Positions 1 to 41,872 of a stretch of DNA of 41,872 nucleotides are shown here, piece after piece; positions within the stretch are counted from its first letter, which is position 1; each line of letters begins with the position of its first letter. Both the position numbers and the translations under genes were made by a program. Source of the DNA: a virus. The notes beneath the pieces were generated by a model. The model saw only the letters and a list, made by a program, of their open reading frames with translations. It did not search any database and was not told the DNA's origin. Where the stretch lies: IMG/VR virus record IMGVR_UViG_3300048599_000085, positions 1 to 41,872 of that record; one strand, written 5' to 3'.

Positions 1-112
1 TCTTGTCCGACGCGACGGCTCTCTTGGCCTTCGGCGTTCGTTCCAGGATCGAGATTGCGGCGGCGAGGCTGGCGAGGACTCTTACGAACGCCTCTCGCAT
101 CCCGGCGTCTGC
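1..112. repeat. Right part of a 203-bp perfect direct repeat (= 1497..1608). The first 36 nt are also identical to 41837..41872 (terminal overlap).
   Basis: Base-by-base comparison by eye: 1..112 matches 1497..1608 exactly. Looser homology continues to about 170 versus about 1666. Confidence 0.9.
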
Positions 113-718
113 GGGAGGGGCGGTGATCAGCGCCGATTTAATGCGAGCCTCGTAATCGGCCCTTGGAAAATTGGTTCGAGCAAAATTACCATGTTGCTCG
201 ATAGCCGCAACGTCATATGCTCGTGCGGCATCTTCCTCATCCTTATAACATCCGAGGAATGTAACCTTTTTGTTGGTTTTAATTGCAGATACCCATATCG
301 ATTGACGCGCGCGCCAACTAACGCCTCGGAAGCGAGACTGACCGTGGTTAGCTTTATTGCGGTTGTTCTCCGCAGTGGTCGCGGACCGAAGATTTGCGAT
401 CCTATTATTGGCGGGGTCGCCATCAATATGATCAATAACGTTAGTGGGCCACTGGCCGGTCTCCATTGCCCATATTACGCGGTGCGCTGGATACTCGTCA
501 CCAAAAAGACAAACACGGAGATAGCCTCTGTTGCAGTCACTCTTGCAGGCTCGCTTCCCGGCAAAACGGCCATTCCACCACTTTGCATGGCCGGACGCCT
601 CGCGCTTCTCCGTGGGTTGAAAGAATTTACTGTCACGTTCGCGCCAATATAGCACCCCGTCTCCCGCGTCGTAGCGGAGCAGTTCCCGGAGCGTGGTCGG
701 ATCAATGCTCGTGCGCAT
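1..718 (-). CDS. HNH(HNH_3-like) + AP2-domain homing-endonuclease-like protein, fused at its C-terminus to an Ea22-like tail. The 3' end runs off the window start and continues at 41836 if the molecule is circular.
   Basis: Absent from the ORF track because there is no stop in the window. ATG at 718-716 follows directly after the stop of 719..1390. Hand translation: MRTSIDPTTLRELLRYDAGDGVLYWRER...NVIDHIDGDPANNRIANLRSATTAENNRNK (HNH), then SRFRGVSWRARQSIWVSAIKTNKKVTFLGCYKDEEDAARAYDVAAIEQHGNFARTNFP (AP2), then ADYEARIKSALITAPPADAGMREAFVRVLASLAAAISILERTPKAKRAVASDK, a copy of the C-terminus of 1387..2037. Visibly lower GC than the backbone. Confidence 0.7.
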   Translation of the reverse strand, partial: MRTSIDPTTLRELLRYDAGDGVLYWRERDSKFFQPTEKREASGHAKWWNGRFAGKRACKSDCNRGYLRVCLFGDEYPAHRVIWAMETGQWPTNVIDHIDGDPANNRIANLRSATTAENNRNKANHGQSRFRGVSWRARQSIWVSAIKTNKKVTFLGCYKDEEDAARAYDVAAIEQHGNFARTNFPRADYEARIKSALITAPPADAGMREAFVRVLASLAAAISILERTPKAKRAVASDK

Positions 719-1390
719 TTACATATCCAATGCTGATAGGATTCTAACTTCATAATCCCGCTGCGCTGCGGCTTTGGCTTCATCCAAACTGTCCTTGTCC
801 GCCACAAAGTGATGGGCATGTAGACGGACAACGTATGCGGGGCTGTCGCTAGCCGACACTTCTTCAATGTTGTAAAACCCAAAAGATGTTTGCGCGGACC
901 AAGCCGGTTCCGGGAACGAATCCGGTCGATGATCGCGCCAAACAAGTGGCTTTACCTTCACCCCACTATCAGATGAGGCGAGACGGCGAAGGGAATCAAG
1001 CTCGTCCTCCAACTCTCCTACGCGGTGGATGAGGCTATTTTTCTCAGCGATCAGAGTCTTGACCGGAGCGGGCACCGACGCCTCGCCCAAAAGGCACGGG
1101 TCACAATCACCGCAAGCGCCTCCATCACCGGGGATTGCGCCGGTAACGCAGCACGTCACGATTGACGATAGCGCGGGTTTAGCAGCGCGGAGATACGCAC
1201 GGATCGCGCGCGCCATTTCCGTCCGCGTGTTCTGGTAGCGCGGCGAGTTGTCGGCCTTGATACGCTCATACTCATCATTGGTGATTTCGGGAGCTGTGAT
1301 GCGCGCACACTCACGGACGGCAGCTTCAAGCCCTGCCTCGTTGAGCTTCACCAGTTCACCGCGATCAGGATTCGTCATGATGGGGCTCAT
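719..1390 (-). CDS. Ea22-like early protein (coiled-coil plus conserved C-terminal ..AAAQRDYEVRILSAL module)
   Basis: 223-aa ORF. ATGA overlap with the upstream gene stop (1387-1390). C-terminal block KPLVW..FGFYNIEE..SLDEAKAAAQRDYEVRILSAL is paralogous to 1387..2037. Confidence 0.7.
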   Translation of the reverse strand: MSPIMTNPDRGELVKLNEAGLEAAVRECARITAPEITNDEYERIKADNSPRYQNTRTEMARAIRAYLRAAKPALSSIVTCCVTGAIPGDGGACGDCDPCLLGEASVPAPVKTLIAEKNSLIHRVGELEDELDSLRRLASSDSGVKVKPLVWRDHRPDSFPEPAWSAQTSFGFYNIEEVSASDSPAYVVRLHAHHFVADKDSLDEAKAAAQRDYEVRILSALDM

Positions 1391-2037
1391 TTGCTTTCCC
1401 CGTCGCCGTCAGATTTCGTCGTCGCGTCGGGCGCGGTGAGGGCTGATCGGCCTGCTTCCAGTGCTTTTCGGTAATCATCAAGCATCTGGTCGAACATCTT
1501 GTCCGACGCGACGGCTCTCTTGGCCTTCGGCGTTCGTTCCAGGATCGAGATTGCGGCGGCGAGGCTGGCGAGGACTCTTACGAACGCCTCTCGCATCCCG
1601 GCGTCTGCCGGCACTTCAACCAGCGCCGACTTTATGCGAGCCTCGTAATCGGCCTGCGCTGCGGCAGCGGCTTCGTGAATCGATGAATATCGCAGTTGCT
1701 TGTTCCCGGCCTCGTCAAGTAAAAATGCTGCGCACGCTCCATTGTCGAGGCCGACAGAAAACCTTTCCGTGCCATCAAGATCGGCGATAATATAAAGACC
1801 AATAGATGAAAGAGATTCTGCGCGCGTCGCAGGGCGTCCAAATACGGATGTCCACTTCAACTCCTTCACCCGCACGACCGGCTCGCGCTGCTGCGCGGAG
1901 AGGCGGTCAAGCGCGTCGAACCAACGAAGGAAGTTGTGGTGTTCGACTGACACAGTGTGCTCAATGTCATTTTCCGCTACACCGGGGTCGATGAATGCGA
2001 GCATGTCTTCCTTCAGGGCTTTCAAAGTATCGTCCAT
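1387..2037 (-). CDS. Ea22-like early protein, paralog of 719..1390 with an extra ~70-aa tail
   Basis: ORF 1387..2064. Preferred start is ATG at 2037 (GGAG about 10 nt upstream, 1 nt after the stop of 2039..2362). Contains ..AAAAAQADYEARIKSALVEVPADAGMREAF..DKMFDQMLDDYRKALEAGRSALTAPDATTKSDGDGESK. The tail is encoded by the 203-bp repeat. Confidence 0.7.
   Translation of the reverse strand: MDDTLKALKEDMLAFIDPGVAENDIEHTVSVEHHNFLRWFDALDRLSAQQREPVVRVKELKWTSVFGRPATRAESLSSIGLYIIADLDGTERFSVGLDNGACAAFLLDEAGNKQLRYSSIHEAAAAAQADYEARIKSALVEVPADAGMREAFVRVLASLAAAISILERTPKAKRAVASDKMFDQMLDDYRKALEAGRSALTAPDATTKSDGDGESK
1406..1608. repeat. 203-bp perfect direct repeat, internal copy. The second copy is 41746..41836 joined to 1..112.
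   Basis: 1406..1532 is identical to 41746..41872, and 1497..1608 is identical to 1..112. Confidence 0.9.
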
Positions 2038-2038
2038 G

Positions 2039-2362
2039 TCAGGACTCCATCTCGGCTTGAGCACGGAGAGCGGCGGCGCATAGGGCTAGGGCGGGAGTTG
2101 AGCCGGGAACGTCCGTCATGTCGCAGCCGTCTTCGCTGGCTGGCATACAGCCGGCCAATGCCGCGCTGTTGTCGAAGAACAGCGACCAATCGTGGCCGAT
2201 GGGAACTAGCTCCAGTGCCGCGTCTAATGATACTGTGTAGTTGCGCGGCGGCGTCGCAAGCCCACCAACTGCCTCGGCAATGGCGCACTCCAACGCAAAG
2301 CTGCCTTTGTCGGCCTTCTCGCATCGCTCCGCGAGCGAAAGCAGTTCGTCACGCTTTGTCAT
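2039..2362 (-). CDS. hypothetical early protein (paralog of 2349..2774)
   Basis: ORF 2039..2434. Likely start ATG at 2362 (MTKRDELLSLAERCEKA, GGAG upstream). Shares the pattern L..R.E.A..GS..LD..I...Y..SLDAAL.L.P.....ALALCAAALRA with the neighbouring gene. Confidence 0.6.
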   Translation of the reverse strand: MTKRDELLSLAERCEKADKGSFALECAIAEAVGGLATPPRNYTVSLDAALELVPIGHDWSLFFDNSAALAGCMPASEDGCDMTDVPGSTPALALCAAALRAQAEMES

Positions 2363-2774
2363 TGATGAACTCCGACTGTCTGGCGCGAAGGATGGCGGCG
2401 AGAAGGGCGAGGCAACGCGAAGCATCGCTTTCACCGATAAACGTTCCCGTGTGAGCCGAATAATCGATGACTTCTGCGTTATGCGGAACGTGGCGGCTGT
2501 AGCCGCACTTCCACTTGAACCCTTCCGGCAGCAAAGTCAGAGCGGCGTCGATGGAGGTGGAATACGCGGGCGGACCTTCCCACGCCACGTGGTCTATTGG
2601 GTCGCGACGCAACCAAACATCGCCGTCAATAACGTCGTTCGCCCAAACGTCGCCCGGTTTTTCGCAGATGGCTTTCCAGATAAGCCCATCCAACTCCCGA
2701 CTGCCTTCCGTCGCGGCCTCGATGCGCTCAATGAGTGAGGTGAGGGAGGCTGGCATCTTGCTCTCAGCCATCAC
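2349..2774 (-). CDS. hypothetical early protein (paralog of 2039..2362)
   Basis: 141-aa ORF with ATGA overlap to the upstream stop. Motifs LIERIEAATEGSRELDGLIW, STSIDAALTLLPEG, CLALLAAILRA. Confidence 0.65.
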   Translation of the reverse strand: MMAESKMPASLTSLIERIEAATEGSRELDGLIWKAICEKPGDVWANDVIDGDVWLRRDPIDHVAWEGPPAYSTSIDAALTLLPEGFKWKCGYSRHVPHNAEVIDYSAHTGTFIGESDASRCLALLAAILRARQSEFINDKA

Positions 2775-3109
2775 AGTTTTTCTCCGGTAGACTTGAACAC
2801 GGCCTCGATGCGGCCTCTCACCTTGCCGAAGTCAGAGCAAAGCTCGCCATCGCGCGAGCGCCCGCTGCTGTGCAGGCGATTGAAGGCAAAGGCGAGCGCA
2901 ACGTAGGATTCCCGCAGCGCAGCCATAGCGGCCGGGTGCGTGTTCACGCATTGCACGATCAATTCGGCATCAGCCGATCGCCGGTCACAATTGGCCTGAT
3001 AATCGTCCTCGTCTTGCAATGTCGTAGCGACAATCTGGCGGTCCGGTCCGAGTATCAAAGTTTCGTCTGGCAAGCTGATGTGCCAAGGAAGCGGTGTGCT
3101 CTCAGCCAT
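2771..3109 (-). CDS. hypothetical early protein
   Basis: 112-aa ORF packed tightly in the minus-strand operon. The N-terminal TPLPWH.. motif recalls the 'GPW ... NA.LI..AP' phage family also seen at 36043..36432. Confidence 0.6.
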   Translation of the reverse strand: MAESTPLPWHISLPDETLILGPDRQIVATTLQDEDDYQANCDRRSADAELIVQCVNTHPAAMAALRESYVALAFAFNRLHSSGRSRDGELCSDFGKVRGRIEAVFKSTGEKL

Positions 3110-3111
3110 GC

Positions 3112-3258
3112 TCAGACCCTCCGGTCTTGGAGGCGGCGTGTCAGCCGCTCAGGATCAGCACCGGCAAGGATTTCCTCTCGCGCGGCGTCGGACAGTTTCA
3201 TCCGGCGCGCTTGCTGATCGAGGGACAGGAGGTGGTTGGCTCGGTCCTGGGAGGTCAT
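3112..3258 (-). CDS. small hypothetical protein (48 aa)
   Basis: Internal Met of track ORF 3112..3498 (MTSQDRANHLLSLDQQARRMKLSDAAREEILAGADPERLTRRLQDRRV). ATGA overlap with the stop of 3255..3389. Confidence 0.4.
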   Translation of the reverse strand: MTSQDRANHLLSLDQQARRMKLSDAAREEILAGADPERLTRRLQDRRV

Positions 3259-3389
3259 GCGGAGATACCTCTGCGAAGTGCGTCGCAAATCAGAATGTGA
3301 CGGCAGTAAGCGTCCAGTTCGCCTGACAGATACGCGGCGCAAGCCTTCGATGCGTGCCAATCGGCAATGGCGTAGAGGATGGCGGTCAT
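3255..3389 (-). CDS. small hypothetical protein (44 aa)
   Basis: Internal Met of track ORF 3255..3473 (MTAILYAIADWHASKACAAYLSGELDAYCRHILICDALRRGISA). ATGA overlap with the stop of 3386..3622. Confidence 0.4.
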   Translation of the reverse strand: MTAILYAIADWHASKACAAYLSGELDAYCRHILICDALRRGISA

Positions 3390-3622
3390 GCGATCCTCCA
3401 ACAGCGGTACTCGCCCTTGATCGGATCGACGCAGCGGATCGAATACTTCCGCCCATTGCGACGGCCGAACCAACTTGCGGCGGTTCGAAGAGCGTCAACC
3501 TCGTTACGATTGACGGTGAACGAATCTCCGACCTGCATTTCGGCCAGCGGGTACTTGCGGCGACGACCGCGAGATTCAGGCATCGCTACGCCACGATCGA
3601 TTTTGTATTGCGCCTCCATCAT
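3386..3622 (-). CDS. hypothetical early protein (78 aa)
   Basis: ORF MMEAQYKIDRGVAMPE..KYPLAEMQVGDSFTV.. The start overlaps the upstream stop (ATGA). Confidence 0.6.
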   Translation of the reverse strand: MMEAQYKIDRGVAMPESRGRRRKYPLAEMQVGDSFTVNRNEVDALRTAASWFGRRNGRKYSIRCVDPIKGEYRCWRIA

Positions 3623-3933
3623 GCAGCCCCATCGAACTGCGGCGCGCCAACGATGCTGGCGACGGTATCGAGCGTCTGGACGTATTCAGGCGAGTGGTCA
3701 CCGATCTGCACCACGTTTGACGGATAAGATTTGGCCGTGGGTGCGATTTCCTGAGTAACCGGCTCCAACCGATAGCCGAGGTACGCGGCCAACTCCCTGA
3801 CCTTGTCCATGGCGCGGCTATGCGAGAACGGAGCCCAATCGCTGCCGACCTCTTCCCGCGCGTGACAGATCAGAAATTCCTCGGACACCTGATGCGCGAT
3901 CAGATGCGCGGTGTAGTTCTTCAGGTCCGGCAT
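3619..3933 (-). CDS. hypothetical acidic early protein (104 aa)
   Basis: Track ORF 3619..4095. Preferred start ATG at 3933 (MPDLKNYTAHLIAHQ..) with GGAGAA upstream and a TGATG overlap to the preceding micro-ORF. Confidence 0.55.
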   Translation of the reverse strand: MPDLKNYTAHLIAHQVSEEFLICHAREEVGSDWAPFSHSRAMDKVRELAAYLGYRLEPVTQEIAPTAKSYPSNVVQIGDHSPEYVQTLDTVASIVGAPQFDGAA

Positions 3934-4034
3934 CACAGTTTCTCCGTGAAAAGAACTGCCAGAACGGCAATCGTCGAAATGAACGCGGCGAGGGAAAGCG
4001 CCTCTGCGGCGAGACGGATGGCGAAGGGAAGCAT
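3933..4034 (-). CDS. 33-aa single-pass hydrophobic peptide
   Basis: Below the ORF-track cutoff. Hand translation [33 protein letters not shown]. The start overlaps the stop of 4034..4354 and the stop overlaps the start of 3619..3933, so it is coupled on both sides. Confidence 0.45.
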   Translation of the reverse strand: MLPFAIRLAAEALSLAAFISTIAVLAVLFTEKL

Positions 4035-4354
4035 CACGCTGCCCTCGGGAAGGCGTTCGCGGCTTCGAGCCCGATCGTCTGTTCGATGAAATCACGCTGC
4101 CAGTCGTTAAGCGGCTCGCCGTATTCGGACCAAAGAGCCGAGACTTCCCAAGCCAAATCCTTGGTCACATCATCGCAGATGTGCTCAACCGGGTTGCATT
4201 CGAGGACCTGAACCAGTTCTTCGTACTGGCCGTTGGCGATGTCCCGCACGACGATCTTGCGGTCCACCGAAACGGGCTGCTCCGGGATGAAATCGCCGCT
4301 CTCATGAGCCACGATCACCACGTAAACCATTCGATCCTTGATGCTGGACATCAC
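4034..4354 (-). CDS. hypothetical strongly acidic early protein (106 aa)
   Basis: ORF with about 20 D/E against about 8 K/R. ATGA overlap with the stop of the pentapeptide-repeat gene. Confidence 0.6.
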
Positions 4355-5103
4355 GCGGCCTCCTTCGCTTCAACGTATGAGTCCCGCCAAAGTCCTCGAA
4401 CCCGAGCGAGTCGGACGAGACTTCGAACAATGATTTCCGTCTCCTCTCCGAGTGGGGTGCCTCCGCGGGTAGCGGTCCAATGCTTTTGCGCCTCTTTGAC
4501 CGTGAAGAGACGGCAGCCAGCCTTTACCATCGGCTCCTTGTCGTCTGTCAGCTTCTGTAGGAAGAACGGATAGCCGTCAGAGCGGGTCTGACCTTGAATG
4601 ATCCACTGGCTGCCGAGGTCCGCGCCGTAGAGGTTCGCGCCGCCGAGGTTCGCGCCGCCGAGGTTCGCGCCGCCGAGGTCCGCGCCGCCGAGGTTCGCGC
4701 CGCCGAGGTTCGCGCCGCCGAGGTTCGCGCCGTAGAGGTTCGCGCCGTAGAGGTTCGCGCCGCGGAGGTTCGCGCCGCCGAGGTTCGCGCCGCCGAGGTT
4801 CGCGCCGGAGAGGTTCGCGCCGCCGAGGTTCGCGCCGCCGAGGTTCGCGCCGCCGAGGTTCGCGCCGCCGAGGTTCGCGCCGCCGAGGTTCGCGCCGCGG
4901 AGGTTCGCGCCGTAGAGGTTCGCGCCGCGGAGGTTCGCGCCGCCGAGGTTCGCGCCGCCGAGGTTCGCGCCGCGCTTCACCGCGGCTACTACTGCTAAGC
5001 CCATCTTCAAATATTCAGAAGCGCCGGTCGGGGCCTCGATCTCGGCGGTGAAGACCGTTGTCCCGTCCCATCGATTTTTGATGTCGAAGCTGAACTTAGC
5101 CAT
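4351..5103 (-). CDS. pentapeptide-repeat protein (25 x G-A-N/D-L-x) with distinct N- and C-terminal domains; first gene of the PL operon
   Basis: Track ORF 4351..5139. Preferred start ATG at 5103 ([18 protein letters not shown]..) with GGGAGAG 7 nt upstream; the longer start would lie inside the operator. Repeats match the A(D/N)LXX consensus. C-terminus: ..[46 protein letters not shown].. Confidence 0.85.
4606..4980. repeat. Tandem array of 23 full (plus 2 partial) near-identical 15-bp units, consensus CGCGCCGCCGAGGTT on the + strand, coding for the pentapeptide repeats
   Basis: Units are phased exactly every 15 nt from 4621 to 4965. Variation is confined to one codon (GCC/GTA/GCG/GGA on +, giving G/Y/R/S) and two T-to-C changes (N to D). 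Confidence 0.95.
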
Positions 5104-5127
5104 CGTGCTCTCCCGTTTGATGGGGAG

Positions 5128-5182
5128 ATAGTTGCACAACTAACAACATCGGTCAATATGAAAGATGTGCAACTTGCAACTT
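5128..5182 (-). promoter_or_regulatory. PL promoter with OL operators
   Basis: Minus strand reads TTGACC (5156-5151), a 17-nt spacer, then AACTAT (5133-5128), the same design as PR. Operator copies: ATAGTTGCACAACTA (5128-5142), AGATGTGCAACT (5163-5174) and TGCAACT (5176-5182). Confidence 0.6.
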
Positions 5183-5226
5183 TTTATCGGCACCGTGCCG
5201 CGCGGCCATGTCAGTCGCGGATTGGT

Positions 5227-5574
5227 CTAACTATCGTTTGTCCCTGTTTTTTTCGGAAAAGCTGCTTGGAGCATCTGTTTCATGCGTTTCAGCTCATCGA
5301 TTGAGCGGTCACGAAAAAACCGGGCGAACCAATCTTCATCAGGATGGCGGAAAATAATGTCCGGCTCGTCGGGGTAGCCAAAAAAATCTGCCAATGCGGC
5401 CTGCCAGTCCTCGCCAGGCGTAGAGCCGCTATACCATCTGGAAATCAGGCTTTTATCGGCATCTAGCGCCGTGGCGAGGTCAACAGGGCGCGAATAGCCT
5501 CGTTTTTCGGCCCATTCCCTCAAAAAATGAGGTCGCCTAGGCTGTTTCCCCCTATGGATTCGGTCGGCAGTCAT
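5227..5574 (-). CDS. CI-like prophage repressor, XRE-type HTH, no S24 peptidase domain
   Basis: 115 aa. HTH segment YSRPVDLATALDADKSLISRWYSG. Divergent from the Cro-like gene across an operator-containing intergenic region. Confidence 0.7.
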   Translation of the reverse strand: MTADRIHRGKQPRRPHFLREWAEKRGYSRPVDLATALDADKSLISRWYSGSTPGEDWQAALADFFGYPDEPDIIFRHPDEDWFARFFRDRSIDELKRMKQMLQAAFPKKTGTNDS

Positions 5575-5580
5575 CTGAGA

Positions 5581-5663
5581 ATATTAACGCTGCGGCGCAA
5601 CCTAGTCGTTAGCATGTTGTGCAACTATTCCTCTTGACTATTATTGATAGTTGCGCAACTATC
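5581..5663. promoter_or_regulatory. OR region: PR (-35 TTGACT 5634-5639, -10 AACTAT 5657-5662), a perfect 18-bp palindromic operator GATAGTTGCGCAACTATC (5646-5663), a second operator CATGTTGTGCAACTAT (5613-5628), and a candidate PRM -10 TAATAT on the minus strand (5586-5581)
   Basis: I verified the palindrome by reverse-complementing it. The operator overlaps the PR spacer and -10. TAATAT lies 6 nt upstream of the repressor ATG. Confidence 0.6.
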
Positions 5664-5668
5664 GACGT

Positions 5669-5896
5669 ATGAAAGAAACACCATTCAAGGCGTTGCTACG
5701 GGGTAGGGGCCTTCGCCTCGTTGATGTGGCTCGCGGGCTAGGCGTCGATAAGGCGACGGTCACGCGATGGGCGCGCAATGAAATACCATCGGATCGCGTT
5801 GTCGAAATTGTCCGCATCACCGGCATTCCCGCTGCCGATCTTCGCCCAGACCTAGCTACCGTATTCGCGCCGGTCCCGACGGAGCCGGGGCAATGA
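5669..5896 (+). CDS. Cro/YdaS-like HTH regulator
   Basis: Track ORF 5651..5896 starts at a TTG inside the operator. Preferred start ATG at 5669 (MKETPFKALL..). HTH LVDVARGLGVDKATVTRWARNEIPSDRVVEIVRITGIPAADLRPDL resembles the YdaS/Cro family. Confidence 0.75.
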   Translation: MKETPFKALLRGRGLRLVDVARGLGVDKATVTRWARNEIPSDRVVEIVRITGIPAADLRPDLATVFAPVPTEPGQ

Positions 5897-6159
5897 CAAC
5901 GCGCGACCTCACACCGGGGGAAATGCAAGGCTGCGCGCGGTCTGACGCGCCCGGGGCCGGCGCGATCATCATTCCATCCGCTGGTGCTCGATCTCCCGCC
6001 ATATCGCCCGCGCCGCGATCAGGGCGAGGATCAGCCACGGCAGGTAGCACCACATCCTACGATCCCGACACCGTATCGCTGGTGGTCTGGAGTTTGTTCA
6101 TCTGTCTTTGGCTCCTGATCCCGGTCATCGGCATCATTGCAATTCGTCTGTTCGAGTGA
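5893..6159 (+). CDS. questionable ORF; only the C-terminal hydrophobic part (LVVWSLFICLWLLIPVIGIIAIRLFE) looks coding
   Basis: ATGA overlap with the cro stop supports it. However, the middle (PSAGARSPAISPAPRSGRGSATAGS) is low-complexity with GC3 around 59%, typical of an off-frame read. Confidence 0.3.
   Translation: MTTRDLTPGEMQGCARSDAPGAGAIIIPSAGARSPAISPAPRSGRGSATAGSTTSYDPDTVSLVVWSLFICLWLLIPVIGIIAIRLFE
5969..6055 (-). CDS. candidate 28-aa hydrophobic peptide, antisense within the PR operon
   Basis: Hand translation MWCYLPWLILALIAARAIWREIEHQRME. GC3 is 24/28, higher than the overlapping + frame. No convincing SD. Confidence 0.3.
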   Translation of the reverse strand: MWCYLPWLILALIAARAIWREIEHQRME

Positions 6160-6264
6160 GGTCACGACGCTCTGCGCTGCAACGCCGAGCGAATGAAAAG
6201 TCGAGTGTGTGTGTTTGGTCGGACTCTTCTTCATGTCGCAACGAAACCATGAAGGAGAATCCAA

Positions 6265-6621
6265 GTGTGGACGAAGTTGGCCAAAATGAGTGTGCGTGAA
6301 GCGATGATCGAACTGGTTGGCAAGCCCGGATATGGCGAGCAGCCGCGATGGTTTGAGAAGGTTGCCAATGCCGCAAACATTTCAAAGCGCACCGCTCGCG
6401 CGCTCTGGCGGGGCGAAATTCAGGATCACAATCACCGGGCAATCGTCGCCGTCCGCCGCGCCGCAGAACTCGCCGCCGCGCGCAAAGAGACGGCCGCCCT
6501 TGCGGCTCAGTTCCGCGCCACCATCGGAGGGATGCGTGAAGTCGATGAGAGTTTTTTTGGCCCGCAGATTGATCGGCTTGAGCGCCTCGTTCGCCAGCTT
6601 GGCTCTGTGGATCGCTCCTGA
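6265..6621 (+). CDS. hypothetical early regulatory-region protein
   Basis: 118-aa ORF. GTG start preceded by AAGGAGA 8 nt upstream. Confidence 0.6.
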   Translation: MWTKLAKMSVREAMIELVGKPGYGEQPRWFEKVANAANISKRTARALWRGEIQDHNHRAIVAVRRAAELAAARKETAALAAQFRATIGGMREVDESFFGPQIDRLERLVRQLGSVDRS

Positions 6622-6637
6622 GTTGAAGGGGTAAGAT

Positions 6638-7141
6638 ATGACACCGTCACAGGCAGTTTTTCACGAGCGGCACAAGGCGATCCATCATCGCATTGAGATG
6701 GCCGCTGATCGCGCGCACTGGAACGCCAAGGCGAAGGCGGATCGGGCACGGGTATCGATTCAAGACGGGGCCGTCGCGATTTGTCACGCTTCCGAGCCGG
6801 CCGCGGCTCCCGCAAAACGTGAGCCGTGGTTCCGCATCATCGGAATGGGAGCGCCATCAATCAGGGAAATCCGTCAGGTTGTTGGCGACTACTACGGGCT
6901 CACCGTCCACGACATGACATCAGTTCGTCGGAAGGCGCGGCTCGTTCGTGGTCGTCATGTCGCAATGTATATGGCGCGAATTCTGACAAATCGATCCTAT
7001 CCGGAAATCGGGCGGCTCTTTGGCGACATCGACCACACGTCAGTGATGTTCGCCGTGAAAAAGATCGAGAAGCTACTGGACGCCGATCCCGACATTGCGC
7101 GCGAAATAGCCGAACTCAAAGATCGGATTGGGGCGCTGTGA
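6638..7141 (+). CDS. DnaA C-terminal (domain IV) DNA-binding domain protein
   Basis: C-terminal half IREIRQVVGDYYGLTVHDMTSVRRKARLVRGRHVAMYMARILTNRSYPEIGRLFGDIDHTSVMFAVKKIE matches the DnaA domain IV pattern (R....aRq.AMYL.r.lT..S...IG..FG.rDHtTV.ha). No AAA+ motifs. SD AAGGGG. Confidence 0.75.
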   Translation: MTPSQAVFHERHKAIHHRIEMAADRAHWNAKAKADRARVSIQDGAVAICHASEPAAAPAKREPWFRIIGMGAPSIREIRQVVGDYYGLTVHDMTSVRRKARLVRGRHVAMYMARILTNRSYPEIGRLFGDIDHTSVMFAVKKIEKLLDADPDIAREIAELKDRIGAL

Positions 7142-7332
7142 TGAAACCATCCATCGCGGAAATCCTCCGTCGCATTCGCCCGTTGTCGCCAGTCCACAAG
7201 GCACATCACCTGCGCGCGCTGATCGCGCTGGAGCGGCCCCGGTCAATCCGCAGGACCGAGCTTGAGGCCGCGTTGCAGGACATCGTCAATCGTCAGCTGA
7301 AGCTTGAAATCAGGCAGGAGAGAGCAACATGA
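7141..7332 (+). CDS. small hypothetical protein (63 aa)
   Basis: Internal ATG of track ORF 6826..7332 (MKPSIAEILRRIRPLSP..). TGATG overlap with the upstream stop and ATGA overlap with erf. Confidence 0.5.
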   Translation: MKPSIAEILRRIRPLSPVHKAHHLRALIALERPRSIRRTELEAALQDIVNRQLKLEIRQERAT

Positions 7333-8060
7333 GCGCGCTGGAGAAAATCAATATCATCCCGCCTGCGGAGCCGGCGGCCTTGACGCCGATGGATATGCTC
7401 AATCGTGCGGTGGGACAGGGCGCGAGTATCGAGGTTCTTGAAAAGCTAATGACGCTTCAGGAACGTTGGGAGGCCAATCAGGCTCGCAAAGCATTCGATG
7501 AGGCGATGGCGGCGGCGAAAGCCGAAGTCCCAACGATCACGAAGAACCGCGAGGTTGATTTCAGTTCATCCAAAGGGCGGACCAACTATCGGCACGAAGA
7601 CCTCGCAGAGATCGCGAGAACGGTTGACCCGATCCTGAGCCGACACGGCCTTTCATATCGATTCCGTGTGACATCCAATATTAGCGAGCCGGTCACGGTC
7701 ACTTGCATCCTCTCGCACCGCGCCGGCCATTCCGAAGAAACGACGCTCAGTGCAGGCCGCGACGACAGCGGCAACAAGAATAGCATCCAAGCGGTCGGTT
7801 CGGCCATTACCTACCTACAGCGCTATACGCTGAAGGCCGCGCTCGGTCTCGCGGCTTCAAGCGACGATGACGGCGGCGCATCCGAACAGCCGGCTTACGT
7901 CTCGACCAATCAGCTCAATCAGCTTGTCGCTCTGGCTGATGAAGTCGGAGCGGATAAAGAGAAGTTCTGCCGCTACCTGCGAGTTGGTAGCTTGGCTGAG
8001 ATACCAGCTGAGAAATTCGCCCATGCCGTTCAGCTATTGGAAGCCAAGAGGGGGAAGTAA
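7329..8060 (+). CDS. erf: Erf-family single-strand annealing recombinase
   Basis: Motifs YRHEDLAEIARTVDPILSRHGLSYRF and SIQAVGSAITYLQRYTLKAALGL are typical of the ERF family. It sits next to the exonuclease and SSB genes. Confidence 0.75.
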   Translation: MSALEKINIIPPAEPAALTPMDMLNRAVGQGASIEVLEKLMTLQERWEANQARKAFDEAMAAAKAEVPTITKNREVDFSSSKGRTNYRHEDLAEIARTVDPILSRHGLSYRFRVTSNISEPVTVTCILSHRAGHSEETTLSAGRDDSGNKNSIQAVGSAITYLQRYTLKAALGLAASSDDDGGASEQPAYVSTNQLNQLVALADEVGADKEKFCRYLRVGSLAEIPAEKFAHAVQLLEAKRGK

Positions 8061-8680
8061 TGGAGATTATCACCTGCGAGCAGGGGTCTTTGGAGTGGTT
8101 TGCGGCGCGCGCCGGTCTTGTCACGGCAAGCGAGTTCCAGACCTTACTCATGAAGGGGAAGGGCGGCGGTGAGAGCCTGACCCGAAAGACCTATATGCGC
8201 AAGCTAGCCGGCGAGATCATCACTGGCGAGCCCATGGAGGCGTTTACGAACGCTCACATGGAGCGGGGGAAGGCTATGGAGCAAGAGGCTCGCGATCTTT
8301 ACGCCTTCATGAACGATTGCGAACCGCTTCAGGTGGGGTTCATCAAATCTGGCCGTAAGGGAGCGAGCCCCGACAGTCTCATTGACGAGAGCGGAGGCTT
8401 GGAAATCAAGACCCGGCTTCCTCACCTGATGATCGAGCTTCTCGAGTCTGGGGAAATACCGTCCGAACATCTCGCCCAGATTCAAGGCGGGATGTGGGTC
8501 GCGGAGCGGGAATGGTGGGACTTCGTCGCCTATTGGCCGAAGCTTCCGCTTTTCGTGAAGCGGGTTTACCGCGACGAATCCTACATCAAGAAACTGTCTG
8601 ACGCGGTGGATCAGTTCAACGGAGAATTGGACGCGCTCGTGGATCGAATCAATGCCTATGACTTGAAGGAGGCAGCATGA
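8060..8680 (+). CDS. YqaJ/lambda-Exo-like recombination exonuclease
   Basis: N-terminus [21 protein letters not shown] plus a PD-(D/E)XK-like core ([15 protein letters not shown]). TAATG overlap with erf. Confidence 0.8.
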
Positions 8681-9135
8681 GCGGATCTGTCAATAAGGTA
8701 ATTCTGATCGGTAATTTGGGTGCCGATCCGGAAATCAAGCGTACGCAGGACGGGCGGCCGATCGCGAATCTGAGCGTCGCGACCTCGGACACCTGGCGCG
8801 ACAAGAACACCGGCGAGCGCAAGGAGAAGACGGAGTGGCATCGCGTCGTCATCTTCAATGAAGGATTGTGCCGGATCGCCGAGCAGTACCTGAAGAAGGG
8901 CGCGAAGGTGTATCTCGAAGGCCAGTTGCAGACCCGCAAGTGGCAGGACAAGGACGGCAAGGATCGCTACTCCACCGAAGTGGTGCTCCAGAACTTCAAT
9001 TCTGCGCTGACCATGCTCGACGGTGCGGAGGGGCCATCCTCATCGCGCGGAGATGCCCGGCGGGAGAACTCTTACGCCAGCGCCACGGGACGCAGCCAGC
9101 CTTCGTCCGACATGAATGACGATATCCAATTCTGA
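8677..9135 (+). CDS. ssb: single-stranded DNA-binding protein
   Basis: [53 protein letters not shown]..., with an acidic C-terminal tip DDIQF. Confidence 0.95.
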
Positions 9136-9143
9136 GTATCGCC

Positions 9144-9527
9144 ATGTCTCAAACAGTGATCCTTCATAGCCAATCTCAGCGATCATTTGCCAAGCAGATG
9201 ATTGACCGCGCGCCTATGGATGCCGTTCTGACGATCCGCGCTGCAACACGCTCGACGGACCAGAACGCGTTGCTTTGGGCGCTTCTGTCTGACGTGTCCC
9301 GAGCTAAGCCGGAAGGACGCTGTCATACAGCTGAGGTTTGGAAGAACCTGTTCATGCATGCCTGCGGTCATGCCGTGCAGTTTGAAACGGGGCTTGACGG
9401 CAAGCCATTCCCGGTCGGCTTCCGATCGTCGCGGCTGACCAAGGCGCAATTCAGCGATCTCATCGAATTTATCCATGTGTGGTGCGCGGAGAAGGGCGTT
9501 CACCTTGAAACGAGGGAGGCCGCATGA
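9144..9527 (+). CDS. ninB: NinB/Orf-family recombination mediator
   Basis: RSTDQNALLWALLSDVSRAKPEGR..WKNLFMHACGH parallels lambda NinB (RSLDQNRKLWACLGDVSRQV..WKCVF). Confidence 0.8.
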   Translation: MSQTVILHSQSQRSFAKQMIDRAPMDAVLTIRAATRSTDQNALLWALLSDVSRAKPEGRCHTAEVWKNLFMHACGHAVQFETGLDGKPFPVGFRSSRLTKAQFSDLIEFIHVWCAEKGVHLETREAA

Positions 9528-9964
9528 GCCTGTCAGCCAAGCGCCAATTCTCGCTCGACCGTGTCGATAGTATGAATACGAGCCATCGTGAGCTTGTTCA
9601 CGAGTTTGGCCTGACGATTGTGAATGCCTTCATCAAGCACGGCATTACCAGTCCGGTAGTTATTCGAGAAATTATGCGTGAGGTATGGGGTGGTGCTCGC
9701 CAAGCCGGACAGCGCGTCGGCACGCTCGGTTCCTTGGATAGCCTTCTGATCAACTCAGGATCGTCGCTAACTGCCAGCGGGTTGCAGAGGTTTCTCGCTG
9801 ACAATCATCATTTCATAGTCTCATCCGAGCCATCCCGCGCGATGATCGAGGCGAGTATGTCTGAGGTAAGCGGATTCTCGACACGATGCACGAAAGAAGA
9901 GAAGCATCGTCGCAGACTTCGTGCCGCAATTCGTGCGTCATCAACAGAGCGAGGCGTGGTATGA
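9524..9964 (+). CDS. hypothetical protein
   Basis: 146-aa ORF with ATGA coupling at both ends. Confidence 0.55.
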   Translation: MSLSAKRQFSLDRVDSMNTSHRELVHEFGLTIVNAFIKHGITSPVVIREIMREVWGGARQAGQRVGTLGSLDSLLINSGSSLTASGLQRFLADNHHFIVSSEPSRAMIEASMSEVSGFSTRCTKEEKHRRRLRAAIRASSTERGVV

Positions 9965-10314
9965 GCGTTCAGTCACCTCGCAAATCTCTCACCCGTAATA
10001 AGCGTGCTGAGCTTTTCTTAGAGCATAGCGGCATCTGCTATCTGTGTGAGCGTCCTATCAACGCAGCCAGGGGCGAGGCTTGGGAGGTCGAGCACGTCGA
10101 GGCACGAGAGATTAGCGGTCGTGACGATTGGGCCAATCTGCGCCCGGTGCATATCGTCTGTCATAAGCCAAAAACAGCAGCCGACAAGAAGGTAATCGCG
10201 AAATCGAACCGGGTTCGCAATCGCAATCTTGGCATCAGAAAGCCGTCCAGCTTTGCTTGCTCCCGCAACTCTATCTGGAAAAAGAAAATTGATGGATCGG
10301 TGGTGCGCCGATGA
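9961..10314 (+). CDS. HNH endonuclease (HNHc type)
   Basis: Start ATG at 9961 (ATGA overlap). Motifs CYLCERPI..WEVEHVEAREISGRDDWANLRPVHIVCHKPKTAAD. Confidence 0.8.
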   Translation: MSVQSPRKSLTRNKRAELFLEHSGICYLCERPINAARGEAWEVEHVEAREISGRDDWANLRPVHIVCHKPKTAADKKVIAKSNRVRNRNLGIRKPSSFACSRNSIWKKKIDGSVVRR

Positions 10315-10871
10315 AGCGTCCCGAGGAACAGATTCAGCGGGCCGTCGTGTCGCATCTGAAAGCGAGGTCCATGCCTGGCATTGTTAAATACGGGAAGGGA
10401 AATCGATGGTTGAAGGAAACCGTAACGGAGCGTTTTGATAGATTTACAATACCGGACCCGAACAGTGGATGTCTCCTTTGGCTAGGATCGAATGATCGCA
10501 ACGGTTATGGCCAGATGCGTGTTGAGGGAAAGCTTCGATTTGCTAGCCATATTTCTCTTGAAATAGCTGGGAAGCCAGTTCCGGTAGGAATGAACGCGTT
10601 GCATCGATGCGACAACCCAGCCTGCGTTAATTCTGAGCACTTATTTATCGGAACTCAACGCGACAACGTCGATGACATGCACAAAAAAGAACGTGGGAAT
10701 TTATCCGGTCTTGCAATTGGAAGAGGTCATAACCGTCTATCGGATAGACTCCGAGCGGACGCAAAATCTCTTTTCATGAATGGCCTCAGCGGCTCTCAAA
10801 TCGCCCGCCATCTCAATATCAGCAAGACTACTGCCTGCGCCTTGACGAGAGGGTGGAGGGCGTTGCCGTGA
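10311..10871 (+). CDS. HNH_3-type homing endonuclease with C-terminal HTH, carrying a 23-codon N-terminal copy of the VRR-NUC 5' end
   Basis: CLLWLGSNDRNGYGQMRV..ALHRCDNPACVNSEHLFIGTQRDNVDDM (HNH_3) and GLSGSQIARHLNISKTTACALTRG (HTH). N-terminus KRPEEQIQRAVVSHLKARSMPG aligns with [22 protein letters not shown] of the next gene. Sharp GC3 drop after 10379. Confidence 0.8.
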   Translation: MKRPEEQIQRAVVSHLKARSMPGIVKYGKGNRWLKETVTERFDRFTIPDPNSGCLLWLGSNDRNGYGQMRVEGKLRFASHISLEIAGKPVPVGMNALHRCDNPACVNSEHLFIGTQRDNVDDMHKKERGNLSGLAIGRGHNRLSDRLRADAKSLFMNGLSGSQIARHLNISKTTACALTRGWRALP

Positions 10872-11254
10872 ATAGACCGGAACAAGAAATTCAAAAATTA
10901 TTATTCAAGCATATTCGGTCGCGAGCGATGCCTGGCGTATTTGCCTTTCATTGCCCGAATGGCGGGAAGCGTTCGAAAATAGAAGCATCTATTTTCAAAG
11001 GACTTGGGGTCAAGGCTGGAATTCCAGATGTTCTTATCTTCTACCGCGCCCAGATATTCGGGCTTGAGCTCAAGGCCGACAGTGGACGCCTGACGCCGAT
11101 CCAGCGGCAAGCCTTGAATGAGATGGAAGTGGCCGGGGCCAGAACGGCCGTCGCTCACAGCCTCGATGAGGCGCTGGTGACCCTGGAATGCTGGGGCGTG
11201 CTGCGTCGGGACGGGAATCGCAGTTTTACAACACCGGAGGGAAAGCATGTCTGA
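10868..11254 (+). CDS. VRR-NUC domain nuclease
   Basis: GTG start overlapping the upstream TGA (GTGA). PD-(D/E)XK signature [19 protein letters not shown] and [13 protein letters not shown]. Confidence 0.8.
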
Positions 11255-11513
11255 CGTGACGATTGGACACAATTCAGCAACGGCCGTTGCGGCCGATCAG
11301 TTGCGCGCGATCATCGAACGGGTGGAGCGCCTGGAGGAGGACAAGAAGGCGATCAGCGACGACATCAAGGATATTTATGCCGAGGCCAAGGGCAACGGCT
11401 ACGACGTCAAGGCGCTACGCACGATTGTCCGCCTGCGTAAGCAGGATGCCGATGAGCGTGCCGAACAGGAGGAAATCCTGGAATCGTACATGCATGCGAT
11501 GGGGATGGTATGA
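11247..11513 (+). CDS. DUF2312 / GapR-like DNA-binding protein
   Basis: [69 protein letters not shown] matches the UPF0335/GapR pattern. SD GGAGGG. Confidence 0.85.
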
Positions 11514-12226
11514 TCACAAACGAATGCATCGACGCCGCCTTGAAGGAGCTTTCCGCAGTTGGAATCACCGGAACGGTGCGCCCGTCTGGCAAGCATGCTG
11601 CCATAGAATGGAAGCGCGGCGACGATGATCGCACATACCATGCCGCTCTGACGCCTTCTGACCGCCGCGCGCACCTTAATGTCAGATCCGACATTCGCAG
11701 GATGCTGCGCGCCGATGGCCTCCTTCATGACGAGGATGACATGATCGCCGGTGACCGGCCGCGGCTTGTCTTGGCGGATGGCCGCTTTGTCTGCGACAGC
11801 AGGGATATTGCCGCCCACTTCAGCAAGCAGCACAAGAATGTCCTGCAATCCATCGATAAGATCATGGAAGAATTGGGAGAATTTGGTCGGCTGAATTTTC
11901 AGCCGATCTCATATCTTGATAACAGCTCACGCCGGCAGCGCGCTTTTTGTCTGACGCGGGACGGATTTTCTATACTGGCAATGGGATTCACCGGCGATGC
12001 CGCGTTGGCATGGAAGGTGAAGTACATCGACGCCTTCAATGCCATGGAAACCGAGCTACGGCGCGTTTCCCCTGCGTCTCTGCCATCAGATGTAGAAGCC
12101 CGGCTCGGAAAACTGGAGGGGGACCTTAACGCTCTGATTGATCTTTCTCTGTCTCAACCAATGCCAGAGCCGGGATTCATCATCGTGAAATCATACAAGC
12201 GGCGGGCGCGGAGGGCCGCTGCATGA
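11510..12226 (+). CDS. Rha-family phage regulatory protein with an unassigned N-terminal domain
   Basis: The central/C-terminal block [65 protein letters not shown] is typical of Phage_pRha. Confidence 0.75.
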
Positions 12227-13101
12227 ATCGATGGTGGAGGGCATACGAAGAAGCGGCGACCGACCCGAAGCTTCAGCTTCTGCCGGCAGAATTGTTTCGT
12301 ACCTGGTTCAACATGATGTGCATTGCATCGCGCAACGATGGCAAGCTTCCAGCACTCGCTCATATAGCCTACACGCTTCAGATGAAGGTGGATAAGGCGG
12401 CGCAGGCGCTGGCACAGCTTCATCGTGCCGGTCTTTTGGACAAGACGGAAGACGGATTTAAACCGCACAATTGGGATGGCCGCCAGTACAAGAGCGACCG
12501 TGACGTATCGAGCGCGGAACGGTCAAAGCGCTACCGTGACGCAAAGCGTGACCGTCACGGTAGCGTCACGCGTGACGTCACGGACCCGTCACGCTCCCCA
12601 GAGACAGAGACAGAGACAGAGACAGAAAACAAACACTCTCGGTCGGTCGCCAAGGCGACGCGACCCCGTGAGAGCCATTTCGACGAATTCTGGGAAGCCT
12701 ATCCGCGCAGGGATGGGCCAAATCCCCGCAAGCCGGCTGAGCAACGGTTCAACTCGCTGGTCAAATCAGGCGTTGACCCCGGCACGATGGTCGAGGAGGT
12801 GAAAAAGCTTGCTGTGGATGAGGGCACGCGCGGCAACATCGGCACCAGGTTCATCCCGCAGGCCATCACCTGGTTGAACCAGCAGCGCTGGGCAGATCAT
12901 GCTGCCGTCGCGGTGATGCAGCAATCCGCCGCTGCCGAGCGTTTATCTACCAAGGTCCACGTCAAGGCCGATACGCCGCAATGGCGGGCGTGGGCGCAAC
13001 ATCTTGGCCGCGAGCCGCCTCAGGACAGGCATTTCGGCTGGAGTTTCGACTCGGAGTGGCCGCCGGGACATGAGGCTTCCGTTTCGGAAGCTTCACTTTG
13101 A
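12223..13101 (+). CDS. replisome-organiser / replication-initiation-like protein (DUF1376/YdaU-like N-terminus)
   Basis: 292 aa. The call rests on position (last large early gene), the N-terminus WFNMMCIASRNDGKLP..LHRAGLLDKTEDGF, and an internal iteron cluster as in lambda O. The family assignment is tentative. Confidence 0.5.
   Translation: MNRWWRAYEEAATDPKLQLLPAELFRTWFNMMCIASRNDGKLPALAHIAYTLQMKVDKAAQALAQLHRAGLLDKTEDGFKPHNWDGRQYKSDRDVSSAERSKRYRDAKRDRHGSVTRDVTDPSRSPETETETETENKHSRSVAKATRPRESHFDEFWEAYPRRDGPNPRKPAEQRFNSLVKSGVDPGTMVEEVKKLAVDEGTRGNIGTRFIPQAITWLNQQRWADHAAVAVMQQSAAAERLSTKVHVKADTPQWRAWAQHLGREPPQDRHFGWSFDSEWPPGHEASVSEASL
12496..12625. promoter_or_regulatory. candidate replication origin: cluster of GTGAC/GTCAC iterons followed by (GAGACA)x4
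   Basis: 8 GTGAC/GTCAC pentamers in about 100 bp, including ACCGTGACG twice (12497, 12533), the palindrome GTGACCGTCAC and CGTCACGCGTGACGTCACGG. (GAGACA)4 lies at 12601-12624 and encodes ETETETET. Confidence 0.45.
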
Positions 13102-13160
13102 GGGCCGTAATGATCGGGTTGACGTGGTCACGCGAGTTTATCCGATACAAACGAGGGGTC

Positions 13161-13721
13161 ATGCAGATCATGGTGGGACGGCCGAGGAAAACGGGAAAGC
13201 GCGAGCCGAATGGCCGGATCGCCCGTGTCTACGTCAACCCGAAATCCCAGGTGGCGTCACAGCCGCACCGCGTCGGGGTGCCGCGCGAATATCGCGAGTG
13301 GCCGGAAGCCGGATCGGAATTCGGGCGCATGATGCTGCGGAAAATCATCACGCCGGCACAGTACGAAGCAGGGATGCTGTTTGCCGGACTCTCGGTGGCT
13401 TTCTGTGCGGTTTACGACATCCCGAGTCCTCACCCGCACGCCATGGATTTAACGCGCGTAGGAGTCTCGCTGGGCCGGGAAATGGCCCCCGAGAAAGCGA
13501 TCGAAATCAAGAAGCGATACAACAGGGCTTTCGATGCCTGCGGGGAGGCTGGGCGGAAAGCACAGATGGCAGTCAAGAACTGCGCGGTGCTCGACCGGAA
13601 AATCGACAGCTTCGAGATGCGCGACCGGCTTCGTGCTGGTCTCGACAAGCTGATTGTGCATTTCCACATAAATCCTCAATTGGAACTTGACAGGGAGTCG
13701 CGAATAACCGATCGTCATTAA
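13161..13721 (+). CDS. hypothetical protein, positional candidate for a late-gene regulator
   Basis: Track ORF 13098..13721. Preferred ATG at 13161 (MQIMVGRPRK..) after GAGGGG. It is the last gene before a terminator and the packaging genes. Confidence 0.5.
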   Translation: MQIMVGRPRKTGKREPNGRIARVYVNPKSQVASQPHRVGVPREYREWPEAGSEFGRMMLRKIITPAQYEAGMLFAGLSVAFCAVYDIPSPHPHAMDLTRVGVSLGREMAPEKAIEIKKRYNRAFDACGEAGRKAQMAVKNCAVLDRKIDSFEMRDRLRAGLDKLIVHFHINPQLELDRESRITDRH

Positions 13722-13739
13722 TGCAGATGCAGAATTGCG

Positions 13740-13779
13740 CCCGCCCGGTCGTTTGATCGCGGCGGGTTTTGTTTTGGGA
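13740..13779 (+). terminator. intrinsic terminator between the early-right operon and the packaging/late genes
   Basis: Stem CCCGCC-CGGTC / GATCG-(C)-GGCGGG with loop GTTT and one bulge, followed by TTTTGTTTTG. Confidence 0.6.
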
Positions 13780-13803
13780 AGGGGCGACCCCGGATTAAGG
13801 CAA

Positions 13804-14241
13804 ATGGCGAAGGCGACAGTAGAAATTCGATCAAAAGCTAGGTCTTATACGGACAGTGCTATTCGCGTGTTGGCTGAGATTATGAATAGCCCATCCGCTC
13901 CGCCGTCTGTTAGAGCCAAAGCTGCCACGGAGTTGTTGAACCGTGGGCACGGCACCCTGTTGGCTGACCATGCAGTATTTGTGTTGGATAACCGAGAATT
14001 CTACGTTTATTCGGTTCACGACAAGAGCGGATCGCTTATCTACATCGGCAAGGGTCGAGGGCGCCGCAGCTTTAGTTCGGCTGCCAGATTGAATGGTAAG
14101 GCTCGTATCAGGGCGATTTTTACGAGCGAAAAGCAGGCACTTTCATTTGAGAGAAGGCTGATTGAGAGCTTCAGGCCAATTAACAATTTCGTCTTTAATA
14201 GAGACGGATTTATCCCGCTCGATCAGCAATTTAAGCAATAA
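13804..14241 (+). CDS. GIY-YIG homing-endonuclease-like protein with a small-terminase-like N-terminal segment
   Basis: Preferred ATG at 13804 (AAGG upstream). GIY-YIG core FYVYSVHDKSGSLIYIGKGRGRRS...E. N-terminus AIRVLAEIMNSPSAPPSVRAKAATELLNRGHG resembles the TerS N-terminal motif. AT-rich region. Confidence 0.7.
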   Translation: MAKATVEIRSKARSYTDSAIRVLAEIMNSPSAPPSVRAKAATELLNRGHGTLLADHAVFVLDNREFYVYSVHDKSGSLIYIGKGRGRRSFSSAARLNGKARIRAIFTSEKQALSFERRLIESFRPINNFVFNRDGFIPLDQQFKQ

Positions 14242-14244
14242 AAA

Positions 14245-14565
14245 ATGGCTGGACGACCAAAGGGATCGCTCAATAAAGACAAGCCATTTCGTGAGGCTCT
14301 GCGAATGGAGCTCGCCTCTCTCGGGGAAGGTGATCCTAAAGCGCTCAGGTCTCTTGCTCGTAATCTCCTGACAATAGCGGCTACCTCAGAAGGATTGTCA
14401 GCAATTAGGGAAATCGCTGATCGCCTTGATGGTAAGCCTGCTCAGGCCATTATCGGTGGTGACGGCGACGACCCCGCAATCAGCATGATCCATAGGATTG
14501 AGCGAGTTATCGTTGACGCGCAGCTTGCAGATTCCAACAGCGAGGATATTCCGGCCGCTTCTTGA
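14245..14565 (+). CDS. terS: putative terminase small subunit
   Basis: 106 aa immediately upstream of and overlapping TerL. Motif AIREIADRLDGKPAQ is typical of small terminase N-terminal domains. Confidence 0.55.
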   Translation: MAGRPKGSLNKDKPFREALRMELASLGEGDPKALRSLARNLLTIAATSEGLSAIREIADRLDGKPAQAIIGGDGDDPAISMIHRIERVIVDAQLADSNSEDIPAAS

Positions 14566-15805
14566 TCCGTCACGCTACAAGGCGGCGTTCGGCGGGCGCG
14601 GCAGCGGAAAGTCTCAGTTCTTCGCAGATATGCTGATCGAGGATAGTCTGTACGAGAAAGGGCTTCGGTCGGTCTGTATCCGCGAGGTGCAGAAGTCGCT
14701 CAAGGATTCAGCCAAGCGGCTTATAGAGGACAAGCTATCGAACAACCGGCTTGGCGAGGCCGATGGGTTCAAGGTCTTTCGTGAAGTGATCGAGACGCCA
14801 GGCGGCGGCGTTATCATTTTCCAAGGGATGCAGGATCACACGGCGGAATCCATCAAGTCGCTTGAAGGCTTCAAGCGTGCATGGTGCGAGGAAGCGCAAA
14901 CATTAAGCGCGCGGTCTCTGTCATTGCTTCGCCCGACGATCCGCGTTGACGGGTCCGAGCTATGGTTTTCGTGGAACCCGCGTCGGAAGAACGACCCCGT
15001 CGACATGCTGTTGCGTGGTGACAGCACGCCAACAAATTCAAGAGTTGTCCGCGCCAATTGGTCAGATAATCCATGGTTCCCAAAAGTGCTTGATCAGGAG
15101 CGGCTTGATTGCCTTCGTGATAATCCGGATCAATACAATCACATCTGGGAGGGCGATTACGCTGGCGTTGTCAGCGGCGCATATTACGCCGCATGTTTGA
15201 CAGAGGCGAGGGCAAAGGGCCGGATTGGCAAGGTATCGGCTGATCCGCTGATGACATATCGGGCGTTCTTCGACATTGGCGGCACGGGCGCAAGGGCGGA
15301 CGCGGTCGCAATCTGGATCGCGCAATTCGTCGGGCGCGAAATCAGGGTGCTCGATTATTATGAGGCTGTTGGCCAGCCGCTCGCAACGCATGTGACATGG
15401 CTGCGAGCGAATGGATACGGCAACGCGCTGATTGTCCTGCCGCACGACGGAACAACGCAGGACAAGGTTTTTGACGTGTCCTATGAGAGCGCGTTTCGTG
15501 ACGCCGGTTTTGATACCGTCGTTATCCCTAACCAGGGCAAGGGCGCCGCGTCGATGCGGATTGAATCCGGTCGACGGCTGTTTCCGTCGATATGGTTCAA
15601 TGAGGAAACGACGACGGCGGGGATCGATGCATTGGGCTGGTATCACGAGCGCAGGGACGAAACCCGCAACATCGGCCTTGGGCCGAACCATGACTTTTCG
15701 TCTCACGGCGCGGATGCATTCGGTTTGATGTGTATCGCCTATGAAGCGCCGAACGACGAACCCGTGAGGCGTCGTCGACAAGCCTCGGGCTGGATGAGCG
15801 CATAA
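14498..15805 (+). CDS. terL: terminase large subunit
   Basis: Walker A GGRGSGKS; ..VCIREVQKSLKDS..; nuclease-half motifs (FFDIGGTGARADAVAIW, HDFSSHGADAF). No in-frame ATG near the 5' end, so the start is uncertain (TTG at 14498, 14513 or 14525). Confidence 0.85.
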   Translation: MSELSLTRSLQIPTARIFRPLLDPSRYKAAFGGRGSGKSQFFADMLIEDSLYEKGLRSVCIREVQKSLKDSAKRLIEDKLSNNRLGEADGFKVFREVIETPGGGVIIFQGMQDHTAESIKSLEGFKRAWCEEAQTLSARSLSLLRPTIRVDGSELWFSWNPRRKNDPVDMLLRGDSTPTNSRVVRANWSDNPWFPKVLDQERLDCLRDNPDQYNHIWEGDYAGVVSGAYYAACLTEARAKGRIGKVSADPLMTYRAFFDIGGTGARADAVAIWIAQFVGREIRVLDYYEAVGQPLATHVTWLRANGYGNALIVLPHDGTTQDKVFDVSYESAFRDAGFDTVVIPNQGKGAASMRIESGRRLFPSIWFNEETTTAGIDALGWYHERRDETRNIGLGPNHDFSSHGADAFGLMCIAYEAPNDEPVRRRRQASGWMSA

Positions 15806-15808
15806 TTC

Positions 15809-18046
15809 ATGTCAGATGAAATCTTGGACAACGTCGGCGGCGAAACCGGCGAACGCAAAGCCGTGTCCAAATCTGACTGGGATGACGTTCACGCGCGGGC
15901 TATGGAGGAGTATGCGCGTGATTATGAGCATGATCGCCGTAACATCGAAATGGCTTATGCCGACTTGGCATTCCGCCGCGGCGAGATTGAGGACCAGTGG
16001 GACCCGCAGGCGCTGAAAGCGCGTCAAGGCCGCCCAACGCATGTGCTCAATCAGATACCGCAGTTTGTCCGGCAGGTGACCGGCGACATGCGGCAGGCAA
16101 AGCCTGGGATCAAGGTCATCCCGGTTGATAGCGTGGCCGATCCGAAGACCGCCGACGTTCTGGCTGGCATGGTCCGCTACATTGAGAACAGGTCTTACGC
16201 GCAAAGTGTCTACACGCAGGCCGCCGACAGTCAGGTGACATGCGGGGTCGGCCATTGGCGCGTCACCACGGAATACGCGAGTTCGACGACGTTCAATCAG
16301 GAGATCAGAATTGCATCAATCAGCGATGGCGTAGCGGTTATCTGGGATGCTGATGCTATCCTGCCGACGCGCGAAGATGCAATGCACTGTTTTGTGCCGG
16401 TCGATATGTCACGCGCCAAGTTCAAGCAGCAATGGCCGAACGCGCGCTACGAGGGATTCGAGATCAAAGAAGGCCAGCCGTTTTATGACTGGCATGGCGA
16501 CGATTTTATTCGTGTCGCGGAATATTGGATCAAGAAGCCGATCAAGCGTCTTCTTGCGATGTCACCGGATGGCGCTGTTGTCGATCTGACGGACGATATC
16601 AAAGGCCAGAGCAAGGATGTGATTGCGGCATCGATTGCGCAGGCGCAGCAGAATGGCGTTCGGATCGAGTGGCGCGACAGCTTCAAGGTGGTCCAATACA
16701 AGATCACCTGCGCGGAGATTCTTGAAGAAAACGAGTGGCCTGGGCTTCATATCCCGATTGTGCCTATTCTTGGCGAAGAAGTTTGCATCGGCCGCAACGT
16801 CTATCGGCACGGCATGGTGCGCTACGCCAAAGAGCCGCAGCGCATGTTGAATTACTATGCCTCCGCAGAAACAGAAGTGATTGCGCTACAGCCGAAGGCG
16901 CCGTGGATCGGAACGCGAAAGCATTTTGAGAAGAACTATGATATCTGGGAAACGGCGAATACGGAAAATCATCCGTTCCTGGAATACACGCCGGACGCAT
17001 CTGCGCCGGGCGGACCGCAGCGTGTCCCGCCTCCCGTCGCGTCGCAGGCCATTCAGCTAGGACGCCAGCAGGCCGCCGACAGCATCCGGGCTGTGATTGG
17101 TATCTATGACGCCTCTCTTGGTGCGCGGTCGAATGAGACCAGCGGGATTGCCATTCGCCGGCGCGATGCTCAGGCTGACACGGGTACGTTTGTTTACCAC
17201 GCGAACTTTTCTCTGGGCATCCAGCGTACCGGGCAGATCATCGTTGATCTTATCCCGCATATTTACGATGCGCAGCGCACGGTTCGGATTGTTGGGTTCG
17301 ACGGCAAACAGGAAACGACGGATATCAATAAACCTACGATGCGCGACGGACATGAGATCGTTGAGAATGATGTGACTGTCGGATCGTATGACGTGGTGAT
17401 TGTCGCCGGCCCGAGCTACGCTTCGCGCCGCGAGGAAGCCAGCGACGGTATTACCGCGTTCTTGCAGGCGTACCCGCCAGCCGCTCCGGTATTGGGCGAT
17501 ATCTATGCCAAGATGCAGGACTGGCCGGACGCTGAGGAAATAGGCGAGCGGTTAGAAACGCTGTTGCCGCCTGCCATCAAGGCGCGGCTTAAAGAGCGTG
17601 AGCGCGATCCAAATGCGCCTCAGGAGCCGCCGTCGCCGGATGAGCAGCAGGCCGCGCAGGAGGCTGAGATCAAGCAACGCGCAGTTATGATCGAGCTTGA
17701 AGGCAAGGAGCTTGATAACCAGCAGAAGCGCGTCGAAATAGCCGCCAAGGCACAGGAGGTTCAAAACCCCGGCATCGCTGATCAGTCCGCCGCGATCAAG
17801 GCTCATGCCGAGATGGCGAAGGCAGAGAACGACGCGCGCATGGCTGAGCTTGAATATCAGGCAAAGCAGATCGAGCTTGAACAGAAGCAGCGCATGGCTG
17901 CTGTCGAGCTTGAAATCAAGATGGTCGAGCTTGATGCAAAGCGGGCTGGCGTTATGCATTCGCGCGAGCGTCACGAAACACAGATGTATCACGACGCTGA
18001 GCGTCATGTGCAGGAGCAGGAACGCGAGTTAGAGCCTGCCGAATAG
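15809..18046 (+). CDS. portal protein with long C-terminal coiled-coil (P22-like barrel)
   Basis: 745 aa immediately after TerL. The C-terminal ~130 aa are a heptad-rich E/K/Q/A helix. Size and position match P22 gp1 (725 aa). Confidence 0.8.
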   Translation: MSDEILDNVGGETGERKAVSKSDWDDVHARAMEEYARDYEHDRRNIEMAYADLAFRRGEIEDQWDPQALKARQGRPTHVLNQIPQFVRQVTGDMRQAKPGIKVIPVDSVADPKTADVLAGMVRYIENRSYAQSVYTQAADSQVTCGVGHWRVTTEYASSTTFNQEIRIASISDGVAVIWDADAILPTREDAMHCFVPVDMSRAKFKQQWPNARYEGFEIKEGQPFYDWHGDDFIRVAEYWIKKPIKRLLAMSPDGAVVDLTDDIKGQSKDVIAASIAQAQQNGVRIEWRDSFKVVQYKITCAEILEENEWPGLHIPIVPILGEEVCIGRNVYRHGMVRYAKEPQRMLNYYASAETEVIALQPKAPWIGTRKHFEKNYDIWETANTENHPFLEYTPDASAPGGPQRVPPPVASQAIQLGRQQAADSIRAVIGIYDASLGARSNETSGIAIRRRDAQADTGTFVYHANFSLGIQRTGQIIVDLIPHIYDAQRTVRIVGFDGKQETTDINKPTMRDGHEIVENDVTVGSYDVVIVAGPSYASRREEASDGITAFLQAYPPAAPVLGDIYAKMQDWPDAEEIGERLETLLPPAIKARLKERERDPNAPQEPPSPDEQQAAQEAEIKQRAVMIELEGKELDNQQKRVEIAAKAQEVQNPGIADQSAAIKAHAEMAKAENDARMAELEYQAKQIELEQKQRMAAVELEIKMVELDAKRAGVMHSRERHETQMYHDAERHVQEQERELEPAE

Positions 18047-18090
18047 GTCATCCGATGGCTGGCGCATGACGCGCCGGACGCGATGAGAGC

Positions 18091-18113
18091 GCCGCCTTAG
18101 GGCGGCTTTTTTT
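18091..18113 (+). terminator. intrinsic terminator after the portal gene
   Basis: GCCGCC-TTAG-GGCGGC followed by TTTTTTT. Confidence 0.65.
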
Positions 18114-18956
18114 ATGGGAAAACCAATGGCTGACGAAACCACGCTGGCGGCACCGCCGGGCGATGAAATCGTGAATCTCGATCAGGCGGAAGAAGCCTCG
18201 ACGGGGGTTGAAACAAAGCCTGACGATACGGAATCGGAAAAGGCGGAAAGCGCTGGCGACAATGCCGGTGATGATGCCAGCGCCGATGACGACAAGCCAA
18301 AGAAGCTATCCGGTTCTCGCCGCGAGAAACTTCGCAATGAGGTATTGCGGCGCGAGAATGCCGCACTGATGGAGCGCCTTGAGCAGATTGAGCGCGCGCA
18401 GAAGGAAAGTCAGGCGGGAGCGGATAAAGAGCCGCAGGAGGCTGATTTTAACGGCGATATCTTCGCCTATGAGCGGGCAATCAACGCCTACAACACGCGG
18501 AAGATAATCCGTGAGGAAAATTCGCTGGCGGATCAGCGCCGGTCGGGAGCAGAGCGAAACGACGCATGGCGAGATGCTGTCGTTGCTCACGAGGAGCGCG
18601 TCGAGGAAGCGCGAGAAGGTATCACAGACTACGACCAGGTTCTGGCGTCATCGCGAACGCCGGTTAATCCGGAAGTAGGTCGTGAGATTATCGCGTCCGA
18701 CAAGAGCGCTTTGCTTTCGTACTACCTCGCCAAAAACCCTGACAAGTTGCAGGCCCTGAACGGCATGACCGGAAAGGAGCTGGCCCGCGAGATCGGCCGG
18801 CTTGAAGGTGCTGTTCGCATGCCTGCGTCAAATCGAAAAACCAATGCTCCGTCTCCGATCCAGCCTTTGAAGGGTGGCGCAGCGCCTGCATTCGATCCGT
18901 CGAAATCATCGATGGAAGATTACATCGCAAAGCGAACTTCAGGTTGGAGCGGCTAG
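18114..18956 (+). CDS. scaffolding protein
   Basis: 280 aa, acidic and helical with low complexity, located between the portal and coat genes (P22 gp8 position). An alternative ATG is at 18126. Confidence 0.6.
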   Translation: MGKPMADETTLAAPPGDEIVNLDQAEEASTGVETKPDDTESEKAESAGDNAGDDASADDDKPKKLSGSRREKLRNEVLRRENAALMERLEQIERAQKESQAGADKEPQEADFNGDIFAYERAINAYNTRKIIREENSLADQRRSGAERNDAWRDAVVAHEERVEEAREGITDYDQVLASSRTPVNPEVGREIIASDKSALLSYYLAKNPDKLQALNGMTGKELAREIGRLEGAVRMPASNRKTNAPSPIQPLKGGAAPAFDPSKSSMEDYIAKRTSGWSG

Positions 18957-19044
18957 GAGCCGATCCAAACCAGCTTGCCCGTCGTGATGACGCGCAGCCC
19001 AGAGCGGCACGCAGTGATGCGCCCCGCCAGAAGGACCTTAAAAC

Positions 19045-20301
19045 ATGGCTACCAATACCACTCTGACCGCCGATATCATCGCGCGGGAAGCACTGATGCA
19101 TCTCGACAACAACCTTGTGTTCGCGAAGCAGGTTTATCGCGGATACGAAAACGAGTTCTCCAAGAAGGTCAACGGCTACGAAGTGGGGGAAACCATTTCG
19201 ATTCGCCGCCCGACTGACTTCACGGTTCGCACCAACGCCACCATGGCGACGCAGGATGTGACCGAGGGCAAGGTTGCGCTGACCGTCAATCAGCGCCGCG
19301 GCGTGGACTTTGAGTTCACCTCGCAGGACCTGACCCTCAATATCGGTGAACTTGGCGAGCGTGTCATCAAGCCCGCGATGATCCAGCTTGCGAACTCTGT
19401 CGATACGTTCCTGTCGAGAATGTATGCCAGCGTTCCGAACTGGGTCGGCACCTCGACGAAGAAAATCGGCTCTTATGCCGACTTCGCCAAGGCTCCGGAG
19501 CGTCTTGACGAATTGGCCGTCCCGCAGGACACCCGTTCTGCCATCCTGTCTCCGTCGGATCATTGGGCTTTGCTCGGCTCCCAGACCAGTCTCTACATTC
19601 AGGATGCCGCGAAGGGCGCTTATCGCAAGGGCTCGCTGGGTGAAATCGGTGGCGTTGATACGCTCATGTCTCAGAACGTGTTGACGCATACCGCCGGCAC
19701 TCGCACGAACGCTCTGATTGACCAGTCGCTGACGACGGCGACTGTCAGCTATGCGACCGTCAAGGATACGATGACCCAGACCATTCATATGGATGGTCTG
19801 GGCACGACCAAGACCGTCAAGAAGGGTGACGTGTTCACCATCGCCGACGTGTACGCCGTCAATCCGGTGACGAAAGCGCCGCTTCCGTTCCTGAAACAGT
19901 TTGTTGTCGTGTCGGATGTTTCCTCTGACGCGGTGACCACTGGCGACGCGGATGTCGTCGTGTATCCGGCCCTGATCTGGACCGGTGCATTCCAGAACGT
20001 GGCGGTTACGTCGGGCGTCACCGATCTCAATGACAAGGTGGTAACCTGGTTCTCGGCAGCGGGCGCCCAGGATCGTCAGAACCTGGTGTTCCACAAGAAC
20101 GCCTTCGCTCTGGTGATGGTCCCGCTTGTCAAGCCGCCGGGCGCGGTTGACGTGTCTCGTCAGTCCTACAAGGGGACCAGTGTGCGCGTCATTCCGGTCT
20201 ATGACGGCACGAACGACGTATCCAAGTGGCGTCTGGATATCCTGTTCGGCGGCGCTGCGATCGATCCGCGTCTTGCCACGCGCATCAACGGATCGGCCTG
20301 A
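19045..20301 (+). CDS. major capsid protein, P22 coat (gp5)-like
   Basis: 418 aa. N-terminus IIAREALMHLDNNLVFAKQVYRGYENEF..GETISIRRP is typical of the P22_CoatProtein family. Followed by a strong hairpin. Confidence 0.8.
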   Translation: MATNTTLTADIIAREALMHLDNNLVFAKQVYRGYENEFSKKVNGYEVGETISIRRPTDFTVRTNATMATQDVTEGKVALTVNQRRGVDFEFTSQDLTLNIGELGERVIKPAMIQLANSVDTFLSRMYASVPNWVGTSTKKIGSYADFAKAPERLDELAVPQDTRSAILSPSDHWALLGSQTSLYIQDAAKGAYRKGSLGEIGGVDTLMSQNVLTHTAGTRTNALIDQSLTTATVSYATVKDTMTQTIHMDGLGTTKTVKKGDVFTIADVYAVNPVTKAPLPFLKQFVVVSDVSSDAVTTGDADVVVYPALIWTGAFQNVAVTSGVTDLNDKVVTWFSAAGAQDRQNLVFHKNAFALVMVPLVKPPGAVDVSRQSYKGTSVRVIPVYDGTNDVSKWRLDILFGGAAIDPRLATRINGSA

Positions 20302-20318
20302 TCCTCATCTTGCCAACA

Positions 20319-20349
20319 GCGACGGCCTACGGGCCGTCGCCTCTTTGTG
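20319..20349 (+). terminator. hairpin / partial terminator after the coat gene
   Basis: Perfect 9-bp stem GCGACGGCC-TACG-GGCCGTCGC followed by CTCTTTGTG, a weak U-tract. Confidence 0.5.
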
Positions 20350-20359
20350 AGGGCATGCC

Positions 20360-20734
20360 ATGTCAAAGACCGCTGATGATTTGGTTTACGAGGCGGCGGC
20401 CATTCTTGGCAAGAATGTTGCCGGTGAATCGCTCGGCAATGTCGAATATCAGACGATCAGCGCGGAGGTTGACAACACCATCGCGACAATCAGCAATATC
20501 ATTTACCTCGATAAAGACGATATCCCTGACAGGCTTTTCAGTGCGGTTGCCGATATCGTCGCGTCGTTCGCGGCGGCTAAATTCAGTCAGCAGAAGCTTG
20601 ACCCGTCGTCGATTGAGGTTTTGGAAAACAGGCTTCGCTACCTTGTCGCGCCAGAACGGACGCGAAAAACGCTGGCGATTGATCCGGGCCTAAGCCCGTA
20701 CCGTCGCAACTATTACGGCGGTTATCACGGATGA
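20360..20734 (+). CDS. virion protein, possible head-completion/adaptor (gp4 position)
   Basis: 124 aa. Call is by position only, between the coat and gp10-like genes, with ATGA coupling to the next gene. Confidence 0.45.
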   Translation: MSKTADDLVYEAAAILGKNVAGESLGNVEYQTISAEVDNTIATISNIIYLDKDDIPDRLFSAVADIVASFAAAKFSQQKLDPSSIEVLENRLRYLVAPERTRKTLAIDPGLSPYRRNYYGGYHG

Positions 20735-22149
20735 CAGCCGTTCCGTTCCCGCTCCTGTCATCGCCGGGAAAACATCCGCAGGCGTCTGGCGGGCGGCTGA
20801 TTAACTGCTATCCAGAAAAACTAAGCGGGACTGCCGGTCAACCGTATGCCTATTGGCGATGCGCTGGCCTTGTCGGGTTCGGAACAGCCGCATCCGGTGC
20901 CTATCGTGGTGCGCTCGTTGTCGGAAACTCGCTCTATGCCGTATTTGGCGACAAGGCATACAGTTTTTTATCGAGCGGAGGAGCAGGAGAGCAGTTAACC
21001 GGAACCGTGCCCGGGACAGCTCCCGTTATCATGGCACGCGACAATGCAGCGACGCCGCATATTGTGATTGTCTCCCCCGGCGATGGAGCGGTTGTCATTT
21101 CTGGGACGGCAGTATCGTCTTATCCTGACATTGACGTCGGTCAACCGAACGCCGTTGCCTATCTGCGCGGCGCGTTTCACTTCACCTACGGCGACGGCAA
21201 GGTCCGAAATTCGGACACCAACTCGCTTAGTATCAACACATTGAGCGTAGCTGCGGCGGAGAGTAAGCCGGACGCGCTTTACAGGCCGATCCCTCTCGGA
21301 AACGGTCAACTGTTGCTCTGTGGCACATCATCAATTGAGGTGTGGGGCGGGCAGGTCAACGATACCGGATACCTGTTTAACTATATCGCGACCATTGCCC
21401 GCGGAATTGTTGGTCCATACGCCGTCGCAGGCCATGACGATGGGTGGGGAAAAGGGATTTATTTCATAGGAGACGATTTCCGCGTCTCGCGCCTTGACGG
21501 CTACACGCCTGTTGCCGTGTCTCCTGCGGAGCTTGATCTTCGCATTGAGCGCGAGACCGATAAAGCGGCCATTCAAGTGTGTGTGTATGTCGCGCAGGGG
21601 CACGGCTTTGTCGTGGTCAGCGGAACTGACTGGTGTTGGGAGTTCGATACGACGCTTGAAAGCTGGCATGAGCGGCAGAGCTACGGCCAGAAAAAATGGC
21701 GCGGGCTGTTCCCGGTCAAGGCTTTCGACAAATGGATTTGCGGGGATGCCTTATCCAGCAGTCTTCTTGAGATTTCGGGGGACGCTCAGGACGAGATCGG
21801 CAATCCGCTGCGCATGCGGATCGAGACCGGTCCGATTGGTGGATTTCCGAGTGTGCTTCGGATCAACGGCATTGAGCTTTACCTGACGACGGGTGTCGGC
21901 ATCGCGACTGGAAACGATCCAGTCCAGACAGAACCGGACGTTGAAATTTCAATGTCACGCGATAGCGGCCAGACATGGGCTGATCCCCGCGTGTTGAAAG
22001 TCGGGCGTCAGTCTCTGACGGGAGGACGTATCCGATCGTCGATTTGGGGGCAGGCTGACGTGAAGGGCGTCCGTTGGCGGTTTGACCAATCCAGCAATGT
22101 CCCGTTCGGCTTCATGGGAGCCGACATGCAAGCGGACGTGCTGCGCTGA
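20731..22149 (+). CDS. P22 gp10-like packaged-DNA stabilisation / tail hub protein
   Basis: 472 aa, the same length as P22 gp10. Recognisable blocks: RLINCYPE.., CGTSSIEVWGG vs FGSSTIEYFSL, IARGIVGPYAVAG vs VQKGIAGTYCKTP (recalled from memory, not aligned computationally). Confidence 0.6.
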   Translation: MTAVPFPLLSSPGKHPQASGGRLINCYPEKLSGTAGQPYAYWRCAGLVGFGTAASGAYRGALVVGNSLYAVFGDKAYSFLSSGGAGEQLTGTVPGTAPVIMARDNAATPHIVIVSPGDGAVVISGTAVSSYPDIDVGQPNAVAYLRGAFHFTYGDGKVRNSDTNSLSINTLSVAAAESKPDALYRPIPLGNGQLLLCGTSSIEVWGGQVNDTGYLFNYIATIARGIVGPYAVAGHDDGWGKGIYFIGDDFRVSRLDGYTPVAVSPAELDLRIERETDKAAIQVCVYVAQGHGFVVVSGTDWCWEFDTTLESWHERQSYGQKKWRGLFPVKAFDKWICGDALSSSLLEISGDAQDEIGNPLRMRIETGPIGGFPSVLRINGIELYLTTGVGIATGNDPVQTEPDVEISMSRDSGQTWADPRVLKVGRQSLTGGRIRSSIWGQADVKGVRWRFDQSSNVPFGFMGADMQADVLR

Positions 22150-22607
22150 TGGCCAGAACGATTACAATTCCATCCGCGGCAGAGCAGTTTCTCATGCCGG
22201 ATGGGGCGATTAATCCGAACTGGTACCTTGTTCTGAAGTTCCTTGAGACGCTCCAGCCGTTGTCGGACCTTCCTTTCGGAACGAAATCGAACGTCGTTCG
22301 CGCCGTTAACGCACAGACTGGAACGAGCTACACATTCGCTAAAACAGATAGCGGAAATGCGTGCACCTTCAACAATGCGGCGGCTACGACCGTAACCGTC
22401 CCGCCAAATTCCTCTGTTGCCTTCGATATCGGGACGCAGATCGACGCCGTTCAGATCGGCGCGGGCAAGGTCACATTCGCTCAGGGCTCCGGAGTGACTA
22501 TCCATTCGATCGATTCCAACAAGGCGATATCTGCGCGATACGGAGCGGCGACCTTGCTGAAGATCGCGACGGATGAGTGGGTCTTGTTCGGCTCTCTCGA
22601 TACATGA
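22149..22607 (+). CDS. hypothetical virion protein
   Basis: 152-aa ORF coupled on both sides within the structural operon. Confidence 0.5.
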   Translation: MARTITIPSAAEQFLMPDGAINPNWYLVLKFLETLQPLSDLPFGTKSNVVRAVNAQTGTSYTFAKTDSGNACTFNNAAATTVTVPPNSSVAFDIGTQIDAVQIGAGKVTFAQGSGVTIHSIDSNKAISARYGAATLLKIATDEWVLFGSLDT

Positions 22608-23458
22608 CGCATTTCAGCTTTGGTGCAGCGTCGCAGGTGAGGAAGTTTATCACCGCGACGGGCGGCACCGTCACGACAGACGGCAAGTACAAAGTCCACC
22701 GGTTCACCGGGAACGGAACGTTCGTCATCACGGACGCGCCTAGCAGCGCGACGGTTGAATATCTGATTGTCGCCGGCGGTGGCTCGGGAGGTGGCGGGGC
22801 CTATACCGGAAGCGGAAGTAATGCTGGCGGCGGCGGCGGAGGGGCTGGTGGGCTTCTGTCAGGAACGATGCCGGTTTCGGTTGGGAGCTATCCGGCTGTT
22901 GTCGGAAGCGGCGGTGCTCAAGCGTCAGCCCAAGGGGGAGTTCCTGGGAATACAGGTGGCAATTCTTCCTTCAACGGCTTGACGGCCCTTGGTGGCGGCG
23001 GCGGGGCTGGCGGAGGAACGACTACCGGTAAATCCGGAGGCTCTGGCGGTGGCGCTATCGGGAGTGGCTCTGGTGGCGCTGGCACAGCGGGGCAGGGCTA
23101 CGCGGGCGGAACAGCGTCCGGCAACGGGCAGGGCGGCGGCGGCGGGGCTGGCAGCGTCGGGGGTAACGGATCGTCCGGCACGGGCGGCACCGGCGGGACT
23201 GGCTTCGACAGTTCGATTACGGGGTCCATGGTGAACTACGCAGCGGGCGGCGGCGGCGCTGCATATGCGAGCGGGACCCCCGGCGCGGCCGGTGGGGCAA
23301 GCGCCGGTGTGGGCAGCGCTGGCATTGGCGGTGGGGGAGACGGTGTCGCAAACACCGGTGGCGGCGGAGGTGGTGGTTTTGGGCCATCTTCTGTCTCCTT
23401 TTTCCCAGGCGGCGCGGGCGGCTCCGGTGTCGTGATTATCCGATACAGATTTCAATAG
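22604..23458 (+). CDS. glycine-rich domain virion/fibre protein
   Basis: Preferred ATG at 22604 (ATGA overlap). GKYKVHRFTGNGTFVI...VEYLIVAGGGSGGGG.. followed by long GGxGG tracts, ending GGAGGSGVVIIRYRFQ. Confidence 0.6.
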   Translation: MTHFSFGAASQVRKFITATGGTVTTDGKYKVHRFTGNGTFVITDAPSSATVEYLIVAGGGSGGGGAYTGSGSNAGGGGGGAGGLLSGTMPVSVGSYPAVVGSGGAQASAQGGVPGNTGGNSSFNGLTALGGGGGAGGGTTTGKSGGSGGGAIGSGSGGAGTAGQGYAGGTASGNGQGGGGGAGSVGGNGSSGTGGTGGTGFDSSITGSMVNYAAGGGGAAYASGTPGAAGGASAGVGSAGIGGGGDGVANTGGGGGGGFGPSSVSFFPGGAGGSGVVIIRYRFQ

Positions 23459-23466
23459 GTGGCGAC

Positions 23467-24153
23467 ATGGCATCATTTCTGAGCACGTTGTTCGGTGGCG
23501 GGGCTGAAAAGGAAGCTGCGGAGAAAAACCGCGCCGCGCTTGGGACCTATCAGACACAAGGGCTTGGCGCGCTCGATAGCGGCCTTGCATCGTCGAAGGG
23601 ATACCTCGACAACGCCGGCTCGATCTATTCCGGGCTACAGGACAAGTACGGCGCCGGGACGAAGCTCTATCTCGATGCGCTCGGCGTCAATGGCCCGGAT
23701 GCAGCGAAGGACGCGCAATCCTCGTTCACGACGTCGCCAGGCTACGATGCAGGCATTGACGCTGGTATGTCGGCAATCAATCGCCGTCGCGCCGGGGCCG
23801 GGATGCTGGATAGCGGCAATGCCGATCAGGACGCGATGACGTTCGCGCAGAACGCTCAGAACCAGCAATATAATAACTGGCTTTCAAATCTTGGCGGACT
23901 GATCAACCCTGAAGTTGCGTCGGCATCGGGAACGGCGGGGAATATGACGAACCTGTCGAATCTTTATCAGAACGATGCGAGCAACCGTATCGGCCTCTAC
24001 GGCAATGTCGCATCCGGGAATATCGGCGCGAACAATTTGCAGGCGCAGGGCGCATCCCAAGGCGCGCGAAACCTGCTCGGCGGCGCGCTGTCACTCGCCG
24101 GGCTTGGTACGAATATCTTTACCGGCGGCGGCGGTTCTAGCCTGTTTAAGTAA
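23467..24153 (+). CDS. putative internal/ejection protein (gp7 position and size)
   Basis: 228 aa, G/A/N/Q-rich. Positional analogy to P22 gp7 (229 aa) only. Confidence 0.4.
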   Translation: MASFLSTLFGGGAEKEAAEKNRAALGTYQTQGLGALDSGLASSKGYLDNAGSIYSGLQDKYGAGTKLYLDALGVNGPDAAKDAQSSFTTSPGYDAGIDAGMSAINRRRAGAGMLDSGNADQDAMTFAQNAQNQQYNNWLSNLGGLINPEVASASGTAGNMTNLSNLYQNDASNRIGLYGNVASGNIGANNLQAQGASQGARNLLGGALSLAGLGTNIFTGGGGSSLFK

Positions 24154-24167
24154 TAAGAGGTGACATA

Positions 24168-25304
24168 ATGGCAGTCGCGCCCTTGCAGCTTCCCGGTTAT
24201 CAGTCCGCGCCGGATATTAATTGGTCGCCGCTTGATCAGCTTGGAAAAACGATCAAGGTTTATCGCGATAAAGCCGCGCTTGGCGATATCATGGCAAATG
24301 CTGATTTCAGCAATCCGCAGTCGTTGCACGATATTGCCAAGCAGTCATATGCAATTGATCCGTCAACCGGGATGACGCTGGCGAATCTAGGCATTCAGCA
24401 GGCCAACACACAGAAGAATGACGCTTGGAGGCGTGAGGAATCGGAGCGCGCGCAGCGCAATGCAGATCGGTCTTACCGACTGCAAGCGCAGGCGGCGGCG
24501 CAAGCGAAAGCTAACGCGGATCGCGAATGGAATTATGATCCAATTGAGGAGAGGGCGCAGCAAGCGCAGGCTTATGGGCTTGATCGTAATTCGCCAGAGG
24601 GAAGGGCGTTCATCCTAAATGGCAAGCTTCCAGAGAGCAACACCACAATTCAAAACCAAGTTGAGCAGCGCAAGGCGGCGGCAGCAAGTCTAGGACTAAC
24701 ACCAGAACATCCTGCCTATAACAGCTTCGTTCTCACCAATAAGATGCCCCGCGAAGACGCTCAGCCGCTAACAGCGACAGACAAAAAAGCCATCCTAGAA
24801 GCTGACGAAGGCGTGATGACGGCAAAGTCCGCAATTGACGCGCTATCAAAGGCCAAGGAGCTTTCTCCTAAAGCGCTCGGATTTAAGGGCGCGGGCAACG
24901 TGGCATCGCTTGGCGCGTTGCTTGGAAATCAGGCTTCGGTCGATACTGTCGAGCTTGACAACACTGTTACATCCAACGCCTTGACGCAGCTCAAGTCAAT
25001 TTTCGGTGGCAATCCGACTGAGGGCGAGCGAAAGATCATGCTGGATATTCAGGGATCATCGAGTCTCCCTGACACTGTCCGACAGAAAATCTACGACCGA
25101 GCAATCGGACTGGCTCAGAATCGTCTCAAATTCAATGAACAGCGCGCAGCAGAAATGCGCGGGGGGCAGTTCTACAAGCCGCAGGTCGGCATGACGAGGG
25201 CACCTCTTCAACAATCGCAAGGCATTAATCAGCAACAGTACGAAGCCCTTCCATCTGGCTCAGTGTTTACTGCACCGGATGGGACGCAGCGAGTTAAACC
25301 ATAA
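24168..25304 (+). CDS. putative internal/ejection protein (gp20 position)
   Basis: 378 aa, with a coiled/charged central region. Positional call. Confidence 0.4.
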   Translation: MAVAPLQLPGYQSAPDINWSPLDQLGKTIKVYRDKAALGDIMANADFSNPQSLHDIAKQSYAIDPSTGMTLANLGIQQANTQKNDAWRREESERAQRNADRSYRLQAQAAAQAKANADREWNYDPIEERAQQAQAYGLDRNSPEGRAFILNGKLPESNTTIQNQVEQRKAAAASLGLTPEHPAYNSFVLTNKMPREDAQPLTATDKKAILEADEGVMTAKSAIDALSKAKELSPKALGFKGAGNVASLGALLGNQASVDTVELDNTVTSNALTQLKSIFGGNPTEGERKIMLDIQGSSSLPDTVRQKIYDRAIGLAQNRLKFNEQRAAEMRGGQFYKPQVGMTRAPLQQSQGINQQQYEALPSGSVFTAPDGTQRVKP

Positions 25305-27427
25305 TGGCGAACTGGTGGGATGACGCGCCGTTAGCTGAACCGTCCAAGACGCCGGCGGCTGCCGGCAATTGGTGGAACGCCGCCCCGCTGGCAAAGTCAG
25401 ACAGTGGCTTTGCGAATCCGGTTCAATCGTCGCAGGGGCAGACGGCGCCCACGCGCGTCACAATGGACATGACGAAGTCTGATCGAGGTGTGACTGATGC
25501 CGTCGCCCGCGGTGCGGCTCAGGGTCTCACGGCGAATTTCTATGATGAATTGCGCGGCTTGGTCGAAGCGAACGGCGCTAACCCGAAAGACCCCGCTAGT
25601 ATCTACAATCTTATCGGCGGCGCTATGAAGTATTGGTCTGGCCAACCAGAGGCGTCGAAGGCATACGATCAAGCTGTTTCGCGAGAACGCGCCGAAACTA
25701 AATCTGCCGAAGAACAGCATCCCATCGCGTCCATCGCCGGGAATGTAGCGGGATCTGTTGCGCTTCCAATTGGAGCGGCAGCAAATGCAGCGACGTTGCC
25801 GGGCCGCATGGCAACAGGAGCCGCGGTCGGTGCTGGCTTGGGCGGCCTATCTGGTGTGGGAGAGGGAAGCGGTGCCGTCGATAGTATCTCGCGGGGCGCT
25901 ACGGGGGCGGCGCTAGGTGGCGCTTTAGGCGGGGCGGCTCCTGCCGTTGTGGAGGGCGTGATACGGGGGGCGCGAGCGGCGGCTGGGCCATTAGCCAACA
26001 CTGTTCGAGGCATTCGGAACGCAGATGATGAGGCGGCGCGGCGCGTTGCATCCTCTATCGAGCGAGATATTCAGGCAGACCCAACAGCTGTCTCAAGATT
26101 AACCCCTGCCGAGTTCGTAGCCAGTCGCCGATCTGGCGGACCAGCCACCATCATGGACGTGGGCGGAGAAACGACCCGCGCGCTCGCTCGCTCCGCCGCC
26201 AACACCTCTCCGGAGGGTCGGGCTTCCTTGTCTCGCACCATCAACGATCGTTTCGAGGGACAATCAGAGCGCGTTACCGGCTGGTTGCGGAACACCTTCA
26301 ACTTTCCTGACGCCGACGCGCAGTCAAAGGCGATCACGGAGGTTGCGAAGGGCTTCAACCGACCAGCGTATGCCAAGGCTTACGCGGAAGGGCGCGTTGG
26401 AATTTGGGACAATGAGCTATCGGAATTGTCTCAAGCCCCAGTCGTAAAGGACGCGGTCAACGCCGCTCTCAAACAGGCGCAGAATAAGTCAGCAAGTGGT
26501 CCATTGAACGGAACGACTATCGAACGCTGGGCAAACAATGGTAAGCCGACCCTGGAATTTTGGGACTTGGTCAAGCGCCAGATCGACCAAGAAATTAACG
26601 TCGCCAAACGAGCCGGCAAGAATGAAGATGTCGGCACGTTGACCGAGGTCAAGAACGCTATCGTCCGGAAGTTGGACGATGCTGTCCCGAGCTATGCCAA
26701 AGCCCGCGCTGGAGCCGCGCAGATGTTCGACGCTCAGGACGCGCTCGAAGCGGGCAAAAACTATGTGACCAAGAACGTGTCGCACTCGGACGTGCGGCGC
26801 GCATTGAGTTACATGACGCCGACTGAAAGGCAGTTATTTCAGGACGGGTTTGTTTCGGAGTTTATCTCAAGTCTGAGCAAGATCGGAGATCGGCGCTCAG
26901 TGCTGAATAAGATTGCCGAGTCACCCGCCGCTCGGGAAAGGCTGAATATCGCTCTCGGTAAGGAAAAAACAGCAGAACTTGAGGCTGGATTGCGTGTCGA
27001 AGGTATCATGGATTTGGCCAGAAACGCCGTGCAAGGCAACTCGACCACTGCGCGGCAGCTTGCAGAATTGGGATTGGCTGGCGGTGCCTATGGCTTCTCT
27101 GGTGGCGGGTTGAATCCGTTTTCCGATCCAGGAGCCGTTATGAATGCAGCACTTGCTTACGGAGCGCTCAAGGGAAAAAACAGGATCAACGAAAACGTCT
27201 CGCGCAGGGTTGCTGAGATGTTGACTTCATCTGACCCTGCGAAGCTCCTGCAAGGCATCCGCGTCGTTACACGCAATCAGAATCTCTTCAACTCCCTGCG
27301 TGCTGCTGATCGGGGGTTGGCTCGTGTCGGCGGAGAGCAGGCGTCTGGCATCCCGGCGATTACGGCCATCGGCGCAGGCCGCGCCGAAGATAAGCCAGAA
27401 ACTCAGCGGCCACCCGGCCAGCGATAA
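25304..27427 (+). CDS. putative large internal/ejection protein (gp16 position)
   Basis: 707 aa with a Gly/Ala-rich hydrophobic segment (IAGNVAGSVALPIGAAANAATLPGRMATGAAVGAGLGGLSGVG..). Positional call. Confidence 0.4.
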   Translation: MANWWDDAPLAEPSKTPAAAGNWWNAAPLAKSDSGFANPVQSSQGQTAPTRVTMDMTKSDRGVTDAVARGAAQGLTANFYDELRGLVEANGANPKDPASIYNLIGGAMKYWSGQPEASKAYDQAVSRERAETKSAEEQHPIASIAGNVAGSVALPIGAAANAATLPGRMATGAAVGAGLGGLSGVGEGSGAVDSISRGATGAALGGALGGAAPAVVEGVIRGARAAAGPLANTVRGIRNADDEAARRVASSIERDIQADPTAVSRLTPAEFVASRRSGGPATIMDVGGETTRALARSAANTSPEGRASLSRTINDRFEGQSERVTGWLRNTFNFPDADAQSKAITEVAKGFNRPAYAKAYAEGRVGIWDNELSELSQAPVVKDAVNAALKQAQNKSASGPLNGTTIERWANNGKPTLEFWDLVKRQIDQEINVAKRAGKNEDVGTLTEVKNAIVRKLDDAVPSYAKARAGAAQMFDAQDALEAGKNYVTKNVSHSDVRRALSYMTPTERQLFQDGFVSEFISSLSKIGDRRSVLNKIAESPAARERLNIALGKEKTAELEAGLRVEGIMDLARNAVQGNSTTARQLAELGLAGGAYGFSGGGLNPFSDPGAVMNAALAYGALKGKNRINENVSRRVAEMLTSSDPAKLLQGIRVVTRNQNLFNSLRAADRGLARVGGEQASGIPAITAIGAGRAEDKPETQRPPGQR

Positions 27428-27452
27428 CACCACAATACAGAAAAGCAGAAAC

Positions 27453-27484
27453 AGCCGTCCCTTGGGGCGGCTTTTTTCTTTTGA
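27453..27484 (+). terminator. strong intrinsic terminator inside the late region
   Basis: AGCCGTCCC-TT-GGGGCGGCT (9-bp stem with one G-U pair) followed by TTTTTTCTTTT. Confidence 0.7.
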
Positions 27485-27494
27485 GGGTATATCG

Positions 27495-28520
27495 ATGCTT
27501 AAACGATCGCTCATCTGGCTAGTAATTCTAGCTGGTCTAACCCTGCCTGTCCAAGCCGCAGGAACGCTCCCCGGGTTTTCCCTGACACCGCAGTTCGACC
27601 AGAACGGTAAGCCTGCCCCCGGATGCCTTCTTTATACCATTCAGGCCGGTACGACCTCCACGCCGCAGAACTCCTATCAGGATAGCAATCTGTCCATCCT
27701 GATGCCGAACCCGATTTCCTGCGATGCCTCCTCGCGGTTGCCGCAGTTCTTCCTTGCGGACGGGTTGATCAAGGTTCGCCTGACGACTTCGAGCGGTACG
27801 CAGATATTCGTTCAGGACAACCTGCTTGTCATCGGCCCTTCATCCGGTGGCGGCGGTGGAGGTGGATCGGTCGATCCGACGACCATCATTCAAACTGGGT
27901 CGGTGCAGGCTTATTACGGGACCGGCACGCGAAGCGGCTATGTGAGGCTCAACGGGCGAACCATCGGGTCCGCGACATCAGGTGCGACGGAACGCGCGAA
28001 CTCGGATGCGCAACAGCTCTTTGAATATCTGTGGAACACGGATTCGACCCTGACCGTATCGGGAGGCCGCGGCGTGTCGGCTAATGCCGATTGGCTCGCG
28101 AACAAGACGTTGACGCTGCCTGATGCGCGCAACCGTGTGTTCGCCGGTCTTGGCGACATGGGCAATAGCGATGCCGGACTATTCACAGGGTTGTCTTTTT
28201 CGAAAGGGAACGGCGTCACGCTCGGCTCCATTCTCGCGGGGACGGTGACGCTCGCAACGGAGAACCTACCGCCTTATACGCCGTCCGGATCAGTCGGCGT
28301 CAACAACGCGCTGACTCAGCAGATGGCGGGAACGACAGGCGGGTTGGGTGTCACAACCAACGGCAACCCTAACTTCAGCTTCTGGAAAGATGGTCCGAAC
28401 AATGTATCGCTTGGCGGCTCTATCAGCGCGACGTTCACCGGCACAGCGCAGGGCGGCACATCGACGCCTGTCAAGGTGGCGCAGCCCACCATCCTGATGA
28501 CCATCTACATAAAACTGTAG
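27495..28520 (+). CDS. tail-collar-domain fibre-like protein with N-terminal signal-peptide-like segment
   Basis: Preferred ATG at 27495 (MLKRSLIWLVILAGLTLPVQAAG..). Has a poly-Gly linker. KTLTLPDARNRVFAGLGDMG matches the phage tail collar motif (LPDLRGRv..G.G). Confidence 0.65.
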   Translation: MLKRSLIWLVILAGLTLPVQAAGTLPGFSLTPQFDQNGKPAPGCLLYTIQAGTTSTPQNSYQDSNLSILMPNPISCDASSRLPQFFLADGLIKVRLTTSSGTQIFVQDNLLVIGPSSGGGGGGGSVDPTTIIQTGSVQAYYGTGTRSGYVRLNGRTIGSATSGATERANSDAQQLFEYLWNTDSTLTVSGGRGVSANADWLANKTLTLPDARNRVFAGLGDMGNSDAGLFTGLSFSKGNGVTLGSILAGTVTLATENLPPYTPSGSVGVNNALTQQMAGTTGGLGVTTNGNPNFSFWKDGPNNVSLGGSISATFTGTAQGGTSTPVKVAQPTILMTIYIKL

Positions 28521-28526
28521 AAAATC

Positions 28527-28646
28527 ATGAGAAAAATCAGATACTTGGATGTATCGCGGCTTCGCGAGTTGTTTTCTTATGATCCCATCACGCACGAGAT
28601 GCGGAAAATACTTCATGGCGACTTCGCCAGCACAGGGGTCGCATAA
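28527..28646 (+). pseudogene. 39-codon remnant of an HNH-AP2 homing-endonuclease N-terminus
   Basis: MRKIRYLDVSRLRELFSYDPITHEMRKILHGDFASTGVA. Compare LRELLRYDAGDGVLYW (1..718), VRSRLSYDPESGVLQW (32069..) and VREALDYDPRTGILRW (33918..). No catalytic part follows. Confidence 0.5.
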
Positions 28647-28983
28647 TGGGCATTTCATTAAACGCAACGGCCACGAACAACGCTGACTGGAATATGCAAA
28701 TCCATGTCACGGATGCGGACAGCGGCGCGCCTATCGATTTCACCGGTGCCACCATTGAGATCGAGGTGAAAGACGCGAATGGCTGCCGAAAGCTTGAGGG
28801 CTCAGTTGCTGACGGTCGCGTGACGTTGCCCGACGCCGGAGTAATCGAGTGGCTATTTCCGGCATCTGTCATGGAGGGCCTGTGCCCAGGCTCCTACAAT
28901 ATGGGCGCCGTTTATCAGCTTAACGGAGCAACAGTATCTCTGTTCACCGGACAACTGGTCATCATTGACGGGGTGGCTCGCAT

Positions 28984-28987
<4 letters not shown>
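28646..28987 (+). CDS. small virion/fibre-associated protein
   Basis: 113-aa ORF with a TAATG start and ATGA coupling to the collagen-like fibre gene. Confidence 0.5.
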
Positions 28988-30735
<1,748 letters not shown>

Positions 30736-30743
30736 GGTGCGAC

Positions 30744-30914
30744 ATGCCAAACTATCTGCTGCTCGATAGTGACGACAAAGCGATCAACTACATCGCTGCC
30801 GATGCAGGTGTTGTGAAGATCATCGAATATACCGGGCCGTTCTTTCAGGGCGGGCAATTCAACGGTGAGACCGTGGTTGCGCCGGACGAGCCTACGGCTC
30901 ATTCAGACGATTGA
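30744..30914 (+). CDS. small hypothetical protein (56 aa)
   Basis: Internal ATG of track ORF 30723..30914 (MPNYLLLDSDDKAINYIAADAG..). Confidence 0.4.
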   Translation: MPNYLLLDSDDKAINYIAADAGVVKIIEYTGPFFQGGQFNGETVVAPDEPTAHSDD

Positions 30915-30950
30915 TGGTCACTGCTCTGGTGCTCGCTGCCGGGCCGGGTC

Positions 30951-31172
30951 TTACTTTTCGCTGGCGGTCACTTCCGCGCCGCCGTAGCCGCCGCTACCGA
31001 CACAAATATACGATATCCGTCCGGTCCCTCCGGCACCGCAGCTTTCGGGATGAGCGTTGAAGTACTTGTTGTATGTAACGACAACGCGCCCATCAGGGGC
31101 CGGTTGTTGCGGCCGAGAGCGACCAAAAACCGCGAGAAACAGCGCTTTTACTGTGTCGATGACTGAGTTCAT
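30951..31172 (-). CDS. opposite-strand small protein (73 aa), moron candidate
   Basis: Track ORF 30951..31292. Preferred ATG at 31172 (MNSVIDTVKALFLAVFG..) with GAGGGA about 8 nt upstream. It is the only minus-strand gene between 14.2 and 33.9 kb. Confidence 0.5.
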   Translation of the reverse strand: MNSVIDTVKALFLAVFGRSRPQQPAPDGRVVVTYNKYFNAHPESCGAGGTGRISYICVGSGGYGGAEVTASEK

Positions 31173-31248
31173 CACTTCGTATCCCTCGCGCCGGACTGGC
31201 TCCCGATTTTTAGCTGATCCGGACTGACCTTTCAAGCTGGAGAACTCC

Positions 31249-31779
31249 ATGTCCCCCGCAGCCCTTCCGGCGGCGCGCTCGGCGCTGCGCATGTCTCAAC
31301 CCGGCCTTGAATTGGTCAAGGCGTTCGAAAGCTGCATGGCAGCGATCAAGGCCCGCCCGGGATATTTCAAAGCCTATCGCGATCCGGTCGGCGTTTTGAC
31401 CATAGGTTACGGCCACACCAATCATCACCTGCCGCGCTTCGACGGCAACGCGGTGTGGTCGCGGGCTGAGTGCGACGCGGCGCTGGCGCGCGACATGGCG
31501 GTGTTCGAGAAATGGGTTTCTGACCACGCCAAGGTGTCGCTCGCCCAGCACGAGTTCGATGCACTGGTGTCGTGGTCCTACAACACCGGCGGCCCCGCCA
31601 CGGCCACGCTGTGGAAAAAGCTGAACGCGGGCAACAAGGCCGCCGTGCCGGTCGAGCTTGCGAAATGGAATAGGGCCGGCGGCAAGGTACTGGCCGGTCT
31701 CGTCCGCCGCCGCAAGGCCGAAGGGCTGATGTTTTCAGGCCAGATCGACGCGGCCCTGAAGCTGGCACGCGGCAAGTAA
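31249..31779 (+). CDS. GH24 lysozyme-type endolysin
   Basis: GLELVKAFESC..AYRDPVGVLTIGYGHT..., HEFDALVSWSYNTG, LAGLVRRRKAEGLMF match the lambda R / P22 gp19 / T4 E family pattern. SD GGAG. Confidence 0.9.
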   Translation: MSPAALPAARSALRMSQPGLELVKAFESCMAAIKARPGYFKAYRDPVGVLTIGYGHTNHHLPRFDGNAVWSRAECDAALARDMAVFEKWVSDHAKVSLAQHEFDALVSWSYNTGGPATATLWKKLNAGNKAAVPVELAKWNRAGGKVLAGLVRRRKAEGLMFSGQIDAALKLARGK

Positions 31780-31812
31780 TCCGCGCCGGGCGGTCTCCCG
31801 GCAACCCTCACA

Positions 31813-32013
31813 ATGACGGAGACGACTATGACCTGGGATTCCATCCAGCAGGTGCTGCGCATCGTGCTGAACGCGGCCGGCGGCGTGCTGATCGGCAAGG
31901 GCTATCTCACCGAGGAAATGAGCACCACGCTGATCGGCGGCCTGCTGTCGCTCGGATCGGTATCGTGGTGGGTTGTATTTGAACGCAACAGGCTCGCTCA
32001 GAAAAATCAGTAG
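31813..32013 (+). CDS. holin-like two-TM protein
   Basis: 66 aa with two hydrophobic segments and a charged C-terminus (ERNRLAQKNQ), next to the endolysin. An alternative ATG at 31828 has a better SD (GGAGA). Confidence 0.6.
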   Translation: MTETTMTWDSIQQVLRIVLNAAGGVLIGKGYLTEEMSTTLIGGLLSLGSVSWWVVFERNRLAQKNQ

Positions 32014-32068
32014 CAGTCCCTCATTCTGACGCGACGGCTTTCCGCCGCGTCAGCGCGCTGAAATTTCA

Positions 32069-32617
32069 ATGGAGGGCAGCATGCCTGAAAGGGAGAGCAT
32101 AACCGCTGAATACGTGCGTTCCAGACTCTCATACGATCCAGAGAGCGGCGTTTTGCAGTGGAAGCCCATTACAGGTCACCGCTGGGCGGCTGCATGGAAC
32201 GCCAAATTCGCAGGTACTGCTGCCGGGCGCGTTGACTCAACGGGTTATATTCAGGTGGCGATTAACGCGAAAAGATACCCGGCAACGCATCTAATTTGGA
32301 TCATCGTTACGGGTGCATGGCCAGTGGCGATGATAGATCATAAGAATCGCTGTCGAACTGACAATCGTTTGATCAATTTGCGCGAAGCTAGTCGCACCGA
32401 AAATATCAGAAATAGCGGACCAAAGCGCCCGTTCTACAAAGGCGTAAAGCGCACATCATCGATAATTGAACGGTGGCAAGCCAGAATCTCGGTTGGTGGA
32501 GAATACAAGCACCTCGGTGTGTTCGATACCCCGCGTGAAGCGGCCGTTGCTTACGACAATGCATCCCGTGAGTTTTTTGGCGAGTTTGCTTGTCCGAATT
32601 TTGGCGAGCGAACATGA
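32069..32617 (+). CDS. HNH + AP2-domain homing endonuclease, inserted between holin and spanins
   Basis: YVRSRLSYDPESGVLQWKP; MIDHKNRCRTDNRLINLREASRTENIRN (HNH); YKGVKR..WQARISVGGEYKHLGVFDTPREAAVAYDNASREFFGEFACPNF (AP2). An alternative ATG at 32081 follows GGAGG. Confidence 0.85.
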   Translation: MEGSMPERESITAEYVRSRLSYDPESGVLQWKPITGHRWAAAWNAKFAGTAAGRVDSTGYIQVAINAKRYPATHLIWIIVTGAWPVAMIDHKNRCRTDNRLINLREASRTENIRNSGPKRPFYKGVKRTSSIIERWQARISVGGEYKHLGVFDTPREAAVAYDNASREFFGEFACPNFGERT

Positions 32618-32853
32618 CCGCCTCCGCCATCATCGGCGTCGTCTCGGCGCTGCTGTCCATCGTCAAGCTGATCGCGGAGTACGCGGTCAGCCGGAAGTGG
32701 ATGGACGCCGGTACGGCGCAGGCCATCGCGAAAGGACTTACAGATGCGAACGACGCCATCGCGAGGGCTACAGCGGCCCGTGATCTTGTGCGGGCTGATC
32801 TTGCTCGCGATCCATCTGGCGTCCTGTCAGACGACGGGTTCCGGCGCGATTGA
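32614..32853 (+). CDS. i-spanin (Rz-like)
   Basis: Preferred ATG at 32614 (ATGA overlap with the HNH stop). N-terminal TM segment MTASAIIGVVSALLSIVKLI followed by a charged helical periplasmic part. Confidence 0.55.
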   Translation: MTASAIIGVVSALLSIVKLIAEYAVSRKWMDAGTAQAIAKGLTDANDAIARATAARDLVRADLARDPSGVLSDDGFRRD

Positions 32854-32986
32854 TCCCGCGCTGGTGGCCTGCGCGTCGTTCAAGCCGGTCTATTGGTCGA
32901 AGGCTGACACCCCGGCGACCGTCGCGCAGGTGAAAGAAAACAACGCTGCGGGGAAAGCTCTATGCGGGTGGGGCGCGACGAAATGA
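32744..32986 (+). CDS. o-spanin (Rz1-like lipoprotein), overlapping the i-spanin in another frame
   Basis: Lipobox L-A-S-C after a hydrophobic region (RPVILCGLILLAIHLASCQ). It starts inside the i-spanin gene and extends beyond it. Confidence 0.55.
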   Translation: MRTTPSRGLQRPVILCGLILLAIHLASCQTTGSGAIDPALVACASFKPVYWSKADTPATVAQVKENNAAGKALCGWGATK

Positions 32987-33216
32987 GCGATGTCAAAAAG
33001 TTCGATGACCTTCCTGAAAAGACCAAGCTCTTTCTGAGCAACTTGCGCGAGGACGAGGTGGACACCCTCAATGATGAAATCCAATTGGTCGGGTCTATCA
33101 AGACGGTCGGCGTATTCATCAAGTGGGTCATTATCGGCGTGCTAGGCATCGTGTCCGGCGTCGTCATGTTTGCCGAATCAATCGGCAAATTCCTCGCTTG
33201 GTTCAAGGCGGACTGA
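32983..33216 (+). CDS. small C-terminally membrane-anchored protein
   Basis: ATGA overlap with the o-spanin stop. MSDVKKFDDLPEKTKLF...VGVFIKWVIIGVLGIVSGVVMFA. Confidence 0.5.
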   Translation: MSDVKKFDDLPEKTKLFLSNLREDEVDTLNDEIQLVGSIKTVGVFIKWVIIGVLGIVSGVVMFAESIGKFLAWFKAD

Positions 33217-33318
33217 CATGCCGGTATTGCCGTTAACGCCATTTGATCTGTGGATGGCGTGGTGGCTGTTGTGGCTAGAGCCACAGGATTAATCCCGTCA
33301 ACAAATCATGAGGTTCAA

Positions 33319-33921
33319 ATGATCCGCGCTATTGCGGCGGGGCTCGGCATTGCCGTGGCCGCGCTCGCGCTCGCTTGCCTTTTCCTCGATTCTCCGGCTC
33401 ACGCCCGCAACGCGCGGACTACTGCTATGCATCCGATGTGCAACGTTCTTTGGCCATGCACTGTACCAAGCGGCGGAAAAGTAAAATCCGAACGCGCGGG
33501 ATTATACCCTTCGAAACAGGATCGGGCTCGCATCGCCCGTGCGGAGCGCTTCCGCAACGTGGATTTCGGCTCGCCGCTCTATCCACCAGAAACCCAGAGG
33601 TCGTTTCTTCGAGGCGTAGAAATTCTCGGAGGAAGGCCTGCGGGTTGCCCGCGTCGTTTCTGTGGCTGCGGCGTGTCACTCAAAGTCTTTGGCCGCATAA
33701 TCCCAGACTTAAACCTAGCCGCAAATTGGAAGCGCTTTGCGTCGGCAACGCCGGGCGCGGGGACCGTGGCTTGGCGGCCGGGACATGTCCTATTCGTCGA
33801 AGCTCATTTGGGCGGAACAATGTATCAGGTTTACGATCCAAACAGCGGCGGCGGTAAAATCCGCAGACACGTTAGGAACCTCGCTGGATATAGATTTGTA
33901 GACCCGAGCAGGCCCGCCTAA
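33319..33921 (+). CDS. secreted CHAP/NlpC-P60-like cysteine peptidase candidate
   Basis: Preferred ATG at 33319 (GAGG upstream). Signal-like MIRAIAAGLGIAVAALALACLFLDSPAHA. Candidate Cys (CPRRFCGCGVS) and His (WRPGHVLFVEAH) motifs. Assignment is tentative. Confidence 0.45.
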   Translation: MIRAIAAGLGIAVAALALACLFLDSPAHARNARTTAMHPMCNVLWPCTVPSGGKVKSERAGLYPSKQDRARIARAERFRNVDFGSPLYPPETQRSFLRGVEILGGRPAGCPRRFCGCGVSLKVFGRIIPDLNLAANWKRFASATPGAGTVAWRPGHVLFVEAHLGGTMYQVYDPNSGGGKIRRHVRNLAGYRFVDPSRPA

Positions 33922-34427
33922 GCGCGCCGCATGTATTCACCAAAACTCTTGGCTGCCGCTACCATGTAGGCCTTGTGAGCCTCCTCAGCGGTATCAAACG
34001 CTCCCAATTCCCGACGAGTCCCGCGAACATAGATGTAGGCAATGTATCGCTGGTCTCTTTTGTGGAACGAGACGCCCTTAAATCCTGATGTGTTCGTTAC
34101 ATAAGTCTTCCTATTAAATCCATTCTGCGCCTCGTTCACATCTCGCAGATTGGCAATCCTATTATCCGATGGGTCACCGTTTATGTGGTCAATAAACCCG
34201 TCCGGCCATTTCCCATAGACATGAAGCCACACAATTCGGTGCGCCTGACGATGCTTACCTTCAAAATGGAAGGCCAAATAGCCTTGACCGTTCTTTCCGC
34301 CCGCGATGTCTCCAATCGTTACGCGGGCGGCTGGCTTAATCTTCCATCGAAGGATTCCGGTTCTTGGATCGTAATCCAACGCCTCCCGAACCCTTTCGGC
34401 GGTTAGATCGTTTATCGCCTTCGACAT
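33918..34427 (-). CDS. HNH + AP2-domain homing endonuclease
   Basis: VREALDYDPRTGILRWKIKP; FIDHINGDPSDNRIANLRDVNEAQNGFN; FKGVSFHKRDQRYIAYIYVRGTRRELGAFDTAEEAHKAYMVAAAKSFGEY. Low GC. Confidence 0.85.
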   Translation of the reverse strand: MSKAINDLTAERVREALDYDPRTGILRWKIKPAARVTIGDIAGGKNGQGYLAFHFEGKHRQAHRIVWLHVYGKWPDGFIDHINGDPSDNRIANLRDVNEAQNGFNRKTYVTNTSGFKGVSFHKRDQRYIAYIYVRGTRRELGAFDTAEEAHKAYMVAAAKSFGEYMRRA

Positions 34428-34537
34428 CGATCACATCCTGTTTTGCTAAAACTCAATGTAAGAATGAGGCCTGTCATGTTCAATCGTTGCGTACGATGAC
34501 CTTCCCCCACCGCCGCATCATCGGAGCCGTCATGGCC

Positions 34538-34702
34538 CTAGTCGCGGTCGCCGGATTTGAGCGCGGGGTGCTTCTGCTGTCGCTCGTTCAGCGCTGCTGA
34601 ACTGCAGGATATGGAGCAGTAGACGCCTCGACCGCGTTTTATGTCGTTCTTGCTCACAAAGAAGCCAGATCCGCAGCGTGAGCAAACTCGCTTCTCTCTC
34701 AT
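34538..34702 (-). CDS. 54-aa zinc-ribbon protein
   Basis: Below the track cutoff. Hand translation MREKRVCSRCGSGFFVSKNDIKRGRGVYCSISCSSAALNERQQKHPALKSGDRD (CxxC...CxxxC). Preferred over track ORF 34530..34712 in another frame. Confidence 0.5.
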   Translation of the reverse strand: MREKRVCSRCGSGFFVSKNDIKRGRGVYCSISCSSAALNERQQKHPALKSGDRD

Positions 34703-34806
34703 AGCAAATCACCCTTTAAATACGGGAGAAACATAGCATGGAATGCAGGGTAATTCACGTCCGATCGCTGGCGGGCTTCGTGGTGGTCGATCCGCGGGGG
34801 TAGCCC

Positions 34807-35016
34807 TCACTCGTCGTTCAGCAGCTTTCCGATCCGCTCCAAATCATCGGCAGTGGGTTGGTCCTTTCCGATTAGCGCCGCGAGTTCGTCGACTGGATCT
34901 AAAGGATTCAGTATTCCGGTTTGCGCAACGACTCGTGTGAAGTCATCGACGGCCTTGTCGTCGGCGTGGCGGGATTTGGTGCGGCGAGGGCGGAATTGGG
35001 TTGGGTCATTGACCAT
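34807..35016 (-). CDS. hypothetical protein (69 aa)
   Basis: ORF within the minus-strand cluster; acidic C-terminus. Confidence 0.45.
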   Translation of the reverse strand: MVNDPTQFRPRRTKSRHADDKAVDDFTRVVAQTGILNPLDPVDELAALIGKDQPTADDLERIGKLLNDE

Positions 35017-35034
35017 CGCGCTTCCTCCGCTTCT

Positions 35035-35346
35035 TCACCAGCCTAAACGTGAAAAGATGCCTCCTGCTATACTTTCGAGGGGCGTCGCCGCCTGCATGCC
35101 CCTCAACTCGACATGATGGGAAACGCCACGCATTTTGTTGGCGTCTTCGATAGCACCAAGTCCATCGCACTTGATGCACTTGCGAATAAACAGATCGCCT
35201 TCATAACGGCCATTGCTGGCGTTGAACTGTGGCGGCAATGTCGAGGCTTTGTAACGCTCCTGTCCGCAGCCGTTGCAAGTCGTGCAGATGATTCCGGGAA
35301 GCCCATTAGCAAGCCTGGTGGTCATTTCCTTCGTTCCTTTCTTCAC
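35035..35346 (-). CDS. DnaJ-type zinc-finger (CxxCxGxG x2) protein
   Basis: CTTCNGCG and CIKCDGLG motifs. Confidence 0.55.
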   Translation of the reverse strand: MKKGTKEMTTRLANGLPGIICTTCNGCGQERYKASTLPPQFNASNGRYEGDLFIRKCIKCDGLGAIEDANKMRGVSHHVELRGMQAATPLESIAGGIFSRLGW

Positions 35347-35376
35347 CGGACGATCCCGAGGAGTTTTGAGAGGGGA

Positions 35377-35595
35377 TCATTGGTAGTGCTCATCATCGCC
35401 ATTCACTGGCGATACTGGCTGATCCTGATCGCCCTTGGCAAACACTATCACATCGCCTTCGGCTATCTCACGCTGCGCTCTGCGGTCCCATAGGCGGTGC
35501 AAAAAATCAGGCGGCCCAAACACACGGACGGCGTTCTGAAACTGCCGCCCGTGGTTGTCAGGAAACCGGACGAAGTGCAGGGCCACTCTCTCCAT
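35377..35595 (-). CDS. hypothetical conserved phage protein
   Basis: Track ORF 35377..35631. Preferred ATG at 35595 (MERVALHFVRFPDNHGRQFQNAVRVFGPPDFLHRLWDRRAQREIAEGDVIVFA..), 1 nt after the upstream stop. Confidence 0.5.
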   Translation of the reverse strand: MERVALHFVRFPDNHGRQFQNAVRVFGPPDFLHRLWDRRAQREIAEGDVIVFAKGDQDQPVSPVNGDDEHYQ

Positions 35596-35596
35596 C

Positions 35597-35836
35597 CTAG
35601 CCCGGATCGGTGGGGGTGTCAGGATGATCATTCTTGCATTTCGGGCACGGCAAGCCGCGCTTTGCCTCTGTCACGGTGTCGAATTGAAGCCAGTCCGAGA
35701 CGTACCCGCAGCGGCGGCACCGCATCTGCACAACACAGCGCGGCCCCTCGCCGGGGCCAGCATCGCAGACGTGCATCAGTTGTCCGCGCATCCTACGCGG
35801 CGGCTTCGCCAGCAATTCACCCTGACGTGCTGCCAT
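35597..35836 (-). CDS. zinc-ribbon protein (79 aa)
   Basis: CRRCGY...CPKC pairs. Confidence 0.5.
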   Translation of the reverse strand: MAARQGELLAKPPRRMRGQLMHVCDAGPGEGPRCVVQMRCRRCGYVSDWLQFDTVTEAKRGLPCPKCKNDHPDTPTDPG

Positions 35837-35839
35837 GGC

Positions 35840-36046
35840 TCACTCCCCCTCCTTGGAGGGCGGGGAGGGGAGAGGCATCCAGTGGGTTGCTTGCCCATGC
35901 CGCGACATGTTGCTGACGCCATCGCGCCGCCAGCCCCATGACGCCATGCCCGCCTCCATCTGCCAGCGATTCATCATTTTATCCCAATAGGCGAGCAGCA
36001 CGTTGACCTCGTGCGGAGCCGTCCCGATATCCTGCCAGGTGGTCAT
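35840..36046 (-). CDS. DUF551-like protein
   Basis: WQDIGTAPHEVNVLLAYW...ATHWMPLPSPP, paralogous to 38260..38565. Confidence 0.65.
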   Translation of the reverse strand: MTTWQDIGTAPHEVNVLLAYWDKMMNRWQMEAGMASWGWRRDGVSNMSRHGQATHWMPLPSPPSKEGE

Positions 36047-36432
36047 GGGGCGCGTCCTTCGGCTTTGGCGATGGCGGCTTTGGCCGATTTCAGCGACGGA
36101 TCGCCTGCCTCCATCACGTCAACGGGATCGCACTGGCCGCCGAGGAAAATGATCCGGTCGCGGCCAGATTCCAAAAGCCCGACATATGCGAGGCTCAGCC
36201 GCTTCAACTCTGCCAACAGATCGGGCGCAGCCGCGATGAGCCGGGCATTGGCCCCGCACTCCGCATTGAACGCCGCGTAGTCGGCCTCCGACACGTCGGG
36301 ATATGCCTTCTTGGGCATCCACGACACGTTACAGATGCTGCGGCCAATCGGTCCAGCGACCGGCCAGCCGACAACGCTAGATGGACTGGCGGCGGCCATC
36401 CACGGTCCTGCCGTATGCTTCCCGCCGCTCAT
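36043..36432 (-). CDS. hypothetical phage protein (HTxGPW ... NARLIAAAPDLL family)
   Basis: Track ORF 36043..36444. Preferred ATG at 36432 (MSGGKHTAGPW) after a GGGGG run. First gene of the attP-proximal minus-strand cluster. Confidence 0.6.
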   Translation of the reverse strand: MSGGKHTAGPWMAAASPSSVVGWPVAGPIGRSICNVSWMPKKAYPDVSEADYAAFNAECGANARLIAAAPDLLAELKRLSLAYVGLLESGRDRIIFLGGQCDPVDVMEAGDPSLKSAKAAIAKAEGRAP

Positions 36433-36477
36433 GTCCGCCCCCATGAACGTGAACGGGGGAGGCGGAACAGAGCGTGA

Positions 36478-36499
36478 TCAAAGTCCACGGATAGTCCAC
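36478..36499. repeat. candidate integrase arm-type site (P arm): TCAAAGTCCACgGATAGTCCAC
   Basis: 22-bp direct repeat (21/22 identical) of 36685..36706. Each copy holds two AGTCCAC heptamers 11 bp apart. Confidence 0.5.
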
Positions 36500-36567
36500 G
36501 GGTCGGCGCGCGCGTTTCGCGATTCGTTCCGTCGCGAGTTGCCGAATAGCGATTTTGGGATGATGCA

Positions 36568-36592
36568 AAAAGCCCTTGTTTATTGGGCTTTT
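36568..36592. terminator. hairpin AAAAGCCC-(9 nt)-GGGCTTTT just beyond the attP core; candidate bidirectional terminator for int readthrough
   Basis: 8-bp stem. On the minus strand it is followed by a T-run (5 T, 4 of them in the stem). The stem is AT-rich and so probably weak. Confidence 0.4.
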
Positions 36593-36594
36593 GA

Positions 36595-36642
36595 TGGTGG
36601 GCGCACAAGGGATCGAACCTTGGACCTCTCCCGTGTGAAGGG
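36595..36642 (-). other. attP core: 3'-terminal 48 nt of a tRNA-Val(CAC) gene (anticodon loop, variable loop, T-arm, acceptor 3' strand, CCA)
   Basis: Minus strand reads CCC-TTCACAC-GGGAG-AGGTC-CAAGG-TTCGATC-CCTTG-TGCGCCC-A-CCA. No matching 5' acceptor strand (GGGCGCA) or D-arm lies upstream, so it is a fragment. Immediately downstream of int. Confidence 0.8.
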
Positions 36643-36684
36643 CTGGCCTTGTCTAGCATTATCAACCTCTTAGATTTTTTGTTC

Positions 36685-36706
36685 TCAAAGTCCACTGATA
36701 GTCCAC
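36685..36706. repeat. candidate integrase arm-type site (P' arm): TCAAAGTCCACtGATAGTCCAC
   Basis: Second copy of the 22-bp repeat, abutting the int stop codon. Confidence 0.5.
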
Positions 36707-37731
36707 TACTTCCTGCGTCGTTTTTCGACCGGCAATCGGTCTGCAAGCCGCGCCGTCTCTGTCGGCTCGGTGTGAGCGTATCGCCTTGCTGATGCCGGGT
36801 CTTTCCAGCGCCCGGTGTCCACCAGATCGTAAGTGTCGAGCTTCCCATAGCGACGCATCCACGTCGCCCATGTGTGAGACAGCATGTGAAATCCGCCCTG
36901 CCGGAACGGCAGATCGATGCCCGCCGCTTTCTTGGCCTGCTTGAGCATGTCGCGTGTCCGGCCGTTAATGCCGAAACGGAACAGCTTTTGATCGGCCGGC
37001 CGGCCTAGCCCACGCGGATGATTTGCCAGCGCCGCAATCAATGCTGCCGGCAGGAACACCGACCGTGCATCGCCGTTCTTCGTCTCTGGCAGGTAGATTG
37101 CTTGCCGCTCAAGATTGACGTGACGGATGCGAACATTCAGGGCCTCGCCAAGGCGCATCCCGGTGTAGCAGAGATACCGTAGGAACAGCCCGAACTCGGT
37201 GTCTACCTTGTCGGCAGACTTGAACAGCGCAAACGCCTGCTCAGGTTCCAGCCATGTGGTGTGCCGCTTGCCGCGCCAGCCCTTGGGGCGCTTCAATTTG
37301 TTGTCGATGCCGACATGTTTCAGCACCGACGAAACCGGCGTGTAGAAGTTCCGGTTCCGATACGCCGCCGATCCTTTGGGGAAAGCCGCTACGGCCCCGG
37401 CGTCAATTCTCGCCTGATCCAGATCGGATATCGCTTCGCGGCCTAGCTGCTCAATAGCCTTGATCAGGAAGCGGCGCTCACCTCCCGCATTCATGTAGGA
37501 TATGGCAGCGCCGGCAAATGTCATCGGTTCTGGCTTTCTCTCGACTAGCTGCGGGCCTGTTCGATACTCACCACGTTTGATCTGCTCTTCCCATTCGCGC
37601 ATGACCTTGGCGGCCTGCCGCCGCTCGCCAGCCTTAGTGCTTCGGTTAACGTAGATTCCGAGGAAGGTGCCCCGGACGGAGAAGTATGGCGTCCTGCGGG
37701 CCTTTGACGGCGGGATGAGCTTAAGCGGCAT
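36706..37731 (-). CDS. int: tyrosine recombinase / phage integrase
   Basis: 341 aa. Box I YTGMRLGEAL, beta-hairpin ETKNGDARSVFL, box II FHMLSHTWATW...GRWKDPASARRYAH (Tyr). Ser sits where HxxR normally has Arg. Adjacent to the tRNA fragment. Confidence 0.9.
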   Translation of the reverse strand: MPLKLIPPSKARRTPYFSVRGTFLGIYVNRSTKAGERRQAAKVMREWEEQIKRGEYRTGPQLVERKPEPMTFAGAAISYMNAGGERRFLIKAIEQLGREAISDLDQARIDAGAVAAFPKGSAAYRNRNFYTPVSSVLKHVGIDNKLKRPKGWRGKRHTTWLEPEQAFALFKSADKVDTEFGLFLRYLCYTGMRLGEALNVRIRHVNLERQAIYLPETKNGDARSVFLPAALIAALANHPRGLGRPADQKLFRFGINGRTRDMLKQAKKAAGIDLPFRQGGFHMLSHTWATWMRRYGKLDTYDLVDTGRWKDPASARRYAHTEPTETARLADRLPVEKRRRK

Positions 37732-37925
37732 CGTTCCTGCTCACGCACGGTTTCGAGAATGCGCGAAATATCGGCTTCGGTGAAAAGCTTCGCGCGGCCT
37801 AGCGGGCTGTAGAATGGCACACCATAGCCATCGGTCGGGTGCGCCCGCAACCATTCCTGGAGCCATCGGCGCGACCTGTGGAGAGCCTTTGCCGCCTCAT
37901 CCATAGTGAGGGCCGTCCTACTCAT
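37545..37925 (-). CDS. xis: excisionase/AlpA-like HTH protein; the ORF runs about 187 nt into int in another frame
   Basis: LTMDEAAKALHRSRRWLQEWLRAHP...GRAKLFTEADISRILE fits the HTH_17/excisionase pattern. Start is ATG at 37925 or GTG at 37934. The C-terminal ~60 aa are low-complexity and overlap the int N-terminus. Confidence 0.6.
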   Translation of the reverse strand: MSRTALTMDEAAKALHRSRRWLQEWLRAHPTDGYGVPFYSPLGRAKLFTEADISRILETVREQERCRLSSSRRQRPAGRHTSPSGAPSSESTLTEALRLASGGRPPRSCANGKSRSNVVSIEQARS

Positions 37926-38259
37926 CGGCAGCACCGGGGGAGGGGCGGCGCTTACGGGCTGGCGGCTTTACTCGCCATCCATGACGCAGCAAGGCGTCGG
38001 CCATCTGTTCGAGAGCCCATATATCAAGATCAGTCGCTTCGCTAAGCGGTTTCCCGGTATTCCGACCTACTACAACGATCTGTGTGTGATCGGCGTGCGC
38101 CTGCGAAATACACGATCCTGCGCCGAAAGAAGCCGAGAGCCCTTCGCGTCGGTGGCCGACGTTTCGCATTGCCTCAGCGATCCGAGCACCATAGCGGCCA
38201 TCTCGTTCAAGCTCATGGGTGAAGTCGTTCAAAAGAACAGCAACGGTATTGAAACCCAT
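37918..38259 (-). CDS. hypothetical early protein
   Basis: 113-aa ORF MGFNTVAVLLNDFTHELERDGRYG.. Confidence 0.5.
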   Translation of the reverse strand: MGFNTVAVLLNDFTHELERDGRYGARIAEAMRNVGHRREGLSASFGAGSCISQAHADHTQIVVVGRNTGKPLSEATDLDIWALEQMADALLRHGWRVKPPARKRRPSPGAADE

Positions 38260-38565
38260 CTACCCCTCCTGTGCCGGGGGAGAGGGGAGGGGCATGAAGT
38301 GGGTGGCGCTGCCATGCCGAGAAACGTTGCTATAGCCGTTTTCGAAACGCTGCCCGTGAATGGCCGACGCGACTTCTGTGCACCACGCATGATCGCGCCA
38401 ATCGTGCCAGCCGAGCAAATACGTTTGGTTCGGTTCAGCCTCATCAATCGGTCGCCACATCGCCCCGAGCGCGGCGGTGAGGGCGGCGCGCATGGCTTGC
38501 TCACTCACTCCATGTTCATCGTATGCTGCACAAGCCTTCTGAACCATCTCGTCAGTTACTTGCAC
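38260..38565 (-). CDS. DUF551-like protein
   Basis: ..WRPIDEAEPNQTYLLGWHDW...GSATHFMPLPSPP. Confidence 0.65.
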   Translation of the reverse strand: MQVTDEMVQKACAAYDEHGVSEQAMRAALTAALGAMWRPIDEAEPNQTYLLGWHDWRDHAWCTEVASAIHGQRFENGYSNVSRHGSATHFMPLPSPPAQEG

Positions 38566-38888
38566 GGCGCACCCCCGTTCTGCGCTGCGGTGAGCAACGT
38601 GCTAAGTTCGTGGATCTCGGGTGCATCCTCATTGCGTCGTGCAATAGACGTAACCCTGCGCGCCAGATTAAGCGGCACCATCACCCAACCTTCTTTTCCG
38701 GCCTGTGCGAGGTAGGACGTGATCGCGGCGGTGGCGTGCTCCGTCCAATATTGCCAACGGTACTGAGGTTCACGATCGTTACCAGAGCACTGCATTTCGC
38801 GCGCGTATGTCAGTTTGCTGGGTTCATCGCCAGTCGAAATGCTGATCGCCTTCGCCGCTTCTTCCAGCGCAGTGGGGGAGAGAGTCAT
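38556..38888 (-). CDS. hypothetical early protein
   Basis: Track ORF 38556..38951. Preferred ATG at 38888 (MTLSPTALEEAAKAI..), just downstream of the methyltransferase stop. Confidence 0.5.
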   Translation of the reverse strand: MTLSPTALEEAAKAISISTGDEPSKLTYAREMQCSGNDREPQYRWQYWTEHATAAITSYLAQAGKEGWVMVPLNLARRVTSIARRNEDAPEIHELSTLLTAAQNGGAPCK

Positions 38889-38893
38889 TGCGG

Positions 38894-39424
38894 CTACTCC
38901 GCAGCCAGTTGGAATGGTGGAAGGGCGAATTTCCCCTGCCAAGTCCGCCATGCTTTGGTGACGGCTCCGGTTCCCGGGAAAAGATCGTGCAGTTCATCTT
39001 CGGGGCGCGCTCCGAGCAGCTCAAACGCCCAATGGCAGACGGCTTCCGGCTTTGCGCCAGTCAGGCCGCGCTTTAGCGTGATGTTTTCCTGAATCCAGTC
39101 GCGATTTACCTGACGTTTGCTCACAACAGGCTTGCGCGCCGGTTTGATAATGACCGGCTCCCACGCATAAGCGACGGGGACGTTCCGCTTGAATGCGGCG
39201 AAGCCCTTCACCCATGAACACCAGCGTGCACCCGTCTTTTCAATGAGTGGCGCGAGGACTGCGATACTGGCCGCCGTCGCGGAAGCGTGGAGCACCCAGC
39301 CGTCAAATTCTGATTCGAGGCGCTCGATCAGCGCAGCATGATCGACCTCGCCCGCATAATCGGGATGATCTTTGTAGAGGTGCGCGCAGCCGATGTACGG
39401 CGGGTCGGCGTATGCGAGCTTCAC
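38894..39424 (-). CDS. short DNA N6-adenine (or N4-C) methyltransferase, DPPY motif at the N-terminus
   Basis: MKLAYADPPYIG.. (motif IV) and DLFPGTGAV (FxGxG, motif I) near the C-terminus. 176 aa, with no recognisable cognate nuclease nearby. Confidence 0.7.
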   Translation of the reverse strand: MKLAYADPPYIGCAHLYKDHPDYAGEVDHAALIERLESEFDGWVLHASATAASIAVLAPLIEKTGARWCSWVKGFAAFKRNVPVAYAWEPVIIKPARKPVVSKRQVNRDWIQENITLKRGLTGAKPEAVCHWAFELLGARPEDELHDLFPGTGAVTKAWRTWQGKFALPPFQLAAE

Positions 39425-39912
39425 TTCACTTCCTCCATCAGTTGGCGGGCGGCGCGGAACGAGTCCGTTTGGATGAAGGCCAAGCGTGTCCCTGATGGCT
39501 TGGCGATGACGAGGTCACGCCATTCTCGTGTCTGAGACTGGAATGCCTCACTCCCTGCGACTTCCGCAAACGGCCCCACGACTTCCCGGACACGGGCGCG
39601 GAGGGTGGAGAGTTCGGATTCGGCGGCGATGGCGCGGTCAATCATGCCGTCGCCCCAGCACGGCTTATCAGATGTGTCGCTGTATCCAGCAAGTAGGCCG
39701 GCGTCGTCTGCGGCAAGTTCTCGCGTCGCCGGGTCGAGCCGTTCGTCTACACATGGCATCCAGAAAAAGAGAGCGCGTTGCAGCCTCTCGATCTCGGCTC
39801 GGGCTTCTGTGAGGGCGGTGGCAGCTTCGCGCATGGCTCGTGCTGCGCTAACGTGCCCATCGTTTTCGACATTGACGGCCTGTCGTTCTAGCCGCTCAAC
39901 AATCTCGGTCAT
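39421..39912 (-). CDS. hypothetical early protein
   Basis: Track ORF 39421..39966. Preferred ATG at 39912 (MTEIVERLERQ..). Confidence 0.5.
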   Translation of the reverse strand: MTEIVERLERQAVNVENDGHVSAARAMREAATALTEARAEIERLQRALFFWMPCVDERLDPATRELAADDAGLLAGYSDTSDKPCWGDGMIDRAIAAESELSTLRARVREVVGPFAEVAGSEAFQSQTREWRDLVIAKPSGTRLAFIQTDSFRAARQLMEEVK

Positions 39913-40060
39913 AGTCCTGCCATTCCTGTTGCTCGGATGGTTGGCCGTCGTCGTCACTGCCTTCATCGGGATCGACCAGTGGCCCGTAGCAGCGCAGACA
40001 AATCATATCCTCGACGGCGATCTGATCGTGTTCCCATCGGTCGCACTTAGCGCAATACAT
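39896..40060 (-). CDS. 54-aa zinc-ribbon protein with acidic tail
   Basis: Below the track cutoff. Hand translation MYCAKCDRWEHDQIAVEDMICLRCYGPLVDPDEGSDDDGQPSEQQEWQDYDRDC. Confidence 0.45.
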   Translation of the reverse strand: MYCAKCDRWEHDQIAVEDMICLRCYGPLVDPDEGSDDDGQPSEQQEWQDYDRDC

Positions 40061-40063
40061 CCC

Positions 40064-40252
40064 CTATTCCCCTTCCTGCTCAAGCGCGGCGCGACCGGCG
40101 GGGGTGATGCGCCAGCGCGCGCACGATCGATCATAAATTAAGTATCCGAGCCGCTTCAACTTGGTCCTTGCGCGATCCGAAGGACGGTCGCTTGATCTGA
40201 TGTCCTCGCCTTTTTCGGCGCGCAGGAGTTGCGACAATTCAATCTCCGTCAT
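40064..40252 (-). CDS. small hypothetical (possibly winged-helix) protein
   Basis: Track ORF 40064..40294. Preferred ATG at 40252 (MTEIELSQLL..KLKRLGYLIYDRSCARWRITPAGRAALEQE). Confidence 0.45.
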   Translation of the reverse strand: MTEIELSQLLRAEKGEDIRSSDRPSDRARTKLKRLGYLIYDRSCARWRITPAGRAALEQEGE

Positions 40253-40574
40253 CTTCACTCGCGCCTCCTCGGATAGCAGCGGCGATGTCATCACATGCTT
40301 CCTCGTAAGCAGATTCCGCCTCTAACGTTCGCATCACAATCTGATTTGAATGTTGTCGATTGTCCTGCGCGATGCAGGCACACCGCTCAGTCTCTGCGGC
40401 AAGCTGGCGTCCCAGCTCAGCCATCTGCTTCGCCATTTGACGATGATTTTTGTCCGCCACGTCTAGTTCATTTTGTAGCCGTTCAATTCTCGCGGAGGCT
40501 TCAAGATAGTCGGGCCCGAGCATCGCTTCATGATGCTTGCGCAGCCTGCTCACCAGATCGTCGCGCGTCGTCAT
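40239..40574 (-). CDS. hypothetical coiled-coil early protein
   Basis: Track ORF 40239..40655. Preferred ATG at 40574 (MTTRDDLVSRLRKHHEAM..). Confidence 0.5.
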   Translation of the reverse strand: MTTRDDLVSRLRKHHEAMLGPDYLEASARIERLQNELDVADKNHRQMAKQMAELGRQLAAETERCACIAQDNRQHSNQIVMRTLEAESAYEEACDDIAAAIRGGASEDDGD

Positions 40575-40783
40575 GGGCGGGGCTCCTGAACGATGCCTGC
40601 GGTCCACTCTGCAATGCCGTATGAGGCAGTAAGCGGCCCGAGCTTTTCGGTGCATGAAAGGCAGCGCGTCTGCTCATGGTCCGGTGTTGGTGGATAGCCG
40701 GAAAAACGCATGGCGTAGCTGCTGCCAACACAACATGGATGGAAACGGCCGCAAGCATCACATTTTGGCAAATGATCCACCAT
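40571..40783 (-). CDS. small Cys-rich protein (70 aa)
   Basis: Track ORF 40571..40966. Preferred ATG at 40783 (MVDHLPKCDACGRFHPCC...CLSC) after GGAGG. TGATG overlap with the upstream micro-ORF. Confidence 0.5.
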   Translation of the reverse strand: MVDHLPKCDACGRFHPCCVGSSYAMRFSGYPPTPDHEQTRCLSCTEKLGPLTASYGIAEWTAGIVQEPRP

Positions 40784-40956
40784 CACTTCCTCCCCTCGAT
40801 CAGAGCGATGGGCCAGAAAATAGACATGAGAGCGATGGAAATCGCATATTCTCCAATGTCGCGGCAGCACTCTGAAGACCGCTGATAGCGCTGTTCTTCT
40901 ACAAAGAAGCCGTAAAAGGCTCCGGTGAGGATGTAGAAAGAAATGATGAAAGCCAT
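40783..40956 (-). CDS. 57-aa two-TM membrane peptide
   Basis: Below the track cutoff. Hand translation MAFIISFYILTGAFYGFFVEEQRYQRSSECCRDIGEYAISIALMSIFWPIALIEGRK. TAATG overlap with the homing-endonuclease stop. Confidence 0.45.
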   Translation of the reverse strand: MAFIISFYILTGAFYGFFVEEQRYQRSSECCRDIGEYAISIALMSIFWPIALIEGRK

Positions 40957-41837
40957 TATTTTGCATCCTCGATCAGAGCGAGGATGGCGTCGGCAATGCG
41001 ATCAGCGAGACCGCGACCGAAAACTTCGGTCGTCTCGTCCCATCCGTAAGGCAGCAGGCCGTTCCAAAGCGAGTGATGCGCATGACCGCGCGCGATATTG
41101 GCGGCCTGAATGATAGCCTCCCGGTTCAGCGAGACGGGGCGGGACTCCGTATAAGATGCATCCGGCCCACGCCATTCCGTGCGCTCCCATGTCTTCCCGG
41201 CATGGGTTCTGACGCGCCCGGCCAGCACTTCGCTAATACAAGTGGCGTTATAACCAAGCCTACCAGCAGCCTCGATGGAGGAGTAATATTCTTCCTCTCC
41301 AGTTTCGACATCCCTTGCCAGTATTGGCTTGATGTCGTTTCCCAAGACGTATCGTGAGTGATTTGTATTTTCGGCGCGATTGCACCATTGCAGGTTGGCA
41401 ACGCGGTTGTCGGCCTTGTCGCCGTTGATGTGATTTACTTCGTTTTTCCCCGGAGGCTTTGCTATGAAGGCTTCCGCCACAATGCGGTGAACGGACGTTT
41501 GTTTACGAATGGGTCCATTCCACAGATCAGCCTTTACATAACCCGCCCCCATCAGGTTTTTGGCCTGAATATTCCCGGTCTTTTTGTTGCGGATGTCACC
41601 TTCAGAGGAAACTTCATACTTTTCCTCAAACCCGACGACGGGTCGCCACGCAACCGCCTCCGGTTCTTGTGTGTGGTCTGACGGGGTGTAAGCCTGCGTC
41701 ACCGAAGGCTTACACTCTCCCGAAGGTAGAGCGCTGAGACACGCCCCGTCAGATTTCGTCGTCGCGTCGGGCGCGGTGAGGGCTGATCGGCCTGCTTCCA
41801 GTGCTTTTCGGTAATCATCAAGCATCTGGTCGAACAT
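40956..41837 (-). CDS. NUMOD4 + HNH_3 (+ NUMOD1-like) homing endonuclease. The reading frame is open upstream to the window end and, if circular, continuous with 1..718.
   Basis: WRPVVGFEEKYEVSSEGDIRNKKTG (NUMOD4); SVHRIVAEAFIAKPPGKNEVNHINGDKADNRVANLQWCNRAENTNHS (HNH_3); YYSSIEAAGRLGYNATCISEVLAGR (NUMOD1-like). The N-terminal 31 aa are encoded by the 203-bp repeat. Confidence 0.85.
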   Translation of the reverse strand: MFDQMLDDYRKALEAGRSALTAPDATTKSDGACLSALPSGECKPSVTQAYTPSDHTQEPEAVAWRPVVGFEEKYEVSSEGDIRNKKTGNIQAKNLMGAGYVKADLWNGPIRKQTSVHRIVAEAFIAKPPGKNEVNHINGDKADNRVANLQWCNRAENTNHSRYVLGNDIKPILARDVETGEEEYYSSIEAAGRLGYNATCISEVLAGRVRTHAGKTWERTEWRGPDASYTESRPVSLNREAIIQAANIARGHAHHSLWNGLLPYGWDETTEVFGRGLADRIADAILALIEDAK

Positions 41838-41872
41838 CTTGTCCGACGCGACGGCTCTCTTGGCCTTCGGCG
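41746..41872. repeat. Left part of the 203-bp perfect direct repeat (= 1406..1532). The last 36 nt equal window positions 1..36.
   Basis: Compared by eye, identical over 127 nt. Confidence 0.9.

Follow-up and report, generated by a model that had tools for sequence, protein, structure and literature searches.

A phage pentapeptide-repeat protein behind an early left promoter carries a conserved C-terminal domain and is a candidate early accessory protein

The first gene behind the putative early left promoter (PL) of a temperate phage codes for a protein of 250 aa in which a pentapeptide-repeat region, predicted to form a beta-helix, precedes a C-terminal domain of ca. 75 residues. This domain is the mark of a large and hitherto undescribed family; every context examined was a phage or prophage contig. 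For the pentapeptide-repeat proteins of phages, annotation usually goes by the fold, and they are assumed to be DNA mimics of the Qnr kind. We tentatively favor another explanation, to which we would give a little less than even weight, i.e., that this is an early accessory protein, for host takeover or counter-defence, with the C-terminal domain as its working part and the helix as a stalk. The early accessory role had already been proposed in the initial annotation of this DNA and fits the contexts in which the relatives are found. The family provides testable host-takeover or counter-defence candidates in phages of Alphaproteobacteria and beyond.

Position of the gene in the immunity region

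The whole stretch of DNA that was analysed (41,872 nucleotides, from now on the window) is from a temperate phage whose portal is P22-like and whose immunity region is lambdoid; the window also encodes Erf, an exonuclease, TerL and an integrase. The gene under study is found at 4351..5103 (minus strand, stop codon at 4351-4353), and its translation is identical to the letters quoted originally. It had been described as the first gene behind PL, with a Shine-Dalgarno sequence (SD) and a leader of ca. 18 nt, and both the sequence and the PL-type layout under repressor control bear this out. The putative promoter and leader (5104..5156, minus strand), inferred from the sequence and from a mirror similarity to the PR region, comprise a -35 box TTGACC (5156-5151), 17 nt of spacing, a -10 box AACTAT (5133-5128) and a leader of ca. 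18 nt (about 5121-5104) with the SD GGGAGAG (5114-5108), followed by the ATG at 5103. The same arrangement, TTGAC(C/T)-N17-AACTAT, stands mirrored before a cro-like gene (5669..5896, plus strand; P22_Cro/YdaS in Pfam, below the cut-off, and HTH_3 on the ORF 5651-5896), the inverted similarity covering 47 nt (5116-5162 versus 5628-5674). The ATG of the cro-like gene is 6 nt past the -10 of PR, so that its mRNA is probably leaderless. A strict sigma-70 scan of 3300-6700 called no promoter, PL included, and the PL assignment therefore rests on this mirror symmetry between PL and PR and on the statistics of the operators.

In a pattern search of the 41.9 kb the palindrome ATAGTTGCNCAACTAT gave 5 strand-matches, at three sites, versus 0.49 expected. 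All fall in the two intergenic regions that flank a gene for a helix-turn-helix (HTH) protein (5227..5574, minus strand), with none elsewhere in the window. This gene is repressor-like (Pfam HTH_31, E=9.8e-6; phrog_8 and phrog_4, transcriptional regulator/repressor) and lies between the two operator regions. On the left side, the operator-like palindrome OL1 ATAGTTGCACAACTAA (5128..5143), detected by pattern search, overlaps the spacer and the -10 of PL, and a second, weaker operator-like copy (5160..5180; a member of repeat family D1 with 71% identity to the reference copy) is located upstream of the -35. On the other side, the OR-type operators (5613..5662) comprise a perfect palindrome at 5647-5662 and a weaker copy at 5613-5628. 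Read in this way, the layout is OL/PL - repressor - OR/PR, in which, in silico, the promoter is overlapped by operators that are shared with PR and flank the repressor gene, as in a lambdoid PL operon.

The gene lies directly 3' of the repressor gene and on the same strand. We found neither a terminator nor a strong structure between the two (z = -1.3), and some expression of 4351..5103 in the lysogen may therefore occur. This is a position like that of rexAB or sieB, in which a prophage defence or superinfection-exclusion gene expressed in the lysogen would be expected downstream of the repressor gene, and orf-232 of the Salmonella phage ST64T, which has ral and gene 17 on either side in the early left operon, would be consistent with such a role. 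Phage L, in turn, does not have the sieB that P22 carries in its early left operon (10.1101/2020.10.05.325894). However, an operator-covered promoter is found directly 5' of the gene, no family of PADLOC-DB v2 matched at E<=0.1, and relatives or analogues are present in an Aeromonas Autographiviridae phage, in the Caulobacter phages RW and JessA and in large myoviruses of Listeria and Bacillus, all of them taken as virulent from their genome type or from the literature. A lysogenic defence role appears to us quite unlikely.

Repeat array, predicted fold and DNA mimicry

The proposed architecture of an N-terminal cap (aa 1-45), an uninterrupted repeat region and a non-repeat C-terminus of 85 aa stood except for the number of repeats, which is 24 and not 25; the ca. 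six beta-helix coils stood as well, 24 in-phase units being six coils. The cap (4969..5103, minus strand) is predicted by AF2 as a beta-hairpin (aa 2-9 and 16-24) followed by a helix (aa 29-43). A match to phrog_31567 spans aa 5-72, and the same type of cap is found in the proteins P0004, P0010, P0018 and P0023 and in gp021 of JessA. The repeat region (aa 46-165; 4609..4968, minus strand) consists of A(N/D)LxG units, 14 ANLGG, 4 ANLYG, 3 ANLRG and one each of ANLSG, ADLGG and ADLGS. Pfam PF00805 recognizes it far above the gathering cut-off (E=6.4e-41, 137.9 bits versus 20.2), and its 24 contiguous units compare with the eight or more contiguous A(D/N)LXX units that define the superfamily. Its DNA repeats in tandem every 15 bp (4612..4973; by TRF, 24.1 copies with 93% matches) and is by a wide margin the strongest tandem repeat of the whole window; the table of units has 11 variant codons that are non-synonymous and none that is synonymous. 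This near-perfect DNA repeat has expanded recently. An ORF on the plus strand (4594..4998), with AEVRA repeats, was discarded as a gene, being the antisense shadow of the array. The C-terminal domain (aa 166-250; 4354..4608, minus strand) is predicted by AF2 to have four strands and two helices, and it carries the motifs R174-S-D-G-Y, A195-G-C-R, H208-W and T212-R together with E221. The exact protein has no database record, and the DNA of 3300-7300 gave no match to GenBank phages.

That the repeats would form a beta-helix was also borne out by the structure prediction that had been suggested as a check, with a beta-helix of the right-handed quadrilateral type in the AF2 model (pLDDT 86.6 overall and 84-96 across the array). 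The C-terminal domain modelled separately had a pLDDT of 88.7, while the pTM of the full model was 0.63, which makes the orientation of one domain to the other uncertain. The best PDB matches of the model by Foldseek were pentapeptide-repeat proteins (5di5, rmsd 0.8 A), with probability 1.0 to Np275/276, HetL, MfpA, Qnr and AlbG. The closest ones in both structure and sequence are the designed consensus solenoids PDB 4ycq, 4yei and 5di5 ('beta1'), with 56-60% identity and an rmsd of 0.8 A over 129 columns. The natural array is nearly as regular as these solenoids made to a consensus. They are synthetic proteins and the match is uninformative on function.

The original proposal for this fold was B-DNA mimicry, with the beta-helix occupying the DNA site of gyrase, of a nuclease or of a defence sensor in the manner of MfpA, Qnr and AlbG or of Ocr and Gam. 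The fold itself, with MfpA, QnrB1 and AlbG among the structural matches, and the early position of the gene, as in Ocr or Gam, would favor it, and some relatives are indeed acidic (gp016 of RW has a net charge of -16). The charge of the protein points the other way. Counted from the residues of the sequence and not as surface potential, its net charge is +5 (pI 9.38), with +1 on the helix (2 acidic and 3 basic residues), versus -6, -9 and -8 (pI 4.9-5.3) in QnrB1, QnrA1 and QnrS1. By sequence charge, then, it does not have the electronegative, DNA-like surface of Qnr and MfpA, nor the strong acidity of the DNA mimics that act against restriction or nucleases (Ocr, ArdA, Gam). Being basic and not acidic, it is probably not a DNA mimic. 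Charge is not conserved within the family of the C-terminal domain either (median +1, range about -16 to +8). The NCBIfam models for Qnr, MfpA, HetL and PipB matched far under their cut-offs (Qnr NF033086, 37 bits versus 240; MfpA NF000349, 43.8 versus 360). Besides, the functional form of MfpA and Qnr is a head-to-head dimer held by a C-terminal helix of roughly 12 residues (PMC8145042). This short helix is absent here, and in its place is the 85-aa domain of the predicted four strands and two helices. Finally, there are relatives with fewer than four units or with solenoids that are not made of pentapeptides. We consider mimicry of B-DNA very improbable.

The C-terminal domain family and its genomic contexts

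A search for this domain behind pentapeptide repeats in other phages had been suggested, and it was found in many of their proteins. A profile search with the domain recovered at least 668 clusters of 50% identity with E<=1e-3, of which 310 reached E<=1e-10, besides 36 independent members from a separate search; the window sequence was the seed of the profile, so that its own membership, with all motifs present, is given by construction. In every member a beta-solenoid precedes the domain, and the type, cap and length of this solenoid are freely variable. Classified by regular expressions, the N-terminal regions of 185 of these proteins (36 search matches and 150 among the matches listed in the profile search, one being shared) were 118 pentapeptide, 29 GNAxV-type and 3 GGTx-type. 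Among 178 sequences, 15 positions are at least 90% conserved (R174, D176, G177, F180, A195, G196, C197, R198, A205, H208, W209, T212, R213, L218 and E221), E221 at 100%. Conserved to this extent, and also present behind other solenoid types, the domain is probably the functional element. Scanned alone, it matched nothing significant among PDB sequences (best E=0.09 to ribosomal eL39, spurious), PDB folds (best E about 1), Pfam (DUF7196 at E=0.015 only) or PHROGs, and its structural matches in BFVD were only the C-termini of other phage solenoid proteins. In agreement with the initial annotation, we found no assigned function for phage pentapeptide-repeat proteins with this domain in the literature, Pfam or PHROGs, and the literature searches gave no functional study of any phage pentapeptide-repeat protein. 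There being no homologue of known function, we propose this role only from where the gene lies and when it would be expressed.

The solenoid varies much in length. Among the close relatives counted the number of units goes from 1 to 27, with no preference modulo 4, and in some the helix has 1-3 units, i.e., below one coil, even if the short arrays of metagenome contigs may have been collapsed in assembly. Each array is internally homogeneous, with a codon consensus that differs between phages. Near-identical isolates differ as well, by a 15 bp indel between the arrays of phages L and ST64T (10.1101/2020.10.05.325894) and by a 375-bp deletion in GB2A relative to RW (PMC11053796). The match was within 600 nt of the 5' end of the locus, often a contig end, in 15 of 73 related loci. 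The 15-bp repeat appears to break or collapse assemblies, and many database entries for such proteins are consequently partial.

The next two genes of the window, thought originally to form a module with 4351..5103, are certainly acidic. One (4034..4354 or 4034..4351, minus strand, 106 or 105 aa) has a net charge of -12 and a pI of 4.3, its start overlapping the stop of 4351..5103 (TGATG), and the other (3619..3936) has a net charge of -7. The module, however, did not hold. In 73 related loci these neighbours are absent beside the gene with the C-terminal domain, except in one relative with 95% identity, L084, and homologues of the 4034..4354 protein occur with no such gene nearby, so we have rejected it as a partner. 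Neither tblastn of the window neighbours against 84 loci nor clustering of flanking ORFs gave a conserved partner gene; the only recurring flanking genes are those of Erf, exonuclease and NinB, in a minority of loci. In L084, in spite of the 95% DNA identity, the homologue has 3 units and a different cap versus the 24 units of the window gene. A 44-aa ORF of the window (MTAILYAIADWHASKACAAYLSG..., 3255..3389, minus strand) looks like the stump of this alternative cap; over 21 aa it is 71% identical (78% over 72 nt) to the L084 homologue at its N-terminus.

The relatives sit among small genes of phage early regions, niches that resemble the sites where model phages carry anti-restriction and anti-nuclease genes. 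In 8 of 60 related loci the gene has, on its own strand, an Erf gene that starts 250-870 nt downstream, and after it come a YqaJ-type exonuclease and NinB. In lambda, gam has the same position. This, and the Erf and exonuclease encoded in the window, would be consistent with a recombination accessory like Gam or Abc, in which the domain inhibits AddAB/RecBCD or otherwise assists the Erf-exonuclease pair. But the operon of the window gene is the one opposite to that of erf and exo, a gene for a single-strand annealing protein is missing from the surroundings of most related loci, other relatives are next to DNA polymerase genes or in early regions upstream of an RNA polymerase gene, and the protein does not resemble Gam or Abc, all of which makes this role unlikely. 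Among architectural analogues, one is from an Autographiviridae phage, in the presumed early region upstream of its RNA-polymerase gene, and others are in a P22-like PL operon. A Listeria phage also carries a gene like those of pentapeptide-repeat proteins in its long terminal repeat (PMC12282133).

If the protein is an early accessory factor as we propose, it would be made immediately upon infection or induction and would be dispensable. Its C-terminal domain would probably bind a macromolecule of the host, or of a rival phage, stoichiometrically, through a polar face composed of the hairpin with RSDGY, the turn with AGCR and the helix with HW..TR. The beta-helix, instead of offering a surface shaped like DNA, would be a rigid stalk or spacer able to evolve. 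The invariant Cys, His, Glu and Arg could mark an enzyme instead of a binder. As an enzyme, the domain would modify a host target covalently via Cys197, His208 and Glu221 (with R174, D176, R198 and R213), and the solenoid would recognize the target as in NleL and SopA, in which pentapeptide repeats precede a HECT-like part. The polar residues are unusually strictly conserved inside about 50 aa, and there is this precedent, with NleL among the fold matches. But the domain has only about 75 residues and matches no enzyme fold or Pfam family, conserved Gly, Arg, Asp and Glu in turns and helices can be structural, and a variable, interchangeable solenoid would be a poor recognition module. We find an enzyme improbable.

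A wider generalization, which we put forward as speculative, is that these proteins are a new class of phage early effectors, with a conserved alpha/beta 'head' shown on a fast-changing beta-solenoid stalk. The head, with its invariant Arg, Asp, Cys, His, Trp and Glu, would neutralise a widespread host function, e.g., AddAB/RecBCD or a defence sensor, while slippage and recombination in the repeat-coding DNA would change the type and length of the stalk repeats. Such a hypervariable stalk with swappable caps might let the phage evade recognition or tune the reach of the head, and the repeats could be hot spots of recombination by which the head cassette changes its place in the early operon, as it seems to have done between the window and L084.

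Comparison with known systems

With lambda Gam, P22 Abc and T7 Ocr the likeness is one of niche only (early, dispensable, and promoter-proximal or next to recombination genes); these act as acidic mimics of DNA or bind nucleases specifically, whereas the window protein is basic and has no similarity to them in sequence or fold. MfpA, Qnr, AlbG and McbG likewise have A(D/N)LXX units folded into a beta-helix that is quadrilateral and right-handed, but they are acidic (-6 to -9 in Qnr), often have loops and have no alpha/beta C-terminal domain. The type III effectors NleL, SopA and PipB2 are similar in using a pentapeptide helix as a scaffold before a separate C-terminal functional domain, and NleL matches the window model through its helix. 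However, what these have at the C-terminus, a HECT-like ligase or a kinesin-binding region, is far larger and not related, and all three are secreted bacterial effectors.

Nearer in organization are the proteins of the P22-like Salmonella phages, ST64T/L orf232, epsilon34 gp42 and ST104 orf19, with a cap, a pentapeptide array and a C-terminal domain of about 90 aa, as here. Their niche is also the same: in a P22-like temperate phage the gene is promoter-proximal within the PL operon. The C-terminal domain is of a different sequence family (YVRAGCQNHT..EEW..MDG), in which a strand-AGC(R/Q) motif is common to both; two runs of hhalign between the window domain and the ST64T/JessA-type domain aligned 17 columns only, with probabilities of 7% and 30%, too little to establish homology. 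True homologues of the domain are gp016 of the Caulobacter phages RW, RLK, KcrB and GB2A and gp1 of EBPR siphovirus 2 (40-49% identity by tblastn), annotated as 'pentapeptide repeat family protein' or hypothetical protein. They keep RSDGY and AGCR, as well as the succession of cap, pentapeptide array and C-terminal domain. RW differs in its about 46 units, its acidity and its 62-kb Caulobacter phage genome, but its array is likewise a 15-bp DNA repeat, in 46 copies, that varies between isolates.

The repeat protein and its fold

The gene at 4351..5103 (minus strand) is a real feature that the initial annotation had described correctly, and the protein quoted there is the exact translation of the ORF (250 aa). 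A longer version from a TTG start at 5139 is unlikely, as it comes without a ribosome-binding site. The product is a pentapeptide-repeat protein whose array is hypervariable and whose C-terminal domain is widespread yet undescribed. Its N-terminal cap (aa 1-45) precedes 24 pentapeptide units in phase (aa 46-165) and a non-repeat C-terminus of 85 aa (aa 166-250, hereafter the C-domain); the array had thus been recognized, but with 25 units. Fourteen units read ANLGG, four ANLYG and three ANLRG, with one each of ANLSG, ADLGG and ADLGS. Pfam PF00805 matches with E=6.4e-41. In the AlphaFold2 model (alignment of 36 relatives, mean pLDDT 86.6) the cap forms a beta-hairpin plus a helix, a regular beta-helix spans aa 46-165, and the C-domain has four strands and two helices. 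The top Foldseek matches in the PDB were all pentapeptide-repeat proteins. Among them are solenoids designed from a consensus (rmsd 0.8 A at 56-60% identity), Np275/276, HetL, MfpA, QnrB1, AlbG and the NleL helix. Model and structure search both give the pentapeptide beta-helix, so the prediction of some other fold, which the initial annotation had named as a refutation, did not come about.

From this fold the protein had been read as a possible B-DNA mimic directed against host topoisomerase, RecBCD/AddAB or a DNA-sensing defence. That reading of the niche is sensible, but the mechanism is probably wrong. With 23 basic against 18 acidic residues the protein is basic (net +5, pI 9.38), its helix contains 2 Asp and 3 Arg, and the exposed helix positions are nearly all Asn and Gly, whereas QnrB1, QnrA1 and QnrS1 (from plasmid records) have net charges of -6, -9 and -8 (pI 4.9-5.3). 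MfpA and Qnr act as head-to-head dimers via a short C-terminal helix (PMC8145042), in whose stead the repeat protein has its 85-aa domain, and the NCBIfam scores are far below the cut-offs (Qnr, 37 bits vs. 240; MfpA, 44 bits vs. 360). Across 185 family members the net charge is centred on +1 (interquartile range -2 to +3), so that charge is not what the family conserves. In spite of the shared fold, a true DNA mimic is thus highly improbable.

A recently expanded 15-bp array

At the DNA level the units form a tandem array with a 15-bp period (4612..4973, 24.1 copies, 93% identity), whose strength no other repeat in the window approaches. The consensus unit is GCG-AAC-CTC-GGC-GGC, and the 11 codons that depart from it are all non-synonymous. 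The complete lack of synonymous differences between units indicates a very recent expansion. By our reading of the unit table, the exposed fourth position accounts for 8 of the 11 variants (Gly to Arg, Tyr or Ser) and the fifth position for one, the other two being N-to-D changes. The arrays of Caulobacter phage RW (46.4 copies at 92%) and of an alphaproteobacterial prophage (L014; 26.5 copies, 82%) have the same pattern with codon consensuses different from that of the window, so that each lineage expands its array independently. Published indels between near-identical isolates agree with this, namely a 15-bp deletion, equal to one unit, between phages L and ST64T (10.1101/2020.10.05.325894) and a 375-bp deletion within the pentapeptide gene of Caulobacter phage GB2A relative to RW (PMC11053796). 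In the closest subfamily the number of units, which can be reduced by array collapse in short-read assembly, ranges from 1 to 27 (median 6) with no modulo-4 preference, which leaves cap and C-domain free of any fixed rotational register.

Of 73 related loci, 15 have their match no more than 600 nt from the 5' end of the locus, often a contig end. Short-read assemblies probably break or collapse at the 15-bp arrays, and database repeat numbers would therefore be unreliable. Along similar lines, contigs apparently start inside or beside C-domain genes at L004, L021, L026, L027, L029, L031, L032, L034, L044, L051, L066, L075, L077, L080 and L082. Hundreds of Salmonella database entries of the orf232 family are marked 'partial' (94-158 aa; proteins P0186-P0305). 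On the 24-kb contig L006 the pentapeptide gene and four downstream genes appear twice (7001-8669 and 9137-11435), either by segmental duplication or as an assembly artefact.

The conserved C-terminal domain

Searched on its own, the C-terminus retrieved 36 proteins from a set of 5.8 billion sequences. A profile built from them, run on 1.84 billion representatives, matched 668 clusters at E<=1e-3 and 310 at E<=1e-10; the domain was C-terminal in every case. Conservation reaches 90% or more at 15 positions across 178 diverse copies (R174, D176, G177, F180, A195, G196, C197, R198, A205, H208, W209, T212, R213, L218 and E221), the last being invariant. Nothing significant was found in Pfam, in PHROGs (domain scanned alone), or among PDB sequences or folds (best fold E about 1). 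In a viral predicted-structure library its matches (TM-scores 0.5-0.77) were confined to the C-terminal ends of other solenoid proteins of phages, which carry pentapeptide, hexapeptide, 'polymer-forming' or leucine-rich repeat annotations. What precedes the domain was typed with our own regex in 185 collected proteins of this family (RSDGY/AGCR motifs). It found pentapeptide repeats in 118, GNAxV-type repeats behind a characteristic MKYELT...GDLGGWIE N-terminus in 29 and GGT(I/F) repeats in 3, the region being short or unclassified in the others. One 176-kb viral contig (IMGVR_UViG_3300032272_000001) carries three separate C-domain genes (L050, L055, L071).

A small polar domain so strictly conserved, next to a solenoid, cap and charge that vary freely, points to the C-domain as the putative working part and to the helix as a stalk. 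It could conceivably be a small enzyme, with the conserved residues to its credit and the empty PDB fold search against it; we find this unlikely. No functional work on phage pentapeptide-repeat proteins was found in the literature. While the gene, its place among the early genes, its fold and its family are established here, the function is inferred: a niche that is early, dispensable and mosaic speaks for counter-defence or the takeover of the host.

Early operon and relatives

The window belongs to a temperate phage (GC 54-62%) with an Erf-like annealing protein, exonuclease, large terminase, P22-like portal and integrase. The two intergenic regions flanking a repressor-like HTH gene (5227..5574, minus strand, 115 aa) are mirror images (72% over 47 nt) and share the palindrome ATAGTTGCNCAACTAT, which has three sites there (5 strand-matches against 0.49 expected) and none elsewhere in the window. 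Each contains TTGAC(C/T)-N17-AACTAT, one directed toward the cro-like gene and the other toward the repeat gene. These sites escaped a strict E. coli-type scan, so the leftward early promoter PL is predicted from symmetry and operator placement. As annotated before, the leader is ca. 18 nt with a start near the predicted 5121, and the Shine-Dalgarno GGGAGAG is present, 4 nt before the ATG (6 nt from the GGAG core). No terminator was found between the repressor and repeat genes, and some read-through may occur in lysogens. This would suit a lysogenic exclusion gene, a role that we consider quite improbable for a gene placed behind PL.

The predicted leader (5104-5127) can fold, its 5' CUCCCC pairing with GGGAGAG. 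Judging by the interval 5575-5671, both immunity genes look leaderless: 6 nt separate the PR -10 AACTAT from the cro-like ATG (5669), and 6 nt likewise a TAATAT hexamer (5586-5581) from the repressor-like ATG (5574). That hexamer has no more than a weak -35, in keeping with a PRM-type promoter. A 583-aa late protein (ORF 28984-30735) has 27-nt and 9-nt tandem repeats at 29329-29425 (plus strand), where AAGGGCGAC reads Lys-Gly-Asp, suggesting a collagen-like Gly-X-Y stretch, perhaps of a tail fibre.

The next gene (4034-4351, minus strand, 105 aa) overlaps the repeat-gene stop with its start and is strongly acidic (net -12, pI 4.3), by charge a better DNA-mimic candidate than the repeat protein. 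It matches nothing in Pfam or PHROG and belongs to a small uncharacterised family (24 homologue clusters). It had been guessed to belong to the same module, but homologues at 58-65% identity have no C-domain gene nearby, which makes it an independent gene. In the related locus L087 its homologue is the first gene behind a similar promoter and palindrome, with a similar leader, CTCCCCATCACCAGATCGGGGAG (3940-4000).

From the final array units onward, through the C-domain and the next gene, the related locus L084 shares 95% identity with the window. Its cassette has only 3 units, an N-terminus (MSITLAIADWHATKACAANL) unlike that of the window, and a place further down the operon, after homologues of window genes ~3934-4035 and 3619-3936. 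The corresponding place in the window holds a 44-aa ORF (MTAILYAIADWHASKACAAYLSG..., 3255-3389, minus strand) resembling the N-terminus of the L084 pentapeptide protein (L084 494-560) and closing with a single pentapeptide-like unit, AAYLSG. This ORF is apparently a stump that remained when the repeat/C-domain/acidic-gene cassette moved to the PL-proximal site, where it appears to have gained a new cap, apparently by recombination within repeat-coding DNA. L084 also matches the window at 3262-3097 and then at 40108-39787 and 39624-39571 (97-100%), so that the leftward operon seems to run on past the ends of the window toward the integrase (36706-37731), suggesting that the 41.9-kb phage genome is roughly complete and circularly permuted.

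All inspected relatives are in phage-like early regions with many small ORFs, and no conserved partner gene was found in them. The commonest neighbours are NinB, a YqaJ-type exonuclease and Erf, whose start lies downstream on the same strand, at a distance of 250-870 nt, in 8 of 60 loci. A Gam-like nuclease inhibitor would be at home in such company; it is an unlikely reading, and host takeover or counter-defence remains our preferred one. In several relatives (L005 and L025) the gene is in an operon divergent from a cro-like gene, as in the window.

Aeromonas phage Aer_P220 (ON624112; L011 2536-3186) has an unannotated 216-aa ORF with a GNARV-type solenoid and an AGCQ-type C-domain; the 102-aa 'MFS-type transporter' annotated in another frame of this repeat looks like an artefact. 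Architecturally analogous proteins are found in other phages with a different C-domain family, whose homology to the one described here our comparison did not demonstrate. In the early left operon of P22-like Salmonella phages the gene is flanked by ral and gene 17, in Caulobacter phage JessA it adjoins the DNA polymerase gene, and in the Aeromonas phage, one of the Autographiviridae, it is the unannotated ORF, upstream of the RNA-polymerase gene, presumably also an early region.

Follow-up and report, generated by a model that had tools for sequence, protein, structure and literature searches.

A probable homing-endonuclease cassette inside a phage VRR-NUC gene that carries a replacement for the front of its target

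Positions 10309–11049 of a 41,872-nucleotide stretch of viral DNA (IMG/VR record IMGVR_UViG_3300048599_000085; the whole stretch is hereafter the window) most probably constitute a mobile homing-endonuclease cassette: the element lies inside a gene for a repair nuclease, VRR-NUC, and, judging from sequence comparisons, rebuilds that gene by means of a 5′ part that it carries. The architecture of the element, an empty site, a chimeric VRR-NUC gene, near-identity of the cassette in otherwise diverged backbones and a decayed derivative were all observed. A preliminary description of this DNA had recognized part of this picture, and its overall interpretation is partly supported by the results reported here.

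Features of the locus are listed in Table 1. An open reading frame (ORF) of 186 aa (10311–10871, plus strand) begins with 23 codons of a VRR-NUC 5′ end, continues as an HNH endonuclease, and is followed by a complete VRR-NUC ORF of 128 aa with a GTG start (10868–11254, plus strand). The two ORFs overlap in the tetranucleotide GTGA (the HNH stop codon, TGA, occupies 10869–10871), and the 5′ fragment shares an ATGA with the preceding gene, its ATG overlapping that gene's TGA, as at the uninterrupted locus L001. Excision of 557 nt (10380–10936) joins upstream codon 23 to VRR-NUC codon 24 and restores an in-frame gene, just as the preliminary description had stated; 557 is not a multiple of three, and the join is in frame because the two ORFs use different frames. 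The VRR-NUC gene of the window is a chimera of a foreign 5′ part and a resident 3′ part, with the right-hand crossover in a conserved stretch coding for 11 residues where codons 58–128 begin.

A group I intron was considered and rejected: no Rfam family matches 9800–11600 on either strand at E ≤ 1, and the complete VRR-NUC ORF needs no splicing. An intein was likewise rejected, the HNH ORF ending in a TGA stop and having no Hint/intein Pfam match. Nor is the endonuclease gene free-standing in the sense of intergenic, for it starts at the native ATGA start of VRR-NUC and interrupts that gene.

Table 1. Features of the VRR-NUC locus and of the second, small-terminase-like locus in the window.
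Feature	Position	Strand	Remarks
Minimal shared, probably mobile cassette, comprising a 5′ fragment of VRR-NUC, the HNH gene and a foreign 5′ part of VRR-NUC	10309–11049	+	~740 bp
Orphaned VRR-NUC codons 1–23, source of the HNH ORF's ATG	10311–10379	+	69 nt; GC3 0.74
HNH_3 endonuclease body, C-terminal helix-turn-helix domain and stop codon	10380–10871	+	Pfam, PHROGs; GC3 0.47
Span of the in-frame HNH deletion known from L002 and L003	10395–10826	+	between AAG triplets 10395–10397 and 10824–10826
Shine-Dalgarno-like GGAGG	10855–10859	+	read from sequence; 8 nt 5′ of the VRR-NUC GTG, within the HNH 3′ end
Foreign, low-GC VRR-NUC codons 1–57	10868–11039	+	includes the catalytic-motif Asp codon of 'IPDV'
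Resident-type VRR-NUC remainder, codons 58–128	11040–11254	+	GC3 0.72; matches L001 again
ATGCCTGGC, Met-Pro-Gly codons 21–23 of the upstream fragment	10371–10379	+	exact match of 10928–10936
ATGCCTGGC, codons 21–23 of the downstream complete VRR-NUC	10928–10936	+	exact match of 10371–10379
Upstream neighbour, 117-aa HNH (PF01844) gene	9961–10314	+	context, outside the cassette; identical in empty-site L001
GIY-YIG-like ORF, first ~50 residues homologous to a small-terminase-like N terminus	13801–14241	+	relative P0175
Foreign 5′ part of the small-terminase-like gene, behind the GIY-YIG-like ORF	14245–14430	+	comparison with L028
Remaining, resident part of the small-terminase-like gene (from GKPAQAIIGG... 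to stop)	14431–14565	+	identical to L027, L028 and the C terminus of P0175

Taken alone, the similarity between the two 5′ copies is weak (10/23 residues and 37/69 nt shared), and about one pair of repeated 9-mers is expected by chance within 740 bp (740^2/2 divided by 4^9). What places the duplicated 5′ end far beyond chance is the comparison with other genomes: the first 23 residues of the HNH ORF are identical, at 23/23 positions, to the N termini of intact VRR-NUC proteins from other samples (P0042, P0036, P0035, P0044, P0045, P0038 and P0037), and the 69-nt fragment agrees with the 5′ end of the uninterrupted L001 gene at 65/69 nt. Together with the ORFs and the Pfam and PHROG assignments, the match to intact alleles upholds the original recognition of an HNH endonuclease gene inside VRR-NUC with the 5′ end of the target duplicated.

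The HNH enzyme looks intact, as judged from its motifs and a structural model. Pfam detects HNH_3 (PF13392; E = 1.9e-4, 21.5 bits, below the gathering cut-off of 24.8), zf-His_Me_endon (PF05551; E = 2.6e-4) and HTH_23 (~2e-4). The elements of an HNH_3/His-Me motif are present (beta-beta-alpha-metal, catalytic His, Asn/Asp and Cys/His zinc ligands), and the seven residues H98, C100, D101, C105, H110, N119 and D122, invariant in 25 family members, are all kept in the window protein. The AF2 model has a mean pLDDT of 85; its best Foldseek match in the PDB is I-PpoI, a weak one (E = 0.05, TM 0.23), the others being weak generic helix-turn-helix matches, and a sequence search of the PDB with the HNH ORF gave no match. 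PHROG HNH endonuclease families match residues ~29–133 only (best E 1e-23), and a VRR-like N terminus is absent from HNH family members other than P0002, which argues against the N terminus being a domain of the HNH family itself.

This HNH clade is specifically associated with VRR-NUC genes. Free-standing homologues with 61–62% identity, P0003 (L006) and P0005 (L025), lie directly 5′ of VRR-NUC genes, the two genes overlapping by ATGA in L006; P0006 (L024), 45% identical, directly follows a gene with a VRR-NUC domain. An exception is L026, whose 46%-identical homologue does not adjoin a VRR-NUC gene.

As for the target, the VRR-NUC ORF, identified as such by PHROGs as well, matches PF08774 at E = 9.4e-5 (22.9 bits against a cut-off of 23.8), a domain carried by its close homologues, and its PD-(D/E)xK core is present: the Asp of IPDV is contributed by the foreign part, the E-x-K of GLELK by the resident part. 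The low-GC codons 1–57 are a divergent foreign allele rather than the synonymously recoded copy that had been proposed, given that 13/23 residues differ in codons 1–23 and 12/34 in codons 24–57. The discontinuity in base composition suspected earlier is real. GC3 falls from 0.74 in the fragment to 0.47 in the HNH body and 0.37 over VRR-NUC codons 1–57 (0.39 in codons 1–23, 0.35 in codons 24–57), and rises to 0.72 after ~11040, against a background, in 874 57-codon windows from the window's other ORFs, with a mean of 0.63 and a standard deviation of 0.10; 1% of these are at or below 0.37. In all cassette loci codons 1–57 have a GC3 of 0.35–0.39 followed by 0.63–0.75, while the corresponding values for L001 are 0.71–0.74.

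Relatives with an uninterrupted VRR-NUC gene do exist, and L001 represents the empty site. Its VRR-NUC protein begins with the same 23 residues as the HNH ORF, its gene order is that of the window (NinB, a 146-aa ORF, a 117-aa HNH, VRR-NUC, GapR), and the two are 100% identical over 9500–10310 (811 bp): a presence/absence polymorphism in near-identical genomes. Over 10920–11049 they differ by 8–18 mismatches per 50 nt; from codon 58 onward L001 is the closest relative of the window VRR-NUC, with 1–7 mismatches per 50 nt across 11050–11299.

The cassette itself is common to the window and three further contigs, L005 (JGI 3300020576), L002 (NCBI GCA_054403495.1) and L003 (ENA ERZ27283008), at an identity of at least 99% (97–100% for the pieces in L003); all relatives are metagenome contigs, mostly short. 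The whole cassette of L005 differs from that of the window by 6 nt, four in the fragment and two elsewhere. L002 is 100% identical to the window over 10309–10397 and 10824–11049; its upstream gene has no nucleotide match to that of the window, and its downstream flank averages ~23% divergence. Both L002 and L003 depart from the window at 11050, with 14–17 mismatches per 50 nt just beyond, and among the four contigs divergence downstream of the cassette ranges from 0 to 30%. Upstream, the neighbours are of three unrelated types (31–55% aa identity), the genes in L005, L002 and L003 having 31–35% aa identity to the window's 117-aa HNH. The element-linked flanks are thus near-identical in diverged backgrounds, as in a co-conversion tract, and the divergence of the downstream 5′ part from L001, combined with its ~100% identity in L002, L003 and L005, supports the earlier proposal that this part, to ~11040, derives from a donor. 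Few independent invasions are documented, with at least two types of right flank and three of upstream region.

In L002 and L003 a 429-bp in-frame deletion (143 codons) has removed the HNH, keeping one of the two AAG triplets. What is left encodes a 43-aa remnant, MKRPEEQIQRAVVSHLKARSMPGIVKYGK plus 14 further residues, which also occurs as P0211 in the representative library. The 3′ end (10824–10871), the frame, the stop overlap and the Shine-Dalgarno sequence are all retained; a deletion is expected to be in frame by chance in one case in three. Since the deletion is the same in both contigs, they represent a single decay event.

Searches for additional copies covered several collections. Phage GenBank records (blastn, 9000–12500) matched only the GapR and NinB genes, and the cassette was found in none. 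The sole IMG/VR match to the HNH protein was a VRR-NUC N terminus (L007), and nothing there matched a 26-mer from the low-GC VRR-NUC 5′ end exactly. Among JGI metagenome contigs and GTDB genomes the VRR-NUC protein retrieved just 40–57%-identical VRR-NUC genes, with no cassettes and no empty sites. An exhaustive representative search with residues 1–80, across the junction, returned P0211 and P0178 only and no further protein spanning both halves; P0178 is an HNH protein that starts exactly at the junction peptide IYEYGKGNRW. It was considered whether P0046-type alleles arose when recombination of one 5′ copy with the other removed the HNH, but this origin was rejected: they share 91% aa and just 72% nt identity with cassette codons 24–57, at a GC3 of 0.68, and are therefore independent natural alleles.

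Of particular relevance is the history of the 69-nt fragment. Conversion had been described as one-sided, with the resident 5′ end becoming the start of the endonuclease. The fragment does provide the ATG, but it is not the resident's own: between the window and L001 there are 4 SNPs in its 69 nt and none in the 811 bp upstream (Fisher p = 3.5e-5), and it is identical at 69/69 nt to the cassette copy in L002. The fragment came with the cassette, and conversion was therefore two-sided. Three fragment haplotypes were seen: the window and L002 share TGAT, L001 and L005 share AACG, and L003 has AGCG. They are uncoupled from the type of upstream gene. The 9-mer shared by the two copies in the window fared similarly: it is indeed identical at both sites, but it is not a boundary repeat. 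L003 and L005 have ATGCCGGGC at the upstream site, which reduces the repeat there to 8/9, and L001 has this sequence too; a target-site duplication was rejected because the exact repeat is not conserved. The 9-mer represents the conserved Met-Pro-Gly codons at the end of the homology between the copies.

The fusion was not made in the window genome, as had been supposed, for the same junction after Met-Pro-Gly is present in the 67%-identical HNH of L004. Here the fragment matches a different natural VRR-NUC allele: 61/69 nt are shared with L022, including an exact run of 38 nt, compared with 51/69 shared with the window fragment. The HNH bodies of L004 and the window are identical at 214/354 nt.

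A second putative cassette, with the same architecture and an unrelated nuclease, lies at 13801–14565. The uninterrupted relative P0175 (L027, L028) begins MAKATVEIRS..., as does the GIY-YIG-like ORF, and 121 nt of L028 (258–378) are replaced in the window by 598 nt (13833–14430), with 100% identity on either side (13740–13832 and 14431–14639). The GIY-YIG motif in the ORF at 13801–14241 is detected by Pfam at E = 0.008, and 43 columns are invariant across 15 members of the family. Four diverged IMG/VR loci retain the layout, and members sharing it are 54–77% identical.

How might such a cassette have arisen and spread? We infer descent from an endonuclease gene that stood free, immediately 5′ of VRR-NUC, like those of L006 and L025. 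In a single illegitimate repair event the endonuclease gene would have been joined at its 5′ end to a VRR-NUC gene broken after codon 23; since then the orphaned fragment would have had two roles, that of a left homology arm that travels with the element and that of the endonuclease's translation start, with the conserved catalytic core as the right homology arm. The enzyme is predicted to cut naive VRR-NUC alleles within the replaced region, at about codons 20–57, whereupon double-strand-break repair would copy the cassette into the naive allele. The invaded gene should stay functional, a complete ORF having been rebuilt downstream: it would not be destroyed because the cassette carries a foreign replacement for its front. 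It is probably also immune to cleavage, given truncation of the upstream copy and divergence of the downstream one; immunity of the latter is not obvious if the target lies at the junction, because near the junction it differs from one naive allele (L022) at only ~7/43 positions.

The cassette could instead be an ordinary piece of phage mosaicism that general recombination, homologous or illegitimate, has passed between co-infecting phages and prophages, with the HNH gene a passenger, or a nuclease with some other role, that marks an exchange boundary. Phage mosaicism with nuclease genes at such boundaries is documented (PMC10448857), and cassettes that have lost the HNH still occur in diverged backbones (L002, L003). 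Defunct endonuclease copies can, however, be mobilized in trans, as in the case of mobE and I-TevIII (PMC2790892), and the closest HNH relatives are attached specifically to VRR-NUC genes in otherwise unrelated contexts. Furthermore, the sharp change at 11049/11050 from ~100% identity to up to ~30% divergence, beside an intact endonuclease and in combination with presence/absence, is the classical footprint of homing; we regard general recombination as quite unlikely. Further from the data still is a local tandem duplication of VRR-NUC in the window genome, followed by decay of the first copy and independent insertion of the HNH. Although two homologous 5′ ends do stand in tandem, the copies differ by 46% in nucleotides and by 0.35 in GC3, the identical composite is present in diverged backbones, and the downstream gene is a chimera of foreign 5′ and resident 3′ parts, which contradicts duplication and leaves this origin highly improbable. 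An assembly artefact or chimeric contig, for which no specific point speaks, is extremely improbable, since L005, L002 and L003, which were assembled independently and differ in sample and source, have the same junctions.

The role of the fragment itself bears a different interpretation, in which the VRR-NUC-derived N terminus is kept as a working part of the protein (contacting VRR-NUC, DNA or a partner) and not only as a start and an arm. Such a role is compatible with homing and not exclusive of it. The 61–62%-identical free-standing HNH relatives do without the fragment, whose DNA follows local VRR-NUC alleles and does not co-diverge with the HNH body; in the AF2 model it forms a lone helix (residues 4–19) joined to the rest by a low-confidence linker (residues 20–29, pLDDT <50). 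These observations make a working role unlikely, even though the fragment is translated, matches intact alleles at 23/23 residues and takes the form of a helix in the model, and although the ~50-residue terminase-like N-domain is kept by 15/15 aligned GIY-YIG-like members, in which no other recognizable DNA-binding domain was found.

There is perhaps an even chance that phages harbour a general, unnamed class of non-spliced intragenic homing cassettes, in which an orphan 5′ fragment provides the start and the left arm, and a diverged replacement 5′ part restores function and probably confers immunity; at least two unrelated nuclease families (HNH_3 and GIY-YIG-like) would be represented in one genome, the second by an old and widespread lineage. 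Membership of such a class would free an endonuclease from the need for a conserved upstream neighbour, and would add a third way for a homing endonuclease to reside inside phage coding sequence without cost, besides self-splicing and gene splitting. It would also assist annotation, by accounting for nuclease ORFs that oddly resemble the next gene over a short N-terminal stretch, for chimeric alleles, and for small ORFs like the 43-aa remnant. In natural samples the VRR-NUC locus is represented by three stages of the homing cycle (empty, intact and decayed), and two candidate enzyme/target pairs are now available: HNH/VRR-NUC and GIY-YIG/small-terminase-like gene. Literature searches covering homing endonucleases with VRR-NUC, and duplication in connection with free-standing phage endonucleases, turned up no account of the layout.

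Several known systems share elements of this arrangement. Intron-encoded HNH endonucleases of the I-HmuI and I-TevIII type are flanked by target-gene sequence and home with co-conversion of the exons. The phage cassette resembles them in having target-gene sequence on both flanks and in its homing logic; it differs in having no ribozyme (Rfam, 9800–11600), in ending in a stop codon and in needing no splicing. In fractured phage genes with split inteins, the products of the gene pieces are reportedly spliced. Endonucleases inside useful or essential coding regions, with function kept, are exemplified by mobE in Aeh1 nrdA, mobA in the T4 topoisomerase genes 39/60 and seg43(25) in gene 43 (PMC2988022); these leave two gene pieces whose products are reassembled, whereas VRR-NUC is restored to full length by the carried 5′ part, with only 23 codons left over.

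The free-standing seg and mob endonucleases of T4, the agents of 'intronless homing', belong to the HNH and GIY-YIG families, dispense with intron and intein, are copied during double-strand-break repair, flanking markers being co-converted, and are patchily distributed among close relatives (PMC2988022). The phage cassettes are alike in nuclease family, in the lack of intron and intein and in patchy presence, and would spread in the same way. Free-standing genes differ in being intergenic and in relying on homology with the genes on either side (PMC2988022). The cassette is inside the target ORF and has target sequence on both flanks, which would explain why the same cassette is found next to three unrelated upstream genes.

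The combination of an endonuclease ORF, a foreign terminal duplicate and a native-type relic is that of the mORF 'gene hybrids' of fungal mitochondria, here at the 5′ end and in a phage. Gene hybrids are known from Allomyces macrogynus atp6, from Glomus sp. atp6, atp9, cox2 and nad3, from Rhizopus atp9 and from Mortierella cox2; in them, as in the phage case, the native duplicate most resembles the uninvaded relative, and the inserted mitochondrial duplicate is only 64–81% identical (PMC3630166). As in the phage cassette, the endonuclease ORF resides in a protein-coding gene without intron or intein (PMC3630166), a foreign, diverged terminal copy carried along keeps the target whole while the native end remains as a duplicate, and the ORF can be read in the frame of its target. 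The difference lies in the end affected. mORFs duplicate the 3′ (C-terminal) end, giving the order core, foreign C terminus, endonuclease, native C-terminal relic; the phage cassette mirrors this order at the 5′ end, with a fusion of native-type N-terminal relic and endonuclease followed by the foreign N-terminal part and the resident core. Because the duplication is at the 5′ end, the relic supplies the start codon of the endonuclease. The hosts and enzymes also differ: the endonuclease of the Glomus atp6 mORF is of the LAGLIDADG type (PMC3630166), whereas the cassettes described here belong to a bacteriophage rather than a mitochondrion and carry HNH_3 and GIY-YIG-like nucleases.

The HNH ORF starts with codons 1–23 of the VRR-NUC gene and a complete VRR-NUC ORF lies downstream, as the preliminary description had observed. 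Pfam domain matches to the HNH ORF (E ∼2e-4) are slightly below cut-offs; PHROG HNH families match it down to 1e-23, over residues ∼29–133 only. The VRR-NUC ORF scores 22.9 bits against a Pfam cut-off of 23.8, and PF08774 is present in its close homologues. The ATG at 10311 shares ATGA with the TGA of the upstream HNH gene, the HNH and VRR-NUC ORFs overlap by GTGA, and a GGAGG within the HNH 3′-end (10855–10859) precedes the VRR-NUC GTG by 8 nt. The two 23-codon stretches are identical at 10/23 amino acids and 37/69 nt. The compositional break already noted is borne out by GC3: 0.74 in the upstream fragment (10311–10379), 0.47 in the HNH body, 0.39 and 0.35 in VRR-NUC codons 1–23 and 24–57, and 0.72 from 11039. 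Of the 57-codon windows taken in the rest of the window, just 1% have values ≤0.37. Rfam matched no family over 9800–11600, which rules out a group I intron there.

Nuclease and associated ORFs in the window
Feature	Position	Strand	Remarks
PF01844 HNH gene	9961–10314		117 aa; upstream neighbour of HNH ORF
HNH ORF	10311–10871	+	186 aa; HNH_3/His-Me endonuclease, C-terminal helix-turn-helix
VRR-NUC ORF	10868–11254	+	128 aa, GTG start
GIY-YIG-like ORF	13801–14241		Pfam E = 0.008; small-terminase-like N-domain over its first ∼50 residues
Small-terminase-like ORF	14245–14565		106 aa, complete; directly 3′ of GIY-YIG-like ORF, large terminase next
HNH_3 endonuclease ORF	32069–32617	+	
HNH_3 endonuclease ORF	33918–34427	−	with AP2 domain

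Protein searches recovered VRR-NUC alleles of two kinds. "Empty" alleles (P0042, P0036, P0035, P0044, P0045, P0038 and P0037) open with MKRPEEQIQRAVVSHLKARSMPG, a match of 23/23 residues to the beginning of the HNH ORF, and are almost identical to the window VRR-NUC in its later part, once a 21-residue stretch begins. "Cassette" alleles (P0039–41, P0043 and P0047–49) have the low-GC residues 1–57 in common with the window; in most, the C-terminal part differs. Because its residues 1–57 are of cassette type and the remainder is close to the empty alleles, the window VRR-NUC is a chimera. In L001, the contig encoding P0045, VRR-NUC is uninterrupted and gene order is as in the window. Over 9500–10310 L001 and the window agree completely (100%); L001 diverges strongly in the VRR-NUC 5′ part (8–18 mismatches per 50 nt across 10920–11049) and resembles the window again from 11040. 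In one relative an empty-type VRR-NUC and the downstream GapR-like protein form a single ORF (P0066, 215 aa); a frameshift towards the 3′-end of VRR-NUC, or a mistake in assembly there, is the probable cause.

The composite also occurs in other backbones. Contig L005 carries it with an intact HNH (99% amino acid identity) beside an upstream gene that differs from the window's. In L002 (NCBI GCA_054403495.1) and L003 it carries a 429-bp in-frame HNH deletion between AAG microhomologies, leaving a 43-aa ORF with start, frame, GGAGG and GTGA overlap all kept; P0211, from the representative library, is the same remnant. Identity between L002 and the window is 100% in 10309–10397 and 10824–11049, against 11–20 mismatches per 50 nt beyond the cassette (11050–11299), and the upstream gene of L002 yielded no nucleotide match. 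Upstream neighbours of the loci are of three types (31–55% amino acid identity), and GC3 of VRR-NUC codons 1–57 is 0.35–0.39 in all cassette loci. These sequence patterns argue for a cassette (10309–11049) that is mobile and subject to decay. Empty (L001), intact (window, L005) and decayed (L002, L003) loci are thus all represented, as in the textbook homing cycle. The right crossover falls invariably in a conserved stretch coding for 11 residues, at 11040–11049, the earliest point of donor/recipient likeness.

The core of the preliminary interpretation stands; its reading of the repeat, the fragment's origin, the age of the fusion and the recoding does not. The 9-mer ATGCCTGGC (10371–10379 and 10928–10936; codons 21–23 of both copies) had been taken for a boundary repeat. 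Its upstream copy reads ATGCCGGGC in L003 and L005; it is merely the conserved Met-Pro-Gly codons at the end of homology between the two VRR-NUC 5′ copies, and one such repeat per 740 bp is, we estimate, close to chance expectation. The downstream copy, described as synonymously recoded, is a diverged foreign allele: by our own count 13/23 amino acids differ in codons 1–23 and 12/34 in codons 24–57. The upstream fragment had been considered the resident 5′-end, left by one-sided conversion. Relative to L001 it carries 4 SNPs in 69 nt, against 0 over 811 bp of upstream sequence (Fisher p = 3.5e-5), and it is identical to the L002 copy (69/69); it is not the resident's own, and conversion was thus two-sided. 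Fragment haplotypes (TGAT in the window and L002, AACG in L001 and L005, AGCG in L003) are uncoupled from upstream gene type, which indicates crossovers in or beside the fragment. Nor did the fusion form in this genome; it is older, the same junction position occurring in contig L004 with a 67%-identical, C-terminally truncated HNH. The L004 fragment matches L022, a natural allele, at 61/69 nt (38-nt exact run) and the window fragment at only 51/69, the HNH bodies being identical at 214/354 nt; the fragment is repeatedly renewed from local VRR-NUC alleles, as one would expect of a homology arm.

On the short contig L004 (819–1642, compared with L022 2999–3391) the truncated HNH, 144 aa including the codon 1–23 fragment, is followed by a RusA-like ORF, not VRR-NUC. 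The contig end (1609–1642) matches the last part of the VRR-NUC gene in L022 with 100% identity; hence HNH and the RusA-like gene seem to have taken the place of the VRR-NUC body (about codons 25–119). Judging by PHROG annotation and general background, both RusA and the VRR-NUC proteins of phages may serve as junction resolvases.

The nearest free-standing HNH relatives, P0003 (locus L006) and P0005 (L025), are 61–62% identical with unrelated N-termini. Each is immediately followed by a VRR-NUC gene (in L006 the two overlap by ATGA), and thus the cassette's "HNH + VRR-NUC start" is the free-standing arrangement. P0006 (L024, 45% identical) immediately follows a gene with a VRR-NUC domain, on its 3′ side; P0010 (L026, 46%) has no adjoining VRR-NUC gene. 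A naive VRR-NUC was probably broken after codon 23 and repaired illegitimately, once, onto the 5′-end of a free-standing endonuclease gene. The product would have been retained, being in frame, translated from the target's own start and with a full VRR-NUC rebuilt; thereafter target-derived homology would lie on both sides of the cassette. We infer a cleavage site in the replaced region, about codons 20–57, together with endonuclease activity, immunity and translational coupling.

All columns invariant over 25 family members (H98, C100, D101, C105, H110, N119, D122) are present in the HNH ORF. Its AF2 model, with a mean pLDDT of 85, shows a single isolated helix (residues 4–19) for the part derived from VRR-NUC, and junction residues 20–29 fall below 50. 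Solved proteins give weak or no matches, whether compared by structure or by sequence. P0178, a 210-aa HNH protein of the representative library (63% identical over residues 24–80), starts precisely with the peptide L-IYEYGKGNRWLGETVQQRFDRF beside the junction: either the fusion point is where the endonuclease natively starts, or a contig end cuts the ORF.

A second low-GC island (GC 0.49 in 13801–14400) repeats this three-part design, its nuclease, the GIY-YIG-like ORF, being unrelated to the HNH. The small-terminase-like ORF is foreign in its 5′ part, to 14430, and identical in its 3′ part to P0175 (contigs L027 and L028). P0175 is uninterrupted: it starts MAKATVEIRS... like the GIY-YIG-like ORF and ends GKPAQAIIGG... 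like the 106-aa ORF. L028 DNA is identical to the window over 13740–13832 and 14431–14639, its intervening 121 nt being replaced by 598 nt in the window. The ∼50-residue terminase-like N-domain is kept in 15/15 aligned family members (54–77% identical), and in four IMG/VR loci (L029–L032) the next gene, within about 15–40 nt of the GIY-YIG-like ORF, is small-terminase-like and of the type seen in the downstream copy of the window.

The HNH/VRR-NUC locus lies in a phage recombination/replication module (8060–12226: YqaJ-like exonuclease, SSB, NinB, HNH, VRR-NUC, GapR, Rha). Only the GapR gene matches numerous phage records at the nucleotide level; their hosts include Mesorhizobium, Rhizobium, Agrobacterium and Caulobacter, which indicates an alphaproteobacterium as host of the phage or prophage. 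The window yielded no tRNA genes. Homing-endonuclease-like genes in it number at least five; the two more distant HNH_3 ORFs seem to share no obvious N-terminal similarity with their neighbours. Relatives carry extra HNH genes where the window has none (L001 4646–5722; L005 3879–4250 and 5902–6480; L002 439–969), for example, GapR is immediately followed by a 358-aa HNH in L001 and by an HNH_4 gene in L005. The set of endonuclease genes varies strongly within this phage group.

Phage homing endonucleases are known in three settings: intron- or intein-encoded, free-standing between genes ("intronless homing" with co-conversion), and inserted so as to split a gene (PMC2988022). None fits, since the cassette is without ribozyme or intein, the HNH ORF lies within its target and the VRR-NUC target is unsplit. 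No paper in the limited literature searched describes such a layout for phages. Two nuclease families share the architecture, and the enzyme/target pairs are directly testable. Fungal mitochondria provide the closest described system, the mORF "gene hybrid" (Allomyces atp6; Glomus atp6, atp9, cox2 and nad3), in which an endonuclease ORF brings a foreign C-terminal gene part and the native C-terminus stays as a relic (PMC3630166). The window presents the mirror image, at the 5′-end and in a phage: here the relic is the endonuclease's start.
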